This document shows, one piece after another, positions 1 through 64,000 of a DNA stretch of 64,000 bases. The translations under genes and the position numbers were made by a program. Where the stretch lies: positions 682,001 to 746,000 of the forward strand of contig JAWMAR010000545.1 of NCBI GenBank assembly GCA_036785375.1, given 5' to 3'. The notes beneath the pieces were generated by a model. The model was not told the origin of the DNA. It saw nothing but the letters and a program-made list of their open reading frames with translations, and ran no database searches. Each line of letters opens with the position of its first letter. Position 1 is the first letter of the stretch. The DNA is from Leucoraja ocellata. Lineage: Eukaryota.

Positions 1-65
1 TCCACAATTTCTAGAGCCACTTCCTTAAGTACCCTGGGATGCAGACCATCAGGCCCTGGGGATTT
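1..65 (-). mobile_element. CR1-clade LINE ORF2 fragment (runs off window)
   Basis: Minus strand translates KSPGPDGLHPRVLKEVALEIV, the CR1 ORF2 motif upstream of the RT core. Confidence 0.8.
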
Positions 66-270
66 AAGGCCATTTGGCCCATCGAGTCTACTCTGCCATT
101 CAATCATGGCTGATCTCTTGCCTGCTATTCCCATTTCCTGCCTTCTGCCCATAACCCTTGATACCCGTTCTAATCAATAATTTGTCTAATTCTGCCTTAA
201 AAATATCAACTGACGACCTCTACAGCTCCCTGTGGCAATGCGTTTCACAGATTAACTACCCTCTGACTAA
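66..270 (-). mobile_element. CR1 LINE 3' end fragment
   Basis: Reverse complement resembles the CR1 3' UTR at 20690-20815 and 62100-62240 (gatcagccatgat...gaatggc...gggcc.aatggcct). Confidence 0.7.
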
Positions 271-447
271 AGAGGGTCTTAAATGAATAGTAGATATGGC
301 AATTCTACCATAGTGGGACAGTTCCTTGGTAGTGCATGTCTTAGACTGGATTACCTATACAGCGATGAGAATACTACCAAATGAGCCAATCCGACATTTG
401 AAATCTTAATACGGGTTCTCTTTCCACAGGCACTGCCTACTCTGCTG

Positions 448-577
448 TAAAATGCTGGAGAAACTCAGCGGAACGGGCAGCATCTCTGGGTAGAAGGAAT
501 GGGCGATGTTTCAGGTCGACATCCTTATTCAGACCAAAGGTCAGGGGAGAGGGAGACACAGAGATATGGAAGGGGTA
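448..577 (-). mobile_element. Penelope-derived short element with degenerate hammerhead core
   Basis: aaatgctggagaaactcagc...gtttcaggtcgacatccttattcag; same family as 54552-54813. Confidence 0.7.
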
Positions 578-589
578 CATTACCTGTCC

Positions 590-760
590 TTATCCTTCCA
601 ATGGGACGTTAGTTAGACAGGTACATGGATAGGACACGTTTGGATGGATATGGACCAAACACAGGCAGGTGGGACTAGTGTAGTTGGGATGTGTTGGCCG
701 GTGTGGGTAAGTTGGGCCGAAGGGCCCGTTTCCACACTGTATCACTCTATGACTATGACT
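590..760 (+). mobile_element. CR1 LINE 3' tail with (ctatga)n-like end
   Basis: ttagacaggtacatggatagg...gggccgaagggcccgtttccacactgtatcactctatgactatga. Confidence 0.7.
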
Positions 761-919
761 CCATGGCATATTTTCCAGAAGAATAAACACATCATTACTA
801 TTTATTTCTTAGATTAAGATAACAGTAAATACAAGACTTTATAGTAGATTTCAAAGGAAAATATTTTGGGCCAAAAGTGCTAATATACAATGCGTTTCAG
901 CTACTTTAAGTCAATTGGT

Positions 920-1013
920 TGGCAGACAAAAATGCTGGAGAAACTCAGCGGGTGAGGCAGCATTTATGGAGAGAAGGAATAGGTGACGTTTCGGATCGAG
1001 ACCCTTCTTCTGA
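920..1013 (-). mobile_element. Penelope-derived hammerhead element (single arm)
   Basis: Minus strand cagaagaagggtctcgatccgaaacgtcacc; flanked by direct repeat aattggt (913-919, 1014-1020). Confidence 0.75.
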
Positions 1014-1512
1014 AATTGGTGATAAATTAAATTGTTGCCTCGAGATGCTCAAATGAGTAGAACACAAAATGAGTCAACAAGTGGTAACAGGACCATGGGT
1101 TTATTTATTTTTCTCGTGCAGAGTTATGGGTACTTCTTTCCAATGAAGCATAATGAGCGATCCCTTAGGATGACATGGTTATGATGTAGATCTTTCACAG
1201 GTTATCTCAGTCTGGTGTGTGGCGCTGGTGAGTGTGATGTGCCTCATGTCAATGGGAGGTGACATTCAGTGGTACGGTTGGCCTGGAGAGAGGGCAGCTG
1301 TGGGGGGAAACTTCCCCAAGAGAAAACATGACAGGGTAAGCTTCTTGTGAATGGCAGGTGCTTCATTTGTCACTTTCTCCATCCTCGAGAGTAATGGCTT
1401 ATTCCGAATGGACAAATTATTCTGTGGATTGACAGACATGCATTGCTGGAGTAACTCAACGGGAGAGGCAGCATCTCTGGAGAGTAGGAATGGGTGGTGT
1501 TTTGAATCGAGA

Positions 1513-3613
1513 TATTGCGGTGCTGCTTCTTCCTGCCTACAGGCAGCAATTGAAGAGCGCATTCCCCTGGGGTGAGGACTGTACAGAGCTTGTCGGGGAG
1601 GCAGAGGAACAACTCCAGGACTGTTTAGAGTCTGTAGACTGGGCAATGTTCAGGGACTCGGCAACGGACCTGAATGAATACGCCACAGTCACTACAGACT
1701 TCATAAAGAAATGTGTGGAGGACTGCATCCCAACAAAAACCTTCCAAGTGTTTCCTAACCAGAAGCCTTGGATGAACCATGAGATCCGCACTCCTCTGAA
1801 GTCCAGATCCCAGGCATTCAGGTCTGGAGATACAGAGGTCTACAAGAAGTCCAGATACGACCTTGGTAAGGCCATCAAAAAGGCCAAAATGGACCTGCTC
1901 TAAGCTGGAGGATGAGATGGATATTTGGCAACTGTGGCAGGGCTTAAGTGCCATCACCTCTTACAAGGCGAAATCAGGAGGCAGCTCAAATGTCAGCGAA
2001 GCATCACTCCCTGACGAGCTCAATGCGTTTTATGCAAGCTTTGATAGGGAGAACACTGATGTGCCTTCCCGAACCCCCATTCGCTGTGATGGTATTTCAG
2101 TCACAGTCACAAAGGCCGACGTCAGAAGACCCTTCAGGGGGGTGAACCCTCGGAAAGCGTCTGGACCTGATGGTATACCCGGGCGTGTTCAAAAAACCTG
2201 TGCGGTTTTTATAGGCATTTTCAACATCACACTACTGAGGTCTGAGGTTCCCACCTGCTTTAAAAGGGCATCAATAATACCAGTGCCCAAGAAGAGTAAG
2301 GTGACGTGCCTCAATGACTATCGACCTGTGGCACTAACGCCTGTGGTGATGAAGTGCTTTGAGAGGTTGATTATGGCGCATATCAACTCCTACCTCGATA
2401 AGAACCTAGACCTACTGCAGTTCGCTTACCGCCACAACAGATCAACGGTGGATGCAATCTCACTGGCCCTCCACTCCGCTCTGGACCACTTGGACAACAA
2501 AAACTCATATGTCAGGCTGTTATTCGGCATTTAATACAATCATCCCCTCCAAGCTGGTTACCAAGCTCTCAGATCTGGGTCTCTGCGCATCCCTCTGCAA
2601 TTGGATCCTCGACTTCCTCATCAACAGGCCATAGTCTGTCCGTATTGGTGGAAATGTGTAATCTTCGATAACAATCAGCACGGGAGCACCTCAAGGCTGC
2701 GTGCTCAGCCCCCTGCTTTACTCACTCTATACTCATGACTGCGTGGCCGGATATAGTGCGAACTCCATCATCAAGTTCACCGACGACACCACTGTTGTTG
2801 GATGAATCACAGATGGTGATGATTCAGAGTATAGAAGTGAGATCGACCAATTGACCAAATGGTGCCAGCACAAAAACCTGGCTCTCAACACTAGCAAAAC
2901 CAAGGTACTGATTGTGGACTTTGAAAGGGGTAGGATAGGGACCCGCAATCCCGTTTATATGGTGGAAAGGGTCATGAACTTCAAATTCCTGGGCGTGCAT
3001 ATTTCCGAAGATCTTTCCTGGTCTCAGCACACTGATGCAATCATAAGGAAGGCACATCAGCGCCTCTACTTCCTGAGAAGATTATGGAGAGTTGGTATGT
3101 CAAGGAGGACTCTCTCGAACTTCTACAGGTGCACAGTAGAGAGCATGCTGGCCGGTTGCATCGTGGCTTGGTTCGGCAACTTGAGCGTCCAGGAGCGGAA
3201 AAGGCTGCAAAAAGTTGTAACCACTGCCCAGTCCATCATCGGCTCTGACCTCTCTACCATCGAGGGGATCTATCGCAGTAGCTGCCTCAAAAAGGCTGCT
3301 GACATCATCAAAGACCCACACCACTCATCTCTCCGCTGCCATCAGGTAGAAGGTACAGGAGCCTGAAATCTGCAACATCCAGGTTCAGGAACAGCTTCTT
3401 CTCCACAGCCATCAGGCTATTAAACACAACTTCAAACAAACTCTGAACTATAACAGCCTATTGCACTTTATATATATATATATATATATTCTATGGTATA
3501 TGGACACACTGATCTGTTCTGTATTTATGCCTACAATATTCTATGGTGCTGCAGCAAGCAAGAATTTCATTGTCCTATCTGGGACACATGACAATAAAGT
3601 CTCTTGACTTGAC
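1513..3613 (+). mobile_element. Rex1/Babar-clade LINE, 5'-truncated, frameshifted RT pseudogene
   Basis: ORF pieces 1490-1903, 1863-2534 and 2851-3366 contain [59 protein letters not shown] and KAHQRLYFLRRL. Sequence between them encodes GAPQGCVLSPLLYSLYT and KFTDD. 3' UTR ends gaatttcattgt...acaataaag followed by (cttga)n. Confidence 0.92.
3469..3488. repeat. (TA)n microsatellite in the Rex1 3' UTR
   Basis: Direct reading. Confidence 0.9.
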
Positions 3614-5020
3614 TTCTTCAGAAGTCTGAAGTCTGAAGAAGGTTCTTGACCTGAAACGTCACCCATTTCTTCTCTCCAGAGCCCACTGAGCTAGTCCAGC
3701 ATTTTGTGTCTATCTTCGCAATAAACCAGCATATGAAGTTTCTTGCTTCACAAATTATTCTGTAGACTGGCTTTGTGAACACCTGTGGTGGAATCCTGCG
3801 ACTAAACGTAACAGGTAACATTGCTGTTCATAACCTGTCCCAGACAAGACATGCTATCACTCCGCAATTGGTTACAGAACAGACATGCATTATTAATATG
3901 ATTTGTTATGTGGGCAACCATTACCACACACCACTCACTTCTTGATTAAGAAATCAAGGTGAAAGTTTGACAGAGGACATTTGCACACAAACACACAGCA
4001 TGTTGAATGAAGATTTCCCTCTCCAGGCATTGAACTGTTTAAAAAGGAATGTGTAATCTAGCAGAGAAAGGTACACCAGCCAAAGCATTAAACATGTGTA
4101 CACCAGAATCCCACAGTGTCACTTCAGGGCTGTTCTTTTAATAAAATGAAGAAACTCTGGAGGGATTGATGCCATGACAAACCAGAAAAAAACTCATACT
4201 CAAACAAATAAAGTAATCTAATTCAAAGAAAAATCCACCAGTACGTGATGCAAGCCAAACATTTTTATTGTCATCGGTACGTTCACCGCCAGCCATATAG
4301 GGCGACCCCTCTTGAAAGTGAAGGGGAGCCAGTTACTGCTGCAGTTGGTTTGTTTGCCTGCACAGCTGCCTCACAGGGGACGATGAACTATGACCTGCAT
4401 TTGTGTGCTACTCTGAACTGACTTATCTCATGGAATGGAGATCAATGAATTATTAACAGGACAGTGGTGCCCCCATCTACAGGAAGTGAAAACATGTTGT
4501 GTTTGTACCCAAAGTCCTTATCCTCTGTATCCCGCCCCCTCACCACCAGTCCCCCCCTCGGGTGAAAGTGTCTGCGTTACTTGGCACATGGACCATCTTG
4601 ATTTAGTCTGAACGCAGTAAGATCACATGGCTGTAAAGTTTACAGCAAGAACTGAATAAGAAACATTTGATAAAAGCTTGCCAGACGCATACCAAAAATA
4701 AAAGTTATACAGAGCAGAGGCTGTGTTATGACGGTTCTAAATCTACCATAATCCCCAGAGGAACTTGCCAAATTAAATGCCCCAGTATCCTTCTTCCTTG
4801 TGTCAGTTGTTCCTTCCCATGCTTTATAAGGAGCTGTTTCATCAGATGGATCAAGAACGCTGGGCAAAACTTTCCCATGCCACTATCCCTCAGAATATGT
4901 TCACAGTGCACTGTTTACAATGGACAGCACTAATGGCAGATTTGTTTTAATTTCCACTGCTTTGTGTTTAAAGTTAACTATCACCCACAGGCAGTCTTTT
5001 CATGCCTTATTGTCTGGGTG

Positions 5021-5272
5021 TGTCGGACCCATTCACACGAAGACGCGAACACGCAGATTCACAAAGCATCTTAAATGTTTACTATTCTATAAAGCAGCCC
5101 TAAAGAGAGCTACAGTAAGTAGTCTGAACAATGAGAAACAAGGCAGGCAGCGTGCCAGCGTGGGCCTCCTGCCAAGCCACATATCATTAGCCTAGGCTCG
5201 CTATAAGCAAGGAAATGAGAAACACATGTTGGGGAGCTGGGGTGAGCCATACGGGACTCCGGGTCACCGACA
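5021..5272 (-). mobile_element. Probable solo LTR
   Basis: Begins TGTCGG and ends CCGACA (6-bp terminal inverted repeat, TG..CA). About 250 bp, CpG-richer than flanks, AGTAAA polyA-like signal on minus. No clean TSD. Confidence 0.5.
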
Positions 5273-6823
5273 GTCATCCTAAAGCTTTCCCTTCCTCTGC
5301 CTCTGCCCATTGATGTCAAATGTCAATGTGATTGTCTAAAGTTCTCAGGGATTTTTTTTTAAAGTGACTCTTGAGTTATGATTTTCACAGTTATGGGAAA
5401 ATAACAACCTTGTTCTCTGTTATGCTTTATAAATTCCTCGCCACTCCTTCAAATAACATGTGTAAGTGAGGCTGGAATGCTTGAGAGGGACTTGGATTCT
5501 TATGTGAGGCGTTCTGTACTTTTTAAATATAATCAGCTCTGCCTCATCATTAAGTTACACAGTAGGCTCTTTTTCCTCGCACTATGTTTTGTACAGGCCA
5601 CAACATGCAGTTTTGCGATGTTTTTCTGTGTGTTAATTTTGGCCTGCCTGAATACAGTCAGCAAAGATGTATCTAATAACAGTGCTTGCTTTATTTCCTT
5701 CTAAAGCTGGATTCTATTGACATTTGACCTTTCAAGCATTCCATAGATAGTGCAAGAACATGATAATTACTGACTGGTGGTGAGAAAATCAAACGGAAAG
5801 GGCCCAGCTTTCCACTAACTGTTCTAAATATCCCATTAAGCGCGGTGATATAAATCACTGAACATATTTAACAATAACACGGATTTTGCATTGAGCAGTC
5901 TTCCCTTCATGTGTGTGTCCATGATCAGCATATTAATAATGTCCCGACCAACAAACATTACTTTGAAGTCTGAGCCATTTTTGGCATGACTAAATCATCA
6001 CTAGGAATGAGCAAGAAATAAGATTCACCTAGCAAACCATGGAGGGCCTCTGAGTGAAAATGCTATTTGTGTTCCCTCCCCCGCCCCCACCCCTCCTCTC
6101 ATCATTTTTGTTGTGATCAATTATTTTTTTGAATAAATTCCAGTTCAAAATGAGAAGACAAATTTTAAAATTCAATCTGAAAGAAAAGTGGATTAAGGGC
6201 CATATTTCCCCACCCTTCAATGGTTGAAGCAATTACACTTGGTCGGAATATCCTGGTAAAGTCAATATTACTTTCGCAAACATTCATTAACACAATAGAA
6301 ACTTAATTCCCTGTCTATACAGTTCGTGTTCAGTCCTGCCAAGTTGTACTTAAGGCACGGTGTCCATGTTTTTCCTCTCTATCCTCCAAAAAAACAATTC
6401 ATTATTCAATAAGTAGCTGGTGGGTAGGGACTGAACACCTGTCTATGCTGACACACAGTGTAGTAAGTAAACACCGTTTAGCAAAATGTCCTCTCTTGCA
6501 GTCATTAAGCACCAGGCTTCAGATAATTGGTCACACATCATGAAATGGATGCCCTGATGGCAAAGTGTGAAAGATACCAGGCTTCATGAAGAAATTACAA
6601 ATAGACTATTGTTCTTCCACTTTTGATCATTTTCCCTTCCTCTGTCAAGTTGAAACACAGATAGTACAGTCATTACAAATTTCTGACAAGAATGCTGGGT
6701 AAAGCAATGATTTATGATGATTTTGTAACTAAGTGGATAAAGATGACTCTATTTGTCAGGTTGACGTGTTTAGTGCACCATCTAGCCTGAATCAAATTGA
6801 TTCAGTTAAACACGATAGTCTAT

Positions 6824-7040
6824 GGGGACTGGGTGGTGCAGTGGGTTCGTTTGCAGCATGCTCAGCTCTGGTACTTGGTTTCAAATCCAGCACAGACTCA
6901 TCGGATACAAGTGTCTTTCCCCTGGTGACTTTAGAGGAGCAATGCAAGGTACGTTTGGACAGAACCTGCTTCTTATAAATGATGGCGTGTAGAACAGAGT
7001 CTCCAGATCAGCCTGTGTGGGAAATGGAAGGAAAGAGGGT
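6824..7040 (+). mobile_element. Old tRNA-derived SINE relic (LF-SINE-like head)
   Basis: ggggactgggtggtgcagtggg (A-box-like) ... ggtttcaaatcc (B-box-like); body degraded. Confidence 0.35.
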
Positions 7041-7759
7041 CATTGTTCAACAATTAGCTACCCATGCAGCAAAGAGTGTACATGTTAGGTTAAGTTTGGG
7101 GTCAGCTTAGTTAAAAAGGGCTTCTCCTAAAGTCAAACAGTTGTTGACAATCATTGTATTAATGCATTCATGAAGGGCTCCACTTGGGATGGCAGGAGGT
7201 AGTGTTTAAGGATACATTCTCACCTATAAGTCACTTACTTTGGAATAGAAAACAAATGGCAGCAAAAATCTGCTCTGCACCAGAATACAATGTGACAGGA
7301 TTCACAATCTGGAGGTTTCAAATCATGGACTTACCGTCAGACCTAACAAATGGAAGAGGTCTTTGTCAGCAGTGCAGGATGCACAAAAAGTTTGCATGAC
7401 TATTATTTGCATTTGAATAGTGCTTGTCACCTCCTGAGGATTTCACATAAGGTTTCAAATAACTAATAAATCATTTTGAAGTCAAGTTGCTGCTGCTGCT
7501 GGCTGTTGAATGTTGAATGTTCTTCACTGTTTCTATTGTCTCAATAATTTACAGTCCCTGCTCTCAATGCTATCACCGAGTAAGCCTCCATCCTTATTCA
7601 GACCATCGCTACTGATCAGCAACTCAACTGAACCAGCCATATCCACACTGTGGCATCAAGAGCAGACCAGAAGCTGGACGTTCAGAAATGGTTAATTCAC
7701 CTGCTGATTTTTTCCCCAAACCTCCTCTGCCAAATGCCCGAGGCAGCAGTCTGATAAAA

Positions 7760-8190
7760 ATACTCCCCACTTGCCTGGCTTGGTGCCACAGGGACCAAAT
7801 CCACAAAGTGTAACATAATTCAGGACAAAGCACCTGAATAGTCGGCACCTAAGAATTAATTCCAGGTATCACGTTCACATTGCGGCTGCAGTGCGTACAA
7901 ACTGGGTGACGTTGACTCACCAAGGCTACTTTGACAGCATTTCCCAATTCCACCACCTCAACCACGAAGAAAGACAAAGACAGTTGGCCACACCACCACT
8001 TGCTGGTTCCCCTTCACTTCACACACGTTGAGATGCTGGAACACCCCCATCCAACCGCATTGAGAGATTCTTCCCCACATGGAACACAGCAGTTGAAGAG
8101 GTGGCTCACCAGCGCCTCCTGAAGGACAATCAGGGATGGACAATAAGTGTTAGCCATGCCAGTGATGCTGGCTCCCCACGTATGAACAAG
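7760..8190 (+). mobile_element. Degraded CR1/L2-superclade LINE 3' end
   Basis: caggacaaagca...cagcagttgaagaggtggctcacca...agggatggacaataagtg...gccagtgatgc, recognised from memory as a shark/ray LINE tail. Confidence 0.55.
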
Positions 8191-8969
8191 TAATAATAGC
8201 CTTGTGATTGAGCAGGTGCCTGTCAATGTTATACTACGATTGACCACAAGGTGGTGCAGGAAAGTGACCAATGGTGTCTTGATGCTTGGCTACGTTGCCT
8301 GATTGGGCTGGTGTGTTGACTTGATTGAATGTCATCGAATGGATAGGTTGAATTCGCAGTCACACTGCATGGTGAATTGAAGATTTCTATTGAGCCAATT
8401 TATTTCACCAGATAATTGGCAGTTGCACTATTACATGGTGTCCTCTTAAAACAAAATTAATTGCAGCATGGTTTGTTTTATAATATTAAAACATTTAACC
8501 ATGAGATATTAAAAAGAAAGCAAGCCATTTGGTTATCTTAGCAATTACGAGGTCTTCTACTTAAATGCCACATTGGAAATCTGGAAAATTATGAGTCAGG
8601 ACAAGAAAATTACAATCAGCTAGTTATAAAAGCCCAACTAATGTCTCTTAAAGTTAGGATCTTCCATTACTTCCAGATCGGATCGAAATATGAACCCAAT
8701 ACATGGTTGGCTCCTGTTGCTAAAGGGTCTTTATTGGTCATTGTAATAAAGATGGCCGTATACATTGTCCATCCCTGACTGCAATAGGGTCAATGTCTTA
8801 TTTGAAAAAATCTCAACAATTTCAGATATCCAGTTGGGCCAGAGACCACATTTGCTGGTCTGGACCAATTGTTTACCACCAAAAAACAAAATTGATATAA
8901 TATCAAATACAAAAGCCATCATTTCAACCTATGTGTGACTTGCTTGCAAAGGCAAACCTGCTGTAACGT

Positions 8970-9045
8970 ATTCAGATTCAGATTCAGATTCAATTTTAAT
9001 TGTCATTGTCAGTGTACAGTACAGAGACAACGAAATGCATTATAC
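8970..9045 (-). mobile_element. Very short Rex1-type 3' tail with (tgaatc)n
   Basis: Minus strand atttcgttgtctctgtactgtacactgacaatgacaattaaaa + (tgaatc)3, same layout as the Rex1 end at ~3560-3613. Confidence 0.55.
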
Positions 9046-9294
9046 ACAAAATGACATGAAAAATACTTATTCCTTAACATTCACTCTCCACCCCACCCCA
9101 CCCCACAACAGCAGAGACTCGTGTAGCATCTATAGTTCTTTGTGGGCCTCTAGTTGACCAATACAGATACAATACAGATTTAATTCCTTCCCTTGTTCTC
9201 ACCATCACAGAGAATATTGGTGTCACCAAAAATCTCTTTTCAGATAAGGCAGATTGAAGGACCATCATGAAATGTTAGCTTGATAAATGTGGAA

Positions 9295-9510
9295 TTCACA
9301 AAACACTTGGTCGGCTGCATTTGGAATATTGTGTGCCGTTTTGGTTACCACGCAATGGGAAGGATATCATTGAGCTGTAGAAGACTGGGAAGGAGATTCA
9401 AACGGATGATGCTTGGATTGGAGTACTTTAGATAATGGGAGCGAACGGCTGGGGTGGGCTTGATATACTGGGGTGACAGATGCTGAAAGGTGATCTGATA
9501 GAGGTATCAT
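9295..9510 (+). mobile_element. Degraded CR1 ORF2 C-terminal fragment
   Basis: ttggtcggctgcatttggaatattgtgtgccgttttgg resembles LVRPHLEYCVQFW. Confidence 0.7.
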
Positions 9511-10110
9511 ACAGAGAGTCGTACAGTGGGGAAAGAGGCCCTTTTGCCAACTTGTCCATGCTGACCAAATGGTTTAAGCTAGTCCCATTTGCCTGCATTT
9601 GGACCATATCCCTCTAAATCTATTCAATCCATGGCCTTTCCAAGTGTCTTTAAAATGTTGTTATTGTATCTGCCTCAACTATCTTCTCTGCCACCTCATT
9701 CCATATACCCACCATTTTCTGAGTGAAAGAAATTCCCCCTCAGGATCTTATTAATATAATCCTCTCTTACCTTAAACCTATGTCATCTTGTTCTTGATTC
9801 CCCTACACTTGGTAAAATAATCTGTTCATTCATCCTATCAATTTCCCTTCATGGATGTATACACCTCTGCAAGATCACCCCTTTAGTCTCTTGCACGCCA
9901 AGGAATAAAGTCCTAATTTGCCCATCCTCTCCCTACAGCTCAGACCTTCTAGTCTTTGCAGCATCCTCATAAATCCTCTCTCCACTCTTTCCCAAAGATT
10001 CTAGAGTAGCTTCCCCTAGTATCTTTGCTCTTTCCAGCTTAATGACAGTCTTCCTATAACAAGGAGCCCAATACTGAACACAATACTCCAAATGCGGCCT
10101 TAGCAACATC
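9510..10110 (-). mobile_element. CR1 LINE 3' fragment
   Basis: ORF 9933-10118(-) LLRPHLEYCVQYWAP; continues through an LRGDL-like region into the 3' UTR. Confidence 0.8.
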
Positions 10111-10118
10111 TGGAGCAA

Positions 10119-10388
10119 CTTTAGACTTTAAAGATACTGCGTGGAACCAGGCCCTTCGGCCCACCAAATCTGCATCGACCAGCGATTACACTAGCACTAT
10201 CCTGCACACTAGGAACAATTTATAATTTTTAGAAGCTAATCACCCTACAAAATTGCACTGATTTGGAGTGTGGGAGAAAATTGGAGCACCGAGAGAAACC
10301 CACTCGGTCACAGAGAGAGCGTACAAACTCTACAGACTGTTATCAGTGGCTGTAAGGCAGCAACTCTACCGCTGTGCCACTGTGCCAT
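10119..10388 (-). mobile_element. HE1-type tRNA-derived V-SINE
   Basis: Minus strand ggcacagtggcacagcggtagagttgctgccttacagc head, V-domain ggtgctcc..tttctcccac, CR1-like tail with (ctaaag)n. Confidence 0.85.
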
Positions 10389-10399
10389 CTATATAAATG

Positions 10400-10795
10400 C
10401 TATATAACATTTTCAGAGGCATTGATAAGCCATAGATAAAATTGTACTACCATGGTAGAAGTATCAAAGACAAGGTGGATAGTTATATTGTAATGATAAC
10501 AAGGGTCTGCAAATGCTGGTTATCACCAAAGATATAGCAAACGTATTATGGAATAGTTTTAAAGGAGATCTGAGGAATATGTTTTTTTAAACAGAGAGTT
10601 TGATATCCGGAGTGCGCTGCCAGAGGAGGTAGTGGAATCAAATACAGTTACTATGAAGAGACATTTAGACAGATACCGAAAAAGGCAAGGCAAAGGATAC
10701 AGTATTAATGCAGGAAAATTAGTGGCGATGGGCAAAAAGGTCAGTGTGGACGTGATGGGCCCAAGGGCCCATATCGTTACCATAAAACACAATGA
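10400..10795 (+). mobile_element. Degraded CR1 3' end
   Basis: tttaaaggagatctgagg...acagagagt...ctgccagaggaggtagtgga...catttagacagatac...gggcccaagggcc. Confidence 0.65.
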
Positions 10796-11112
10796 CTCTT
10801 TGCTGGCGTGAAAACTCCCGTGAAGAACTTAATCCAGTTGTCATGTAAATAGCCCGTGCCCGGACTGTTGCATGTTCAATGCCGCTTTAGAATGCGAGTT
10901 GCTGGTTCATGAATACACATGACCACAGGTTTTGCAAGCACGTAATTTTGTTCAATATTGGAGATAAAGCCTGAGAAGAAAATTAACCGGAACCAGAAAT
11001 AGCCGGTATCATTCGGAAGATTGAGTCTGGAAGCTCTCACGCCAGATGTATTATGGAGGCAGGGCTGAGAATCATCAACAATTGAGCACAGATTTTGAGG
11101 CAGAAACCTTTA

Positions 11113-11646
11113 AGTCCCACTTGGGTGCCTAATCCGCGTGTTCTAGCGAGTTTGCCCTCGACTCATACTCGCAGCATGGTCGACATGAGGTCATAGGAGG
11201 TCTTCGTAACTCTCCTTCATGCTCGAGAGTGGTCTCCACGTACTCGAGGCCTCAGCTAGGTTCGGCGTTTTCTTTCAATACGTTAAAAAATGCCCGCGAC
11301 TAAAAAAAAGGTCGCCATGGAAAAAATCTATACTTTTTTTACTCGTAGGTTTAGTCGTAGCTGGTCATACTAGGTCGGCATGTTAGTCGTAGGTAATCGA
11401 GGGTAGTCGAAGATAGTCGGTGGTAATCGTAAATAGTCTTCATCATAGTCGGAGGGAGGTCGAAGGAGATCGAAGGAGGTCGGCTTCACTCTCCACTATT
11501 CGGTGTCCAATTTTCCCGAAGTTAGTCGAAGCTAGTCGAAGCTGGTCTTCAACATGGTTGAAGGAGGTTGAAGGAGGTCTTCAACATGTCATTTTTTCAA
11601 ACAATTCTAAACTCGCCAATTAGATCGCCCAAGTGGGACAGCCCCT
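11113..11646. mobile_element. PIF/Harbinger-type MITE, type A
   Basis: Right TIR gtgggacagcccct; left TIR partly deleted (ag..tcccacttggg); TTA on both flanks. Internal sequence homologous to 51558-52096. Confidence 0.8.
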
Positions 11647-11659
11647 TTAAAATGAGGTG

Positions 11660-11790
11660 AGTAGGGAAAGAACTGCAGAGGCTGGTTTAAACTGAAGAAA
11701 GACACAAAATGCTGGAGTAACTTAGCGGGACAGGCAGCATATCTGGAGAGAAGGAATGGGTGAAGTTTCTGGTCGAGACCCTTCCAAGGG
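11660..11790 (-). mobile_element. Penelope-derived hammerhead element
   Basis: Family arm sequence; flanked by ctttaaaatgaggt (11645-11658) and ctttaaagtgaggt (11792-11805). Confidence 0.75.
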
Positions 11791-12929
11791 TCTTTAAAGT
11801 GAGGTATTGGGCTCGAGTTAATTCACCAAATTTGGATGAGACCATTTGTGGTTAATTGCCAAATAAATTATCTAAACCTCAGCTTCAAAGAAAAAAAATA
11901 TTTATTTGATAGGAACTTTGTGGAATTTGTCTAATGACTGTTGCCCTTTAGGAGGGTTTATTTCCTTCTGGCAGCTATTTTGAGAAAAGGTGGGTGTTTC
12001 CTGGTGTGTGCATAAATTGCCTTTATTTGACAATTCCTGTCACAGTATTTATGGTGTTGGCAAACCTTAGAGTTTAGAAAGAGGACGGCTCGACGTCCTT
12101 TATGTAATTATACAAAATACTGAGATTAGGACCCAGAATTACAGCAGGCTTCAAAATGCCAATAAATGGAGCAAGTTAGTGCCAGAAATTACAATGTTCT
12201 GAAGGAGCTTGGCTGCATGGGAAATAGATTTAATTCCTTCAGTCTCTATCTACTTCAGTGACTTTTGAACAATAACGCTATTGATTGTGGTTCTGTGTTC
12301 TGTAATAAAAACAATTAAATACTGGATGTTTCCAGAGCTTGCTTGACAACAAGTGCACGTGCCATTGAAGGTTCATGGTTCACTGGTCTACACAAGTCGT
12401 CATAACATTTGTGGGATGTACATTGCAGGCTGGTGACTCTATAAGAGTGATCAGTTGCTTTCCACGTTGTTCGATTTTGTTTGGTGTGAAACTTGCCATA
12501 GAACCCGTCTCTGTAGAGAGACAGCCACAGTAAGAAGCCTTGACACTGAAAGCTTTTCATTATTTAATAGAGCATCCAGCTTGTTAGTTTGAATCAACAA
12601 TTGCTGTTCGGCATCTCAGAGAGAGGGAAAGGATGCTGAGAAGTAGTGTCAGAGATGCAGGTTGATGAAACTGCGGAATTTTGATGCTGTGCCTGAATTG
12701 GAATAAAGAATTATAGGTGTGATCCTCCCAAAACTGTGACAACATGCAGATGTGCAGGGACCACACGGAGCTGTGTGATTCAGTTGAAACGAAACACGCT
12801 GGAGTGAGTAACACTGCCTGAGCTGTTAGATTTCCAGGTATATAATTGTCTAGAGACCAGCGACAGTGGAAGAAAGATTTTGCGCCACATATTGTCAAGA
12901 GTAAATAAAACAGAGCAGACTAAATGAAT

Positions 12930-14030
12930 CCTTGGAGAATGCATTAGATGCACGACAAAGACATTGCAATACACCAAGGAGCGAAAAAGTTGACAGTTAC
13001 CGGTTCTTTACGCAGATGCAGGAGCAGGGGGAAAAAAAAACTTTTGATACTTTCCTGACAGAGCTTTTAGCCAATAATCACCGTTTTGCAGGTTTGAAAG
13101 ACTCACTCATTAGCGATAGGGTTATTTGTGAAATCCAAGAGACCAACTTGTGGAGGCAGCCACTAAGAGAGACAGAGTTAACTCTGCAAGAGTGTATATG
13201 CACTTGCCGAGCTTCCGAGCTATTCGGCACCGACAGAAATGTGGGGCAGACATTGCAGAGGGTGAAAATGACCAAAAGTGAATACTCACGAGATAAATCT
13301 ACTTCACAACATTAAAGCCTGGACATCTAGTGTTATTTCGATTTGACCTGGGAGCAAAATGTGATGTTCTACTGGAGCCAACCATCATTCTCCTTGTGAT
13401 GCTGTTAAATTTTTTGTCAATGTGCAAGGTGCGGGAGAGTGGCACAGGGGTAGAGTTGCGGCCTTACAGTGCCAAGGATCCAGGTTCGATCCTGACTATG
13501 GGTGCTGTCTGTATGGAGTTTATAGGTTCTCCCTGTGATCACATGGGTTTTCTCTGGGTGCTCCAATTTCCTCCCACATTCCAAAGACGTTAAGGTTTGT
13601 AGGTTAATTTGCCTCTATAAATTGCCATTAGCGTGTAGGATAGAACAACTGCGAATGGGTGACTCAGTGGGCTGAAGGTCCTGTTTCCACCATGTGTCTC
13701 TAAGGTAAACTAAACTAGTTAGACTAAAGGGTGTTTGTTTGGATGGATTTCGTCATGTAGACATCGATGAGGAGAGACATCTATGTTAGAGAAGACCACC
13801 ATTTGCAATCTAGACCAAAGATCATGTGCAGAAAAGAAACTTGTAATTCTGTAAAAAGGAACCACCCATTGGAAATACTTCATTCTCATTGAGTCCCAGA
13901 TGACCTCTGGGCAAAAGTCAGATCTAAAGAAGGAACATATCTGGTGATACCTTATTATTCTTCAAATTGTTCCAAGATAGACCGTGTAGAGAACAATCAC
14001 TCACTGATGGCCTTTTGCAAGTCCAAAGGA
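12930..14030 (+). mobile_element. Highly degraded Ty3/Gypsy gag-pol relic interrupted by a SINE
   Basis: ORF 12932-13315 YRFFTQMQ..TFDTFLTEL..LKDSLISDRVIC..RETELTLQECICTCRASE is Gypsy gag-like. FRFDLGAKCDVL (~13335) is protease-like; DGFRHVDIDEE (~13742) is RT-like; VENNHSLMAFCK (~13986) resembles the RNase H TDH motif. Confidence 0.65.
13440..13716 (+). mobile_element. HE1-type V-SINE
   Basis: gtagagttgcggccttacagtgcca..ggttcgatcctgac (B box), V-domain gggttttctctgggtgctcc, tail ctaaactaaac. Confidence 0.85.
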
Positions 14031-14209
14031 TATGGCTTTGCCCATCAGTTGTTCGGCTATCATGTCCTATCGGTCCTAGGAAAGTTACCTGAATTACCCA
14101 GTGATCGAAGTACCGACCCATTATCTGAAGCAGCACCTCAAAGGAAACCATATCTAGCCAAAAGTTGTTTCCAACAACAGGAAGGATTCTAGAAAGAAAA
14201 GCAAAAACC

Positions 14210-14320
14210 AATGTAGGGAAATGGGCAAACTCCACGGACAGCACCCAAAGTCAGAATGCAACATGAGTCTCTGGCGCTGTGAGGAGGCAGCAGCTCTACC
14301 AACTACACCGCGGTGTTGCC
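14210..14320 (-). mobile_element. HE1-type SINE 5' fragment
   Basis: Minus strand ggtgtagttggtagagctgctgcctc...cagcgccagagac...gggtgctgtccgtggagtttg. Confidence 0.7.
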
Positions 14321-14369
14321 TTACCGTAGGGTCATGGGTTTGTGCCAAACTGCCTATTTGAGCACACAA

Positions 14370-14515
14370 TCCAGCTGACCCTGTAGTACAAACCCTGAGG
14401 AGTGCTGCACTTTCAGAAGTGCTGGCCTAGCCGCATTCTGAGTGTGCTCCAGTCCGTAGTGAAAGATCATATGGAGCACAGGAAGGAAATCTCCTGGTGG
14501 CTAATCAACTATTAA
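14370..14515 (+). mobile_element. Deu-domain SINE relic (AmnSINE/SacSINE-like)
   Basis: ctgaggagtgctgcactttcagaagtgc...gtgaaagatc...tctcctggtgg resembles the Deu-domain consensus as recalled. Confidence 0.5.
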
Positions 14516-15122
14516 AATATCAGTCAAGTGCACCACCAGAAGATGCTGAGAAGTGAGGTAGTTGGATTAGTTACGTACGAGTAGGTCATTAATTAGATTG
14601 GGCTTCAGCATGGAAGGACGTCTTGTGCTCAGCTCCTCCAGTGAATACCAAGTTTGCTCCCATATATGTTGGCATCTCTCTCTAGGAAAGGCAGGATATT
14701 TCTACTGGGTCACTGGGACTGCAGGAGAGTCACGGCTGTTGTAAGTGGAATGCACAAAAGCCATGCCTGTCGTCACACTCAATTACTATGAGCTTTGGGT
14801 GTAAGTTTTTAATCAAATTTTAGAATGTAGACCAAATCTGTGATCCAGAAACTTGCACTCCACACAGTCAAATCTGTTGCTTGAAATCACAGAGGGAACG
14901 TTAATGGGATTGTGGTGGTGGTCCATGGTGATTTCTGTCATCTCACCGTTTTGTATAATTTATTGGTTTTCTAGTGTTATTTTCATTAAGTCCAGACCAA
15001 ATGGACAGTGTGAGTCAGCCTGCTGTAAATCTACCTAGGTTGGTGAATGGAAGGACAATGGTGTGGTGTGGTGCGTTTTGGTTGAGTTTTTAAAAATATA
15101 ACCAATCAGTATTACTGTTCTA

Positions 15123-15720
15123 GGTGCGGCAAGGTGGCACAGCAGTAGAGTTTATACCTTACAGCGCTGGATGCCCGGGTTCAATCCTGACTAGGAGTGC
15201 TGTCTGTACGGAGTTTGCACGTTCTCCGAGAGCTCCCACACTCCAAAGACATACAAGTTTGTAGGCTAATTGGCTTGATAAAGTTGTAAATTGTCGCTAG
15301 TGTGTGTAGGATAGCGTTAAGGGCCTGTCGCACTGTACGAGGTAATTCAAGAGCTCTCCCGAGTTTTAAAAAATCGAACTCGTGGTAAGCACGTAAGAAT
15401 GTACGCAGCGGGTACGTCGGAGCTCGGGACGTCTCTTAGCGGCTCGTAACGCTAACGGAAGGTACTCGGGAAATGCGGTAAGCTCGTGAAGACTCGTGAA
15501 GATTTTTCAACTTGTTGAAAGATGTCCATGAAAGCCCCCCCCGAGTACCTACGAGCGGCTATTACTGTAATTCTCTGAGTTTGAATCAGGGGAAACTCGG
15601 GAGAACTTGAATTAGCTCGTACAGTGGGACAGCCCCATTAGTGTGCAGTGATTGCTGGTCGGCGCGGACTCGCCGGGATGAATGGCCTATTACCGCGCTG
15701 TATCTCTGAACTAACGTAAA
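15123..15720 (+). mobile_element. HE1-type V-SINE carrying a MITE insertion
   Basis: Head 15123-15195; body resumes after the MITE at ttagtgtgcag...ggcgcggactcg...gcctattaccgcgctgtatctctgaactaa. Confidence 0.85.
15320..15637. mobile_element. PIF/Harbinger-type MITE, type B
   Basis: TIRs agggcctgtcgcactgtacgaggtaattcaag / cttgaattagctcgtacagtgggacagcccca; TTA TSD at 15317-15319 and 15638-15640. Confidence 0.85.
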
Positions 15721-16641
15721 GTAAAAAGAAGACTGGCAGGTGATAAATTCCAGCATGAGGACAAACATGGGGCACAATTCACCAAAGGAGCTATTCAATC
15801 CTTAAAATTCCCCAAACCACAGTCCGTCTACTGTATAATCTGGGAAATTTAGCTGGCAAGTGATTTGTCTACAAACAACTTACCATTTTCCTCAGAGGCG
15901 GAGTAGAGAGTGTTTGGGAATTGTGCAATAACTTTGCAGTTCCCTTTCAATGCTTCCAGGTGCTCAGGTGGGCATGCGGGCTTAATGGCTTCTAAATAAA
16001 AACCTATTGCCTATGCCATCAGTTTGTTTGTTCAATGTAATATTTCCATCATGAGTTTGCAAGCAGAGTGTAGATGAAGAAATTGTGTTGGCTAATTGAG
16101 ATTAACATATGCCTTTCATCGGAAAGAGTTGTTACTGTATGTGTTTAATGAGACCCAATCCCATTCACCACTTGAGAAAAATGAATGGGGTGAAAATTGC
16201 ACTCTTCATCCGTTTGTGATTGAACTTTGTTATGGCATGGGAGCTCGATTTGTATAAGGCAGCACTTGTCAACGGCAGCACAAATATCCGTTGAATTGAT
16301 CAAACCTCTTGCATAATCTATTGAGACAGCATCGCACAAGTATCAACAATAGTGTCATCATCACCCCTTCATCTCCAATCTGCATCGATGTCCCTACTTT
16401 GATCAAATTATCCCTATGGGAGTTTTTAAATAATTAGAAGTGAAACCTGATTTGCCTTGAAATTGCCAGTTGGTCCTGTAAAGTGCGTTCTTTAGTATTC
16501 TGCAGGTGAACAATACGCATTGGGAAATGTCAAGGATTGAAAGGCAGCGTGTTAAGGTGAGGGGCAAAGTTTCTCTACATCAGATAGTGGTGGGTGGCAA
16601 CATGCAGCCAGAGGAACTGGTGGAGGCAGATATGATAATTG

Positions 16642-16859
16642 TGTAGCACCACCTGCTGGTGCTCGCAGGTAGTCGAACCCTGCGGTCGGGTGACTCTGGG
16701 GAGGGGTTGTGTTTCGCGAGCTTTCTGGGCGCTGCCCCTTCAGTCACTCTGGACCACCGTTGTTGTCTGGGTCTGTTTATTGGTTGTGTTGAGATACTTC
16801 GTTAGTTTGTTTTGCTAATAAACTCGTTTGAACAATCGACTCTCGTCTCATCCGCCAAA
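16642..16859 (+). repeat. 5' LTR
   Basis: tgtagc...aataaa...catccgccaaa; direct repeat of 18308-18541. Confidence 0.9.
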
Positions 16860-16860
16860 T

Positions 16861-16874
16861 TGGTGACCCCGACG
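16861..16874 (+). promoter_or_regulatory. Primer binding site complementary to the tRNA-Trp 3' end
   Basis: tggtgaccccgacg is the reverse complement of CGUCGGGGUCACCA, the vertebrate tRNA-Trp(CCA) 3' end. Confidence 0.8.
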
Positions 16875-16879
16875 CGTCC

Positions 16880-17725
16880 ATGCGGAGATTGGACGACTGC
16901 ATGCGGGTTAATTACCTTCCCGCTGCCGCTCCCAACGCCCATCAAAACGCAGTCAAACTCAAACTGCCCATGTTTTGGCCCGATCGACCTCAGGTGTGGT
17001 TCGCCCATGTTGAGGCACAGTTTCATCCGCACCACATTGTTGCGGACGAGACAAGATACTTCCACGTGGTGGGAGCTCTGCTGCAGGAGTCAGCCTCCCT
17101 TCTACTGCCTTATCTTCGGGACCCATCTGCAACCGGTAAGTACGACGGCTTCAAGGCCCTCCTTTTGCACACCTTATGGTGCCGCTGGGACCGTGCTGCC
17201 CGCATCCTTCACATGGATGGTTTGGGAGATCGGCGGCTGTCCGTCCTCATGGCCAGGATGCTCGCGTTCATGGATGGCCACCGTCCATGCCTGTTGTTTG
17301 AACAGGGGTTTCTGAAGCCGATGCCCGACGATATCCGTCTAATGCTCGCCGGCGCGGTCTTCAACGATCCCCAGCGAGCTGATGAGCTCTGGATGACTCG
17401 GCATCAGGCCATCTGCGCCATTGACCACGTGCCCGCACCAACGCGCCTTTCACCTCGGCTACTCCACGAGGAGGGCACGCCATCGTCGTCCATCGAAGAA
17501 CCACAGCAGCGTCCCGAGACTCGCGGTAGGCACCGTTGGTGTTACTATCACCTCCGCTTTGGCGCGAGGCTCGACGCTGACACCATCCCTGCGCGTTTCA
17601 GGGAAATGCCTCAGCCAATCGTCTGTATAGACCCCGCCATTCCATCCGTTTCGGCTCTCGACCACAACGTCGACTACGGCGAGCTGGCAGCAGCGCAGCA
17701 GGCTGATGCCATTATGGCGGACTAA
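16880..17725 (+). pseudogene. Gypsy gag fused by deletion to the pol RNaseH-integrase linker
   Basis: AVKLKLPMFWPDRPQVWFAHVEAQF...WCYYHLRFG. A frameshift follows (shifted frame reads EARR*HHPCAFQGNASANRL), then DYGELAAAQQAD from pol. Confidence 0.85.
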
Positions 17726-17758
17726 CGCACCACCGGGACTGGCGGTGCGGCCGGTGTC

Positions 17759-18135
17759 ATGGTCCTGTGCAACATCTCCACAGGACACGCCCGTCCGGTC
17801 ATTCCTGTTAGTTGGAGATGGCGGGTTTTCGACACGGTCCATGGCCTGGCCCACCCGTCCATACGTGCGACGTCCACCCTGTTGGCTGCCAAGTTCGTCT
17901 GGCACGGTCTCTGTAAGCAGGTGGCTGCCTGGGCCCGCGCCTGTATTCCGTGTCAGACCTCCAAGGTCCAGCGACACGTACGGCCTCCGGTGCAGGATTT
18001 CGCTGTCCCCGAGGGCAGGTCCCTGCATGTGCATGTGGACCTCATGGGTCCCTTGCCACATTCCCAAGGTGCCACACACCTGCTCACCATCGTGGACCGT
18101 TTCACGAGGTGGCCGGAGGCGATTCCACTTTCGCC
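17759..18135 (+). pseudogene. Gypsy integrase N-terminus (HHCC zinc finger and start of DDE core), truncated
   Basis: VHGLAHP..ACIPCQTSK..HVHVDLMGPLP..LLTIVDRFTRWPEAIPL; the rest of the core is absent. Confidence 0.88.
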
Positions 18136-18307
18136 CGCACTGAGTACACCTGTTTCCAGCTTTGTTCCGCCGGCCCCAATTGTTACGACCGACCCTGTTT
18201 TGCCGGCCCCTACTGTTACGCCCGTCCCGCCTTCAAGAACCACGCGTTCCGGAAATATCATCCGGGTCCCTGCTCGGTTCCGTAACTCTGGTTCTGGGGG
18301 GGGGCCC

Positions 18308-18541
18308 TGTAGCGGCACCTGCTGGGGCTCGCAGGTAGTCGAACCCTGCGGTCGGGTGCGTCGGACATGTGACTCTAGGGAGGGGTTGTGTTTTGTGCGC
18401 TTTCTGGGCAATGCCCCTTCAGTTGCTCTGGACCACCGTTGTGGCTGGATCTGTTTATTGGTTGTGTTGAGATACTTCGTCAGTTTACTTGTTTTGCTAA
18501 TAAATTCATTTGAACAATCGACTCTCGTCTCATCCGCCAAA
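18308..18541 (+). repeat. 3' LTR preceded by a G-run polypurine tract
   Basis: G-run at 18296-18304, then ccc and tgtagc...catccgccaaa. Confidence 0.9.
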
Positions 18542-18767
18542 GTAGCATTTAAAAGGACAGGCATATGGGCGTGCAGGGAGTTGAGTGATATGGACCATGT
18601 GCATGCAGAGGAGATTAGTTTAATTTGGCCTCTTGTTCGGCAAGAATATTGTAGGATGAAGAGCATGCTCCTGTACTGTCCTGCTCTGGGTTCCATGTTC
18701 TATTTCCGCCAACATGTCATGTTTAAAGTTTTCGACTGCAGACTTTGCCATGATAGACGTAGCAATA

Positions 18768-18994
18768 GAGAGACACAAAAAGCTGCAGTAACTTAGCAGG
18801 ACAGGCAGCATCTCTGGAAAGAAGGAACAGGGTGATGTTTCGGGTCGAGACTCTTCTTAGGGTCTGAAGAAGGGTCTCGAACTGAAATGTCGCCCATTCC
18901 TTCTCTCCAGAGATGCTGTGTGTCCCGCTGAGTTAGTCCAGGTTTTTGTGTCTTCCTTCGGTTAAAACCAGCATCTGCAGTTCCTTCCTACACC
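18768..18994. mobile_element. Palindromic Penelope-derived hammerhead element
   Basis: Inverted arms around gggtctgaagaagggtctcgaactgaaatgtc; TSD cgtagcaata at 18758-18767 and 18999-19008. Confidence 0.85.
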
Positions 18995-19070
18995 TAACCG
19001 TAGCAATATTGACAATGCAGAACAAGGCATAGTAATGTTGAGGGACTTATCTATTTATTTCAAAGTGCTG

Positions 19071-19367
19071 GGTGACACAGTGGTGCAGCAGTAAAGTTGC
19101 TGTCTGAAAGCGCCAGAGATCCGGGTTCGGTCCTGACTTTGGGTGGCATCTGTATGGAATCTCCCCGTGACCTGAGTGGGTTTGTAAAAGGCAGCAGTTG
19201 TCCGTGGCAGCACAAATATCCATTGAATTGATCCACACTCTAAAGACATATAGGTTTATCCCCAGTGTGTGTAGGATAACTTCAGTGTGCAGGGATCGCT
19301 GGTCGGCGCGGACTCGGTGGGCCGAAGGGCCTGTTTCAGCACCGTATCTCTGAACTAAACTAAACTG
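19071..19367 (+). mobile_element. HE1-type V-SINE with a foreign 53-bp insert
   Basis: Normal head and tail; V-domain core replaced by a copy of 16249-16301. Confidence 0.85.
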
Positions 19368-19399
19368 AATTTAACCGTAAGATTGCTGTCTAAGTAAAG

Positions 19400-19730
19400 C
19401 TCATCAGCTGCCTGCATGCCAGGGGTCATACAGTCCGCCAGGTTTATATCTGCACTACAGGGACGAGGTGATGCCTTTTGATGTTTCATTCAGTGAACAG
19501 ACAACCTTCTGACTCAAGGCTCCACCCAGAGACCAGGTCCAACATTTAAACTGATATTTGAGGTGGTGCTGCACATCATAAGCTTTGAACCTTTGAAATA
19601 AACATCAGCCTTCCTTGGTACTGGTGAGGATCTCCTGTAGTATTTAAAGAAAAGCAAAGATTTCTTCCTTGATGTCCTGGACAATACTTCTCTCCCAACT
19701 GATAGTAAAAGAAACAGATGTGTCAACGAC
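19400..19730 (+). mobile_element. Deu-domain SINE relic
   Basis: ggtgaggatctcctgtagtatttaaagaaaagca...gatgtcctggacaata resembles the Deu domain. Confidence 0.4.
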
Positions 19731-20214
19731 ATGATACTTTTTCCAGTGTTATGCAATTGAAAAACTTTTTTTTTTTCAGAAACATAATGAAATGATGATC
19801 ATTTCCAGGTGATATTTTGCTTCTCTGGAAAATTGATCACAGTTTTCTTGGTGCGTATTACTTGTGCTATCCCTGGCATTTTTGATCTGCAAAGGATGAT
19901 GTTACTTTCTATGCAACCCTTCTTCTGGAATAGAGTGGAGTAGGTTGGAGCATGTTGCCCTGTTGGTACATGTCATTGTGTAGTCATGGTACTACAAGGG
20001 TAGTATAGTGCTGGATTGTTATGCCAGGCTGGTACGAAAATCACTTATACAAAGACTTCACATCTCTCATCCCAGACCATGTAAAGCCTCTCTTCACATC
20101 CTCTAATCTTCAAAGCGCTGGAGGAACTCAGTCGGTCTGGAGAGGGAATGTACAGGAAACATTTTGCGGTGGGTACCCTTCTTCAGACCCAAGGTGTCGT
20201 CTGTCCATGCCTTC

Positions 20215-20816
20215 TGCCGTTGTACAGGGCCCTGGTGAGACCACACCTGGAATATTGTGTGCAGTTTTGGGGAAGTCTCCTAATTTGGGGAAGGACATTC
20301 TTGCTATTGAGGGAATGCAGCGTATTCACCTGGTTAATTCCCAGGATGGCGGAACTGACATATGATGAAAGAATGGAGCGACTGGCCTTATATTCGCTGG
20401 AATTTAGAAGGATGAGAGGGGATCTTATAGAAACATATAACATTCTTAAGGGATTGGACAGGCTAGATGCAGGAAAATGTTCCCAATTTAGGGGGACTCC
20501 AGAACCAGGGGGTCACAGTTTAAGAATAAGGTGTGGACCATTTAGGACTGAGATGAGGAAAAACATTTTCACCCAGAGAGTTGTAAATCTGTGGAATTTT
20601 CTGCTACAGAACACAGTGGAGGCCAATTCACTGGATATAGGTATTCAAGAGAGAGTTAGATCTAGCTCTTAGGACTAATGGAATCAAGGGATATGGGGAG
20701 AAAGCAGGAACAGGGTAGTGATTTTGGATGCTCAGCCATGATCATACTGAATGGCAGTATGGCTTGAAGGGCCGAATGGCCTATTCCTGCACCTATTTTC
20801 GATGTTTCTATGTTTC
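20215..20816 (+). mobile_element. CR1 LINE 3' end, inserted inside a Penelope-derived element
   Basis: ORF 20148-20672 LYRALVRPHLEYCVQFW..LYSLEFRRMRGDLIETY..FTQRVVNLWN; ends (tttctatg)n. Penelope-type arms at ~20112-20214 and 20817-20900. Confidence 0.9.
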
Positions 20817-21286
20817 TCTAGCTGCTGCCTGACCTGCTGAGTTCCTCCTGCACTTTGTGTTTTGCTCACAATTCCAGCATCTTCACTTACTTCTGTCTCT
20901 AATCTTGTTTCCTCCCCATCTATTGATCTTATTTTAAAGATTTCCCCTCATTCACCCCAGCCATCCCCGCCATTGCAAATCTTCATCGCTGATCTTCCTG
21001 ACCCAACTCAACAAATATCCTTTCCGTTTGTTATCCTCCCAGGCCACATGCTGGTTCTGATCTCCAAGCAGCACTGCACCCCCACTCCCTGTGCCGACTC
21101 CCCTACAGGTCATCCTGAACCTGGTCACTGGTCAATAGGTTCTCAATGCTGAAACATGCTCACTCTATCAATATCCATGGTCGTTGATGCACAACTACTC
21201 CACCCACATCTCCGAGGGTGGTCACCTTGTCACGGTGGAGAAACTTACATGTGTCTAAGATCCTGGGAGGTAAACCGCCTGGAGCT

Positions 21287-21495
21287 CACAATGGGTGCTG
21301 TCTGCACAGAGTTTGTACAACTCCCCGTGACCATGTGGATTTTTCTCTGGGTGCTCCGGTTTCCTCCCACTCTCCAAAGATGTACAGGGTTGGCACAAAT
21401 AGTAATTCATCCCTAGTGTGCAGGATAGTTTTAGTGTATAGGGTGATCACTGGTCGGCGTGCATTTCTGAGCTAAACTAAATTATAGCAAAACTA
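21287..21495 (+). mobile_element. 5'-truncated HE1-type SINE with TSD
   Basis: V-domain and tail present; flanked by cctggagct (21278-21286, 21496-21504). Confidence 0.8.
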
Positions 21496-21688
21496 CCTGG
21501 AGCTAAACTCCAGGCAGGGTCACCATGGTGGGCAGTTCAAGAGGGAGGTTTCTGACAAAGCATGACCCAAGTAGAAGACATCGATGGTGAAACAGGGAGA
21601 GGATGGTGGCTGACCCATCAATGGAGTTTCACAATGTCTGAGGAGGTGGACGAAGACTGCAATGGGGTGGGAATAGACTGCAGCCATT

Positions 21689-21967
21689 TTTCTTTAAACC
21701 AAAAATAGATTTATTCAAGTATTTACAAAACTATTTACAATACGTCATTATTCAAAACTAACCCACCACCATAGGACAAATGGTACAAATATTCATAAAT
21801 AATTCTTTCGCAATTCTTATTGAGGATTCATTTCACCTCCTGTGGTGTCCAGCAGTCCTGGAAATCCCCACACGATGCCCGTGGACAGCGCAAAGTCCCT
21901 CTCCAAAACCACCCGGGGCTCGGACGTAACCGCAGAAAAGGGGAAGGCAGCCAGCTCGGGCAGAGCC
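21689..21967 (-). mobile_element. Tx1/L1-group LINE 3' end
   Basis: Minus strand reads RAGCLPLFCGYVR/ARVVLERDFALSTG..., then an AT-rich UTR with aataaa and an A-rich end. TSD atagactgcagccatt (21673-21688) / atagactgtaaccatt (21968-21983). Confidence 0.65.
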
Positions 21968-23518
21968 ATAGACTGTAACCATTGTGAAGTCTACTCCATT
22001 GGACCTGTGCCTGTCGCTTTGGGCACCAGTCTCCTCACACTAAAAGACGTGATGCACAGGAGTCCACCTGGAGGAACGTAGCACAGACAGACCCACCAGG
22101 AGGACAATCATACTTGACTTTGTGTGGTCATTGTTGAATCTACCCATCTACTAAACCCACCAGTGTCCACTGGAAGTTCTGCGTCATTATTTGGTCATAA
22201 TCACTTTACCATTGTGGAACCTATTTTGTTCAAAAAGCTGGTGTTTCCCCCCCTATTAATAATCCAAAGCACTCTTGGGGATATTTTAAGATTTCAAAAG
22301 GATGCCATATATGGGAATTTTTTACATTTTATTTTCACAGATGAGTCATTTCAAAAAGCAGGAAAATGTTAAATATAACATTCAGGGGAGAAAGGATCCA
22401 TTTCCATACCGTATATGAAACTCGGTCAGAAATCTTCTTCAAAGTAATCCAAAGTGTTAACTTTCCGTATTAAAAGAAACATGCATGACAGTGGCTCATT
22501 TTCATTCGAGTTCCACATATGATATATGTTACTGAGTGAGTTTTCACATTAGAACCCACAAACAGCTTTGGGGTTAAAGGTTATCCGCTCAGTTGAGTTG
22601 GATACATTCTACTTTTCACAGATGCCATCATGAACCCTTTATTTACACATTCCTTGAACTTTTGCACTAGGATTTTGGCTTGATGTATCTGTTGCCAAGA
22701 TTCCGGCTCATTATGTTTGTGTTCGTAAAGTATCAGTACAGATTTGGGAAGAATGAGTGAACACTTTGGATGTGTGACTTGTTCCGTTAATCAGGAAGTA
22801 GTTTTATTTGTTGGAAATATTTTGCCCCTTACAATTTATATTGTTGCATGGGTCAACATTTTTCGTGTGCAATGTGCACGGAATTAATCAAACCTGATCG
22901 CAATGTAAATTCCAGTAGAACCGGAATTACTCAATAACGGTTGCTTCCAGCATAACTCCAACAGGGCCCGTCGTACAGGGTAGGACAACACTTGTGCTGT
23001 GTGCGAAGTGGAAAGCACAAGTCTGATTCCAGCAGAGGAGGATTCTGGAGTTCAGACTGACATGAAATGATGTGGAAATGTTTCAAGTCATGGTGAGTGC
23101 ATTTTCAATCGTGTAGAGCCGAAATAAATAGAATCAAGCAGCTACATGTCTAACCTTATGAATGAGGCCCCTGCTGTTATGTTCAGTTGGACTTCTGTCT
23201 TACCACCACAGGGACAGGTCTTACTCTCTTTCTGCCTCTCTATAAATACCAGAACTAATGCTTTTTCAGAATGAAAATTTGCTAAAAACAATTGTCTGGC
23301 GATTGTGCGGAATAAGTGATTTCGGCTGCTTAGCAGCTCAGGCCGGAGTTTGGTCAGGTTTGACTGCATACAGGGGTACCTGCTTCAACATCTAAAGAGG
23401 TTGGAAATGCAAAAATGTTGCCAGAAACATGGCGGTCTTGTGTATTGTCTCAGTGTACTCTTCCATTCGTATACACTTGTACTTAAATATGAGTGTGCTT
23501 ATGTATAGTGATACTACT

Positions 23519-24266
23519 AGGGGCGCCGGGGAGCTGGCAGCCCTGCCGGCAGTCTGTTAATTTTTTTCATCTTTTGTTATTTTTAGCGTTTGTTAAAAGT
23601 TTGTTTTAATGGAATTTGGTTTGTTTTATGTGGGGGGAGTGGGGAGGGGGTCGGGGGGGGAAACTTTTTTTCAAGCTCCTACCTTCCTGGAGATGTGATC
23701 AATTTTTCGGATAACATTCTCCGGGCTCTGCGGCCTACCATCGCTAGAGCTGGAGGCCTCGTCGGACTGTCGTGAGCCCCACCGCGGGGCGCGGACTTAA
23801 CATCGGAGCGGATTCCTTGACTGAGATCGCTCCCACCGCGGCCTGCGGACTTACCTTCAAGGGCTCGCAGTCTCGAGAGAGGCTGAGTCAGGAGCTCCAA
23901 CGCAGCAGAAGGTTTGATCAGCCCTACGCAAGGTTCGGTCGCCCGGCGCGGGGAAGTTGACATTCCTCTGATGCAGGAGCTGAACACCTCGATGCGGAGG
24001 GCCAAAACCCCGCCGGCTATGGGAGTCAAGATCGTCCTGTCAATGGAGGGCTTGAGGCCCCCGACCGAGGAAGAACAAAAGGAAGGACAAACTTTATTTT
24101 GCCTTCCATCACAGTGAGGAATGTGTAGGAGTCACTGTGGTGGATGTTCATGTTAAAATGTGTTTTTGAGTCTGATGCTTTTAATTGTATGACTGACCTG
24201 GCCAGTGAAATTCCTCGTATGATGCAAAACATACTTGGCGAATAAAATCTGAATCTGATTCTGATT
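23519..24266 (+). mobile_element. GC-rich non-autonomous retroelement with Rex1-type 3' tail
   Basis: CpG-rich body with no conserved ORF; ends gaaattcctcgt...gcgaataaaa followed by (tctgaa/tctgat)n. Confidence 0.6.
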
Positions 24267-24495
24267 TTTACTGAACATTGCAAAAAAGGGATCACTATAC
24301 CCCGACAATAAGGTACCACTGAACCATTGTGTGTGGTTTGATTGCAATCAAGTATGTCATGATTCGTCCAGAGAAAAAGTGTTTTATTGACAGTCACAAA
24401 CTAATACCAATATTGTCAACTAATCTCCACATGGATTCAAGCAGAGGAACCAGATAGAGTATCTACCCAATGGAGTAACAAATAAGGAGATTTAA

Positions 24496-24682
24496 TGTGT
24501 AGAAAGGAACTGCATATGCTGATCTAAACCGAAGATAGACACAAAATGTTGGAGTAACACAATGGGACAAGTGGCATCTCTGGTGAGAAGGAACGGGTGA
24601 CGTTTTGGGTTGAGACCCTTCTTCAGACTTCTCCAGAGATGCTGCCTGTCCCACTGAGTTACTCCAACATTTTGTGTCTACC
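24496..24682. mobile_element. Penelope-derived hammerhead element, asymmetric palindrome
   Basis: Minus strand ctgaagaagggtctcaacccaaaacgtcacc; inverted short arm 24630-24680; taaggaga on both flanks. Confidence 0.8.
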
Positions 24683-27412
24683 TAAGGAGAAAATTATCGT
24701 TGTGATAGGATGCCAGACCTTTAAAATAGTAATAGATATTTTCCATATAGATCAATTAATTTAGGAAAATGTGCCAAAACATGAGTGTTACTGGACAAAA
24801 TCTGACATCAGTCCATCGAAAGCAGGTGACAAAAAGTCAAGACAACGAGGTACGTTAAAGTAGCATCTTTAACAGGGAGAAATAGAGAGCTGGAGAGGTT
24901 AGGGAAGGAATTCCAGAGGTATTGGCCCTGAAGTGGAAGTCACAGCTGTGAATGATGAAACAGACGAGTAACTCAAATTTGGAGGAATATAGAAACATTT
25001 GCTTGGATGTATTAGATTTCTAAAGCATTTCATTCAGATTTCTTCTAAGGAGAGACAACTTGCTCCTATACTCTCATAAAAATGATTTGAGGTTCGTTTT
25101 TTTAGTTTAGTTTCGTGATACAGCGAGGAAACAGACTCTTTGGTCCGCTAAGTCTGCACCGACCAGTGATCTCCGCTCTTTTTATTCTTTTAATTTATTT
25201 TTTCTTTGCTTATTTTTTTCTGGTGAGCAAGTGTATACTTTTATTTGAATGAAGTGTTTCAGCATGGTGCTGAAATTAATGAACGGTTCCATTCTACACC
25301 AGAAATGAAGCTCAGTTCTACCACTGATCACAAAATCGATGGGTTAGACTAACGTGGTCAAAAGCACCAGGTCGTTTGGAAATGTACAAATCACATAATT
25401 AACTTGACAATTAGGATTCTGCCATCTTCATGACAATACGATTGGGAAAAGAGACTTACCTTTTGGGGAGAATGTGAGGAAAAAGATGAATGCTCGCTTA
25501 AGAAAGGCCACAGAGGAACAACATTCAGTTTATGAGGAGCTTATGTAAAAGCAAGCCATGCTTGCTCCAGCATGGGTCTAAAGCTCAGTGCTGTATTGTT
25601 TTGGCCTCATGCCAGCTTATAACCTGCAGATAGGCTCTCTCCTGAAGACCGGTTATGAAGTGGAACATCCTCTACTATAGAGGAATGATGGCTGGTATGG
25701 GTGTTACGGAAAGAACAGCCATGGTGGAGGAAAGAAAATCAATAACAATAGAGTGTGCTACTTATACTGTGTGGCTCAATAACAGAAGGTTGAAGGTTCA
25801 GTAATGTGATTCTCCTCAAAGGTGTTATTTTGATCTTTTGCATTTCCAGTGCATTCTGTTGCTTTGGCTTCGCGGATAATGGCATTAAACACCTCTGTAG
25901 CTGCGTGGAGATGTAAAATTTGCCTGAAACTACATCTCACATTTAAAATGAAGTGGATACATTAAAACTGAATTTAGAAGTTATCTACAGAACTTTAATG
26001 ATAATTTTAGAGGCAAAAGACACAAATGATTTGAACTCCAATTTTCAGGTCATTGTGGAATCCATTTGCTAAGTGACAACTTTAAACTTATTTTTTTAAT
26101 GAATTTACTGTTTCTTCCAAGTTGTTTTCAACTAATAAACACACAGCGCCGTCCATTAGTGATATTCATCCAGAATTAAATAATAGATTTCAACAACGGC
26201 GGTTAAATATTTGTTTCAGTTAATAAAATGATTATTATCAAAGGAAGATTTGACAATTACCACATTGATCGCTTATATGCTGATTATATGCCAATTTTAT
26301 AAAGGTGTAGAAATTATTCTTATTTTATTAATGGAAACATAGGTTTGAAAGCTCCAAAGGGCATTTAATATTCAGAATAACTGGCAAAACTACAAAAAGA
26401 TGGTTGATATTCGTAAGCTTTTGATTCCATTTTGTGTGTTCTTATGATTGTCAGATTCTTACTGCATGTTTTGCATTTATTTCTCTGAAGTTTACTGAGA
26501 CAGTCCGGATAAATGTTTCCGCTTTTCCTCTTGATTTGCTGTAAGATCACTTAACAATTGACCTTTTAAAAGAGCTCTTTACATGCTAACAGCTAACTAT
26601 CAGAGATTTCAGCTTAGCTACTGTGTTGCGTCGGCCTCTCGATGTTTTTTTCTGTGCTTCTTATGTACAAAGTATGCCCAAAACTATTGTCCTCTCCCCA
26701 TTTCTGCTGATTTGATGCGAAGATTACATTGTTGTCAGCAGGGGGAATGTCCACCAGTCTGGCCTCAGAGACACAACTGGCTACAGGAGGTCACCGGAGG
26801 CTTGCTAGTGAGTGCACCAATTATCTCCAAGCTGCTTTGAAGAGTCTGTCAGTTTCTCATATTACTGCAAACTTAAAAAGGGCATCATTATCGATCAGAG
26901 CTGGGAATCAAGTGGGTTCAAATAATCCTAAAACTGAGTAAACCCTTTTTTTTCCTACTTGCCTTGGTGCTTAAGAAGAACAAGCCACAGCAGTAAGCTA
27001 CAGTAGAAGGGGAACTGACTGAAGCTTGTTAATAGATGCACACTGTGCGGCATGCTGAACAATTGTTTAATATATGAAAAGGTCTTTGCAGGCTTCACAA
27101 AGGTGTTTTATTCCAACTGCATTGAAGCACAGTCTGCTATGACGTTACTAAATGTCTGACTTTGAATATCAAACAGAGAATCTAAACCATACTTTCAGCA
27201 CTGAAGTACGACTTGGATTGATAAGAGCTTTGCGAGATGAATCTAAACACTTTGCTTATCTGGCATAATGTCTTTGACATATTTCTGCCAACCTCGGCTT
27301 TGGAAACCTATGTGTTCATTTTGTACAATTACTTCATTCGTATTTACATGAGGCTCCCTTTGTTTGATTTCTAACTCAACCCTGGCTAAGGATACTTGTT
27401 AAAACATTCTGC

Positions 27413-27547
27413 TATGTTAACTGCTGTATAAATTGAATCCATTCAATGATTCAATTCCCAAGGGACACCAAACCAAAAAAAAATGGAGGTATGTTAACTG
27501 CTGCAAAATTGAATCCATATAGTGAGTTCAGTTCCCAAAAGACATCA
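27413..27547 (+). repeat. Local ~58-bp imperfect direct duplication
   Basis: tatgttaactgctg...aaattgaatccat...ttccca..gaca.ca at 27413-27470 and 27490-27547. Confidence 0.8.
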
Positions 27548-27869
27548 CAGCCTGCAGTCTGGGGCTAACAGAAAACAGCTCAGATATGATAAAGATTATA
27601 TTTGTCATAAGATGATTCTTTCACAGAATAGAATGACCCCAAAATTTGTACCCGCTGCTCTGCTTTAATTTTGGCCACAGCTGTAGTCTGTGGGGTCAGT
27701 GGAAGGACATTTCATTTGTATGGGACTTGCCAAGTCTTGAAACCAATGCTGGGATCCTTGGTAAGGCTAGCACATGTTATCGTGCCTATTGCTCATAGGA
27801 GTAGTTCCATTCTATGTGAAAGAGGTTTGCATCATGCAACTGTCAAGTGTCCCTGACATCTATATCTGC

Positions 27870-27965
27870 AGATAGATACAAAAAGCTGGAGTAACTCAGC
27901 TAGACAGATAGCATCTTTGGAGAGAAGGAATGGGTGATGTTTCGGGTTGAGACCCTTCTTTAGGC
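27870..27965 (-). mobile_element. Penelope-derived hammerhead element (single arm)
   Basis: gatacaaaaagctggagtaactcagc...gtttcgggttgagacccttctttag. Confidence 0.75.
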
Positions 27966-28129
27966 TGCGGTACATGTGTCCAGCTGCAGCTCCTCTCAGA
28001 TCCAATACATTGGATAGAACAGCAGTTGGACACAGGAGCATACAGGAAGCAGAAAGGGCTATAGACAGAAGTTACAGGGAGGTGGCCACACCAATGAATC
28101 ATCCAGATCGAAGGGTGATGACCAGAACA

Positions 28130-28300
28130 GTCATAGTCATAGAGTCATACACCATGGAAACAGGCACTTCTGCCCAACTTGCCCACGCCAACTAACATGT
28201 TATCATGCCTTCACCTGCCTGCATTTGGCTCACATCCTGCTAAACCTACCCTATCCATGTACCTATCTAAATGTTGCTTAAACGTCGTGATAGTACCTGT
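28130..28300 (-). mobile_element. CR1 3' tail
   Basis: Minus strand GTITTFKQHLDRYMDR plus 3' UTR with (ctatga)n. Confidence 0.75.
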
Positions 28301-31275
28301 AGTAGATAGAATGGATAGTAATGGCAGGTGGTGCAGGACCTTCTGTAGCCATCTCCCTCTCAAGCAGGGATACCATTGTGCAAACAATTGGCTTTTCAGG
28401 GGTAGATAGCAGCAGAAATGGCACTTCATCTGGGTCAGTTGTCTAAGTCTAGGTGAGCAGTAATGACAGGGGACAGGGGAAGTATAGATAAAGCCAGGCA
28501 TTTATGTGGCCACTAGCGAGAACCCAGGATGAGGGGTGGTGTGCCGGGAGGGGGAGGGGGGGGGTCTTCCTTTCCAGGTGCAACAGTCAAGGATGTCTCT
28601 AAGCAGATAGCCAACAGTCTGAGAAGAGAGGGTGAGCGGCACGTGGTTACAGCTCACACTGGTACCAATGACATAGGTAGGAATGGAGATGAGATTCTAC
28701 AAAGAAAATTTAGGGCGGGGGGGGGGTTAGGCAGTTGGCCAAAAAACAGGAATTCTAGGGTTGTAATCTTTGGGTGATTCCCCATGCCTTGAGCTGGTGA
28801 GGCAAGGAATGAATAGATAATGCAGTTTAAGGAGCTAATTCTGGGGGTCGGGCTTCATATATATGGGTCATTGGACACAACCAGCATGAGAATAACCGGT
28901 ACATGAGGGACAGGTTCTACTAGCAGTTGAAGGGAACCAATATTCATGTGGAGGGGCTGGTCAATGTTATTTGAGAGGGTTTAAACGAGAGTGGCAGGGG
29001 GATGGAAACAAGAGCAGTAGGTCAGCAAATGAGGGACTGATGGGTCAGTGCATTCCCGTTGTCCTCTTTTCACACCTTACACTTCCTTATCTATTTATCT
29101 CCCTGACATCAGTCGGAAGAAGGGTCTCGACCCAAAATGTCACCCATTCCTTCTCCCCAAAGATGCTGCCTGTCAATAGACAATAGACAATGCACAATGA
29201 GTGCAGGAGTAGGCCACTCGGCTATTCGAGCCAGCACCGCCATTCAATGTGATCATGTCCTGCTGAGTTACTCCATGAGAGGGACAGGACTGGCAGCTCA
29301 ACAATCCAGGGTTTCAATGTTTCAGAGAATGTAGAGAGGGAGGTACAAGAGATGAAGGAGTCGCATATCGACTAAGGGAGAAAGTCACAGCTGAACTCGG
29401 AGAAGGCACACTGGAGGGCTTGTCCACTGAGCCAATATGTGTCGATCTTAAAAATAGGAGAGATGCCATCACTCTGATGAAATTATACTATGGGTTTTCC
29501 AGTAGCCAGCAGGGGATTGAGGAATAGACATGTTATGGAACAATCTAAATGGGCGAATAGTCAAATTAGAGTGGGGACTGGGCCTTGTACTGGAAAAGGA
29601 GCCTGGCCAGGTGACCAGTGTTTCTGTGGGAGAGCATTTCGAGAACAGTGGTCACAATTCCTGACATTTGAAGCTAATTATGATGAAGGATATTATTAGG
29701 ACTGATGTGGAGGCCTGGTGGCAGTGCAGAAAAGGTTTACCAGAATGCTGCCTGGATTATGGGATATGAGCGATAAGGGGAGCTTTGACAAACGTTGATT
29801 GTTTTCCCTGGAATGCCAGATGTTGAGGAGAGACCATAATGGAAGAACATAAAATCACAAGAGGCATTGGTAAGGTATTCAGTAAGAACGTTTATTCCTA
29901 GGCTGAAAGTATCAAATATTGTAGGGCATAGTTTAAAGTGGCACAGTTTAAAGGAGTTGGCTGCGGCAGTTTTTTTTTACACAGGAACGCACTACCAAGG
30001 GTTGAGATGAAAGCCAATATGACAGTGCAGATTAAGAGGCTTTTAGATAGACACATAGATATGCAGGGAATGGAGGGATATGGATCATGTATAGGCAGAT
30101 GAGATTAATTTGTTTTAGCCTTATGTTGAGCATGGACATAGTAGGCCAAAGGCCGGTTCCTGTGTTGTACTGTTCTATGTTTTATGATAAGTCTGGACCT
30201 TGGTGGAAACACTGTTGGAGTTGGACAAATGACAACATTATTCGGCAGAAGCTAGGGAGAATAAATTGGGAGCAGCTGTTATTGGGTAAGTCCACAGCTA
30301 ACATGTGGGAGATAATTAAAGGCCAGTCAATCAGAGTTCAGTCCAAGCATCTTCCCGTAAGGAGGAGGGACTAGTTGGCGAGGTAAGGGGACTGGGAGAT
30401 GGGAGAGGTTGTAAATTTGGTCAAAATAGAAAGGGGAGCTTATGTAAGATTTAGGAAGTTGAAATCAGACAGGACTTTTGAGGAATATAAAGCAAGCTGG
30501 GAATGAAGAGGTCCAAAAATAATGATGAAATGTATGTAACTGGCAAGTAGGATTAACGAGAATGCCAAGATGTTTTATATGTACAACAAGAGGGCATCTA
30601 GAGAAAGAGCAGGACCATTCAAGGATAAACGTGGGAGTCAAAAGATGTAGATGAGATATAAAATGAATACTTTGTGTCAGTATTGACCAAGGAGAAGGAC
30701 ATTGAGGAGTGTGAGATCAATATGGGGGTATATTAATATGCCAGGGCCAATGTGAAATCAAGAAGGAAGTGATGTTGGTCTTTTAAAAGAGCATTAAGGT
30801 GGAATAGCCCGCAGGGCCTATTATGATCTATCCCAGGTTATTAAGAGATGCAAGAGAGGAGAATGCTGGGGTTCTCCTTTATATGGTCTCCAAATAAGTG
30901 TGGTCTGGAATATTGGAGAATAGCAATGTTGTTCCTTGATTAAAAGGGAAAAAGGGATATTCCAGAAAATAATAGGCTGTGATAGGGAAGCTATTGTAGT
31001 GGATATACAGCAATATGGTTTATATACATTTGGAAGAGATGAATTAACGAAAGCCAGTGTGGCTCTGTTGTGACAGGTCATGCCTTAGAAATTTGATTGA
31101 GTTTTCTGAGGAGGTGACAAAGATGATTGAAGAGGCAGTGAATGTTGGCTACATGGACCTAAGGCATTTGACAATAACCCTTATGGTTGCCTGATTCATG
31201 GGATCAATGCTGACTTAGGAGTTTGGATTCAGAAATGGTTTACTCATGCAAGACAGAGGATAGTGGTCGAAGAGT
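28300..31275 (+). mobile_element. Old, long CR1 LINE relic (ORF1 esterase and ORF2 pieces) with nested insertions
   Basis: ORF 28529-28777 FPGATVKDVS..HTGTNDIGR..SRVVIFG matches the SGNH/GDSL esterase of CR1 ORF1. Downstream ORF2 remnants include INWEQLL..GKSTANMWE, NEYFVSV, a PGPD-like region and SCL.NLIEFSEEVTKMI. Interrupted by Penelope-type pieces (~29060-29275), a CR1 3' end (~29720-30185) and a SINE. Confidence 0.75.
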
Positions 31276-31284
31276 GCTGGGTCT

Positions 31285-31540
31285 GTGAGAGACCCGGGTT
31301 TGATCCTGACCATGAGTGCTCGCTGTACGCAGTTTGCACCTTCTCCCTGTGGGTTTTCTCCGGGTGCTCCAGCTTCATCCCACACTCCAAAGACATACAG
31401 ATTTGTAGGTTAATTGGCTTCAGTACATTGTAAATTGTCCCTAATCTGCAGGATAGTGCTAGTGTACGGGGTGATGGCTGGTTGGCATGGATGCAATGGG
31501 CCGAATGGCCTGTTTCCACACTGTATCTCTAAAGTCTAAA
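31285..31540 (+). mobile_element. HE1-type V-SINE
   Basis: gagacccgggtttgatcctgac...gggttttctccgggtgctcc...cctgtttccacactgtatctctaaagtctaaa. Confidence 0.85.
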
Positions 31541-32554
31541 GAGATGTGTGGCCGATATTTTATGTTACACAGAGTGTGGTTGGTGCCTGGAATGCACTAC
31601 AAGTGGTGGTTGTGGAGGAAGCAGGTACATTAATGGTATTGAAGAGGCTTTTAGATCATCACATGTATATGCAGGAAATGAAGGGCTACGGATCATGTAC
31701 AGGCAGAAGGGATTAGTTTACTTTGGCATCATGTACAACACAGAAATTGTGGACTAAAGGGCCTGTTCCTCTGCTGCACTGTTTGGTGTTCTCTGTTCAA
31801 TCTCAGGAATTTTAGCTCCTGGGCAATTATTTGCTCATCTCCTTAATCACACTGTCTTATTTATTTATTCACAGAAGATTAGGCTTTAGTCTGCTCAAGA
31901 CTCTTGATGCAGATGAGATTTGTAGTATATTAGAAAACAAGCCAAAGGCTCAATTCAAATCAAGCTGATGCCAGATGACCATGGCAGGGCCTGAATACCA
32001 TCATGGGCTACAAGCTGAAATCGGGAGCAATCTCTGGCAATTACACATTTCCACCAAATAAGCTTGATGCAATTTCCCCTAGTTTTGTCCAGGCAAACAA
32101 AATTTCACCAACCAAGACCCTGCCCTATCTTCCCTCGCTGGCTTTGTGCCGTGCCGTGCATCTTGGTGGCAGATGCCAGATCAGCTTCTGCGTTGGTAAT
32201 CTCTCGGAAAGCTGCCGGCCAGGTTGGGGCACCTGGGCTGGATCTGAGATCCTGCATCATTCAATTGGCCCCAGTATTCCCCAAGATGTAGATTCAAGCA
32301 AGTCCAGATGCTGGTTTTCAAAAAAAGACACAAAGTGGCTGGAGTAATTCAACGGGTCAGGTAGGGTCATTAGATTAGATTAGAATCTTTATTTGCCACG
32401 CAACCAGGGTTGGTGGTATTTGGGTTCGGTACATGATGGTACACTGCTTTTGTTACATACCACTAATAACACAGATCACCGTAATAAAGTGCATCCATAC
32501 CACATCATACCACATACCACATGTTTCGGGTCAGGATCCTTCTTCGGACTGAAG

Positions 32555-34185
32555 TTCTGAACGGTGTTGGCCAACATCTTAATTCTCTCACTTCCAACAA
32601 TTTACTGTCCCCATCTACTTCAAGGAAACCACCGTCATTCCAGCCCCGAGCAAAATGAACTGCCTCAATGACTACTGACCAGTAGCTCTATGACTTTATG
32701 GTTCGACCATCGAACCTAAGTAAATGCTTTGAACGGTTGGTAATGGGCCATATGTTCGCCAGTCTTCCTGGCAATAGAGACCACTTGCAATTTGAATATA
32801 AGAAAAATAGGTCCACAGAAGCCACCATCTCCCGTGCGCTAGATTCAGTTCGACATTACCCTGACAATAACATCTACGTCAGGATGCCACTCCTTGACCA
32901 CAGCTCAACTTTCAACAGCATCATACCAAATAAGCTTATTTCTAAACTAAAGGACCTGTCCCACGAGCATGCGACTTGCATGCGGCAAGCGCGACCTAAA
33001 AGGCCGATCCCACCAGCATGCGCCTGCATGTGGCAAGCGCGACCTAACGTGGTCGCTTGAGCCGTACGGCATGCGGCAAGCGCGACCAAACCAGAAGCGG
33101 GAGCCGCGCGGAGGTCGAGTGAGTGACACGGCGTATAGGCGGCTGCGGGCTGGCAGGCCATTGCCGCACGGAATTCTTAAACACGGTCAGTTTTTCGAGC
33201 CCCGCGCGATGTCGGCACCAGTTCCGCACAACTCCATACGGCTCCGGCGATCGAAGTGGGTTCGGCCCCGCGAGGCCGTACGATAGGTCGCGCTTGCCGC
33301 ATGCAGGCGCATGCTGGTGGGACCGGCCCTTTAGGTCGCGCTTGCCGCATGCAGGTCGCATGCCCGTGGGACAGGCCCTTTATGGTTCTTCCCTTGGAGC
33401 CCACATCTGCAACTGGCTTTTGTACTTCCTGACTGGTAGACCTCAGTCAGTCAGAATGTTGAGAACATTCTTTCCAGCCTGATCCTCAATGCTGGTACTC
33501 CTTAGGATTGTGGGCTCGGTTCCATGCCATATTCCTTGATCATTTATGATTGTTTGGCTAAGTACAGCACCAACTTGATCTTTAAATTCACCAACAATGC
33601 CACTGTTGTTGGCCAGGTTAGCAACAACAGTGAGACGGAGCACCGGAAAGAGATGAAGAACCTCGTGTCATGGTGTCTGAACACCACAACCACCTGAACT
33701 TGCAGAGAGTGGTGAACACAACCCAGTCCATCATTGGCTCGTCCCATCCTTCCGTCTAGTCCAGCGTCATGGTGTTGTGTATCAGGAAGGCTGGAAATAT
33801 CACCAGGGATGCTTCCCACTGTGGACATTCCCATTTTACTCTTCTACTTTCTGGGAGAAGATGCAGAAGCATTAAGGCCTGGATGTCCAGACTGAGGCAT
33901 TTGCCCCACTCCCAACAGACACCTGAACCAATCATCTCTTTCACACTCTCCTCCTGGAGGGGCCACCGTGTACTCCTACCTCAACCTCATTTGGTTATTC
34001 TGGTATTGCACTTTTGTATTTTGATACTACCTTTGATTGCACTATAATCTTTGCAATCCTCTGCCATTTTGAACTTGTTGTGTATTTATTGTGAACTTAC
34101 AATATTTATTCTTTAATCTATGGGCTTCATGAGAACTAGGAATTTCATTGCCCCCTGGTGTATTTGAAAATAAGCTAATCTGACC
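32555..34185 (+). mobile_element. Degraded Rex1/Babar LINE interrupted by a MITE
   Basis: KCFERLVMGH..LQFEYKKNRST..YVRMPLLDHSSTFNSIIPNKLISKL | ICNWLLYFLTGRPQSVR; 3' UTR ends gaatttcattg...aataagctaatctga. Confidence 0.8.
32951..33379. mobile_element. PIF/Harbinger-type MITE, type C (long palindrome)
   Basis: TIRs aggacctgtcccacgagcatgcgac / gtcgcatgcccgtgggacaggccct, with the inversion extending ~95 bp. Flanks TAA (32948-32950) and TTA (33380-33382). Confidence 0.88.
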
Positions 34186-35624
34186 CTTGATGGAGATGTG
34201 ATTTAATGTATAAAATGGCTAACGGAATAATGGTCATCTTCAGGGCTGGCAACACTAAAGTGGGTAAGTGCTGTCTCATTTGTTTTCAATCTTGTCCCGT
34301 GCCATACACAGTTCAGATCTCTGTGGTCCATCTGAGGAAGGATATGTTGATTGAGAACGTTAAGCACAGAATTCTTTGACAAATTTCACTACTTTAAGGG
34401 ATAAATTATGAGGACAAATTGCGTAAACCTAGCTTGCATAATTGAATTTAATTTAAGGGGTGTGATGGGCAAGCCCATGTTGTACTTGCTGGAGTCTTGA
34501 ACTGTGTTGGTGGTGTTTCAACGCCAACGAGTTCCTTCAATGCGTGAGGTTCCTGGACTCCCCTCCACGGTTCTGTAATACTACTCCCCCATACGCTGCC
34601 AACCATGCAGATATAGTTTGAATCAGACTAGTCTTAGGCTGATGTTTATGCTACTCACTGGCCACCTTCTCTTCCACCACAAAAAGTGCCCAAGTAATGA
34701 GTGATTCTGACCGTGATTCCAATATATAGGTCGGAAACCTGAAACTGGATGAAGGGTAAGAAAGGGCTAGAGACTTACACTGGGGCATTTAATACGTTTA
34801 CATTCAGATGGCAGGAGGCAAGATGCCTGTGGTTAGAGAGTTGGGTGGGAAACAGGGATGGGGAAATGCCAATGCATGGGATGATAGGCTCCAGAGATCC
34901 AGAAGTTCCTGAAACTGTATTTTAAGGAAGAGTCAAATAACTTGGAGCTGGAATGGGGAGGCAGGAAGCCAGAATCTTGGTCGTACTAATCCATGGAACT
35001 GCAGGGGACTGTTTCTGCATGTTTGTAGTCCTGAAGGTGAAGGTGAGGTGAGGACAACACTCTCTCTCAATTCTTTAGTGGTCATCAGTTCCTTCAAGAA
35101 TTGTTTAGAATCTGATCAAGCTGGAAGAATTAGTTGAAGCTTGCAAAATGTAAGCTTCACCTGACTCTTCACAGTATTCAGTATTCAGTACGGCCCTGGA
35201 ATAGAAACAAGTCTCTTCTTTGCAATGTTAAATTGGTGACTTTAGGCACTTCCAAATTTGGCTGAAAGGAGTGACGGCCATGATAATTCCGAAATATATC
35301 ATGCAAAACCGAAAATTACCAAGTATTCATCCCAAAAAAACAGGTGAAATGCAAAAGAATCTCTATGTCGGTAGCCCAATAACATTTGCTAAATGTGGCC
35401 TTTGTTAAATGCCAGAACCACTATTCAAATTGTATCCAGCACCTCTAGTTGAAGTTTATTAACCAAGCTGTTTAAAGTGACAGTAAAATTCAATCGGATT
35501 GATAGGGTTGATTTGTTTGGAGTAATAATCAAGGCCACCTAGTATTGAAACCAGGAACCATTATTTTTACATGAAGGAAGGGGAACTCTTGAATTTCTTC
35601 ATCAGAATGTTTTCAGGATTGAGC

Positions 35625-35906
35625 TTCCAGAACCAGGGGCCACAGTTTAAGAATAAGGAGTAAGCCATTTAGAACGGAGACGAGGAAACACTTTTTCTCA
35701 CCGAGAGTTGTGAGTCTGTGGAATTCTCTCCCTCAGAGGGTGGTGGAGGCAGGTTCTCTGGATGCTTTCAAGAGAGAGCTAGACAGGGGATATGGGAAGA
35801 AGGCAGGAGCGGGGTACTGATTGGGGATGATCAGCCATGATCACATTGAATGACGGTGCTGGCTCGAAGGGCCGAAAGGCCTACTCCTGCACCTATTGTC
35901 TATTGA
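35625..35906 (+). mobile_element. CR1 LINE 3' end
   Basis: ccagaaccaggggccacagtttaagaataagg...gggccgaaaggcctactcctgcacctattgtctattg. Confidence 0.88.
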
Positions 35907-36091
35907 CAATTGTTAGATTTTTATTATGCCCAATTAATGGAGTTGGATTGGTTGAGATCTAATTCAAAGATGTAACAGCCTAATTCATTCCAAGATTCCT
36001 ACAGACTATGACTGAGTAAAGAGCTGAGCATAAAACCTCAAATGCTGCTGTGAGTTGTGGAAATGTCTGATTTGCACTCATGGTGCAGTTT

Positions 36092-36373
36092 TGGTTTAGT
36101 TTAGAGATGCAGCATGGAAACAGGCCCTTCGTCCCACCGTTTGTGCCAAACAGCAATCACGCTGTATTCTAGCACTCTCCTGTACACTAGGGACAATTTA
36201 CAATTTTTACAAATCTGTACGTCTTTGGAGTGTGGGAGGAAACCGGAGCTCCCAGAGAAAATCCACACGGGAGAACGTACAAACTCCGTACAGACAGCAT
36301 CCGTAGTCAGGATAGCACCCAGGTCTCTGGCGCTGTAAGGCAGCAATTCTACCGCTGCGCCACCGTGCCACCC
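36092..36373 (-). mobile_element. HE1-type V-SINE, full length
   Basis: Minus strand gggtggcacggtggcgcagcggtagaattgctgccttacagcgccagagacc...ctaaactaaacc. Confidence 0.9.
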
Positions 36374-36553
36374 TAAAGTCAGGTTCTTTTTGAAGAATTG
36401 CAGCTTGTTTATCCAGAGATAAAATATGCTTATGCAACGTGATATGTTTTTTTTTTTTGCCTTGCACAACATTTGAAACTGTATTGACAATTGTCAACCG
36501 ATAAAATTGCAGTGAAATATTTTGTTTCATTTTTAAGCACAAAAAAATCTTAC

Positions 36554-36610
36554 CTTATGGTTGTGGGAACTGTGGCTGGTAGATTTCGTAACTGAATACG
36601 AATCCAATTC
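36554..36610 (-). CDS. Candidate 57-nt internal exon of an unidentified host gene
   Basis: Minus strand tttctttcttttaag|GAATTGG...ACCATAAG|gtaag; strong acceptor and donor; length divisible by 3; two open frames (ELDSYSVTKSTSHSSHNHK or NWIRIQLRNLPATVPTTI). Confidence 0.42.
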
Positions 36611-39600
36611 CTTAAAAGAAAGAAATACCTTTATACTCAATGTTCATTTATTTTCCATCTTCATCGCAACAATACAGCAGGTCTGTATACAATTCAGTCT
36701 GTGGTAATCCAGACCCGGATGTGTTCTTATCCCCTTTACACTTTGATAAACTAAAGACATGAGCCTCTGTAGTCTAGAAGAGGGTGATATATATGTCCTT
36801 ATTCCATGGAGTAGTCTATTTCGAATAAATGTTTCACATTTGGCATCCAGCAAATGGTCTCACGTTCATTTCATGAATTAATAATTACTTTGAAGTTCAC
36901 CTGAATTTTAGTCCCCGAGCCTGAAATGTTATCCCTAATTGCTTACTTAAGAATGATTCAGCATCGCAGAAGTCAACAAACATATTCCCTGTCCCAGAAA
37001 TTTTAGATTTCAAAGCTGTGAAACCTTTTTTCTCAATCTTGAGAGAAGGAGGTGACTGGAGTAGGACTTGCTGTAAGTGTTTATTAGTTCAGAGCTGATC
37101 TGCAACAGAGGGCCATGTAAGTGATGAGTATGGCTAATCTGTTTTAGTCTTGGAGACACAGGAGATTGCAGATGCTGAAAGCTGGAGCAGCAATCTGCTG
37201 CAGGAACTCAGCGGGTCGAGGGGCATCTGGGTGGGAAACAAATCGACAATCCCTTTACTCCAACAGAACTGGGATCCTGCAGCACATTGTTTGCTGATCC
37301 GAGTTCAGTCTTCATGTCTTGTCAGCCGCGTTGGCTTGCGTAGTGTGTGGCATATGACAAAGGAACTTGTGGATGAATGCCAGGGCACAGGTAGAATGAG
37401 GTTAAGTGAGAGGGAAAGAACAAAGAGGGAGCAAGAGTGCAGGATGAAAGAAGAGATACAGAGAGTCATAGAGTCATACAGCATGGAAACAGAGTGGGAG
37501 GAAACTGGAGATCCCAGAGAATATCCACGCAGTCACGGGGAGAATGTACAAACTCCATACAGAGAACACCCATAGTCAGGAAACAGACCCTTTTGCCCAA
37601 CTTGCCCATGTTGCCCAAGATGCCCCATGTCCCACCTGGCCACATTGAGCCCATATCCCTCTATACACGGATAGGAAAGGTTTAATGTTGTATAGTACCT
37701 GCCCAAAGTGTCACAAGTCTTTAGAACAATGTGTCATGTTTGACAATTCCACTGTTCATCCCCCAATTTCCCAATTCAAGGATGAAATTCTAATGATTCT
37801 GTCCCGCGTCTAAGGGAATGTGAAGGTGTTTCTGGTACACCACACAATGTAACCCCACAATTCAATAAATCTTCCACTGAGAAAAATGTAGTGTATTAAA
37901 TTTCAAAGGGAATGTAAAGCAACAGATCAGGTAGCTCTATGCATCATTTCTAGAAGGATTAATCCATTTATGTGAAGGTTTAATAGACGTAAAAATCATC
38001 TTACAATAAAGTGGTATAAAGCAATTTCATACAACTTACAAAAGCACTTTTACACCAAGGCAACATGCCAGTGTTCATACTACACCCAACCATTTCCTAA
38101 GAGTATTATTCGAGAAATTGTATTATGAAGGTGCTTAAAAATCTTTGCAAATTGCTGAAGGAAACCTTTGCAGCTGTGCTCATGGGGTTAAATATGAAAT
38201 TTATTTTTTCGAGAAGACCTATCTTATCTTGTTACTGTCAGCTCAAAAATGACATTTCCCTGATCTGATTCTGAAGCGATAGCTCTGGGATTTTATTAGC
38301 TGTGCAGATACAGACTGCTGATCAACCTATGGAGACCCATCAAGGACTGTTTTCAATCATAATCCCTGACCCTCAGCAACTTCCTCTTACCATCTATTGA
38401 CATTGACCTTAAACATGCAGCAAGATAGCAGATCCTGTTGTGTTTAAGATATGTGTAGTCTCATGGAGTTTCAACAACGAACGGCTCATTGTCCAAAAAA
38501 TATCCATTAATAGTATATTTTAGTCAATTTACAAAAATAATGGGGAAATGCCAAATTAGGGCTGCTATATTTCACTTTAGGATATTTTTAAAAATGTTTT
38601 TGAGGTAGGGTTAAGGAGAACGTCACTAACGTGTTCTCTACTGCAATTTCCAAATTCCAATCCCCTTGCAGATTACCGATAATCTCCTGAGAAGGTGCAA
38701 AGGCTTTGGAACATTTTCACACGCTTATTGCCGACTTGCTGAGTTTCCAGGGATGGTGTGGCAATGACATTAGCTCAGCGTCACATTGAAATAAACGACA
38801 AAGGTGGAGCCAGACATCATCCCACACCCTGTTTGCCAAGTCACAGGTAACACACTTGCTGTTTTCTGTAGCAATTGGAGGGAACGTGTAAATAACAGAA
38901 CTAATGAGTAGACTAACTCCTATGAAGGCTTCTCCTTGAAGAAGTGGAATCTCCTTGAAGAAGTGGAATCTCTCATTTCAATTTTCTCGGAGGGGCTATT
39001 TTTAGGAGCCACTTTCCTTGACCGAAGATGTCTTCTAAGCCCTATCATGAATAGCAACTTATATGACTCCCATTAACTCAAAAGTCTTTTTTTTTTTTTG
39101 TGTAGTTAAAATTGAGTTTTGATTATGCCATTTGATTATACCTTGCTTAATATTTTCCATTTCCTTTTTATTTTCCAGGATTAAATGAATTTAAGTATGT
39201 CAGGTTCAAACGACAACAGTTTTTCTAAAATTGAATCACTTGATGGCTCTCTTTCTGTAACGACTTGGGATATAGATCATTTGTGAGGCAGCTTCAAAAT
39301 CAACAATTGGCATATCCAATACAATAAATCCTGTGCTCAGTTTACAACCAGGAACTTCTCCATCCCCTTTAACCGTCTCAATAATCAGAGCACTCTACTG
39401 ACAGCAGTCAGTTTAATACAATCAACATATTGCTATGGCCTGCATTTAAAGTGACAGCATTGACACAGAACTTCCGATAAGAGGAGCTTTCTAATGTTGA
39501 AAGCTTTTTGAAAATGGAGGGAACTGAATACAGCTCCATGGACTTTGCTCGCTTATCAAGATGATGATATATCAGTTTAAGTGAAATACAATGCACTTCC

Positions 39601-40462
39601 TCCATTCATCACTTAGAAGCCATATTTTCATTTGTTTACTTGCTGTGAATGAAAAGTAGCAGTGTGATGGCAACATGTGTCGATATGGCTGAATGTTGGC
39701 ACAATTTCATCCCTGAACGAACAGCACCAAAACTGATTGATTGCTTGGGTAACTCAAATGTGGAGTCAAAATAATGCACACATTGACTGCCATATATTCA
39801 ACAAAACAACAGTGTTTATACTGATAAAAATTACTCATGGACAAGTGAAGGACTTGGGAATGTTTATTCCTTGAAACACAAAATAAAGTTTTGGTGAAAA
39901 TTATCTCATGAAATCTTCATTTGCTTATTGACTCTTGTTGGGTTACTTAACTGTTCTGTGACAGAGTATAACAGAGATTTCTTTGGCTGATAGTTCTGTT
40001 GAGAATGCAAACTTATTTCAACCAATAAAAACATTGAAATTATCAGTAAGAACAAAACTCTCTTAAATATCTTCATGACAATACTACTGCCATAGCAGTC
40101 AGAAGAAACTCCCCTGCCCTGAGTGAACTAAATGAATGTGAACTAAATGGAATTTGGCCTTGTTATTGAAACACCTAAAGAATCTTGAAGATCTTTAGCC
40201 ATAGAAAATGGATTTCATACCCATCATTGGTTATCTCAGATTGGTCAACGTGACGTTTTGTTCCTTACGGAGCTGGATGGGGTCTTGGTTTTTACACCAC
40301 TTATAACAATGAGAGTGGAATGAATCCAAGGTTGTATATCCAAGGTTGGTGGTGACACTATGTTTGGAGGGCACTATGGGTTATATGGAGAGGAGTTGTA
40401 AAGGGCGACTGAGAAATCGAGTATGAAGCCAAGGCAATGACAAATGGAGTTTTGTGTGCAAA

Positions 40463-40595
40463 ATCCGAAGAAGGGTCTCGACCTGAAATGTCACCTATTT
40501 CTTTTCTCCAGAAATACTGTCTGACCCGTTGAGTTACTTTAGCCCTTTTGTGTCTATCTTCGGTATAAACCAGCATCTGCAATTGCTTCCTACAT
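40463..40595 (+). mobile_element. Penelope-derived hammerhead element
   Basis: ccgaagaagggtctcgacctgaaatgtcacc...ttgtgtctatcttcggtataaaccagcatctgca. Confidence 0.8.
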
Positions 40596-41009
40596 TTTAA
40601 GTTTTGATAAACTGAAATTTATTTTTCATTGCGACTGAAGAAGCAAAAATCTCAATAGTCTAATTGCAAAAGTATACGTCATTGTTACAAAAGAGTAAGC
40701 ATTAAAGCTAATGGTATGTTGATCTTAATCTGAGGAGAGATGAGACGTAAAGAATGATGTTAGTCTTATCACATCCGATCTGAGATCTTTTTTCAGTTTT
40801 GAACTCCAAACCTTAGGATACCATATATATCCCTTGGAAGGGTTACAAAGAGGATTGTTCAGAATGACATTGGAACAGAGTCAAAATGAAAAGATTTGTT
40901 TGCCAACACTGATTAAATTCCTTTAGACCATGGGCTAATCTAACTGAAGTAATTAGAATGATTCAGGGAATCGATGGGATAGACACAGAGGAGGTATTTC
41001 CTCATATGG

Positions 41010-41525
41010 GATAGGATAGGAATTGGAATAGGAATACTTTTTTGTCACATGTGACTAGGCACAGTGAGATTATTTGCTTGCATACACAATGTATATAAAT
41101 AGCAGCCACCTACAGCGCTGACAAAGTTACAAAACATGCCGGCTCCCACCTTTGACCCCCCCCGCCCCCCCTCCGCGGTTCGCCCACGCCGGGTCCCCAT
41201 TGTCCTTTGTCCCCGCTCACGGTGGTCCTCCACGCTGTGGTTGACCTGCGAGGCATCGCCACTGCCGTGAGGCATCACCACCGCTGAGAACCCATCGTCG
41301 TGAAGCTTCACGCTGCCGTCGTGCCATTTCATGCCTCCATGATGCCAAACCTGGCCCCAGCAGTGGGCTCCGCCGACCCGGACTCCGACTCGCGAGGCTC
41401 CGGCCGTTCCCCGACCCGGGCTTCTACGCGGCGATCCGGGGGGCATCGAGACCGCGGCGCCTCGATAGAGGCCTCTGGATGCGTTCCCAGTCCACAACCG
41501 CGGCCTGCCAGGAAGGCTTCTGGTC
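41010..41525 (-). mobile_element. GC-rich non-autonomous retroelement with Rex1-type tail
   Basis: Minus-strand end tctcactgtgcctagtcacatgtgacaaaaaagt followed by (attcct)n; 3' part homologous to 58985-59165; inserted in an old CR1 remnant. Confidence 0.65.
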
Positions 41526-42834
41526 AATCCATAAGTTTAGCTCATGAATGTAAGCAAAACAAGAAGGCGGTATCTTAAAAATTAGAAGTTCAACGCCAAA
41601 TTGGACAGGTTTGTGTCAGGTGATGGTATCAGAAACAAAAGTGATTAATATAGTTGGGATTCAGATCAGTCAAGATCAAAATAGCAGATTGATTTGAGGA
41701 GATGAATGATCTAGTTACGTTTTTTATTCCCGTATTTCTACGAGAAAACTGTACTTATACTCTTCTTGACATATTGTATTGATTTTATAAGATAGCATTC
41801 TGTTCTCTTAATTGATTTCACAAATGTTAATTAATGCTTGTTGCAAGTGCTGAGCCATAATTCCTGATGAGAGTTAATCTTCACGATTGACCCGAACGGA
41901 ATGAATATCTTGCATTTGACTTGCCTGCCCATTCCAACTTTTAATGACAATGGTGAGGAGCCATTGAGTTTGATTCATAGATTTTAGGAGAGACTTTCTG
42001 CTCATAGGCACTTAGGCTGAAAACTATTCAGTGCCTTTCCTGGTTCTTCAGTGCTCCTGAACATTTTTAAGGGAAGTTTGTGATGCAGATGCTAAATGGT
42101 CACACCATTTTTAATTGTTGTGATTCACTTCTAGAAGTCCTGGTCACCATTGATCAATGGATTGGAATAACCATTCTTCATGACTGCACCTAGACACAGT
42201 TTAGATAATTTTACTTTGATATTCATTAAGGCTTCGTACAGAATCTCAAGCCATCTTCAATGAATAATAAAGTGTCTTCAGGGTTGGGTTCACATCTCAC
42301 TAACTGCTGAGACTGTTGCAAAAAAAATGAACTGCATTTATATAGCAGTTAATGCAATCATGGCATTATACACCTAACCTGTGGATTTCAATTTCATACC
42401 AGTAAGAAAATGTTTATTTCAGGGCAAAGGTTGGTGTTGTTTTGATAGATTTGCTGAATGGGACTAAAGTTTACAATCTCCATACATCTTCAACCTTAAC
42501 CCAGGTTTGTACTCAGAGGTAATTGGTACGTTTTGTTCATCTCTGACCGATTTTTTAAACATAAAATTGGGAAGAGGCTATTTAGCAACATGATTGATGC
42601 AAGCTTCTGTACTCCACTGTGAAAATCTAGACTGAAGGAGAATTGATGAGCGCTTCCTGGAAGAGCTCCCTCTGTGGGACATTGGAGATTTACCAATTGG
42701 TATCCAAAGCCCAATTCTCTCTCTCCAGAGATGCTGCCTGTCCCGCTGAGTTACTCCTGCATTTTGTTTGTATCGAATTCAGATTTCAATTTTGAAACAC
42801 AGTTCTCAAAATATGTAGAACAGGATCAACAGGA

Positions 42835-43146
42835 CCAGAACCAGGGGGGACAGTCTTAGACTAAAGGGGAGGCCATTGAAGACTGAGGTGAGAAAAAAAC
42901 GTTTTCACCCAGAGAGTTGTGAATTTGTGGAATTCCCTGCCACATAGGCCAGTGGAGGCCAAATCACTGGATGGATTTAAGAGAGAGTTAGATAGAGCTC
43001 TAGGGGCTGGTGGAATTAAGGGACATGGGGAGAAGGCAGGCACGGGTTATTAATTTGGGATGATCAGCCATGATCACAATGAATGGCGGTGCTGGCTCGA
43101 AGGGCCGAATGGCCTCCTCCTGCACCTATTTTCTATGTTTCTATAT
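42835..43146 (+). mobile_element. CR1 LINE 3' end
   Basis: ccagaaccagggggacag...ttcacccagagagttgtgaatttgtgg...gggccgaatggcctcctcctgcacctattttctatg. Confidence 0.88.
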
Positions 43147-43636
43147 TTAGTGTACAAGTGGGACATGGAAGATTTAGCATTGAGGATGTGAGTTGCTGAT
43201 TCTCATGTGAGTTGTTATTTCAATTGTATTGGAGCATTATTGGCAAACTCCGAGATGATTGATATTGAATCCTCGAGACACAAGGCAAGAATAGAAGGAG
43301 GTTTCTGTGTCAGACCCACCACAACATTATGTCAGATATTGACATTGATTTGAAAGCCATATAATGCTGGAATTTGAACTATTGAGCAGAGTAGTTATCT
43401 TATTGTAGAATAACACATGACATAAGGAGTCTATAGAGCACATTAATTTGTGCTTTCTCTCTCAGCAAGAAGATGAGCTGGTCTTATTTCCAGCCCTTTT
43501 TATTTGTTCCTTTCAAAGGGTGCTACTGAATCTGCACCAACCATCCTATTACGCGTTCCATGGCAAATCCCAATCACTTGCTCTACGTTGGCTATTATGC
43601 CAGATGCCTTAATCCATGCCCTCTCATTATTCCCCC

Positions 43637-43780
43637 TTCTTCTTCTTCTTCTTCTGTGTGGCGTGCACAGCCTAAAGTTGTTGGACAACTTGTTCTATTT
43701 GATCTTCTGTTTGTGCACGTCGAGTTGATTGCATTAGTCGAAACAGGGCGGACCACGTGAAGGTTGAAATCTTCCACCCC
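43637..43780 (-). mobile_element. 144-bp SINE-like element (Ingi/Vingi-type) with 5' ribozyme and (GAA)n tail
   Basis: (GAA)6 tail; 8-bp flanks attccccc (43629-43636) and atttcccc (43781-43788); no Pol III boxes seen. Confidence 0.75.
43727..43780 (-). ncRNA. Minimal HDV-like (CPEB3-type) self-cleaving ribozyme
   Basis: GGGGUGG(P1) AA GAUUUCA(P2) ACC(P3) UUCACGU(L3) GGU(P3') CCGCCCU(P1') GUUUCGA(P1.1/mini-P4) CUAA(J4/2) UGCAAUC(P2'). Confidence 0.8.
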
Positions 43781-44112
43781 ATTTCCCCATATGCAGTGAA
43801 AACTATTTCTATTTATTTACACTGAAATTGTCATAATTTTATGGATGTTTATCAAATCTCCACTTTTTCTTTTCTGCTTGATGATGGGTAATCACAACAT
43901 CTAGTCACACAACTATATCTAGCCATATATCATTCCAATAAACTGGATGTTTATTTAATTGTTCATTATTCGGTAAATGAATGATGGTAGTAGGGCCAGT
44001 ACTTTTTGCCCAGGACAAGATGTCCCAAATACCAAGCCTCTGTAAAACAGTGTACCATAAGCAGCACAAAGAGAATAATGTGTTGGATGTGGAGATTGGT
44101 TGGGTTAAAGGC

Positions 44113-44373
44113 AAGGACCAGGGGAACTCATCCTTGTTTCATCTGCGGGTGGGGGGAGGAGGAGAGGGGAGGGGGGGGGGGGGGGGGGGGGAGTGGGATC
44201 AGAACTGTAGGAAACAGGAGAGGCATGTGTGAGAAATCCATGCACAACAGCAATGGGGAATCATCATCTTTAAAAAGAAGACCTCTCAGATATTGGAGGG
44301 TGGAAAGCCTTATCTTAAGAGCACGTGTGGTGGAGAGGGAGGAATTGAGAAGAGGAAAGGTGTCCTTGCATGA
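44113..44373 (-). mobile_element. Penelope-like element ORF fragment (RT C-terminal region)
   Basis: Minus strand SCKDTFP/SQFLPLHHTCS*DKAFH...NKD/VPLV resembles Penelope CKDAIPFSQFLRLRRICS..NRDRVPLVL. Confidence 0.7.
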
Positions 44374-47300
44374 GAAAGTGATTGATATGGGTCAACTGAA
44401 AGTGGTAGGTTATATTGCCTGGGTAGCATTGGTGGAAATTGAGATAAAAGTTATCTACCAGAGCTAGTTATGGTCACAAAAAGCTGAACAACAGACATAT
44501 GCATGTTTCATACACCAGTTCTATTAACATGCACCTTAATAAACTCCAGAGAAACAGCCAAGAGCCCTTTGAAAATAGTATGGCTGCACTGCAGAAAGTT
44601 GGCAGCTGCATAAAGGGAGGCTCATGTAACTTAAATTAGATCATTCTTAAATGGCAAGCATAGGTATTATGATATATTTACTTTATAAATAGCCATTAAT
44701 CTTCTTCAAAATATTCCTTAGTACGTATAATTGCAAGTTAAAGTCAATATCAGTGAGAATGTGGACATTATTCACAAACTTTTCACCACAGCAGATAGTA
44801 ATTACAAACCTAAGAACCAAAACAATGCATATTTGTTCCAGTCAACCCCTGCTGCATCTGTAGTAGTCAGTAATCTCCATGGGGATAAGCTTTCACTTTG
44901 ATGTCTATGTTGTACTTTTTTTTTGCTGGATTCCAATAACCAGTAAAGGCCAAAAGACAGACTACAGGCAGTGAAAGCCTCGCTGGTTACAACTGGGCTG
45001 TAGGTAGCCCGAGGCAGTGCTTTAAGACCACAAACCTCTTCATTGATTTTTGTTCTGATCTTTCCATCTCTTTCAATGCAGGCACTGCGATTTCTATTAA
45101 CATTTGCTGGTTACATAGTCTCTCCTCATCTGGATGGAATAATCCTTGAACACCATATTTCCAGTGACAAGAACACGGATTTCTTTAAAAAAATATATAT
45201 ATACCCAATAGACTGTGGCAAATATAGAGCTTGTTGTTTCGGATTTTGCACGTGAAACTGTTTTATAATTTTGTTTTTACTTTTACCAGTTTTCAACAGC
45301 AGTCCATTAACCCAAATGGCTGTGGGCACATCCCATGGATTCCACAAATGGGCCAGACAATTTCAGGCATTCAAGATCACGAGAATGGGTAATCAAACTG
45401 TGGAATTGCCGTGTTGCGTTGTGACTTCTAAGCAAGAAAAAGTTACAAAAGCTTCACTTTGCTCCGAGTTTTATCCTTTCTTCCACTCCCTTTTAATATC
45501 TCTCTTTCCTCGGAATTTAATTTGACTTTTGATTACCAATCATGCCTTTTCAATAAGAATGCCCCCTTGTTTGTTTTATTATTCTCCTTTCTTCCCCATT
45601 GTTGGGATTGAAAGTAATAACACATGAGAGAGATTTTCCTAATGACACTGATTAGTTACTCTATAATGCAAATGGTCAATTAAAGATAAAATGGGTTGAG
45701 TTGCATTTGGTTGCAAAATGCTCTCTTTTCCTTCTTCCAGATCCAACTAGTTTCCTCTTGCCATCTTATTCAGTACAACGTAGAAGATCCTGAGCAAAAT
45801 GAAGTCAATGTACATCTTCATGCATGTGGTTAATACTTAGCATTTTACATAGAAAATTATATTCTCTGCTCCAGTCCACTGCAGAGCGTTTTAATGAAGC
45901 TAAATGCTGGGCAATCACATTCTTCATGCAGCGAACATATTTAACATGCTAAATTACATGCTAATGATGCATAGACATTTGAATTTTCATTCAATTAAAA
46001 TGCTGCAAAAAGTCCTAACAAAAATGGTACCAGGAATAGAGCAAAAGACTGTCAAATTGCACGAAGCTTGGTTTCAAATGGAAAAAGTTGCTGTGTCGCA
46101 GATTAAGGTTAACTTATTACACCAAAGTTTGTTCATGAGTGCTCTTCACTCTCACATGCATACAGCTAAGATTAGGAAATATGTTTGGATGTCATCTATA
46201 GTGGTAATGACGAGGGGCTCACTTCAGGTGAAGGGTCTCGCGGGAGATGAGGGATTAATCAGCCTGCCATAATTTGACCCTGATGCTTCTCATAACAGTA
46301 CGACATCTATTCCTCTCACTATTGTACCCTCTGGGACACGGAGATGCAGCAGTGGTCACCACGAAAGAGGTGGATATCATATTACTCATGTTTTACATTA
46401 ACGCCAGTCGCTAATTGTTCTCAAACAGATGTGATCTAATCTATGAATGTACAAAAGGAAAATGTGCAAAAAAAAAACTGTTCTATACAGGGCACAATGT
46501 AATCAGTTATGCTTTCACTAATGCAATTAATGACACAACTAAGATTGGAGTTATATTAAAATGTGGAAAAAGGAAATGTAATCAAAAGCAATGAAGACAA
46601 CAATAGACACCAAACAAATACTGGTAACCTCATCATCAGAGGTAATTAGATACTATTGATGCTTTCATTGTCTATGACCTCAGGCAATTCTGAATTAAAA
46701 ATAACCAAGGCACAAATACCAGCATGAAAAGATTTTACAGGAACAAAACTGCCACAAATCACATGTGATTTCTGTGCACTAACTAAAGTCTATTTAACTA
46801 AAATTTAGTCCAGTGTGAAATAAATAATTTGTTAACTTAGATTTCTTTAGATGATGGGTATCGACAGTAAATGCACAATATTCAGATAGGTATGCAGTGT
46901 TATTCTATCTAGTCGCCAAGCTGAACAATTGCAAAAGGCAATAAATAGCTGTGACACTTTGCGAACTGAGCACTTCATAAGCCTTGAGTGCAATATGTCA
47001 CATATTTCTCTGCCAATGTATGTGCTACCTTCAGGCAGGCCTTTCCTACCACATCATTCGTGTTGTCTTCAAGAATTTTCCAAATAACGGTATCACCATA
47101 TTACGATCAGTCTTCCATTAGGATTTCATAGCCACATGGAATTATTGTTGCCACTGCTAATTATTTGAGAAACACATCCAGAAGTTGACACCTAATTAGG
47201 ACATTGTTTGTAACGTGCTCGTATGTGAACTTGACCATATACTGTGTGTATATCATGCCTTCATTTGTCTATCTTGGCAATCCACCACAACATTTACTTG

Positions 47301-48309
47301 GTAAAACCACCAAGTTTTTTTTTATAGATTAACGCCGATAAGCTCCGGAGACTTGTCAATTTGTTTTGTGGCATTATAAAAGGGCTGCTTTAAACACACC
47401 TCCGCTGCTGCAGATTTGATCTTGGGTAAAACCCGACATTCCAACATTCCTGCCAGTCACATAAGTAATACATTTCATCCGTTTCCAGCAAGCGAGAATT
47501 GCTGAAAACATAGAAGGCAGTTCCCAGCCGGGAGTCCAGCTCACCCAAAGCCACCTTTAGGCACACACAGCTCCCTTGGAGATTGGCATTCATACCGACA
47601 GATCAACTAAATCAGCTGTGAGGCAAGGGATGAAAGGCCGAGATGGGAGGGATCCAGAAAACAGGGTTAAAAAAACAAGGAAACTCTCTTGTTTAAACAG
47701 TTTAACATTAGAAGGCCAGCAGAATGTAGCCTGGAGTATAAAGGAAAGAGCCCTGGAACCTTCAATTCTCTGTATTATTAAACTTTCACCTTCTGATAGA
47801 GGTCAAGAGAATGCTTTCTTGGCTGTTTCCTACTTGGAATGTGTTTTTGTGTCATACCAAATGACAGTGAGCATTTTCCAATACACAGGAAGCAATAAGT
47901 CACCAAGCATTCATCTAGTTCCAGTTTTTTTCACGTGGACACACATAGCTGAATAAGCTACAAGAGCTTTCGATATATACACGTAAATATAAAACTATTG
48001 TTTTCATTGTTATTACAACTTGAACAAAATAAATACCAAATAATCAAGAAATTTCTGATTTAAGTTAAAAATTATGGAAATAAATGTTTTAATGTTCGTT
48101 ATGATTGGAACATGTGATATCACATGAAAGTCAATTTATAATTATGCTTTTCTATTATTTCTCTTGACCCAAACCCCCCAATTTATCTGGAATTAATCAA
48201 GTGATGAATATTTCTTGATATTTCTGACGATATTTATCAGTTCTAATGATGGTTTATCAAGTCAGTGTTTATCAAGTCAACAATTTTCTTCATTCGTGTT
48301 TAGATTATA

Positions 48310-48592
48310 GTTTTCAGGTACAGTGTGGAAACAGGCCCTTCGGCCCACCGAGTCTGTTCTGACCAGCGATCACCACACATAACAGTATCCAACACACACT
48401 GGGGACAATTTTATATTTATTCCAAGCCAATTAACCTACAAACCTGTACGTCGTTGGAGTGTGAGAGGAAGCTGAAGAATTCAGAAAAAACCCACGCGGT
48501 CACGGGCAGAAAGTACAAACCCGGTATAGATGACAACGGTAGTCTCTGGCACTGTAAGGTAGCAACTCTACCGCTGCGCCACAGTGCTGCCC
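48310..48592 (-). mobile_element. HE1-type V-SINE
   Basis: Minus strand ggcagcactgtggcgcagcggtagagttgctaccttacagtgccagagac...gggccgaagggcctgtttccac. Confidence 0.88.
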
Positions 48593-48829
48593 CTTTTTAA
48601 AAATAGAATTCAAGTATTCAATGTCACAATAAAATATTCCACCTTAATATCGGTTTATTTTTTTAATTTGAAGCATGAAGGTCTGATAGAAGACAGATCG
48701 ATCCCCAAAAGAGTTGAACAGCGTTAACATTTACTAATGTCCATGTGCAATCACAGTACTATTGAGAGAAATTGTCACAGCAGCCAATTTGTAAACCATT
48801 TTAAAATATGTTGGCTGTGGTTTCGTTGG

Positions 48830-49085
48830 TTGCACTCTTGAGTCTGAAAGGGTTGGTTGTGGTTTTAAGTCCCACTACAGAGAATTATGTGTAAATCTTT
48901 TTTGTCTGAACTGCAGTGAGCATATTAAGGCAATGTTTAACTCTTTAAGGTCTTCTTGAGGATAATAAACTAAGGTCCCACCTACTTTCTAAAGGCTGCA
49001 TTATAATGTCAAGATGTTCTTTTAGGGTTGATTTTAAGGACATATTTATCTGATGCCCTGTCAGTATTATCTTTCCCTAAATATT
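48830..49085 (+). mobile_element. Deu-domain SINE relic
   Basis: gagtctgaaagg...gttttaagtcccact...gaggataataaactaaggtccc. Confidence 0.4.
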
Positions 49086-49519
49086 AAAGAAAGAGAAAGT
49101 CTAGGATTTTATGGGGAAATCATACTATCTCCCTGCGTACTCTTGTTATTTATGCTTGTAACTGCAAATTTGGTATTTCCTTACATATTTCAATCAAAAT
49201 AGAAGTGGACAGTGAAGTCCCCAGGGGTTGGTAATATACCTTCAAATTGCGTATCTGCAGATAGCAGAAACTTTGGAAGTATGGTTATAGAAATAGACTT
49301 CAAAGGGATCTAGATAAGCTGGTAGGGTGGAAGGAAGGATAGATGCCAATGAAAAGTATTTTTAAAAAATAGAGAAATCTGGAGGTATATGTACAATCCT
49401 GCACTTGGATAATGCCATGAAATAAATGCTGAAAATACTGAAATTAAAGTGAAGTTGCTATATAAATGCAAGTTTTTCCTATAAATTCTGCAATGATTGC
49501 AGTTTGTAATAACATGGAT

Positions 49520-49685
49520 ATAGAATAGACAATAGGTACAGCAGTAGGCCATTCGGCCCTTCAAGCCAGCACCGCCATTCAATGTAATCATGGATGATCA
49601 TCCACAATCAGTACCCCGTTCCTGCCTTCTCCCCATATCCCCTGACTCCGCCATCTTTAAGAGCCCTATCTAGCTCTCTTTTGAA
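49520..49685 (-). mobile_element. CR1 3' UTR
   Basis: Reverse complement of the CR1 tail seen at 35770-35905. Confidence 0.85.
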
Positions 49686-50124
49686 AGAGAATGCAGATAC
49701 TGGAATCTGGAGAAAAATCAAATTTCTGGTGAGACTTAGTGGGTCAGGTAGTATCTGCAGAGGGGTATGGACTGACAACATTTTGGGCTGAGACCCTTCA
49801 CCTGGACTGGATCTCTGCGTTACTAAATGTATTTAAGCCTAGTTCTGGTTGTTACATTGAAAAGCTGTGACAAAATATTTATAAGAAGATGATGTAACAG
49901 GCTAGACTGTTCAATATCTTAAAGGTGAATAATCAGTGCTTGGTTGAAAAATAATTACCAATGTTTTTGAATATTTTTATTTTATAGCCTCATTTTTAAA
50001 ATACAGAAGGCAACTTTACCCGATCTTTACTTTCTTTGCCCGATTTTTTAAAATGCCTCCTCCATTTAGTTTTGTCATGATTTATTAGGGTTACGGAGAT
50101 AGTGGCTAACACCGTCTTTTCCAA

Positions 50125-50410
50125 ATGTCACTCTCTGACTCAAAGGTTGTGGGAACTACTGTCAGTCCAGCCAACCGAGCACAAAATTAATCCTGGCTTC
50201 TAGAGGGATGACAGTGGCATTTAAAATTCCATCTTTGAATGAGATAATAAACCTAGGTCTTGTCTTCACTCTGAGGAAGACGTGAATGATCCTATGACTT
50301 TACTCCGAACAGCAACTGGGAAATGTTCTTTGCTGTGTTGATTATCTCTCCATCAACATCATGAGGTCATTGTCGTAATGGCACATGCCGCTGCAAAGTA
50401 GCTGCCATAC
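50125..50410 (+). mobile_element. Deu-domain SINE relic
   Basis: ctgactcaaaggttgtggg...gaatgagataataaacctagg...gacgtgaatgatcctatg...caaagtagctgcc. Confidence 0.5.
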
Positions 50411-50412
50411 TT

Positions 50413-50583
50413 CAGTAAAACACAAAGTGCTGGAGTAACTCAGCAGGTTACGGAGCATCTGCAGAAGGAATAGATCCGCAACACTTCTGGTCGGGATCCT
50501 TCCTCAGTTGTCCTGCTGAGTTACTCCATATCTTTGTGTTTTCCTCAAGATTCCAGCATCTGTAATTCCTTGCATCTCCAGAC
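50413..50583. mobile_element. Penelope-derived palindromic element
   Basis: Inverted arms cacaaagtgctggagtaactcagcagg / cctgctgagttactcca..ctttgtg; TSD gccatactt (50404-50412, 50584-50592). Confidence 0.75.
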
Positions 50584-50600
50584 GCCATACTTTCTTGGGC

Positions 50601-50902
50601 TGTGGCACGGTGATGTAGCGGTAGTGCTGCTGCCTTACAGCGCCAGAGACCCGCATTAAATCCAGACTATGGGTGCATGTCGGTATGGAGTTTATACGTT
50701 CTCGCCGTGACCTGCATGGGTTTTCTCCAAGATCTTCGGTTTCCTCCCACAATATAGGTTTGTAGGTTAATTGGCTTGGCATGAATGTAAGTTGTCCCTA
50801 GTGTGTATGGGATGGCAGTTGTGTGCAGTTATCGCTGGTCAGTGTGAACGCAGTGGGCTGAATGGTCGGTTTCCACGCTGTATGTCTAAATTAAACTAAA
50901 CT
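50601..50902 (+). mobile_element. HE1-type V-SINE
   Basis: Head, V-domain and (ctaaa)n tail. Confidence 0.85.
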
Positions 50903-51519
50903 ACATCTTAATAATAATTCAATCACTAGAGTGCTTTGGGCCAAGCACAGTTTTTTTTTTACAGGTTTTGTGTATACTCAAGTACTGACCACGGCTACAA
51001 GCAGGAAAGTAACAAATGAGGGAATAGATTAGAGATCTCACCCAAACCAATTCAACTACTCCATCTATGAAAGGGCAAGCAGTTCAAACAGAGGAAGAAC
51101 ATCAACAAATCAGCAGATGCTGGTAGTAGGGAATAAAATCAGAAAATGCAGGAAATACTCAGAAGGTCAGGCAGCAGTTGTGGAAAGAGGAAAAGCTAAC
51201 GTTTCAGTTCTGTCAGTTCTGGGTCAATTCATCAGAAAACGCGTCATGCCTTGAGTGTTCCCAGAATGTTTTTATTTGAAATAAAGGAAGCAGCAGGCAC
51301 GACTGATTGTGGGGCTCAATCTCAGGCACAGTTCAGCATTAGACATAATGCACTGCGGCATTCAAAGCACTTATTTGCATTTGCAAACATTAAATTAAAT
51401 CAACATCTTCTCTATTCAATAAGATTTATCCACCAGTCTGTTTGAATGGTGATGAAGAAGTAGAATCTTGTTTAAAGAAGATGATCTTGCCCCCATCTTC
51501 TGCGTTGCTCCCTGGAGAT

Positions 51520-52341
51520 GGGTGGCACGTTGGCGTAGCGGTAGAATTGCTGCTTTAAGGGCCTGTCCCACTGCGGCAACATAATTGGCAAGTTTAGAAG
51601 AGTTTTCCCTCGACTCATACTTGCAGCATGGTCAACATGAGGTCGTAAGAGGTCTTTGTAACTCTCCTTCATGCTCCAGAGTAGTCCCCGTGTTTTGAGG
51701 CCTCTGCTAGGTTGCAACGTATTTTTCAACATGCTGAAAAATGCCCGCGAGTAAAAAAAGGTCGCCATGGAAAAAAATCTATTTTTTTTTTACTCGTAGG
51801 TTTAGTCGAAGTAGGTCGTAGTAGGTCAGCATGTTAGTCGCAGGTAATCGAGGGTAGTCAAAGGTAATCTAAGGTAGTCGAAGGTAGTCATAGATAGTCT
51901 TCAACATAGTTGAAGGGAGGTCGAAGGAGGTCGTCTTCACTCTCCACTATTCGGTGTCCAATTTTCCCAAAGCTAGTCGAAGGTCGTGTTCTACATAGTC
52001 GAAGGAGGTCGAGGAGGTCTTCAACATGAGACTTTTTCAAACTCTCCTAAACTGTTCTAAACTTGCCAATTAGGTCACCGCAGTGGGACAGGCCCTTAAC
52101 AGCGCCAGAGACCCGGGTTTGATCCTCACTATGAGTGCTTATCTGTACAAAGTTTGAACGTTCTCCATGTGACCTGTATGGGTTTTCTCTGCGTTCCTCC
52201 CACAATCCAAAGATATACAGGTTTGCAGGTTAATTGGCTTGGTATAATTGTAAATTGTCCCTAGTGTGTGTAGGAAAAGTGTTAGTGTGCAGGGATCGCC
52301 GGACAGCACGGACTTGGTGGGCCGAAGGGCCTGTTTCTGCA
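51520..52341 (+). mobile_element. HE1-type V-SINE with a MITE inserted in the tRNA-like head
   Basis: gggtggcacgttggcgtagcggtagaattgctgct|MITE|cagcgccagagacccgggtttgatcc...ctaaactaaac. Confidence 0.88.
51558..52096. mobile_element. PIF/Harbinger-type MITE, type A
   Basis: TIRs agggcctgtcccactgcgg / ccgcagtgggacaggccct; flanks TTA (51555-51557) and TAA (52097-52099). Confidence 0.9.
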
Positions 52342-52707
52342 CTGTATCTCTAAACTAAACTCTTGTGCGCCCCATCATCAATTCATGTCTTTGGTTGGAT
52401 GTGGTGAAGTTGCCAAATTGCCAGTTCTACCTGTCAATGGAATGGTCGAGGTAAAGGACATAATACATGGGGAATGCAGAGTTCTATCATCCTGTGACAC
52501 ACATATGAGGAATCAATGTCGTACCTGCACCTGCCCCATCACCCGAATTAACAGATCTCCGGAATGCACCAAGAAGCAGTTTTTTAAATAATGTGACCCA
52601 TCACAGTAAATTTGAAAATATTAAGAAAACCTTTCTTCTGAAAATCTATCTTCTCCTGAAATGTTCTATATGAATAATATCCTCTTTGAAGCACAAAATT
52701 ATTTAGT

Positions 52708-53030
52708 AAAATGCTGGGTGTTGGAGCAACTCAGCGGGATAGGCAGCATCTCTGGAGAGAGGGAATGGGTGATGTTTCGGGTCGAGACCCTTCTTCAGAC
52801 CAGGGCTGATATATACAAGTAGAAACCAAGTAGGGAGTTACTTTTCTAACAAGTTCTTTGGTGAAGTTTCATCAGGAATCTTATTATCTGTTCACCTGTA
52901 GAAGTGTCCCAACCCAAAACGTCACCCATCTCTCTTTTTCTCCGGGGATGTGGGTTGACCTGCTGAGTTATTCTAACACTTGGTGTCTATCTTTGGTATA
53001 AACCAGCATCTGCAGCATTTTTGTTACTAC
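52708..53030. mobile_element. Penelope-derived hammerhead arms in inverted orientation with spacer
   Basis: 52708-52801 carries minus ctgaagaagggtctcgacccgaaacatcacc; 52895-53030 is a degenerate plus arm. Confidence 0.7.
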
Positions 53031-53392
53031 ATTATACTATCAGTATTTGTTCAGTGACATTCAGGTCTCTACTCAGAACTGTACAAGGCTAAAGGGCTTA
53101 CGTGAAAATTTCAATGGGAGATATTTGAGAGGACATTAGTTATGTAGCAGGAAAGTCCTTCATGTTGATGTTCAGACCATCGGTCAGGTCAATGTTGCAA
53201 ATTACAAGGATCTTAAATGCAAAAGGACTGTAAATTCTGAAGATTTAATTGTTAGAGTATGTCGATGATTTAACACACATAGTGCTGCTCATTAAAATGG
53301 AGACATGAAAGTTACCTCTTTATTGCCCAATGCTAGCTGTCCCTATGTACAAAATTACACATAGTTCTATTGTCTGATTGATGGATGCACAA

Positions 53393-53665
53393 TGGAAAAA
53401 GGCCCTTCGGTTAACTGAGTCCTTGCCGACCAATGTTCTATGTTATCCCACATTCAAATCCACTCCCTACACACTTGGGCCAACTTACAGAGGCCGATTA
53501 ACCTACAAACTCACACACCTTTGGGATGTGCGAGGAAACCAGAGTACCCGGACAAAATCACAGGGAGAATGGACAAACTCCAAACAGACAGCACCCGGGG
53601 TCAGGATCGAACCTGGGTCCCTGGTGTTGTGAAGCAGCAGCTCTACCATCTGTGCCACTGTGTCA
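53393..53665 (-). mobile_element. HE1-type V-SINE
   Basis: Minus-strand head with B box ggttcgatcctgacc; V-domain ggtactctggtttcctcgcac. Confidence 0.8.
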
Positions 53666-54089
53666 CCTGCTGTCTTAAAAGGAAAACAGGAATGTTGTTC
53701 TCAAAGTAGATATAGTGATATACATGCAAGTCTGAGTCATTTCATGGAGGCTTGTGAGAAGATTATATTTGGAAACAATAGTTTGGAAGAAATTCTACAA
53801 AGAAATGACATTGGTGATAGTAACGTTTGTAGGTTTTATTTACAGGTTGTCTTGAGGATCGTCATAACAATTAATAGTCTCAAGGTTCCAGAGAGGGTAG
53901 CATAGATAGTACTACACATATCACTGATTGTATCAGACGTAGTGCTATAATCCTATTAAAATTGCAAATAGCCCAATATTCCCCCTCTAAGTAAATATCA
54001 TTGCCCTGGACACAGAATGAATCTGTAAATGAAGATAGCAAAATGTTAGAAGATTGAATAATCCCCAAAACAAATAATCCAATGACTAA

Positions 54090-54330
54090 AGAATTTCTTT
54101 AGTCAGAGGGTGATGAATACGTGGAATTTATTGCCACAGAAGGCTGTGGAGGTCAAGCCAATGGATATTTTTAAGGCAGTGATAGATAGATTCTTGATTA
54201 GTACATTTCAGGGGCTATGGGGAGAAGGCAAGAGAATGGGATTGAGAGGGAAAGATAAATCAGCCATGATTGAATGTCAGAGTAGACTTGATGGGCCGAA
54301 TGACCTAATTCTGCTTCTATCACTTATGAA
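54090..54330 (+). mobile_element. CR1 3' end
   Basis: ttctttagtcagagggtgatgaatacgtggaat...gatgggccgaatgacctaattctgc. Confidence 0.8.
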
Positions 54331-54551
54331 CATGTGGAAGCCCAATGCAAGCAGATTGAAAAGTAAATATTGGTAGTTTATTTTGGTACCGTCTATGTGC
54401 CGATAAATATAATCACAACACGTGGCTAAAAGAGAATTTTAAAAAAAAATGCACAACAAAAATATTATGTATCGTTGAAGCTAATGCTGGAAAACCTCAG
54501 AGAGAGAGATAGACATCCCAGTAATCGCTTTTCAATCCTCTCTATTCATGA

Positions 54552-54813
54552 TAGACACAAAATACTGGAGTAACTCAGTGGGACAAGCAGCACCTCTGGA
54601 GAGAAGGAATGGGTGACGTTTCGGGTCTAGACCCTTCTTCGGAGTCTGAAGATAGGTCTCGGCCCAAAACGTCACCATTACAGTCTGAAGAAGGGTCTCA
54701 ACCCGAAACGTCACCTGCTCCTTCTCTCCAGAGATGCTGCCTGTCCCGCTGAGTTACTCCAGCATTTTGTGTCTATCTTTGGTTTAAACTAGCATCTGCG
54801 GTTCCTTTCTACA
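54552..54813. mobile_element. Palindromic Penelope-derived element with three hammerhead cores
   Basis: One minus core (~54613-54643) and two tandem plus cores (54646-54676, 54685-54715); TSD cctctctattcatga (54537-54551) / cctctctattaatga (54814-54828). Confidence 0.88.
54685..54715 (+). ncRNA. Minimal type-I hammerhead ribozyme motif (core intact)
   Basis: CUGAAGA-A-GGGU(CUCA)ACCC-GAAA-CG-UC^ACC; loop-less palindromic stem III (ACGU). Confidence 0.75.
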
Positions 54814-57189
54814 CCTCTCTATTAATGAGCAGATCTACCATCCACTAACATCATCAATTTGTGTACAAAGGATGCTTCGAGTGGTGCATGTATGTGGATG
54901 CTATCAGCATCCTATCAACTTAGGGTAATTTCTAACATTAAATGTCAAATATTTATTTTCTACTGCAGTGAGTGACTGGAGTAACGTTCCTACGAGCTGA
55001 AGATAAATAATGATGGCCACATTCTTTTGAGCCTGCTACAAATCAGGTCCACAATGGTATTTTTAATTATTTCTATCAAAGAGGACAGCTTCTAATGCCA
55101 GGTCTTCCTTCTCCACATACTGAACACACCATTTCTCACAATAATTAAGCAGTGTCTAGATACACATTTGAAAAGCAATGCAAAGAAAGCTACAAACCAA
55201 GTTCATTGGGTCCAAGACCTGTTACGTCACCAATCCATGTTCTCCCAAGATGCTGCCTGACCTGCAGAGTTACTCCAGCACTTTGCATCATTTTTGTAAA
55301 CCAACATTTGCAGTTTCTCATTTGGATTAGAATGGATGGGCTCCAGATGGTCAACAATGGAGTATTGGGAACCAAAGAGCTTGTTCTATGTGGCATTACC
55401 ACATGAATCCGTGAAATGGGATCCTATTCAATTCAATTAAATTCAACTTTATTGTCATTGCACAAATACGAGTATAGGTACAACAAAATGCAGTTTAGCG
55501 TCTGGTCATGGTCATAGTGCAAGATAGTAGAAGTAAAAATAAAAATACAAAATAAGCATACAATAAAAATATGTCTTTGATTCTGAAGTATTGTTCATAG
55601 CTCAACAAAGAAAGTGCGCACCTCAGGTGGAATCTGTGTGTTCTCTCCCGGACAGATACTTGGGAAGCACTTAATTGTTTTAAAGAAATGCTAACTAATT
55701 TTGGCAGCATAAATTCCCATGTAGAGTGTGTTCAATTATCTCACTCAGAGTGGAGGATTGGCCCAGAGTTGTAAAGAAAGTCTGGAAACACTTGGGTCTT
55801 CAAACTCATAATTGAATGTGTACATGGTGCGCTTGTGGAAGAAACGGCATTGATATTCCGAAAGATAACCCAGACTATTACTTCAAATTAAACTGTGGGG
55901 AAGTAGAACCAGCTGATGAATGTAGTGGGTGGCTGGGGCTCATCTCTCTGCTTCTTCCAGTCACAGAGCAACCACCCAGACAGTGCAGCAAAGTCCCTGA
56001 ACTCATTTACAAAGGACAGTCCTGAGCTACAAAATGTTTATGACCATCCTTGCTGCATGAATGAAAAAAATATGCCAATGGCTTTCTCCGTTCATGATCA
56101 TGATGTTAAGCCCACCTTTCCAGTGTGCGAGCGATCATAAGCATCACAGATCCATACCTCCTACTGCAGGAAATGAGTTCCTGTAGTTTGCTTGAAGCAG
56201 GCCGTTAGCTCTGTATACTGTAAATATGCTACCTCCGGATTAATTCTACTGATCAACTAATAACGATGATTAACTGCATCTCAGATATAAGCATTGTATC
56301 AATATATCGTGAAATAGAATCAAAATTTAAATAATAACAGAAAATATGTCACTATGGCTTACTTAGTGCAACAATAAAAACCAATACAACAACAATCCCA
56401 AAACTTGGAATGTACACCTCCGAGGTACAAAATACTCTGGTGAAATCAAATATTCATGGAATTCTGACTCATTCCAACTTGGCAAGGCAGAGATGCACCG
56501 GATAAAGCTTGATACAAAGCATCTGAATATCTATTCTCATGCCTGAGACTTGGCAAGTAGAAGCGTATGAAAAATTACTTTCAGCATTGTCAACGCGGGG
56601 TCAGATCAGCCGAGAAGCAGCCCATTGCCTGGACTCGACACAAGTGGTGCCTGGCCACCCACACCTTCCCGTTTCAGATCCGAAACAGTGAACGAGCTGA
56701 CGCTCCCTATCCCAGTACCAAGGAGGAGTCCCGAGAGGCAGAGCCAGGCATGCCTCAGGCAGTGGAAAAGTGTGGAACAGTCTGACAACCTTTGACAGCT
56801 CCCCACCGTCAAAGGTTTCTGCGCTGCTTTTAAATGAGAGAGAACTAATATTATTCAAGTAGTTGCAAAATTTTAAAAGAAAAAAAAAATCAAAATGAAT
56901 TTTAACCTCCAATGAGGTAAATACATTTAATTGAAATATTAAAATGAAAAATAATAATCTAAAAGCTTAGGCTTTTTAACAACCCCATTTAAATGAAGGT
57001 TACCATTTATATGTTGCTCTCCCTGGGGTAAAGCTGAGGTCGGAATCAAAACTCATCCGGACTCACTCTAGTTTACACCGAGTCTACAGGAGGTTATACT
57101 AGCTGTGTCTGACCTCCACATCATTTCATAGTGAGCTTGGCAATGGATGGAGAGCCTAACCCCGTTCCCAATTCTCCGACCAGTCTGAC

Positions 57190-57470
57190 TGTCCACGATT
57201 ACATTTTATCTCTGTTTGCTTTGTTACCTTCTCCTAGCTAACAATGGACCATTTCACATTTTCCTCTACGATTTCCTTTGTCCCGTTTTCACACCTTACA
57301 CTTCCTTATCTCTGTACCCCCCTCTCCCCTGTCTCTGTCTGAAGAAGGGTCTTGACCTGAAACATCACCTATTCCTTCTCTCCAGAGATGCTGCCTGTCC
57401 CACCGAGTTACTCCAGCATTTTGTGTCTATCCTCGGTTTAAACCAGCATCTGCAGTTCCTTCCCACACAT
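57190..57470 (+). mobile_element. Penelope pseudo-LTR/3' region with hammerhead
   Basis: Pyrimidine-rich 3' UTR (shared with ~29060-29110, and in reverse with 540-577), then ctgaagaagggtcttgacctgaaacatcacc and the common arm. Confidence 0.8.
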
Positions 57471-57779
57471 TTTGCAGTGAGTTTGGCAAGCAGGCGATCA
57501 AGTCTGAGCCGAGATGAACTGCTGGTGGCTGACTAATTGGACAATCACTTGGTTCCTACTGAAGGCCTACAACACTTGAAACCCCCCCTCAGTCTGGAGG
57601 TTTGCCATCTATGCCCACTCTTGAGGGAATCTAGCACTGCCAATATCCACATCACGTTGGTTACAGTCTGATTTGCTCTGATGGACAATGTACTGAAATA
57701 CTTTGAGACCTGATGAAGTGTACAGCCCAAACTCCACTGCACCCCCCCCCCCCCCCCCCCTTCTCCCAGCTTAACGGGT

Positions 57780-58260
57780 TGTCAAAGCTGCACATGAACT
57801 TAAAATGCTTGTGAACTTCTCAACACAGATATTCAAAATTGTTGATAACTAATGGTCTGGATCAAGCACAATCTGACCTGCCCATCACACTCTCTGCCTG
57901 GGAAGAGGTAGTGGCCAGGGTACCAATCGTGCTTGATTGTGATGCTGGCCTTGCCGAGGCAGCCAGAGGTATAAATGGAGTCAATAAAGAGAGGTCGGTT
58001 TGTGTGATTCCCATGCTTTTCATGTTGATTGTGACCCCAGTCAAATGAATGGAACTGTGCTGCCTTCTGTATCTGTACCTGAAGCACCTGGCCCCTGAGC
58101 TCAGGAGGTTTGTACTCCAATATCTGAGTCACACAGAGCTCACCTCGCTGGTGGTTCTCCAACACAGCCAGCAAAAGGTAAGTATGTTTCGGGCCATTAA
58201 CATTAAGTTCCGCCAGGAATCTGCCAGCTTTATTTGCTGACAATTCCGACCACTGTCATG
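57780..58260 (-). mobile_element. Degraded Rex1/Babar LINE fragments
   Basis: Minus ORF 57833-58243 includes SIYTSGCLGKASITIKHDWYPGHYLF (compare SSCLKKAADIIKDPHH at 3280-3325). Confidence 0.6.
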
Positions 58261-58271
58261 TTGATTTTAAA

Positions 58272-58499
58272 CAGGGCTGTCACGCAATTAAAAAAATTAA
58301 TCATGATTAATCACACTGGGGGATTCGCACAAGATAAATGTAGACTTAACATGTAGATCCGCACTGAGTCTGAGCAGCTGGTCACTGATAGGGAAATACA
58401 AATGGATATTTTTCTTTGTGAATGATAAACGCATCAAAAAATTTAACCCTTTAACTTGCGTTAACTGTGGGCATTAACTATGAACAATGGACGGCTTTA
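58272..58499. mobile_element. Probable hAT-type MITE
   Basis: Starts cagggctgtca..attaaaaaaattaatcatgattaatc and ends tggacggcttta (degenerate gacagcccta); no convincing 8-bp TSD. Confidence 0.5.
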
Positions 58500-58984
58500 G
58501 TTTCAACTGTTTGGCGAGGACTGAGCCTTGCAGTCCTTTGGTCGACCCACATGCAGCTCAACGAGTGCTGACCAGAGTCTTGTTAACGTGGCACTGATCG
58601 TCATCTCCACTGGAAAGAAAATGCATAATGCAACTGCTTGACCATGAAAAATCAGGTGGATAAAGAACGATCTGTGTCCATTGTTGCACCGAACAGTCTG
58701 CGGGAAATTCTAAAGACAATTGTGAAAGTGAAGCCTGATGACATAAAACCAGACTGGCTACAATGGGGAGCAAATCTTTCGGGTAAGAAGGGCTCAGAGA
58801 AAACTGCTGCTCTATCTGGCCTTTAATATGGTGGCAATTAGAAACACCTCGCTTCCCAATAGATCCAACCTTGCTTTGGCATCTGCGATCGGGTTACAGT
58901 TGCTTATGGATACCGTTGTTACTACTGGATCCTTGCTACCTTAAAGGTGACTTCAGTCTCCCCCCTATCTCTCAACCACCCAAA

Positions 58985-59165
58985 GGGGGACCTGACATGG
59001 GAGACCGCCATGGGGGTGGGGGAGAACAAAGGAGGAGCTGGTGGGGGGGGGGTGGGGGGTACTTTGTCAGTGCCATTTATTTGGCAGCTATTTGCATACC
59101 TTATGCAAAGGATTTCACTGTGCCCTGTCACATGGGACAATAAAGTATTCCAAAGTAAAGTAAAA
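58985..59165 (+). mobile_element. 3' fragment of the GC-rich Rex1-tailed non-autonomous family
   Basis: actttgtcagtgcc...atttcactgtgccctgtcacatgggacaataaagtattcc matches the minus strand of 41030-41210. Confidence 0.65.
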
Positions 59166-59919
59166 TATGTTTGGCCAGAACGGTATAGAAAGTCAGCTAA
59201 GGACTTACTCATATTAACTGCTGCCTTGGGATATAGGGATACTAATTTTGGATGATCGCCATATTGAATGGCGATGCTGGCTCAAAGGGCTGAATGGCCT
59301 ACTCCTGCACCTGTTTTCTATGTCTTCTGGATTTCAACAGGTGAAGGGAAGAGTATCTAGAAATCAAAAGGTGAGATTTATAGGCATCCCACCCTCACTC
59401 TCTAATACCCCTCTTGTGGACAGACATTCTTTAGTTATTTCTGTCTCCTTCTTATTGCTGGGCTGTAATATTTTGCGTTTCTGACACACATGTGCCTTTT
59501 AAGGTAGTCCACCTCGGCAGAGCTAACTCATTCATATTTGGAGCAATATTAATGCGCGAGACAAATAAAACGTGCTGCAGTTGCATGCTTGGATTCTGCA
59601 TTTGTTGCAAGGAGTAAATAAATGAAAGTGGCCACCAGCTAGGCAGCAACCAAAATTCCAATACGTTGTGTTTTGTGATTAAAAAAGACATCTCATCGAT
59701 CAATTTTTCAATCATTTGTTAGCTAACTTCAATGATGCCAAACTTGACAAAAAAGATCTTGTTCAATTGGGGCAGTCTGCATTCCAAAAGGATTTCCTTT
59801 TGACGGAGTACATTGTGGGATTTCACGACCGTGGGGTTTGCCTCTGACTTGTGAAGCCGCTGATGAGTGTATTGGTTGAGCTGTCTGCAAGGGTTGGACT
59901 GGCTGCAGGAGCATCTTAG

Positions 59920-60465
59920 GACATAGAACAGCACAGACCAGGAACAGGCCCTTCGGCCTGTAATGTCTGTTCCGAACATGATGCCAAGACCAACCCTCAT
60001 GTCCCTGCACATAACCCATATCCCTCCATTCCCTGCATATCCATGAACCTATCCAAAAATCTCTTAAATACCACTATCGTATCTGCCTCCACCACCCAGC
60101 TTCGACCCTGGCACTGTGTTTCAGGTACCCGCCACCCCCCATGCAAAATATTTGCCCTGTACATCTCCTTTAAACCTTGCCAATCTCACCTTGAAGCAAT
60201 GCCGTCTAGCTTTTAATAATTTCATCCTGGGAAAAGGTTTCTGACGGTCTCCAGTCTCGGTGCCTCTCATACTTCCATCAGTTCTCCCATCAATCTCTGG
60301 CGTAACAAAGAAAACAATTCATGCCTGTCCAAACTCTCTCGGTAGCCAATACCCTCTAGCCCAAACACCATTCTTGTAAACCTCCTCTGCACCCTTTCCA
60401 AAGACTCCACATCCTTCCTGTATTGAGGTGACTGGAGCTGTGCACAATACTTCAAATGCAGCCGC
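59920..60465 (-). mobile_element. CR1 LINE 3' end
   Basis: ORF 60267-60455(-) KYCAQLQSPQYRKDVESLERVQRRFTRM plus 3' UTR. Confidence 0.85.
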
Positions 60466-61221
60466 AGCTAATTTTCCTGGGTAAAAGAGTCACTAGCTGC
60501 CCATGCAAACAAAAGTGACCATGCTTCAGATTACAGTTCCTTTTACTCATGCCTTTCACTTTGTATCACATATTCTGACAAGGAATCATGTCATGGGGGG
60601 CTTTCAGCACCACAAGGCTCAGATAATCAATCGTCCACCAGGTTTGGGCCATTCTTTGCGCTAAACCACTAATTTAATGTAGCAACTCTAATGGGTCGTG
60701 CAAAAACAGGGGTGTAATGAGGAGACACTCTCATGTACATTGCCCATATATTCTATTTTATTGCAGCAGATGCAAATCAGGCCAAGATCTATACTTCCTA
60801 TTGTGCTCTGGCTTTGGGTAATTTGTACCCAAGTGTGATGCTCCACAGAACAAGGTTCTGTCATGTCTGCATTCAAGTATTTCTGATGGGAGAAGGTCAT
60901 GCCTTTCCTGTTGAAACACTCTCTTATCAAAGGATTGAACACAGGCGAAAACAACAGTATTGAATCTACTTGATCATAAATCAATAGGGTCATTTACTGC
61001 CTTGATACATTTTGGTTTAAAGACATTTGGGTGTCACAACAAGCACTTCCTTCATTGCCACAATGGAGGAAGCTGCAGGATACAATAATTAAAGATTATG
61101 CAGAGCAACAAATTACTACAGACACTACTGCAGAAACCTTTGCTGCTCTCAATATAAAAGTATTAGGCACAAGGCAGCAGCAAGGTACTTTGATCCATTT
61201 GAAGGTACCTATCATCCCCAG

Positions 61222-61507
61222 GGCAGCATGGTGGCGCAGCGATAGAGTCGCTGCCTCACAGCGCTGGAGACCCGGGTTCGATCCCCACTACGGGTGCTGT
61301 CTGTGCGGAGTTTGTACGTTCTTCCCATGACCACGTGAGTTTTCTCCGAGATCTTTGGTTTCCTCCCACATACAGGTTTGAAGGTTAAATGGCTTGGGTA
61401 TGTGTAAATTGTCCCTAGTGTGAACAGGATGGGTGTTAGTGTGCGGGAATTGCTGGTCGGTGTGGACCCGGTGGGACTGTTTCCGTGCTGTATGCCCAAA
61501 CTAAACT
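61222..61507 (+). mobile_element. HE1-type V-SINE, full length
   Basis: ggcagcatggtggcgcagcgatagagtcgctgcctcacagcgc..ggttcgatccc...ccaaactaaac. Confidence 0.88.
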
Positions 61508-61584
61508 CAGCACGGAAATCATCATTCAAATATTCATCAATGTGTTTGTGAAATGTGGAAGAAAGTTCTAAACCAACTACCAAA

Positions 61585-62245
61585 GAAGGCGAATGGTATG
61601 TTAGCATTCATAGCAAAAGGATTGAGTGTAGGAGCTGGGAGGTTCTACTGCAGTTGTACAGGGTCTTGGTGAGACCACACCTGGAGTATTGCGTAGAGTT
61701 TTGGTCTCCTAATCTGAGGAAAGACATTCTTGCCATAGAGGGAGTACAGAGAAGGTTCACCAGACTGATTACTGGGATGTCAGGACTTTCATATGAAGAA
61801 AGACTGGATAGACTTGGTTTGTACACGCTAGAATTTAGAAGATTGAGGGGGGATCTTATAGAAACTTACAAAATACTTAAGGGGTTGGACAGGCTAGATG
61901 CAGGAAGATTGTTCCCGATGTTGGAGAAGTCCAGAACAAGGGGTCACAGTTTAAGGATAAGGGGGAAATCCTTTAGGACCGAAATGAGAAAAACATTTTT
62001 CACACAGAGTGGTGAATCTCTGGAATTCTCTGCCACAGAAGGTAGTTGAGGCCAGTTCATTGGCTATATTTAGGAGGTAGTTAGATGTGTCCCTTGTGGC
62101 TAAAGGGATCAGGGGGTATGGAGAGAAGGCAGGTACAGGATACGGAGTTGGATGATCAGCCATGATCATATTGAATGGCAGTGCAGGCTCGAAGGGCCGA
62201 ATGGCCTACTCCTGCACCTATTTTCTATGTTTCTATGTATGTTTC
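61585..62245 (+). mobile_element. CR1 LINE 3' end (best preserved copy)
   Basis: ORF 61555-62049 LYRVLVRPHLEYCVEFWSPNLRKDILAIEGVQRRFTRLI..RLRGDLIETYKILKG..SRTRGHSLRI; tail (tttctatg)n. Confidence 0.92.
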
Positions 62246-62814
62246 AAAGTATGAGACTTGGTCAGAGAAATTCAATGAATTCTCTATTTCAATAAATAAA
62301 GAAAATTAGGTACTTTTTTTAACTAATAGGTTCCAAATTAGTTCGCTTTGTAAATTATGTAGAAGGGGATACTCTTAAATTACATGTTGAATGGTAGAAG
62401 TGAAGTTAAAGAGGATATTGATTGCAGAAAATAATTAGATATGTTATGGCAGTCCAGTGTACATGCATTTATGAGTAGCACTGAGAAGATATTGCTTGTA
62501 ACAGATAAACTATGGAGGTACAACAATCTTCATTCCATTTTGAAAATATGTTCAGGGGGTAAATCAAATATTTGCCCCCAAAAAACTGTCCTGTGGACCT
62601 TGATCTATATTTAGGTCGATTATAATTAGATGGCATGACTTTGAGCTGCTTGCACTTTATACGCAATTACTCCTGTTTGCAACCAGTGCCAAAAGGATGA
62701 CATTGTGATGTTCAATGTGCTTTAAGACAGCCTGCTAATGTGGAAGCGGATTATGGAAATTATGCAGGAAGTTAATTAAACTTGGAAATCATTGAAGAAT
62801 ATATTGTGGGATAT

Positions 62815-63075
62815 TCAGCCCACTGAGTCCGCACTGACCAGCGATCCTCATATAATGACACTATTCTACACACTAGGGACAATTTACAATGTTTACTGAA
62901 GCCAATTTACTTGCAAACCTGTACATCACTGGAGCATGAGAGGAAACCGGAGCAACCGGAGAAAGACAGCACCATCATGGGGAGAATGTACAATCTATGT
63001 ATAGACAGCACCCGTAGTCAGGATCGAACCCGCGTCTCTGACGCAGCAACTCTACCTCTGCGCCACTGTGCTGCC
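62815..63075 (-). mobile_element. HE1-type V-SINE
   Basis: Minus strand ggcagcacagtggcgcagaggtagagttgctgc..ggttcgatcctgactacgggtgctgtc...ccggttgctccggttttcctc. Confidence 0.85.
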
Positions 63076-63427
63076 TTGGTGTAGGTCCCACTAAAGCCCT
63101 GTGCAATTACATTCCTGGTCCAGAATTTAGATCTCGTTGCTCCACCACTGTGTGTGTGCGCTGTGTGACACAATTTCACCGAAGAATCAGTCAAAGGAAA
63201 ATTGGAAACTCACATTGAGTTGCACAAAGTCTACAATTGTCTCTCCTGGCCACGGGGAATTCCACCAAAAGCAATGGTGTTCGCCAAGTCTGTGTCATTT
63301 AGCAAATGATCAGACGCCATTTCTAAACAAACGAGCAGTTTTGGCACCATCTTTGCCAAAGACGAGGTTATTCATTGAATTTAAATTTGACAGCGTTTGC
63401 AGAGAGATTTGATCTCCGAACTCCGGT

Positions 63428-63712
63428 CATAGAATGATACAGTGTGGAAACAGGCCCTTCGACCCTACTTGCCTACACTGGCCAACAATGTCCCAGCTGC
63501 ACTAATCTCAGCTGTCTGCGCTTGGCCCATATCCCCCCAAACCTGTACTATCCATGTACCTGTCAAGCTGTTTCTTAAACGTTGGGATAGTTCCAGCCTC
63601 AACTACCTCATCTGGCAGCTTGTTCCATACACCCACCACCCTGTGTGAAAAAGTTACTCCTCAGATTCCTATTAAATATTTTCCCCTTCACCTTGAACCT
63701 ATGTCCTCTGGT
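63428..63712 (-). mobile_element. CR1 3' end
   Basis: Minus strand accagaggacataggttcaagg...cacacagggtggtgggtgtatggaac...gggcctgtttccacactgtatcattctatga. Confidence 0.85.
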
Positions 63713-64000
63713 CCCTGGATGTTTTAGTCTCGCTCTCTAGAGCTACTGATCTAATTTACTTTAATGGGGTCTGTGTTCTGGAAAGAATGTGCATTCAGCA
63801 CATTTACATGCATTTTTGTCCCCTGGCATAATTTATTGTGTGTTATTTCTTTATCATTCGTCAATGGTCACGAAATGTATTATGTTTCAAAGTAAGAGTT
63901 TCCTGTCTGTAAAATGGACATTCCAGAACCACTTTGAGAATATGTTGATGGCTTTTCAGAGCAGATTTGATTTGTTCCTTCTGTAATGTGGTAAAATATT

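Follow-up and report, generated by a model that had tools for sequence, protein, structure and literature searches.

The locus at 54537–54828 of the window (the whole 64-kb stretch of DNA that was analysed) carries a palindromic element enclosed by two TSD copies, 54537–54551 on the left and 54814–54828 on the right, which are identical at 14 of 15 positions (chance approximately 5e-4 after the 11,875 placements tried). From left to right, the element is made of a tail-less inverted copy of a repeat on the minus strand (54550–54643, repeat positions 2–95), which shares the last 2 nt of the left TSD, a 39-nt extra unit on the plus strand (54644–54682) and a direct copy on the plus strand (54683–54814, repeat positions 1–132), whose end shares the first base of the right TSD. 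The extra unit corresponds to the start of the repeat, with a hammerhead core (core 1, 54646–54673) and a few linker bases; core 2 (54685–54712) lies in the direct copy and an antisense minimal core (54615–54642, minus strand, C3 at 54642 and C17 at 54615) in the inverted one. The inverted arms (54550–54643 and 54684–54777) are 94 nt long and 89% complementary, and the direct arm alone carries an optional 3' extension of approximately 36–37 nt (54779–54814, plus strand), the 'tail' of Penelope-like elements (PLEs), loose ends being found behind 54778–54779 in four runs. The fold computed for the element reaches -174.3 kcal/mol (z = -18.4) and none of 200 shuffles was equally stable. The palindrome with its 15-bp TSD and the three hammerhead cores, one antisense and two sense in tandem 39 nt apart with a loop-less ACGU stem III, had been described in the initial annotation, and this description is confirmed.

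The plus cores begin at 54646 and 54685 and have their C17 at positions 54673 and 54712, respectively; the minus core begins at 54642, and the ACGU palindrome forming stem III is retained in all three. Core 2 has the complete invariant set (CUGANGA/GAAA/UH) and, alone among those of the 14 core-covering arms, shows no change at any of the 16 checked positions; the set is broken by G12>A in core 1 and by U4>C in the minus core. The extra nucleotide after A9 and the G10.1-C11.1 pair are present in core 2 and in the minus core. The change in the GAAA of core 1 noticed earlier is present (G12>A, 54666), but it is one of four differences from the window majority, the others being A9b>U (54653), G10.1>A (54654), by which the conserved G10.1-C11.1 pair becomes an A.C mismatch, and a stem II change (54662). 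Stem I has 2 contiguous bp in every plus-core pairing and 1 bp in the minus core. The relation to the minimal type I hammerheads of Penelope pseudo-LTRs, also put forward in that annotation, is supported: the cores are of the kind described in PMC4209133, palindromic stem III included; it is against this source that the loop-less minimal cores were recognised by eye. At the gathering score, the 64-kb window has no Rfam match, and within 53500–56000 none of the hammerhead families is matched even at E<=10; no array was reported at the element by Tandem Repeats Finder. Three Rfam matches at E 6.8–8.9 are at chance level (mir-4427, 16.6 bits against a cut-off of 86) and were rejected.

An assembly artefact at the junction is unlikely, since a 95-nt contig of run X8, from another organism, covers 54611–54705 with 2 letters differing and spans the extra unit, and contigs of run X14, of a more distant organism label, cross both flank junctions. 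The insertion is found in runs of other organism labels and therefore predates the split of these relatives.

The window is rich in repeats, which we take to resemble those of cartilaginous fishes. Pfam matches were obtained for 4 of the 82 stop-to-stop ORFs of at least 90 aa (RVT_1, ALKBH8_N, DUF7041 and Integrase_H2C2), none of them a PLE gene adjoining the repeat, and no PLE reverse transcriptase (RT) or GIY-YIG gene tied to the repeat is found among all 82. The only RT match, a fragment at 1800–2534, looks unrelated; it belongs to a broken LINE fragment (1800–3366, plus strand) in which RVT_1 (E 7e-7) precedes ALKBH8_N (E 4e-11), a pairing that suggests a Rex1/Babar-type element. LTR retrotransposon fragments with the DUF7041 and Integrase_H2C2 matches lie at 16832–18796 (plus strand), and several copies of a tRNA-like-headed SINE and of LINE-like 3' ends at 13431, 15126, 19072, 61223 and elsewhere. 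A MITE-like structure at 32948–33382 has inverted arms of 103 nt that are 93% complementary and separated by 229 nt, the right one containing a tandem duplication of 48 nt, and an element of degenerate 10-nt units is present in two copies (11348–11596 and 51799–52005).

The repeat that forms the element is approximately 135 nt long and very abundant: in three related DNA runs, 252,977, 285,870 and 349,704 contigs match 54400–55000 at 88% likeness. With the direct arm as a BLAST query, 24 rows were obtained in the 64-kb window, of which six (20820, 32364, 50460, 50509, 51205 and 55241) were dropped as short or diverged; the 18 rows of the same subfamily, together with the middle unit, give the 19 arms analysed here, those of the element included. 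The 3' ends fall at repeat positions 92–96 in 7 of 18 arms, at 131–132 in another 7 and elsewhere in 4, and the gap of approximately 37 nt between the two end positions corresponds to the length of the PLE tail. At all three two-armed loci of the subfamily (18767–18993, 24497–24683 and 54550–54814), one arm ends at 95–96 and the other at 132, so that the tail sits on one arm and the inverted arm has none. The first two of these loci are head-to-head insertions with flanking repeats of 10 and 8 bp, respectively, best-of-many TSD calls of 7–8 bp at other loci being possibly due to chance. A more diverged variant of the repeat at 50420–50575 is also a head-to-head insertion, with a 9-bp flanking repeat.

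At the 5' side, arm starts, which were entered by hand from the alignments, lie within -2..8 of the repeat, at the 5' edge of the core, for 13 of 19 arms (for example at 1013, 3631, 24628, 40464, 52800 and 54683); 3 arms extend upstream, 3 begin further in, and none of the 19 arms in the window starts at the ribozyme cut site. The longest upstream extension is approximately 70 nt. The three long copies (534, 29112 and 57337) have a polypyrimidine tract upstream of the core, with CAG before the core in one of the three, and the common start lies just after this tract, which resembles the 3' end of an intron; in D. virilis Penelope, a spliceosomal intron has its end on the 5' side of helix I. 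An RNA start, a splice boundary and an RT stop are the candidate causes of the accumulation of 5' ends at the core edge. The pile of loose ends at 54681 was not counted as proof of 5' truncation, as the upstream family sequence is absent from the reference and longer copies detach there too.

The joints observed in the run data connect the inverted arm (54621–54634) directly to one plus core (54681–54684) in 13 of the 15 best-supported cases, and the palindrome is thus the ordinary fold-back form of the family. Among these 15 joints (2040 more exist, and the counts are saturated) we found neither a go-back joint for the doubled core nor an empty target site; the read depth at core 1 does not count tandem cores, because reads go to the best fit. 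Among the 18 core-like sites of the window, the tandem pair described here is the only one. At 3612–3640, the same three-part pattern is made up of an inverted stub, a restart of 8 nt, which is too short for a core, and a full copy after them; short stubs of this inverted kind, in which the first bases of the core are briefly restarted at the junction, occur both there and at 32523–32560. An exact 25-nt core pattern had no match in viral, metagenome or prokaryote genome contigs, as expected for an animal repeat.

We propose that the element is very probably a single old and severely 5'-truncated PLE insertion, for which only pseudo-LTR (pLTR) end sequence was copied, a putative family assignment drawn from non-coding architecture. 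The typical Penelope structure, a direct pLTR with an adjacent inverted pLTR, a tail on one end and a TSD, is given in PMC3846280 (Arkhipova et al.), and the same insertion structure appears in PMC8557442 (Craig et al.). EN+ PLE insertion units (Penelope/Poseidon, Neptune; Pen2a_Av) have an inverted 5'-truncated copy adjoining a direct copy, a one-end tail of 30–40 nt and a TSD, and all these features are present here, with the TSD at 14/15; strong 5' truncation and a hammerhead in the terminal repeat are also common to both. The differences from units of the Pen2a_Av type are that no ORF is left here and that the middle direct copy has just 39 nt. The palindrome is the standard PLE layout (PMC3846280, PMC8557442) and not a special two-strand design. 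A literature search returned no specific description of this family or of a genomic double core at 39 nt, Repbase/Dfam and the supplements of papers, which lie outside its scope, being places that may contain one.

The comparison of the CUGANGA/GAAA positions with the flanking arm, suggested at the outset as a check, was made in the 16 other arms. At non-CpG positions, the core is less variable, with 7/129 cells off majority against 95/919 in the arm (Fisher p = 0.08), a difference that leans towards the initial annotation and would fit selection on the ribozyme of master elements but is not significant; at CpG positions, the counts are 24/80 for the core and 9/44 for the arm (p = 0.29). The inserted copies, on the other hand, decay: one of the 14 core-covering arms has a fully intact core where approximately 1.7 are expected under neutral decay. 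That the intact core should be core 2, and that ACGU is kept in all three cores, is likewise not significant on these counts. At 54705, G12>A is carried by 943 of 4527 RNA reads and by approximately 14–16% of the contig depth. The arms of the element are approximately 6% off the window majority (6/94 for the inverted and 8/132 for the direct copy), compared with 5.5–22% for other copies, and the decay of the three cores since insertion has followed that of the family at large.

A cis dimer is formed through pairing between the two ACGU palindromes, and each catalytic strand then serves the cut site of the other core, that of core 1 acting at 54712 (half A) and that of core 2 at 54673 (half B). 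Half A has G12A and the broken G10.1-C11.1 pair, and the bulged 5-bp helix I is possible solely for this half, with its dead core. Since G12A slows cleavage from >500-fold in minimal to ~10^6-fold in full-length hammerheads, according to PMC2553840, site 54712 should be nearly dead. In the fold of the whole element, the CUGANGA of core 2 has a P(unpaired) of 0.00 at 7/7 positions, and the minus core is paired as well, with P(unpaired) <= 0.01 at 5/7 core positions. A read-through transcript is accordingly predicted to fold into a hairpin of approximately 94 bp in which the cores would be hidden, so that the locus most probably does not act as a ribozyme. It should be kept in mind that equilibrium folding ignores help by proteins, which the anole ribozyme needs according to PMC11167929. 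One poly(A) RNA run of a relative (X22) had no pile of read starts or ends at either cut site or elsewhere, with 15,037 of 7,335,232 records matching; this is weak evidence, as it covers approximately 6% of one run, from another organism and with strandedness unknown. A search of sequencing runs gave no RNA run containing the sequence, which does not count as evidence. Mate directions of the X22 reads are about equal, 97% of the reads continue into unlike sequence, and there is no depth over the unique flanks (54463–54525 and 54841–55000); this signal shows read-through of the whole family and not expression of the locus of the element.

Concerning the origin of the three-part layout, the endonuclease of the element would nick both target strands approximately 15 nt apart, and one nick would prime reverse transcription at the far (tail) start site, giving the direct arm, whose synthesis would break off where that of most copies does, at the 5' border of the hammerhead core. 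A second engagement of the polymerase, a few bases beyond the cut site on an uncleaved template, could then have copied the core again and produced the 39-nt unit; that the template was uncleaved is indicated by the few bases by which this unit extends beyond the cut site. The inverted tail-less arm would come from the other nick or from a fold-back, and the two arms would be joined head to head and repaired, leaving the TSD. The order of priming, the template switching and the re-initiation of the RT at the junction as the source of the extra core are parts of this scheme that we infer, and the extra core has the appearance of a single copying error and not of a functional double ribozyme. 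The two adjacent RT start sites and the priming on both strands have their match in the anole Poseidon, in which, according to PMC11167929 (Frangieh et al.), both target strands are cut and extended, two adjacent internal RT start sites bound the tail, insertion uses uncleaved RNA, ribozyme cleavage needs protein and no RNA-seq ends are reported at the cut site.

The same order of parts could derive from a PLE insertion that was originally longer (inverted pLTR, direct pLTR, ORF, direct pLTR and tail) with a deleted interior, the first 39 nt of the 5' pLTR being left beside a piece of the 3' end. This is the inverted-direct-direct+tail order of Pen2a_Av in PMC3846280; however, the 5' edge at which the direct arm begins is shared by 12 other truncated arms, which points to a stop of reverse transcription and not to a random deletion end, no ORF sequence is left over and the join has <=1 nt of microhomology, making such a deletion improbable. 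The functional outcome would be unchanged, that is, none. The initial annotation had gone in another direction and saw in the tandem pair the arrangement of a cis double hammerhead and in the palindrome a way of placing a core on transcripts from either strand. The topology does fit a dimer and a minus core does exist, but core 1 has G12A and G10.1A, stem I has 2 bp, the minus core is single and paired, with U4C and a 1-bp stem I, and the two halves together cost +58.2 kcal/mol within the element and, when the inverted arm is left out, +15.3 to +18.0. A working cis double hammerhead at the locus is thus not supported. That a palindrome was selected as such, its symmetry giving cleavage from either strand, is highly improbable: besides the topology, ACGU in 3/3 cores and an insertion common to runs of three organism labels (X1, X8 and X14) would speak for it, but an old neutral insertion, too, should be common to close relatives, and the divergence of the arms lies within the range of the other copies.

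The slip of copying that we favor could nevertheless have left an accidental ribozyme, the catalytic strand of core 2 acting on the GUC of core 1 and cutting slowly at 54673 in transcripts without the upstream arm. Half B has all invariant bases and can adopt a closed type III-like fold in which all three stems pair (stem III as ACGU/ACGU with 4 bp, stem II with 4 bp and stem I with 2 bp). Relative to the free ensemble, this fold costs only +3.7 kcal/mol for the 53-mer alone and +5.9 to +8.2 for pieces of 83–121 nt that lack the inverted arm, and a 2-bp helix I is also recorded for the D. virilis hammerhead in PMC4209133. On the plus strand, however, the inverted arm is transcribed first, and with it the cost rises to +31.5 kcal/mol in the whole element and to +31.3 to +31.4 in prefixes ending just after core 2. 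Moreover, no promoter is known within the element, the linker is no better than random (30–32% of 500 random 7-nt loops do equally well), PLE minimal hammerheads are weak even as intact dimers (PMC4209133), 8 of 9 tested Xenopus dimers gave no product (10.64898/2026.07.22.740005) and read ends do not pile up in X22. We therefore give little credence to slow cleavage of this kind, and slightly less to the view that template re-initiation would have turned a motif otherwise in need of a partner, in a single event, into a self-contained cis-cleaving hammerhead with its cut at 54673.

By its non-coding features, the element agrees with a truncated EN+ PLE insertion and behaves like one. The metazoan PLE minimal type I hammerheads described in PMC4209133 (Cervera and De la Pena 2014) have low activity even as dimers and share with the present cores the CUGANGA/GAAA motifs, the extra nucleotide after A9, the G10.1-C11.1 pair and the loop-less palindromic stem III; motif pairs 100–700 bp apart on opposite strands are also noted there. 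In contrast, helix II has 4–5 bp here and 7–8 bp there, helix I has 2 bp in the plus cores against 4–5 bp, which is closer to the D. virilis variant, and two of the three cores are damaged here. The Poseidon of Anolis carolinensis (PMC11167929) shares the two 3' ends separated by a tail shortly downstream of the hammerhead and has likewise copies that do not start at the cut site and no RNA-seq reads ending there, whereas its ORF begins in stem II, where the present repeat has no start codon and no ORF was found. The non-LTR retrozymes, as described in PMC7229834 and bioRxiv 10.64898/2026.07.22.740005, are also non-coding, PLE-related and provided with tandem type I hammerheads, but as head-to-tail whole monomers (family consensus 51–972 bp), each with a complete hammerhead, whereas the present inverted repeat encloses a single incomplete unit of 39 nt, whose core is broken. 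The retrozyme definition in 10.64898/2026.07.22.740005 requires two or more units in direct tandem succession, all of them with a complete hammerhead, and 1 of the 9 Xenopus dimers tested there was cleaved. By this definition, the element, with its partial 39-nt unit carrying G12A and no tandem array, is not a non-LTR retrozyme.

As it stands, the element is one decayed copy of a very common repeat in a known PLE layout and matters little in itself. Its interest is that of a natural record of PLE insertion, with two start sites, one per arm, and with stops at the edge of the hammerhead and not at the cut site. In the case where half B would cleave, a duplication of 39 nt could make a monomer-inactive PLE hammerhead active in cis, which would bear on the proposed PLE origin of retrozymes; if this were true and short-spaced double cores were to recur genome-wide, such duplications may represent a seed stage for retrozyme-like arrays.
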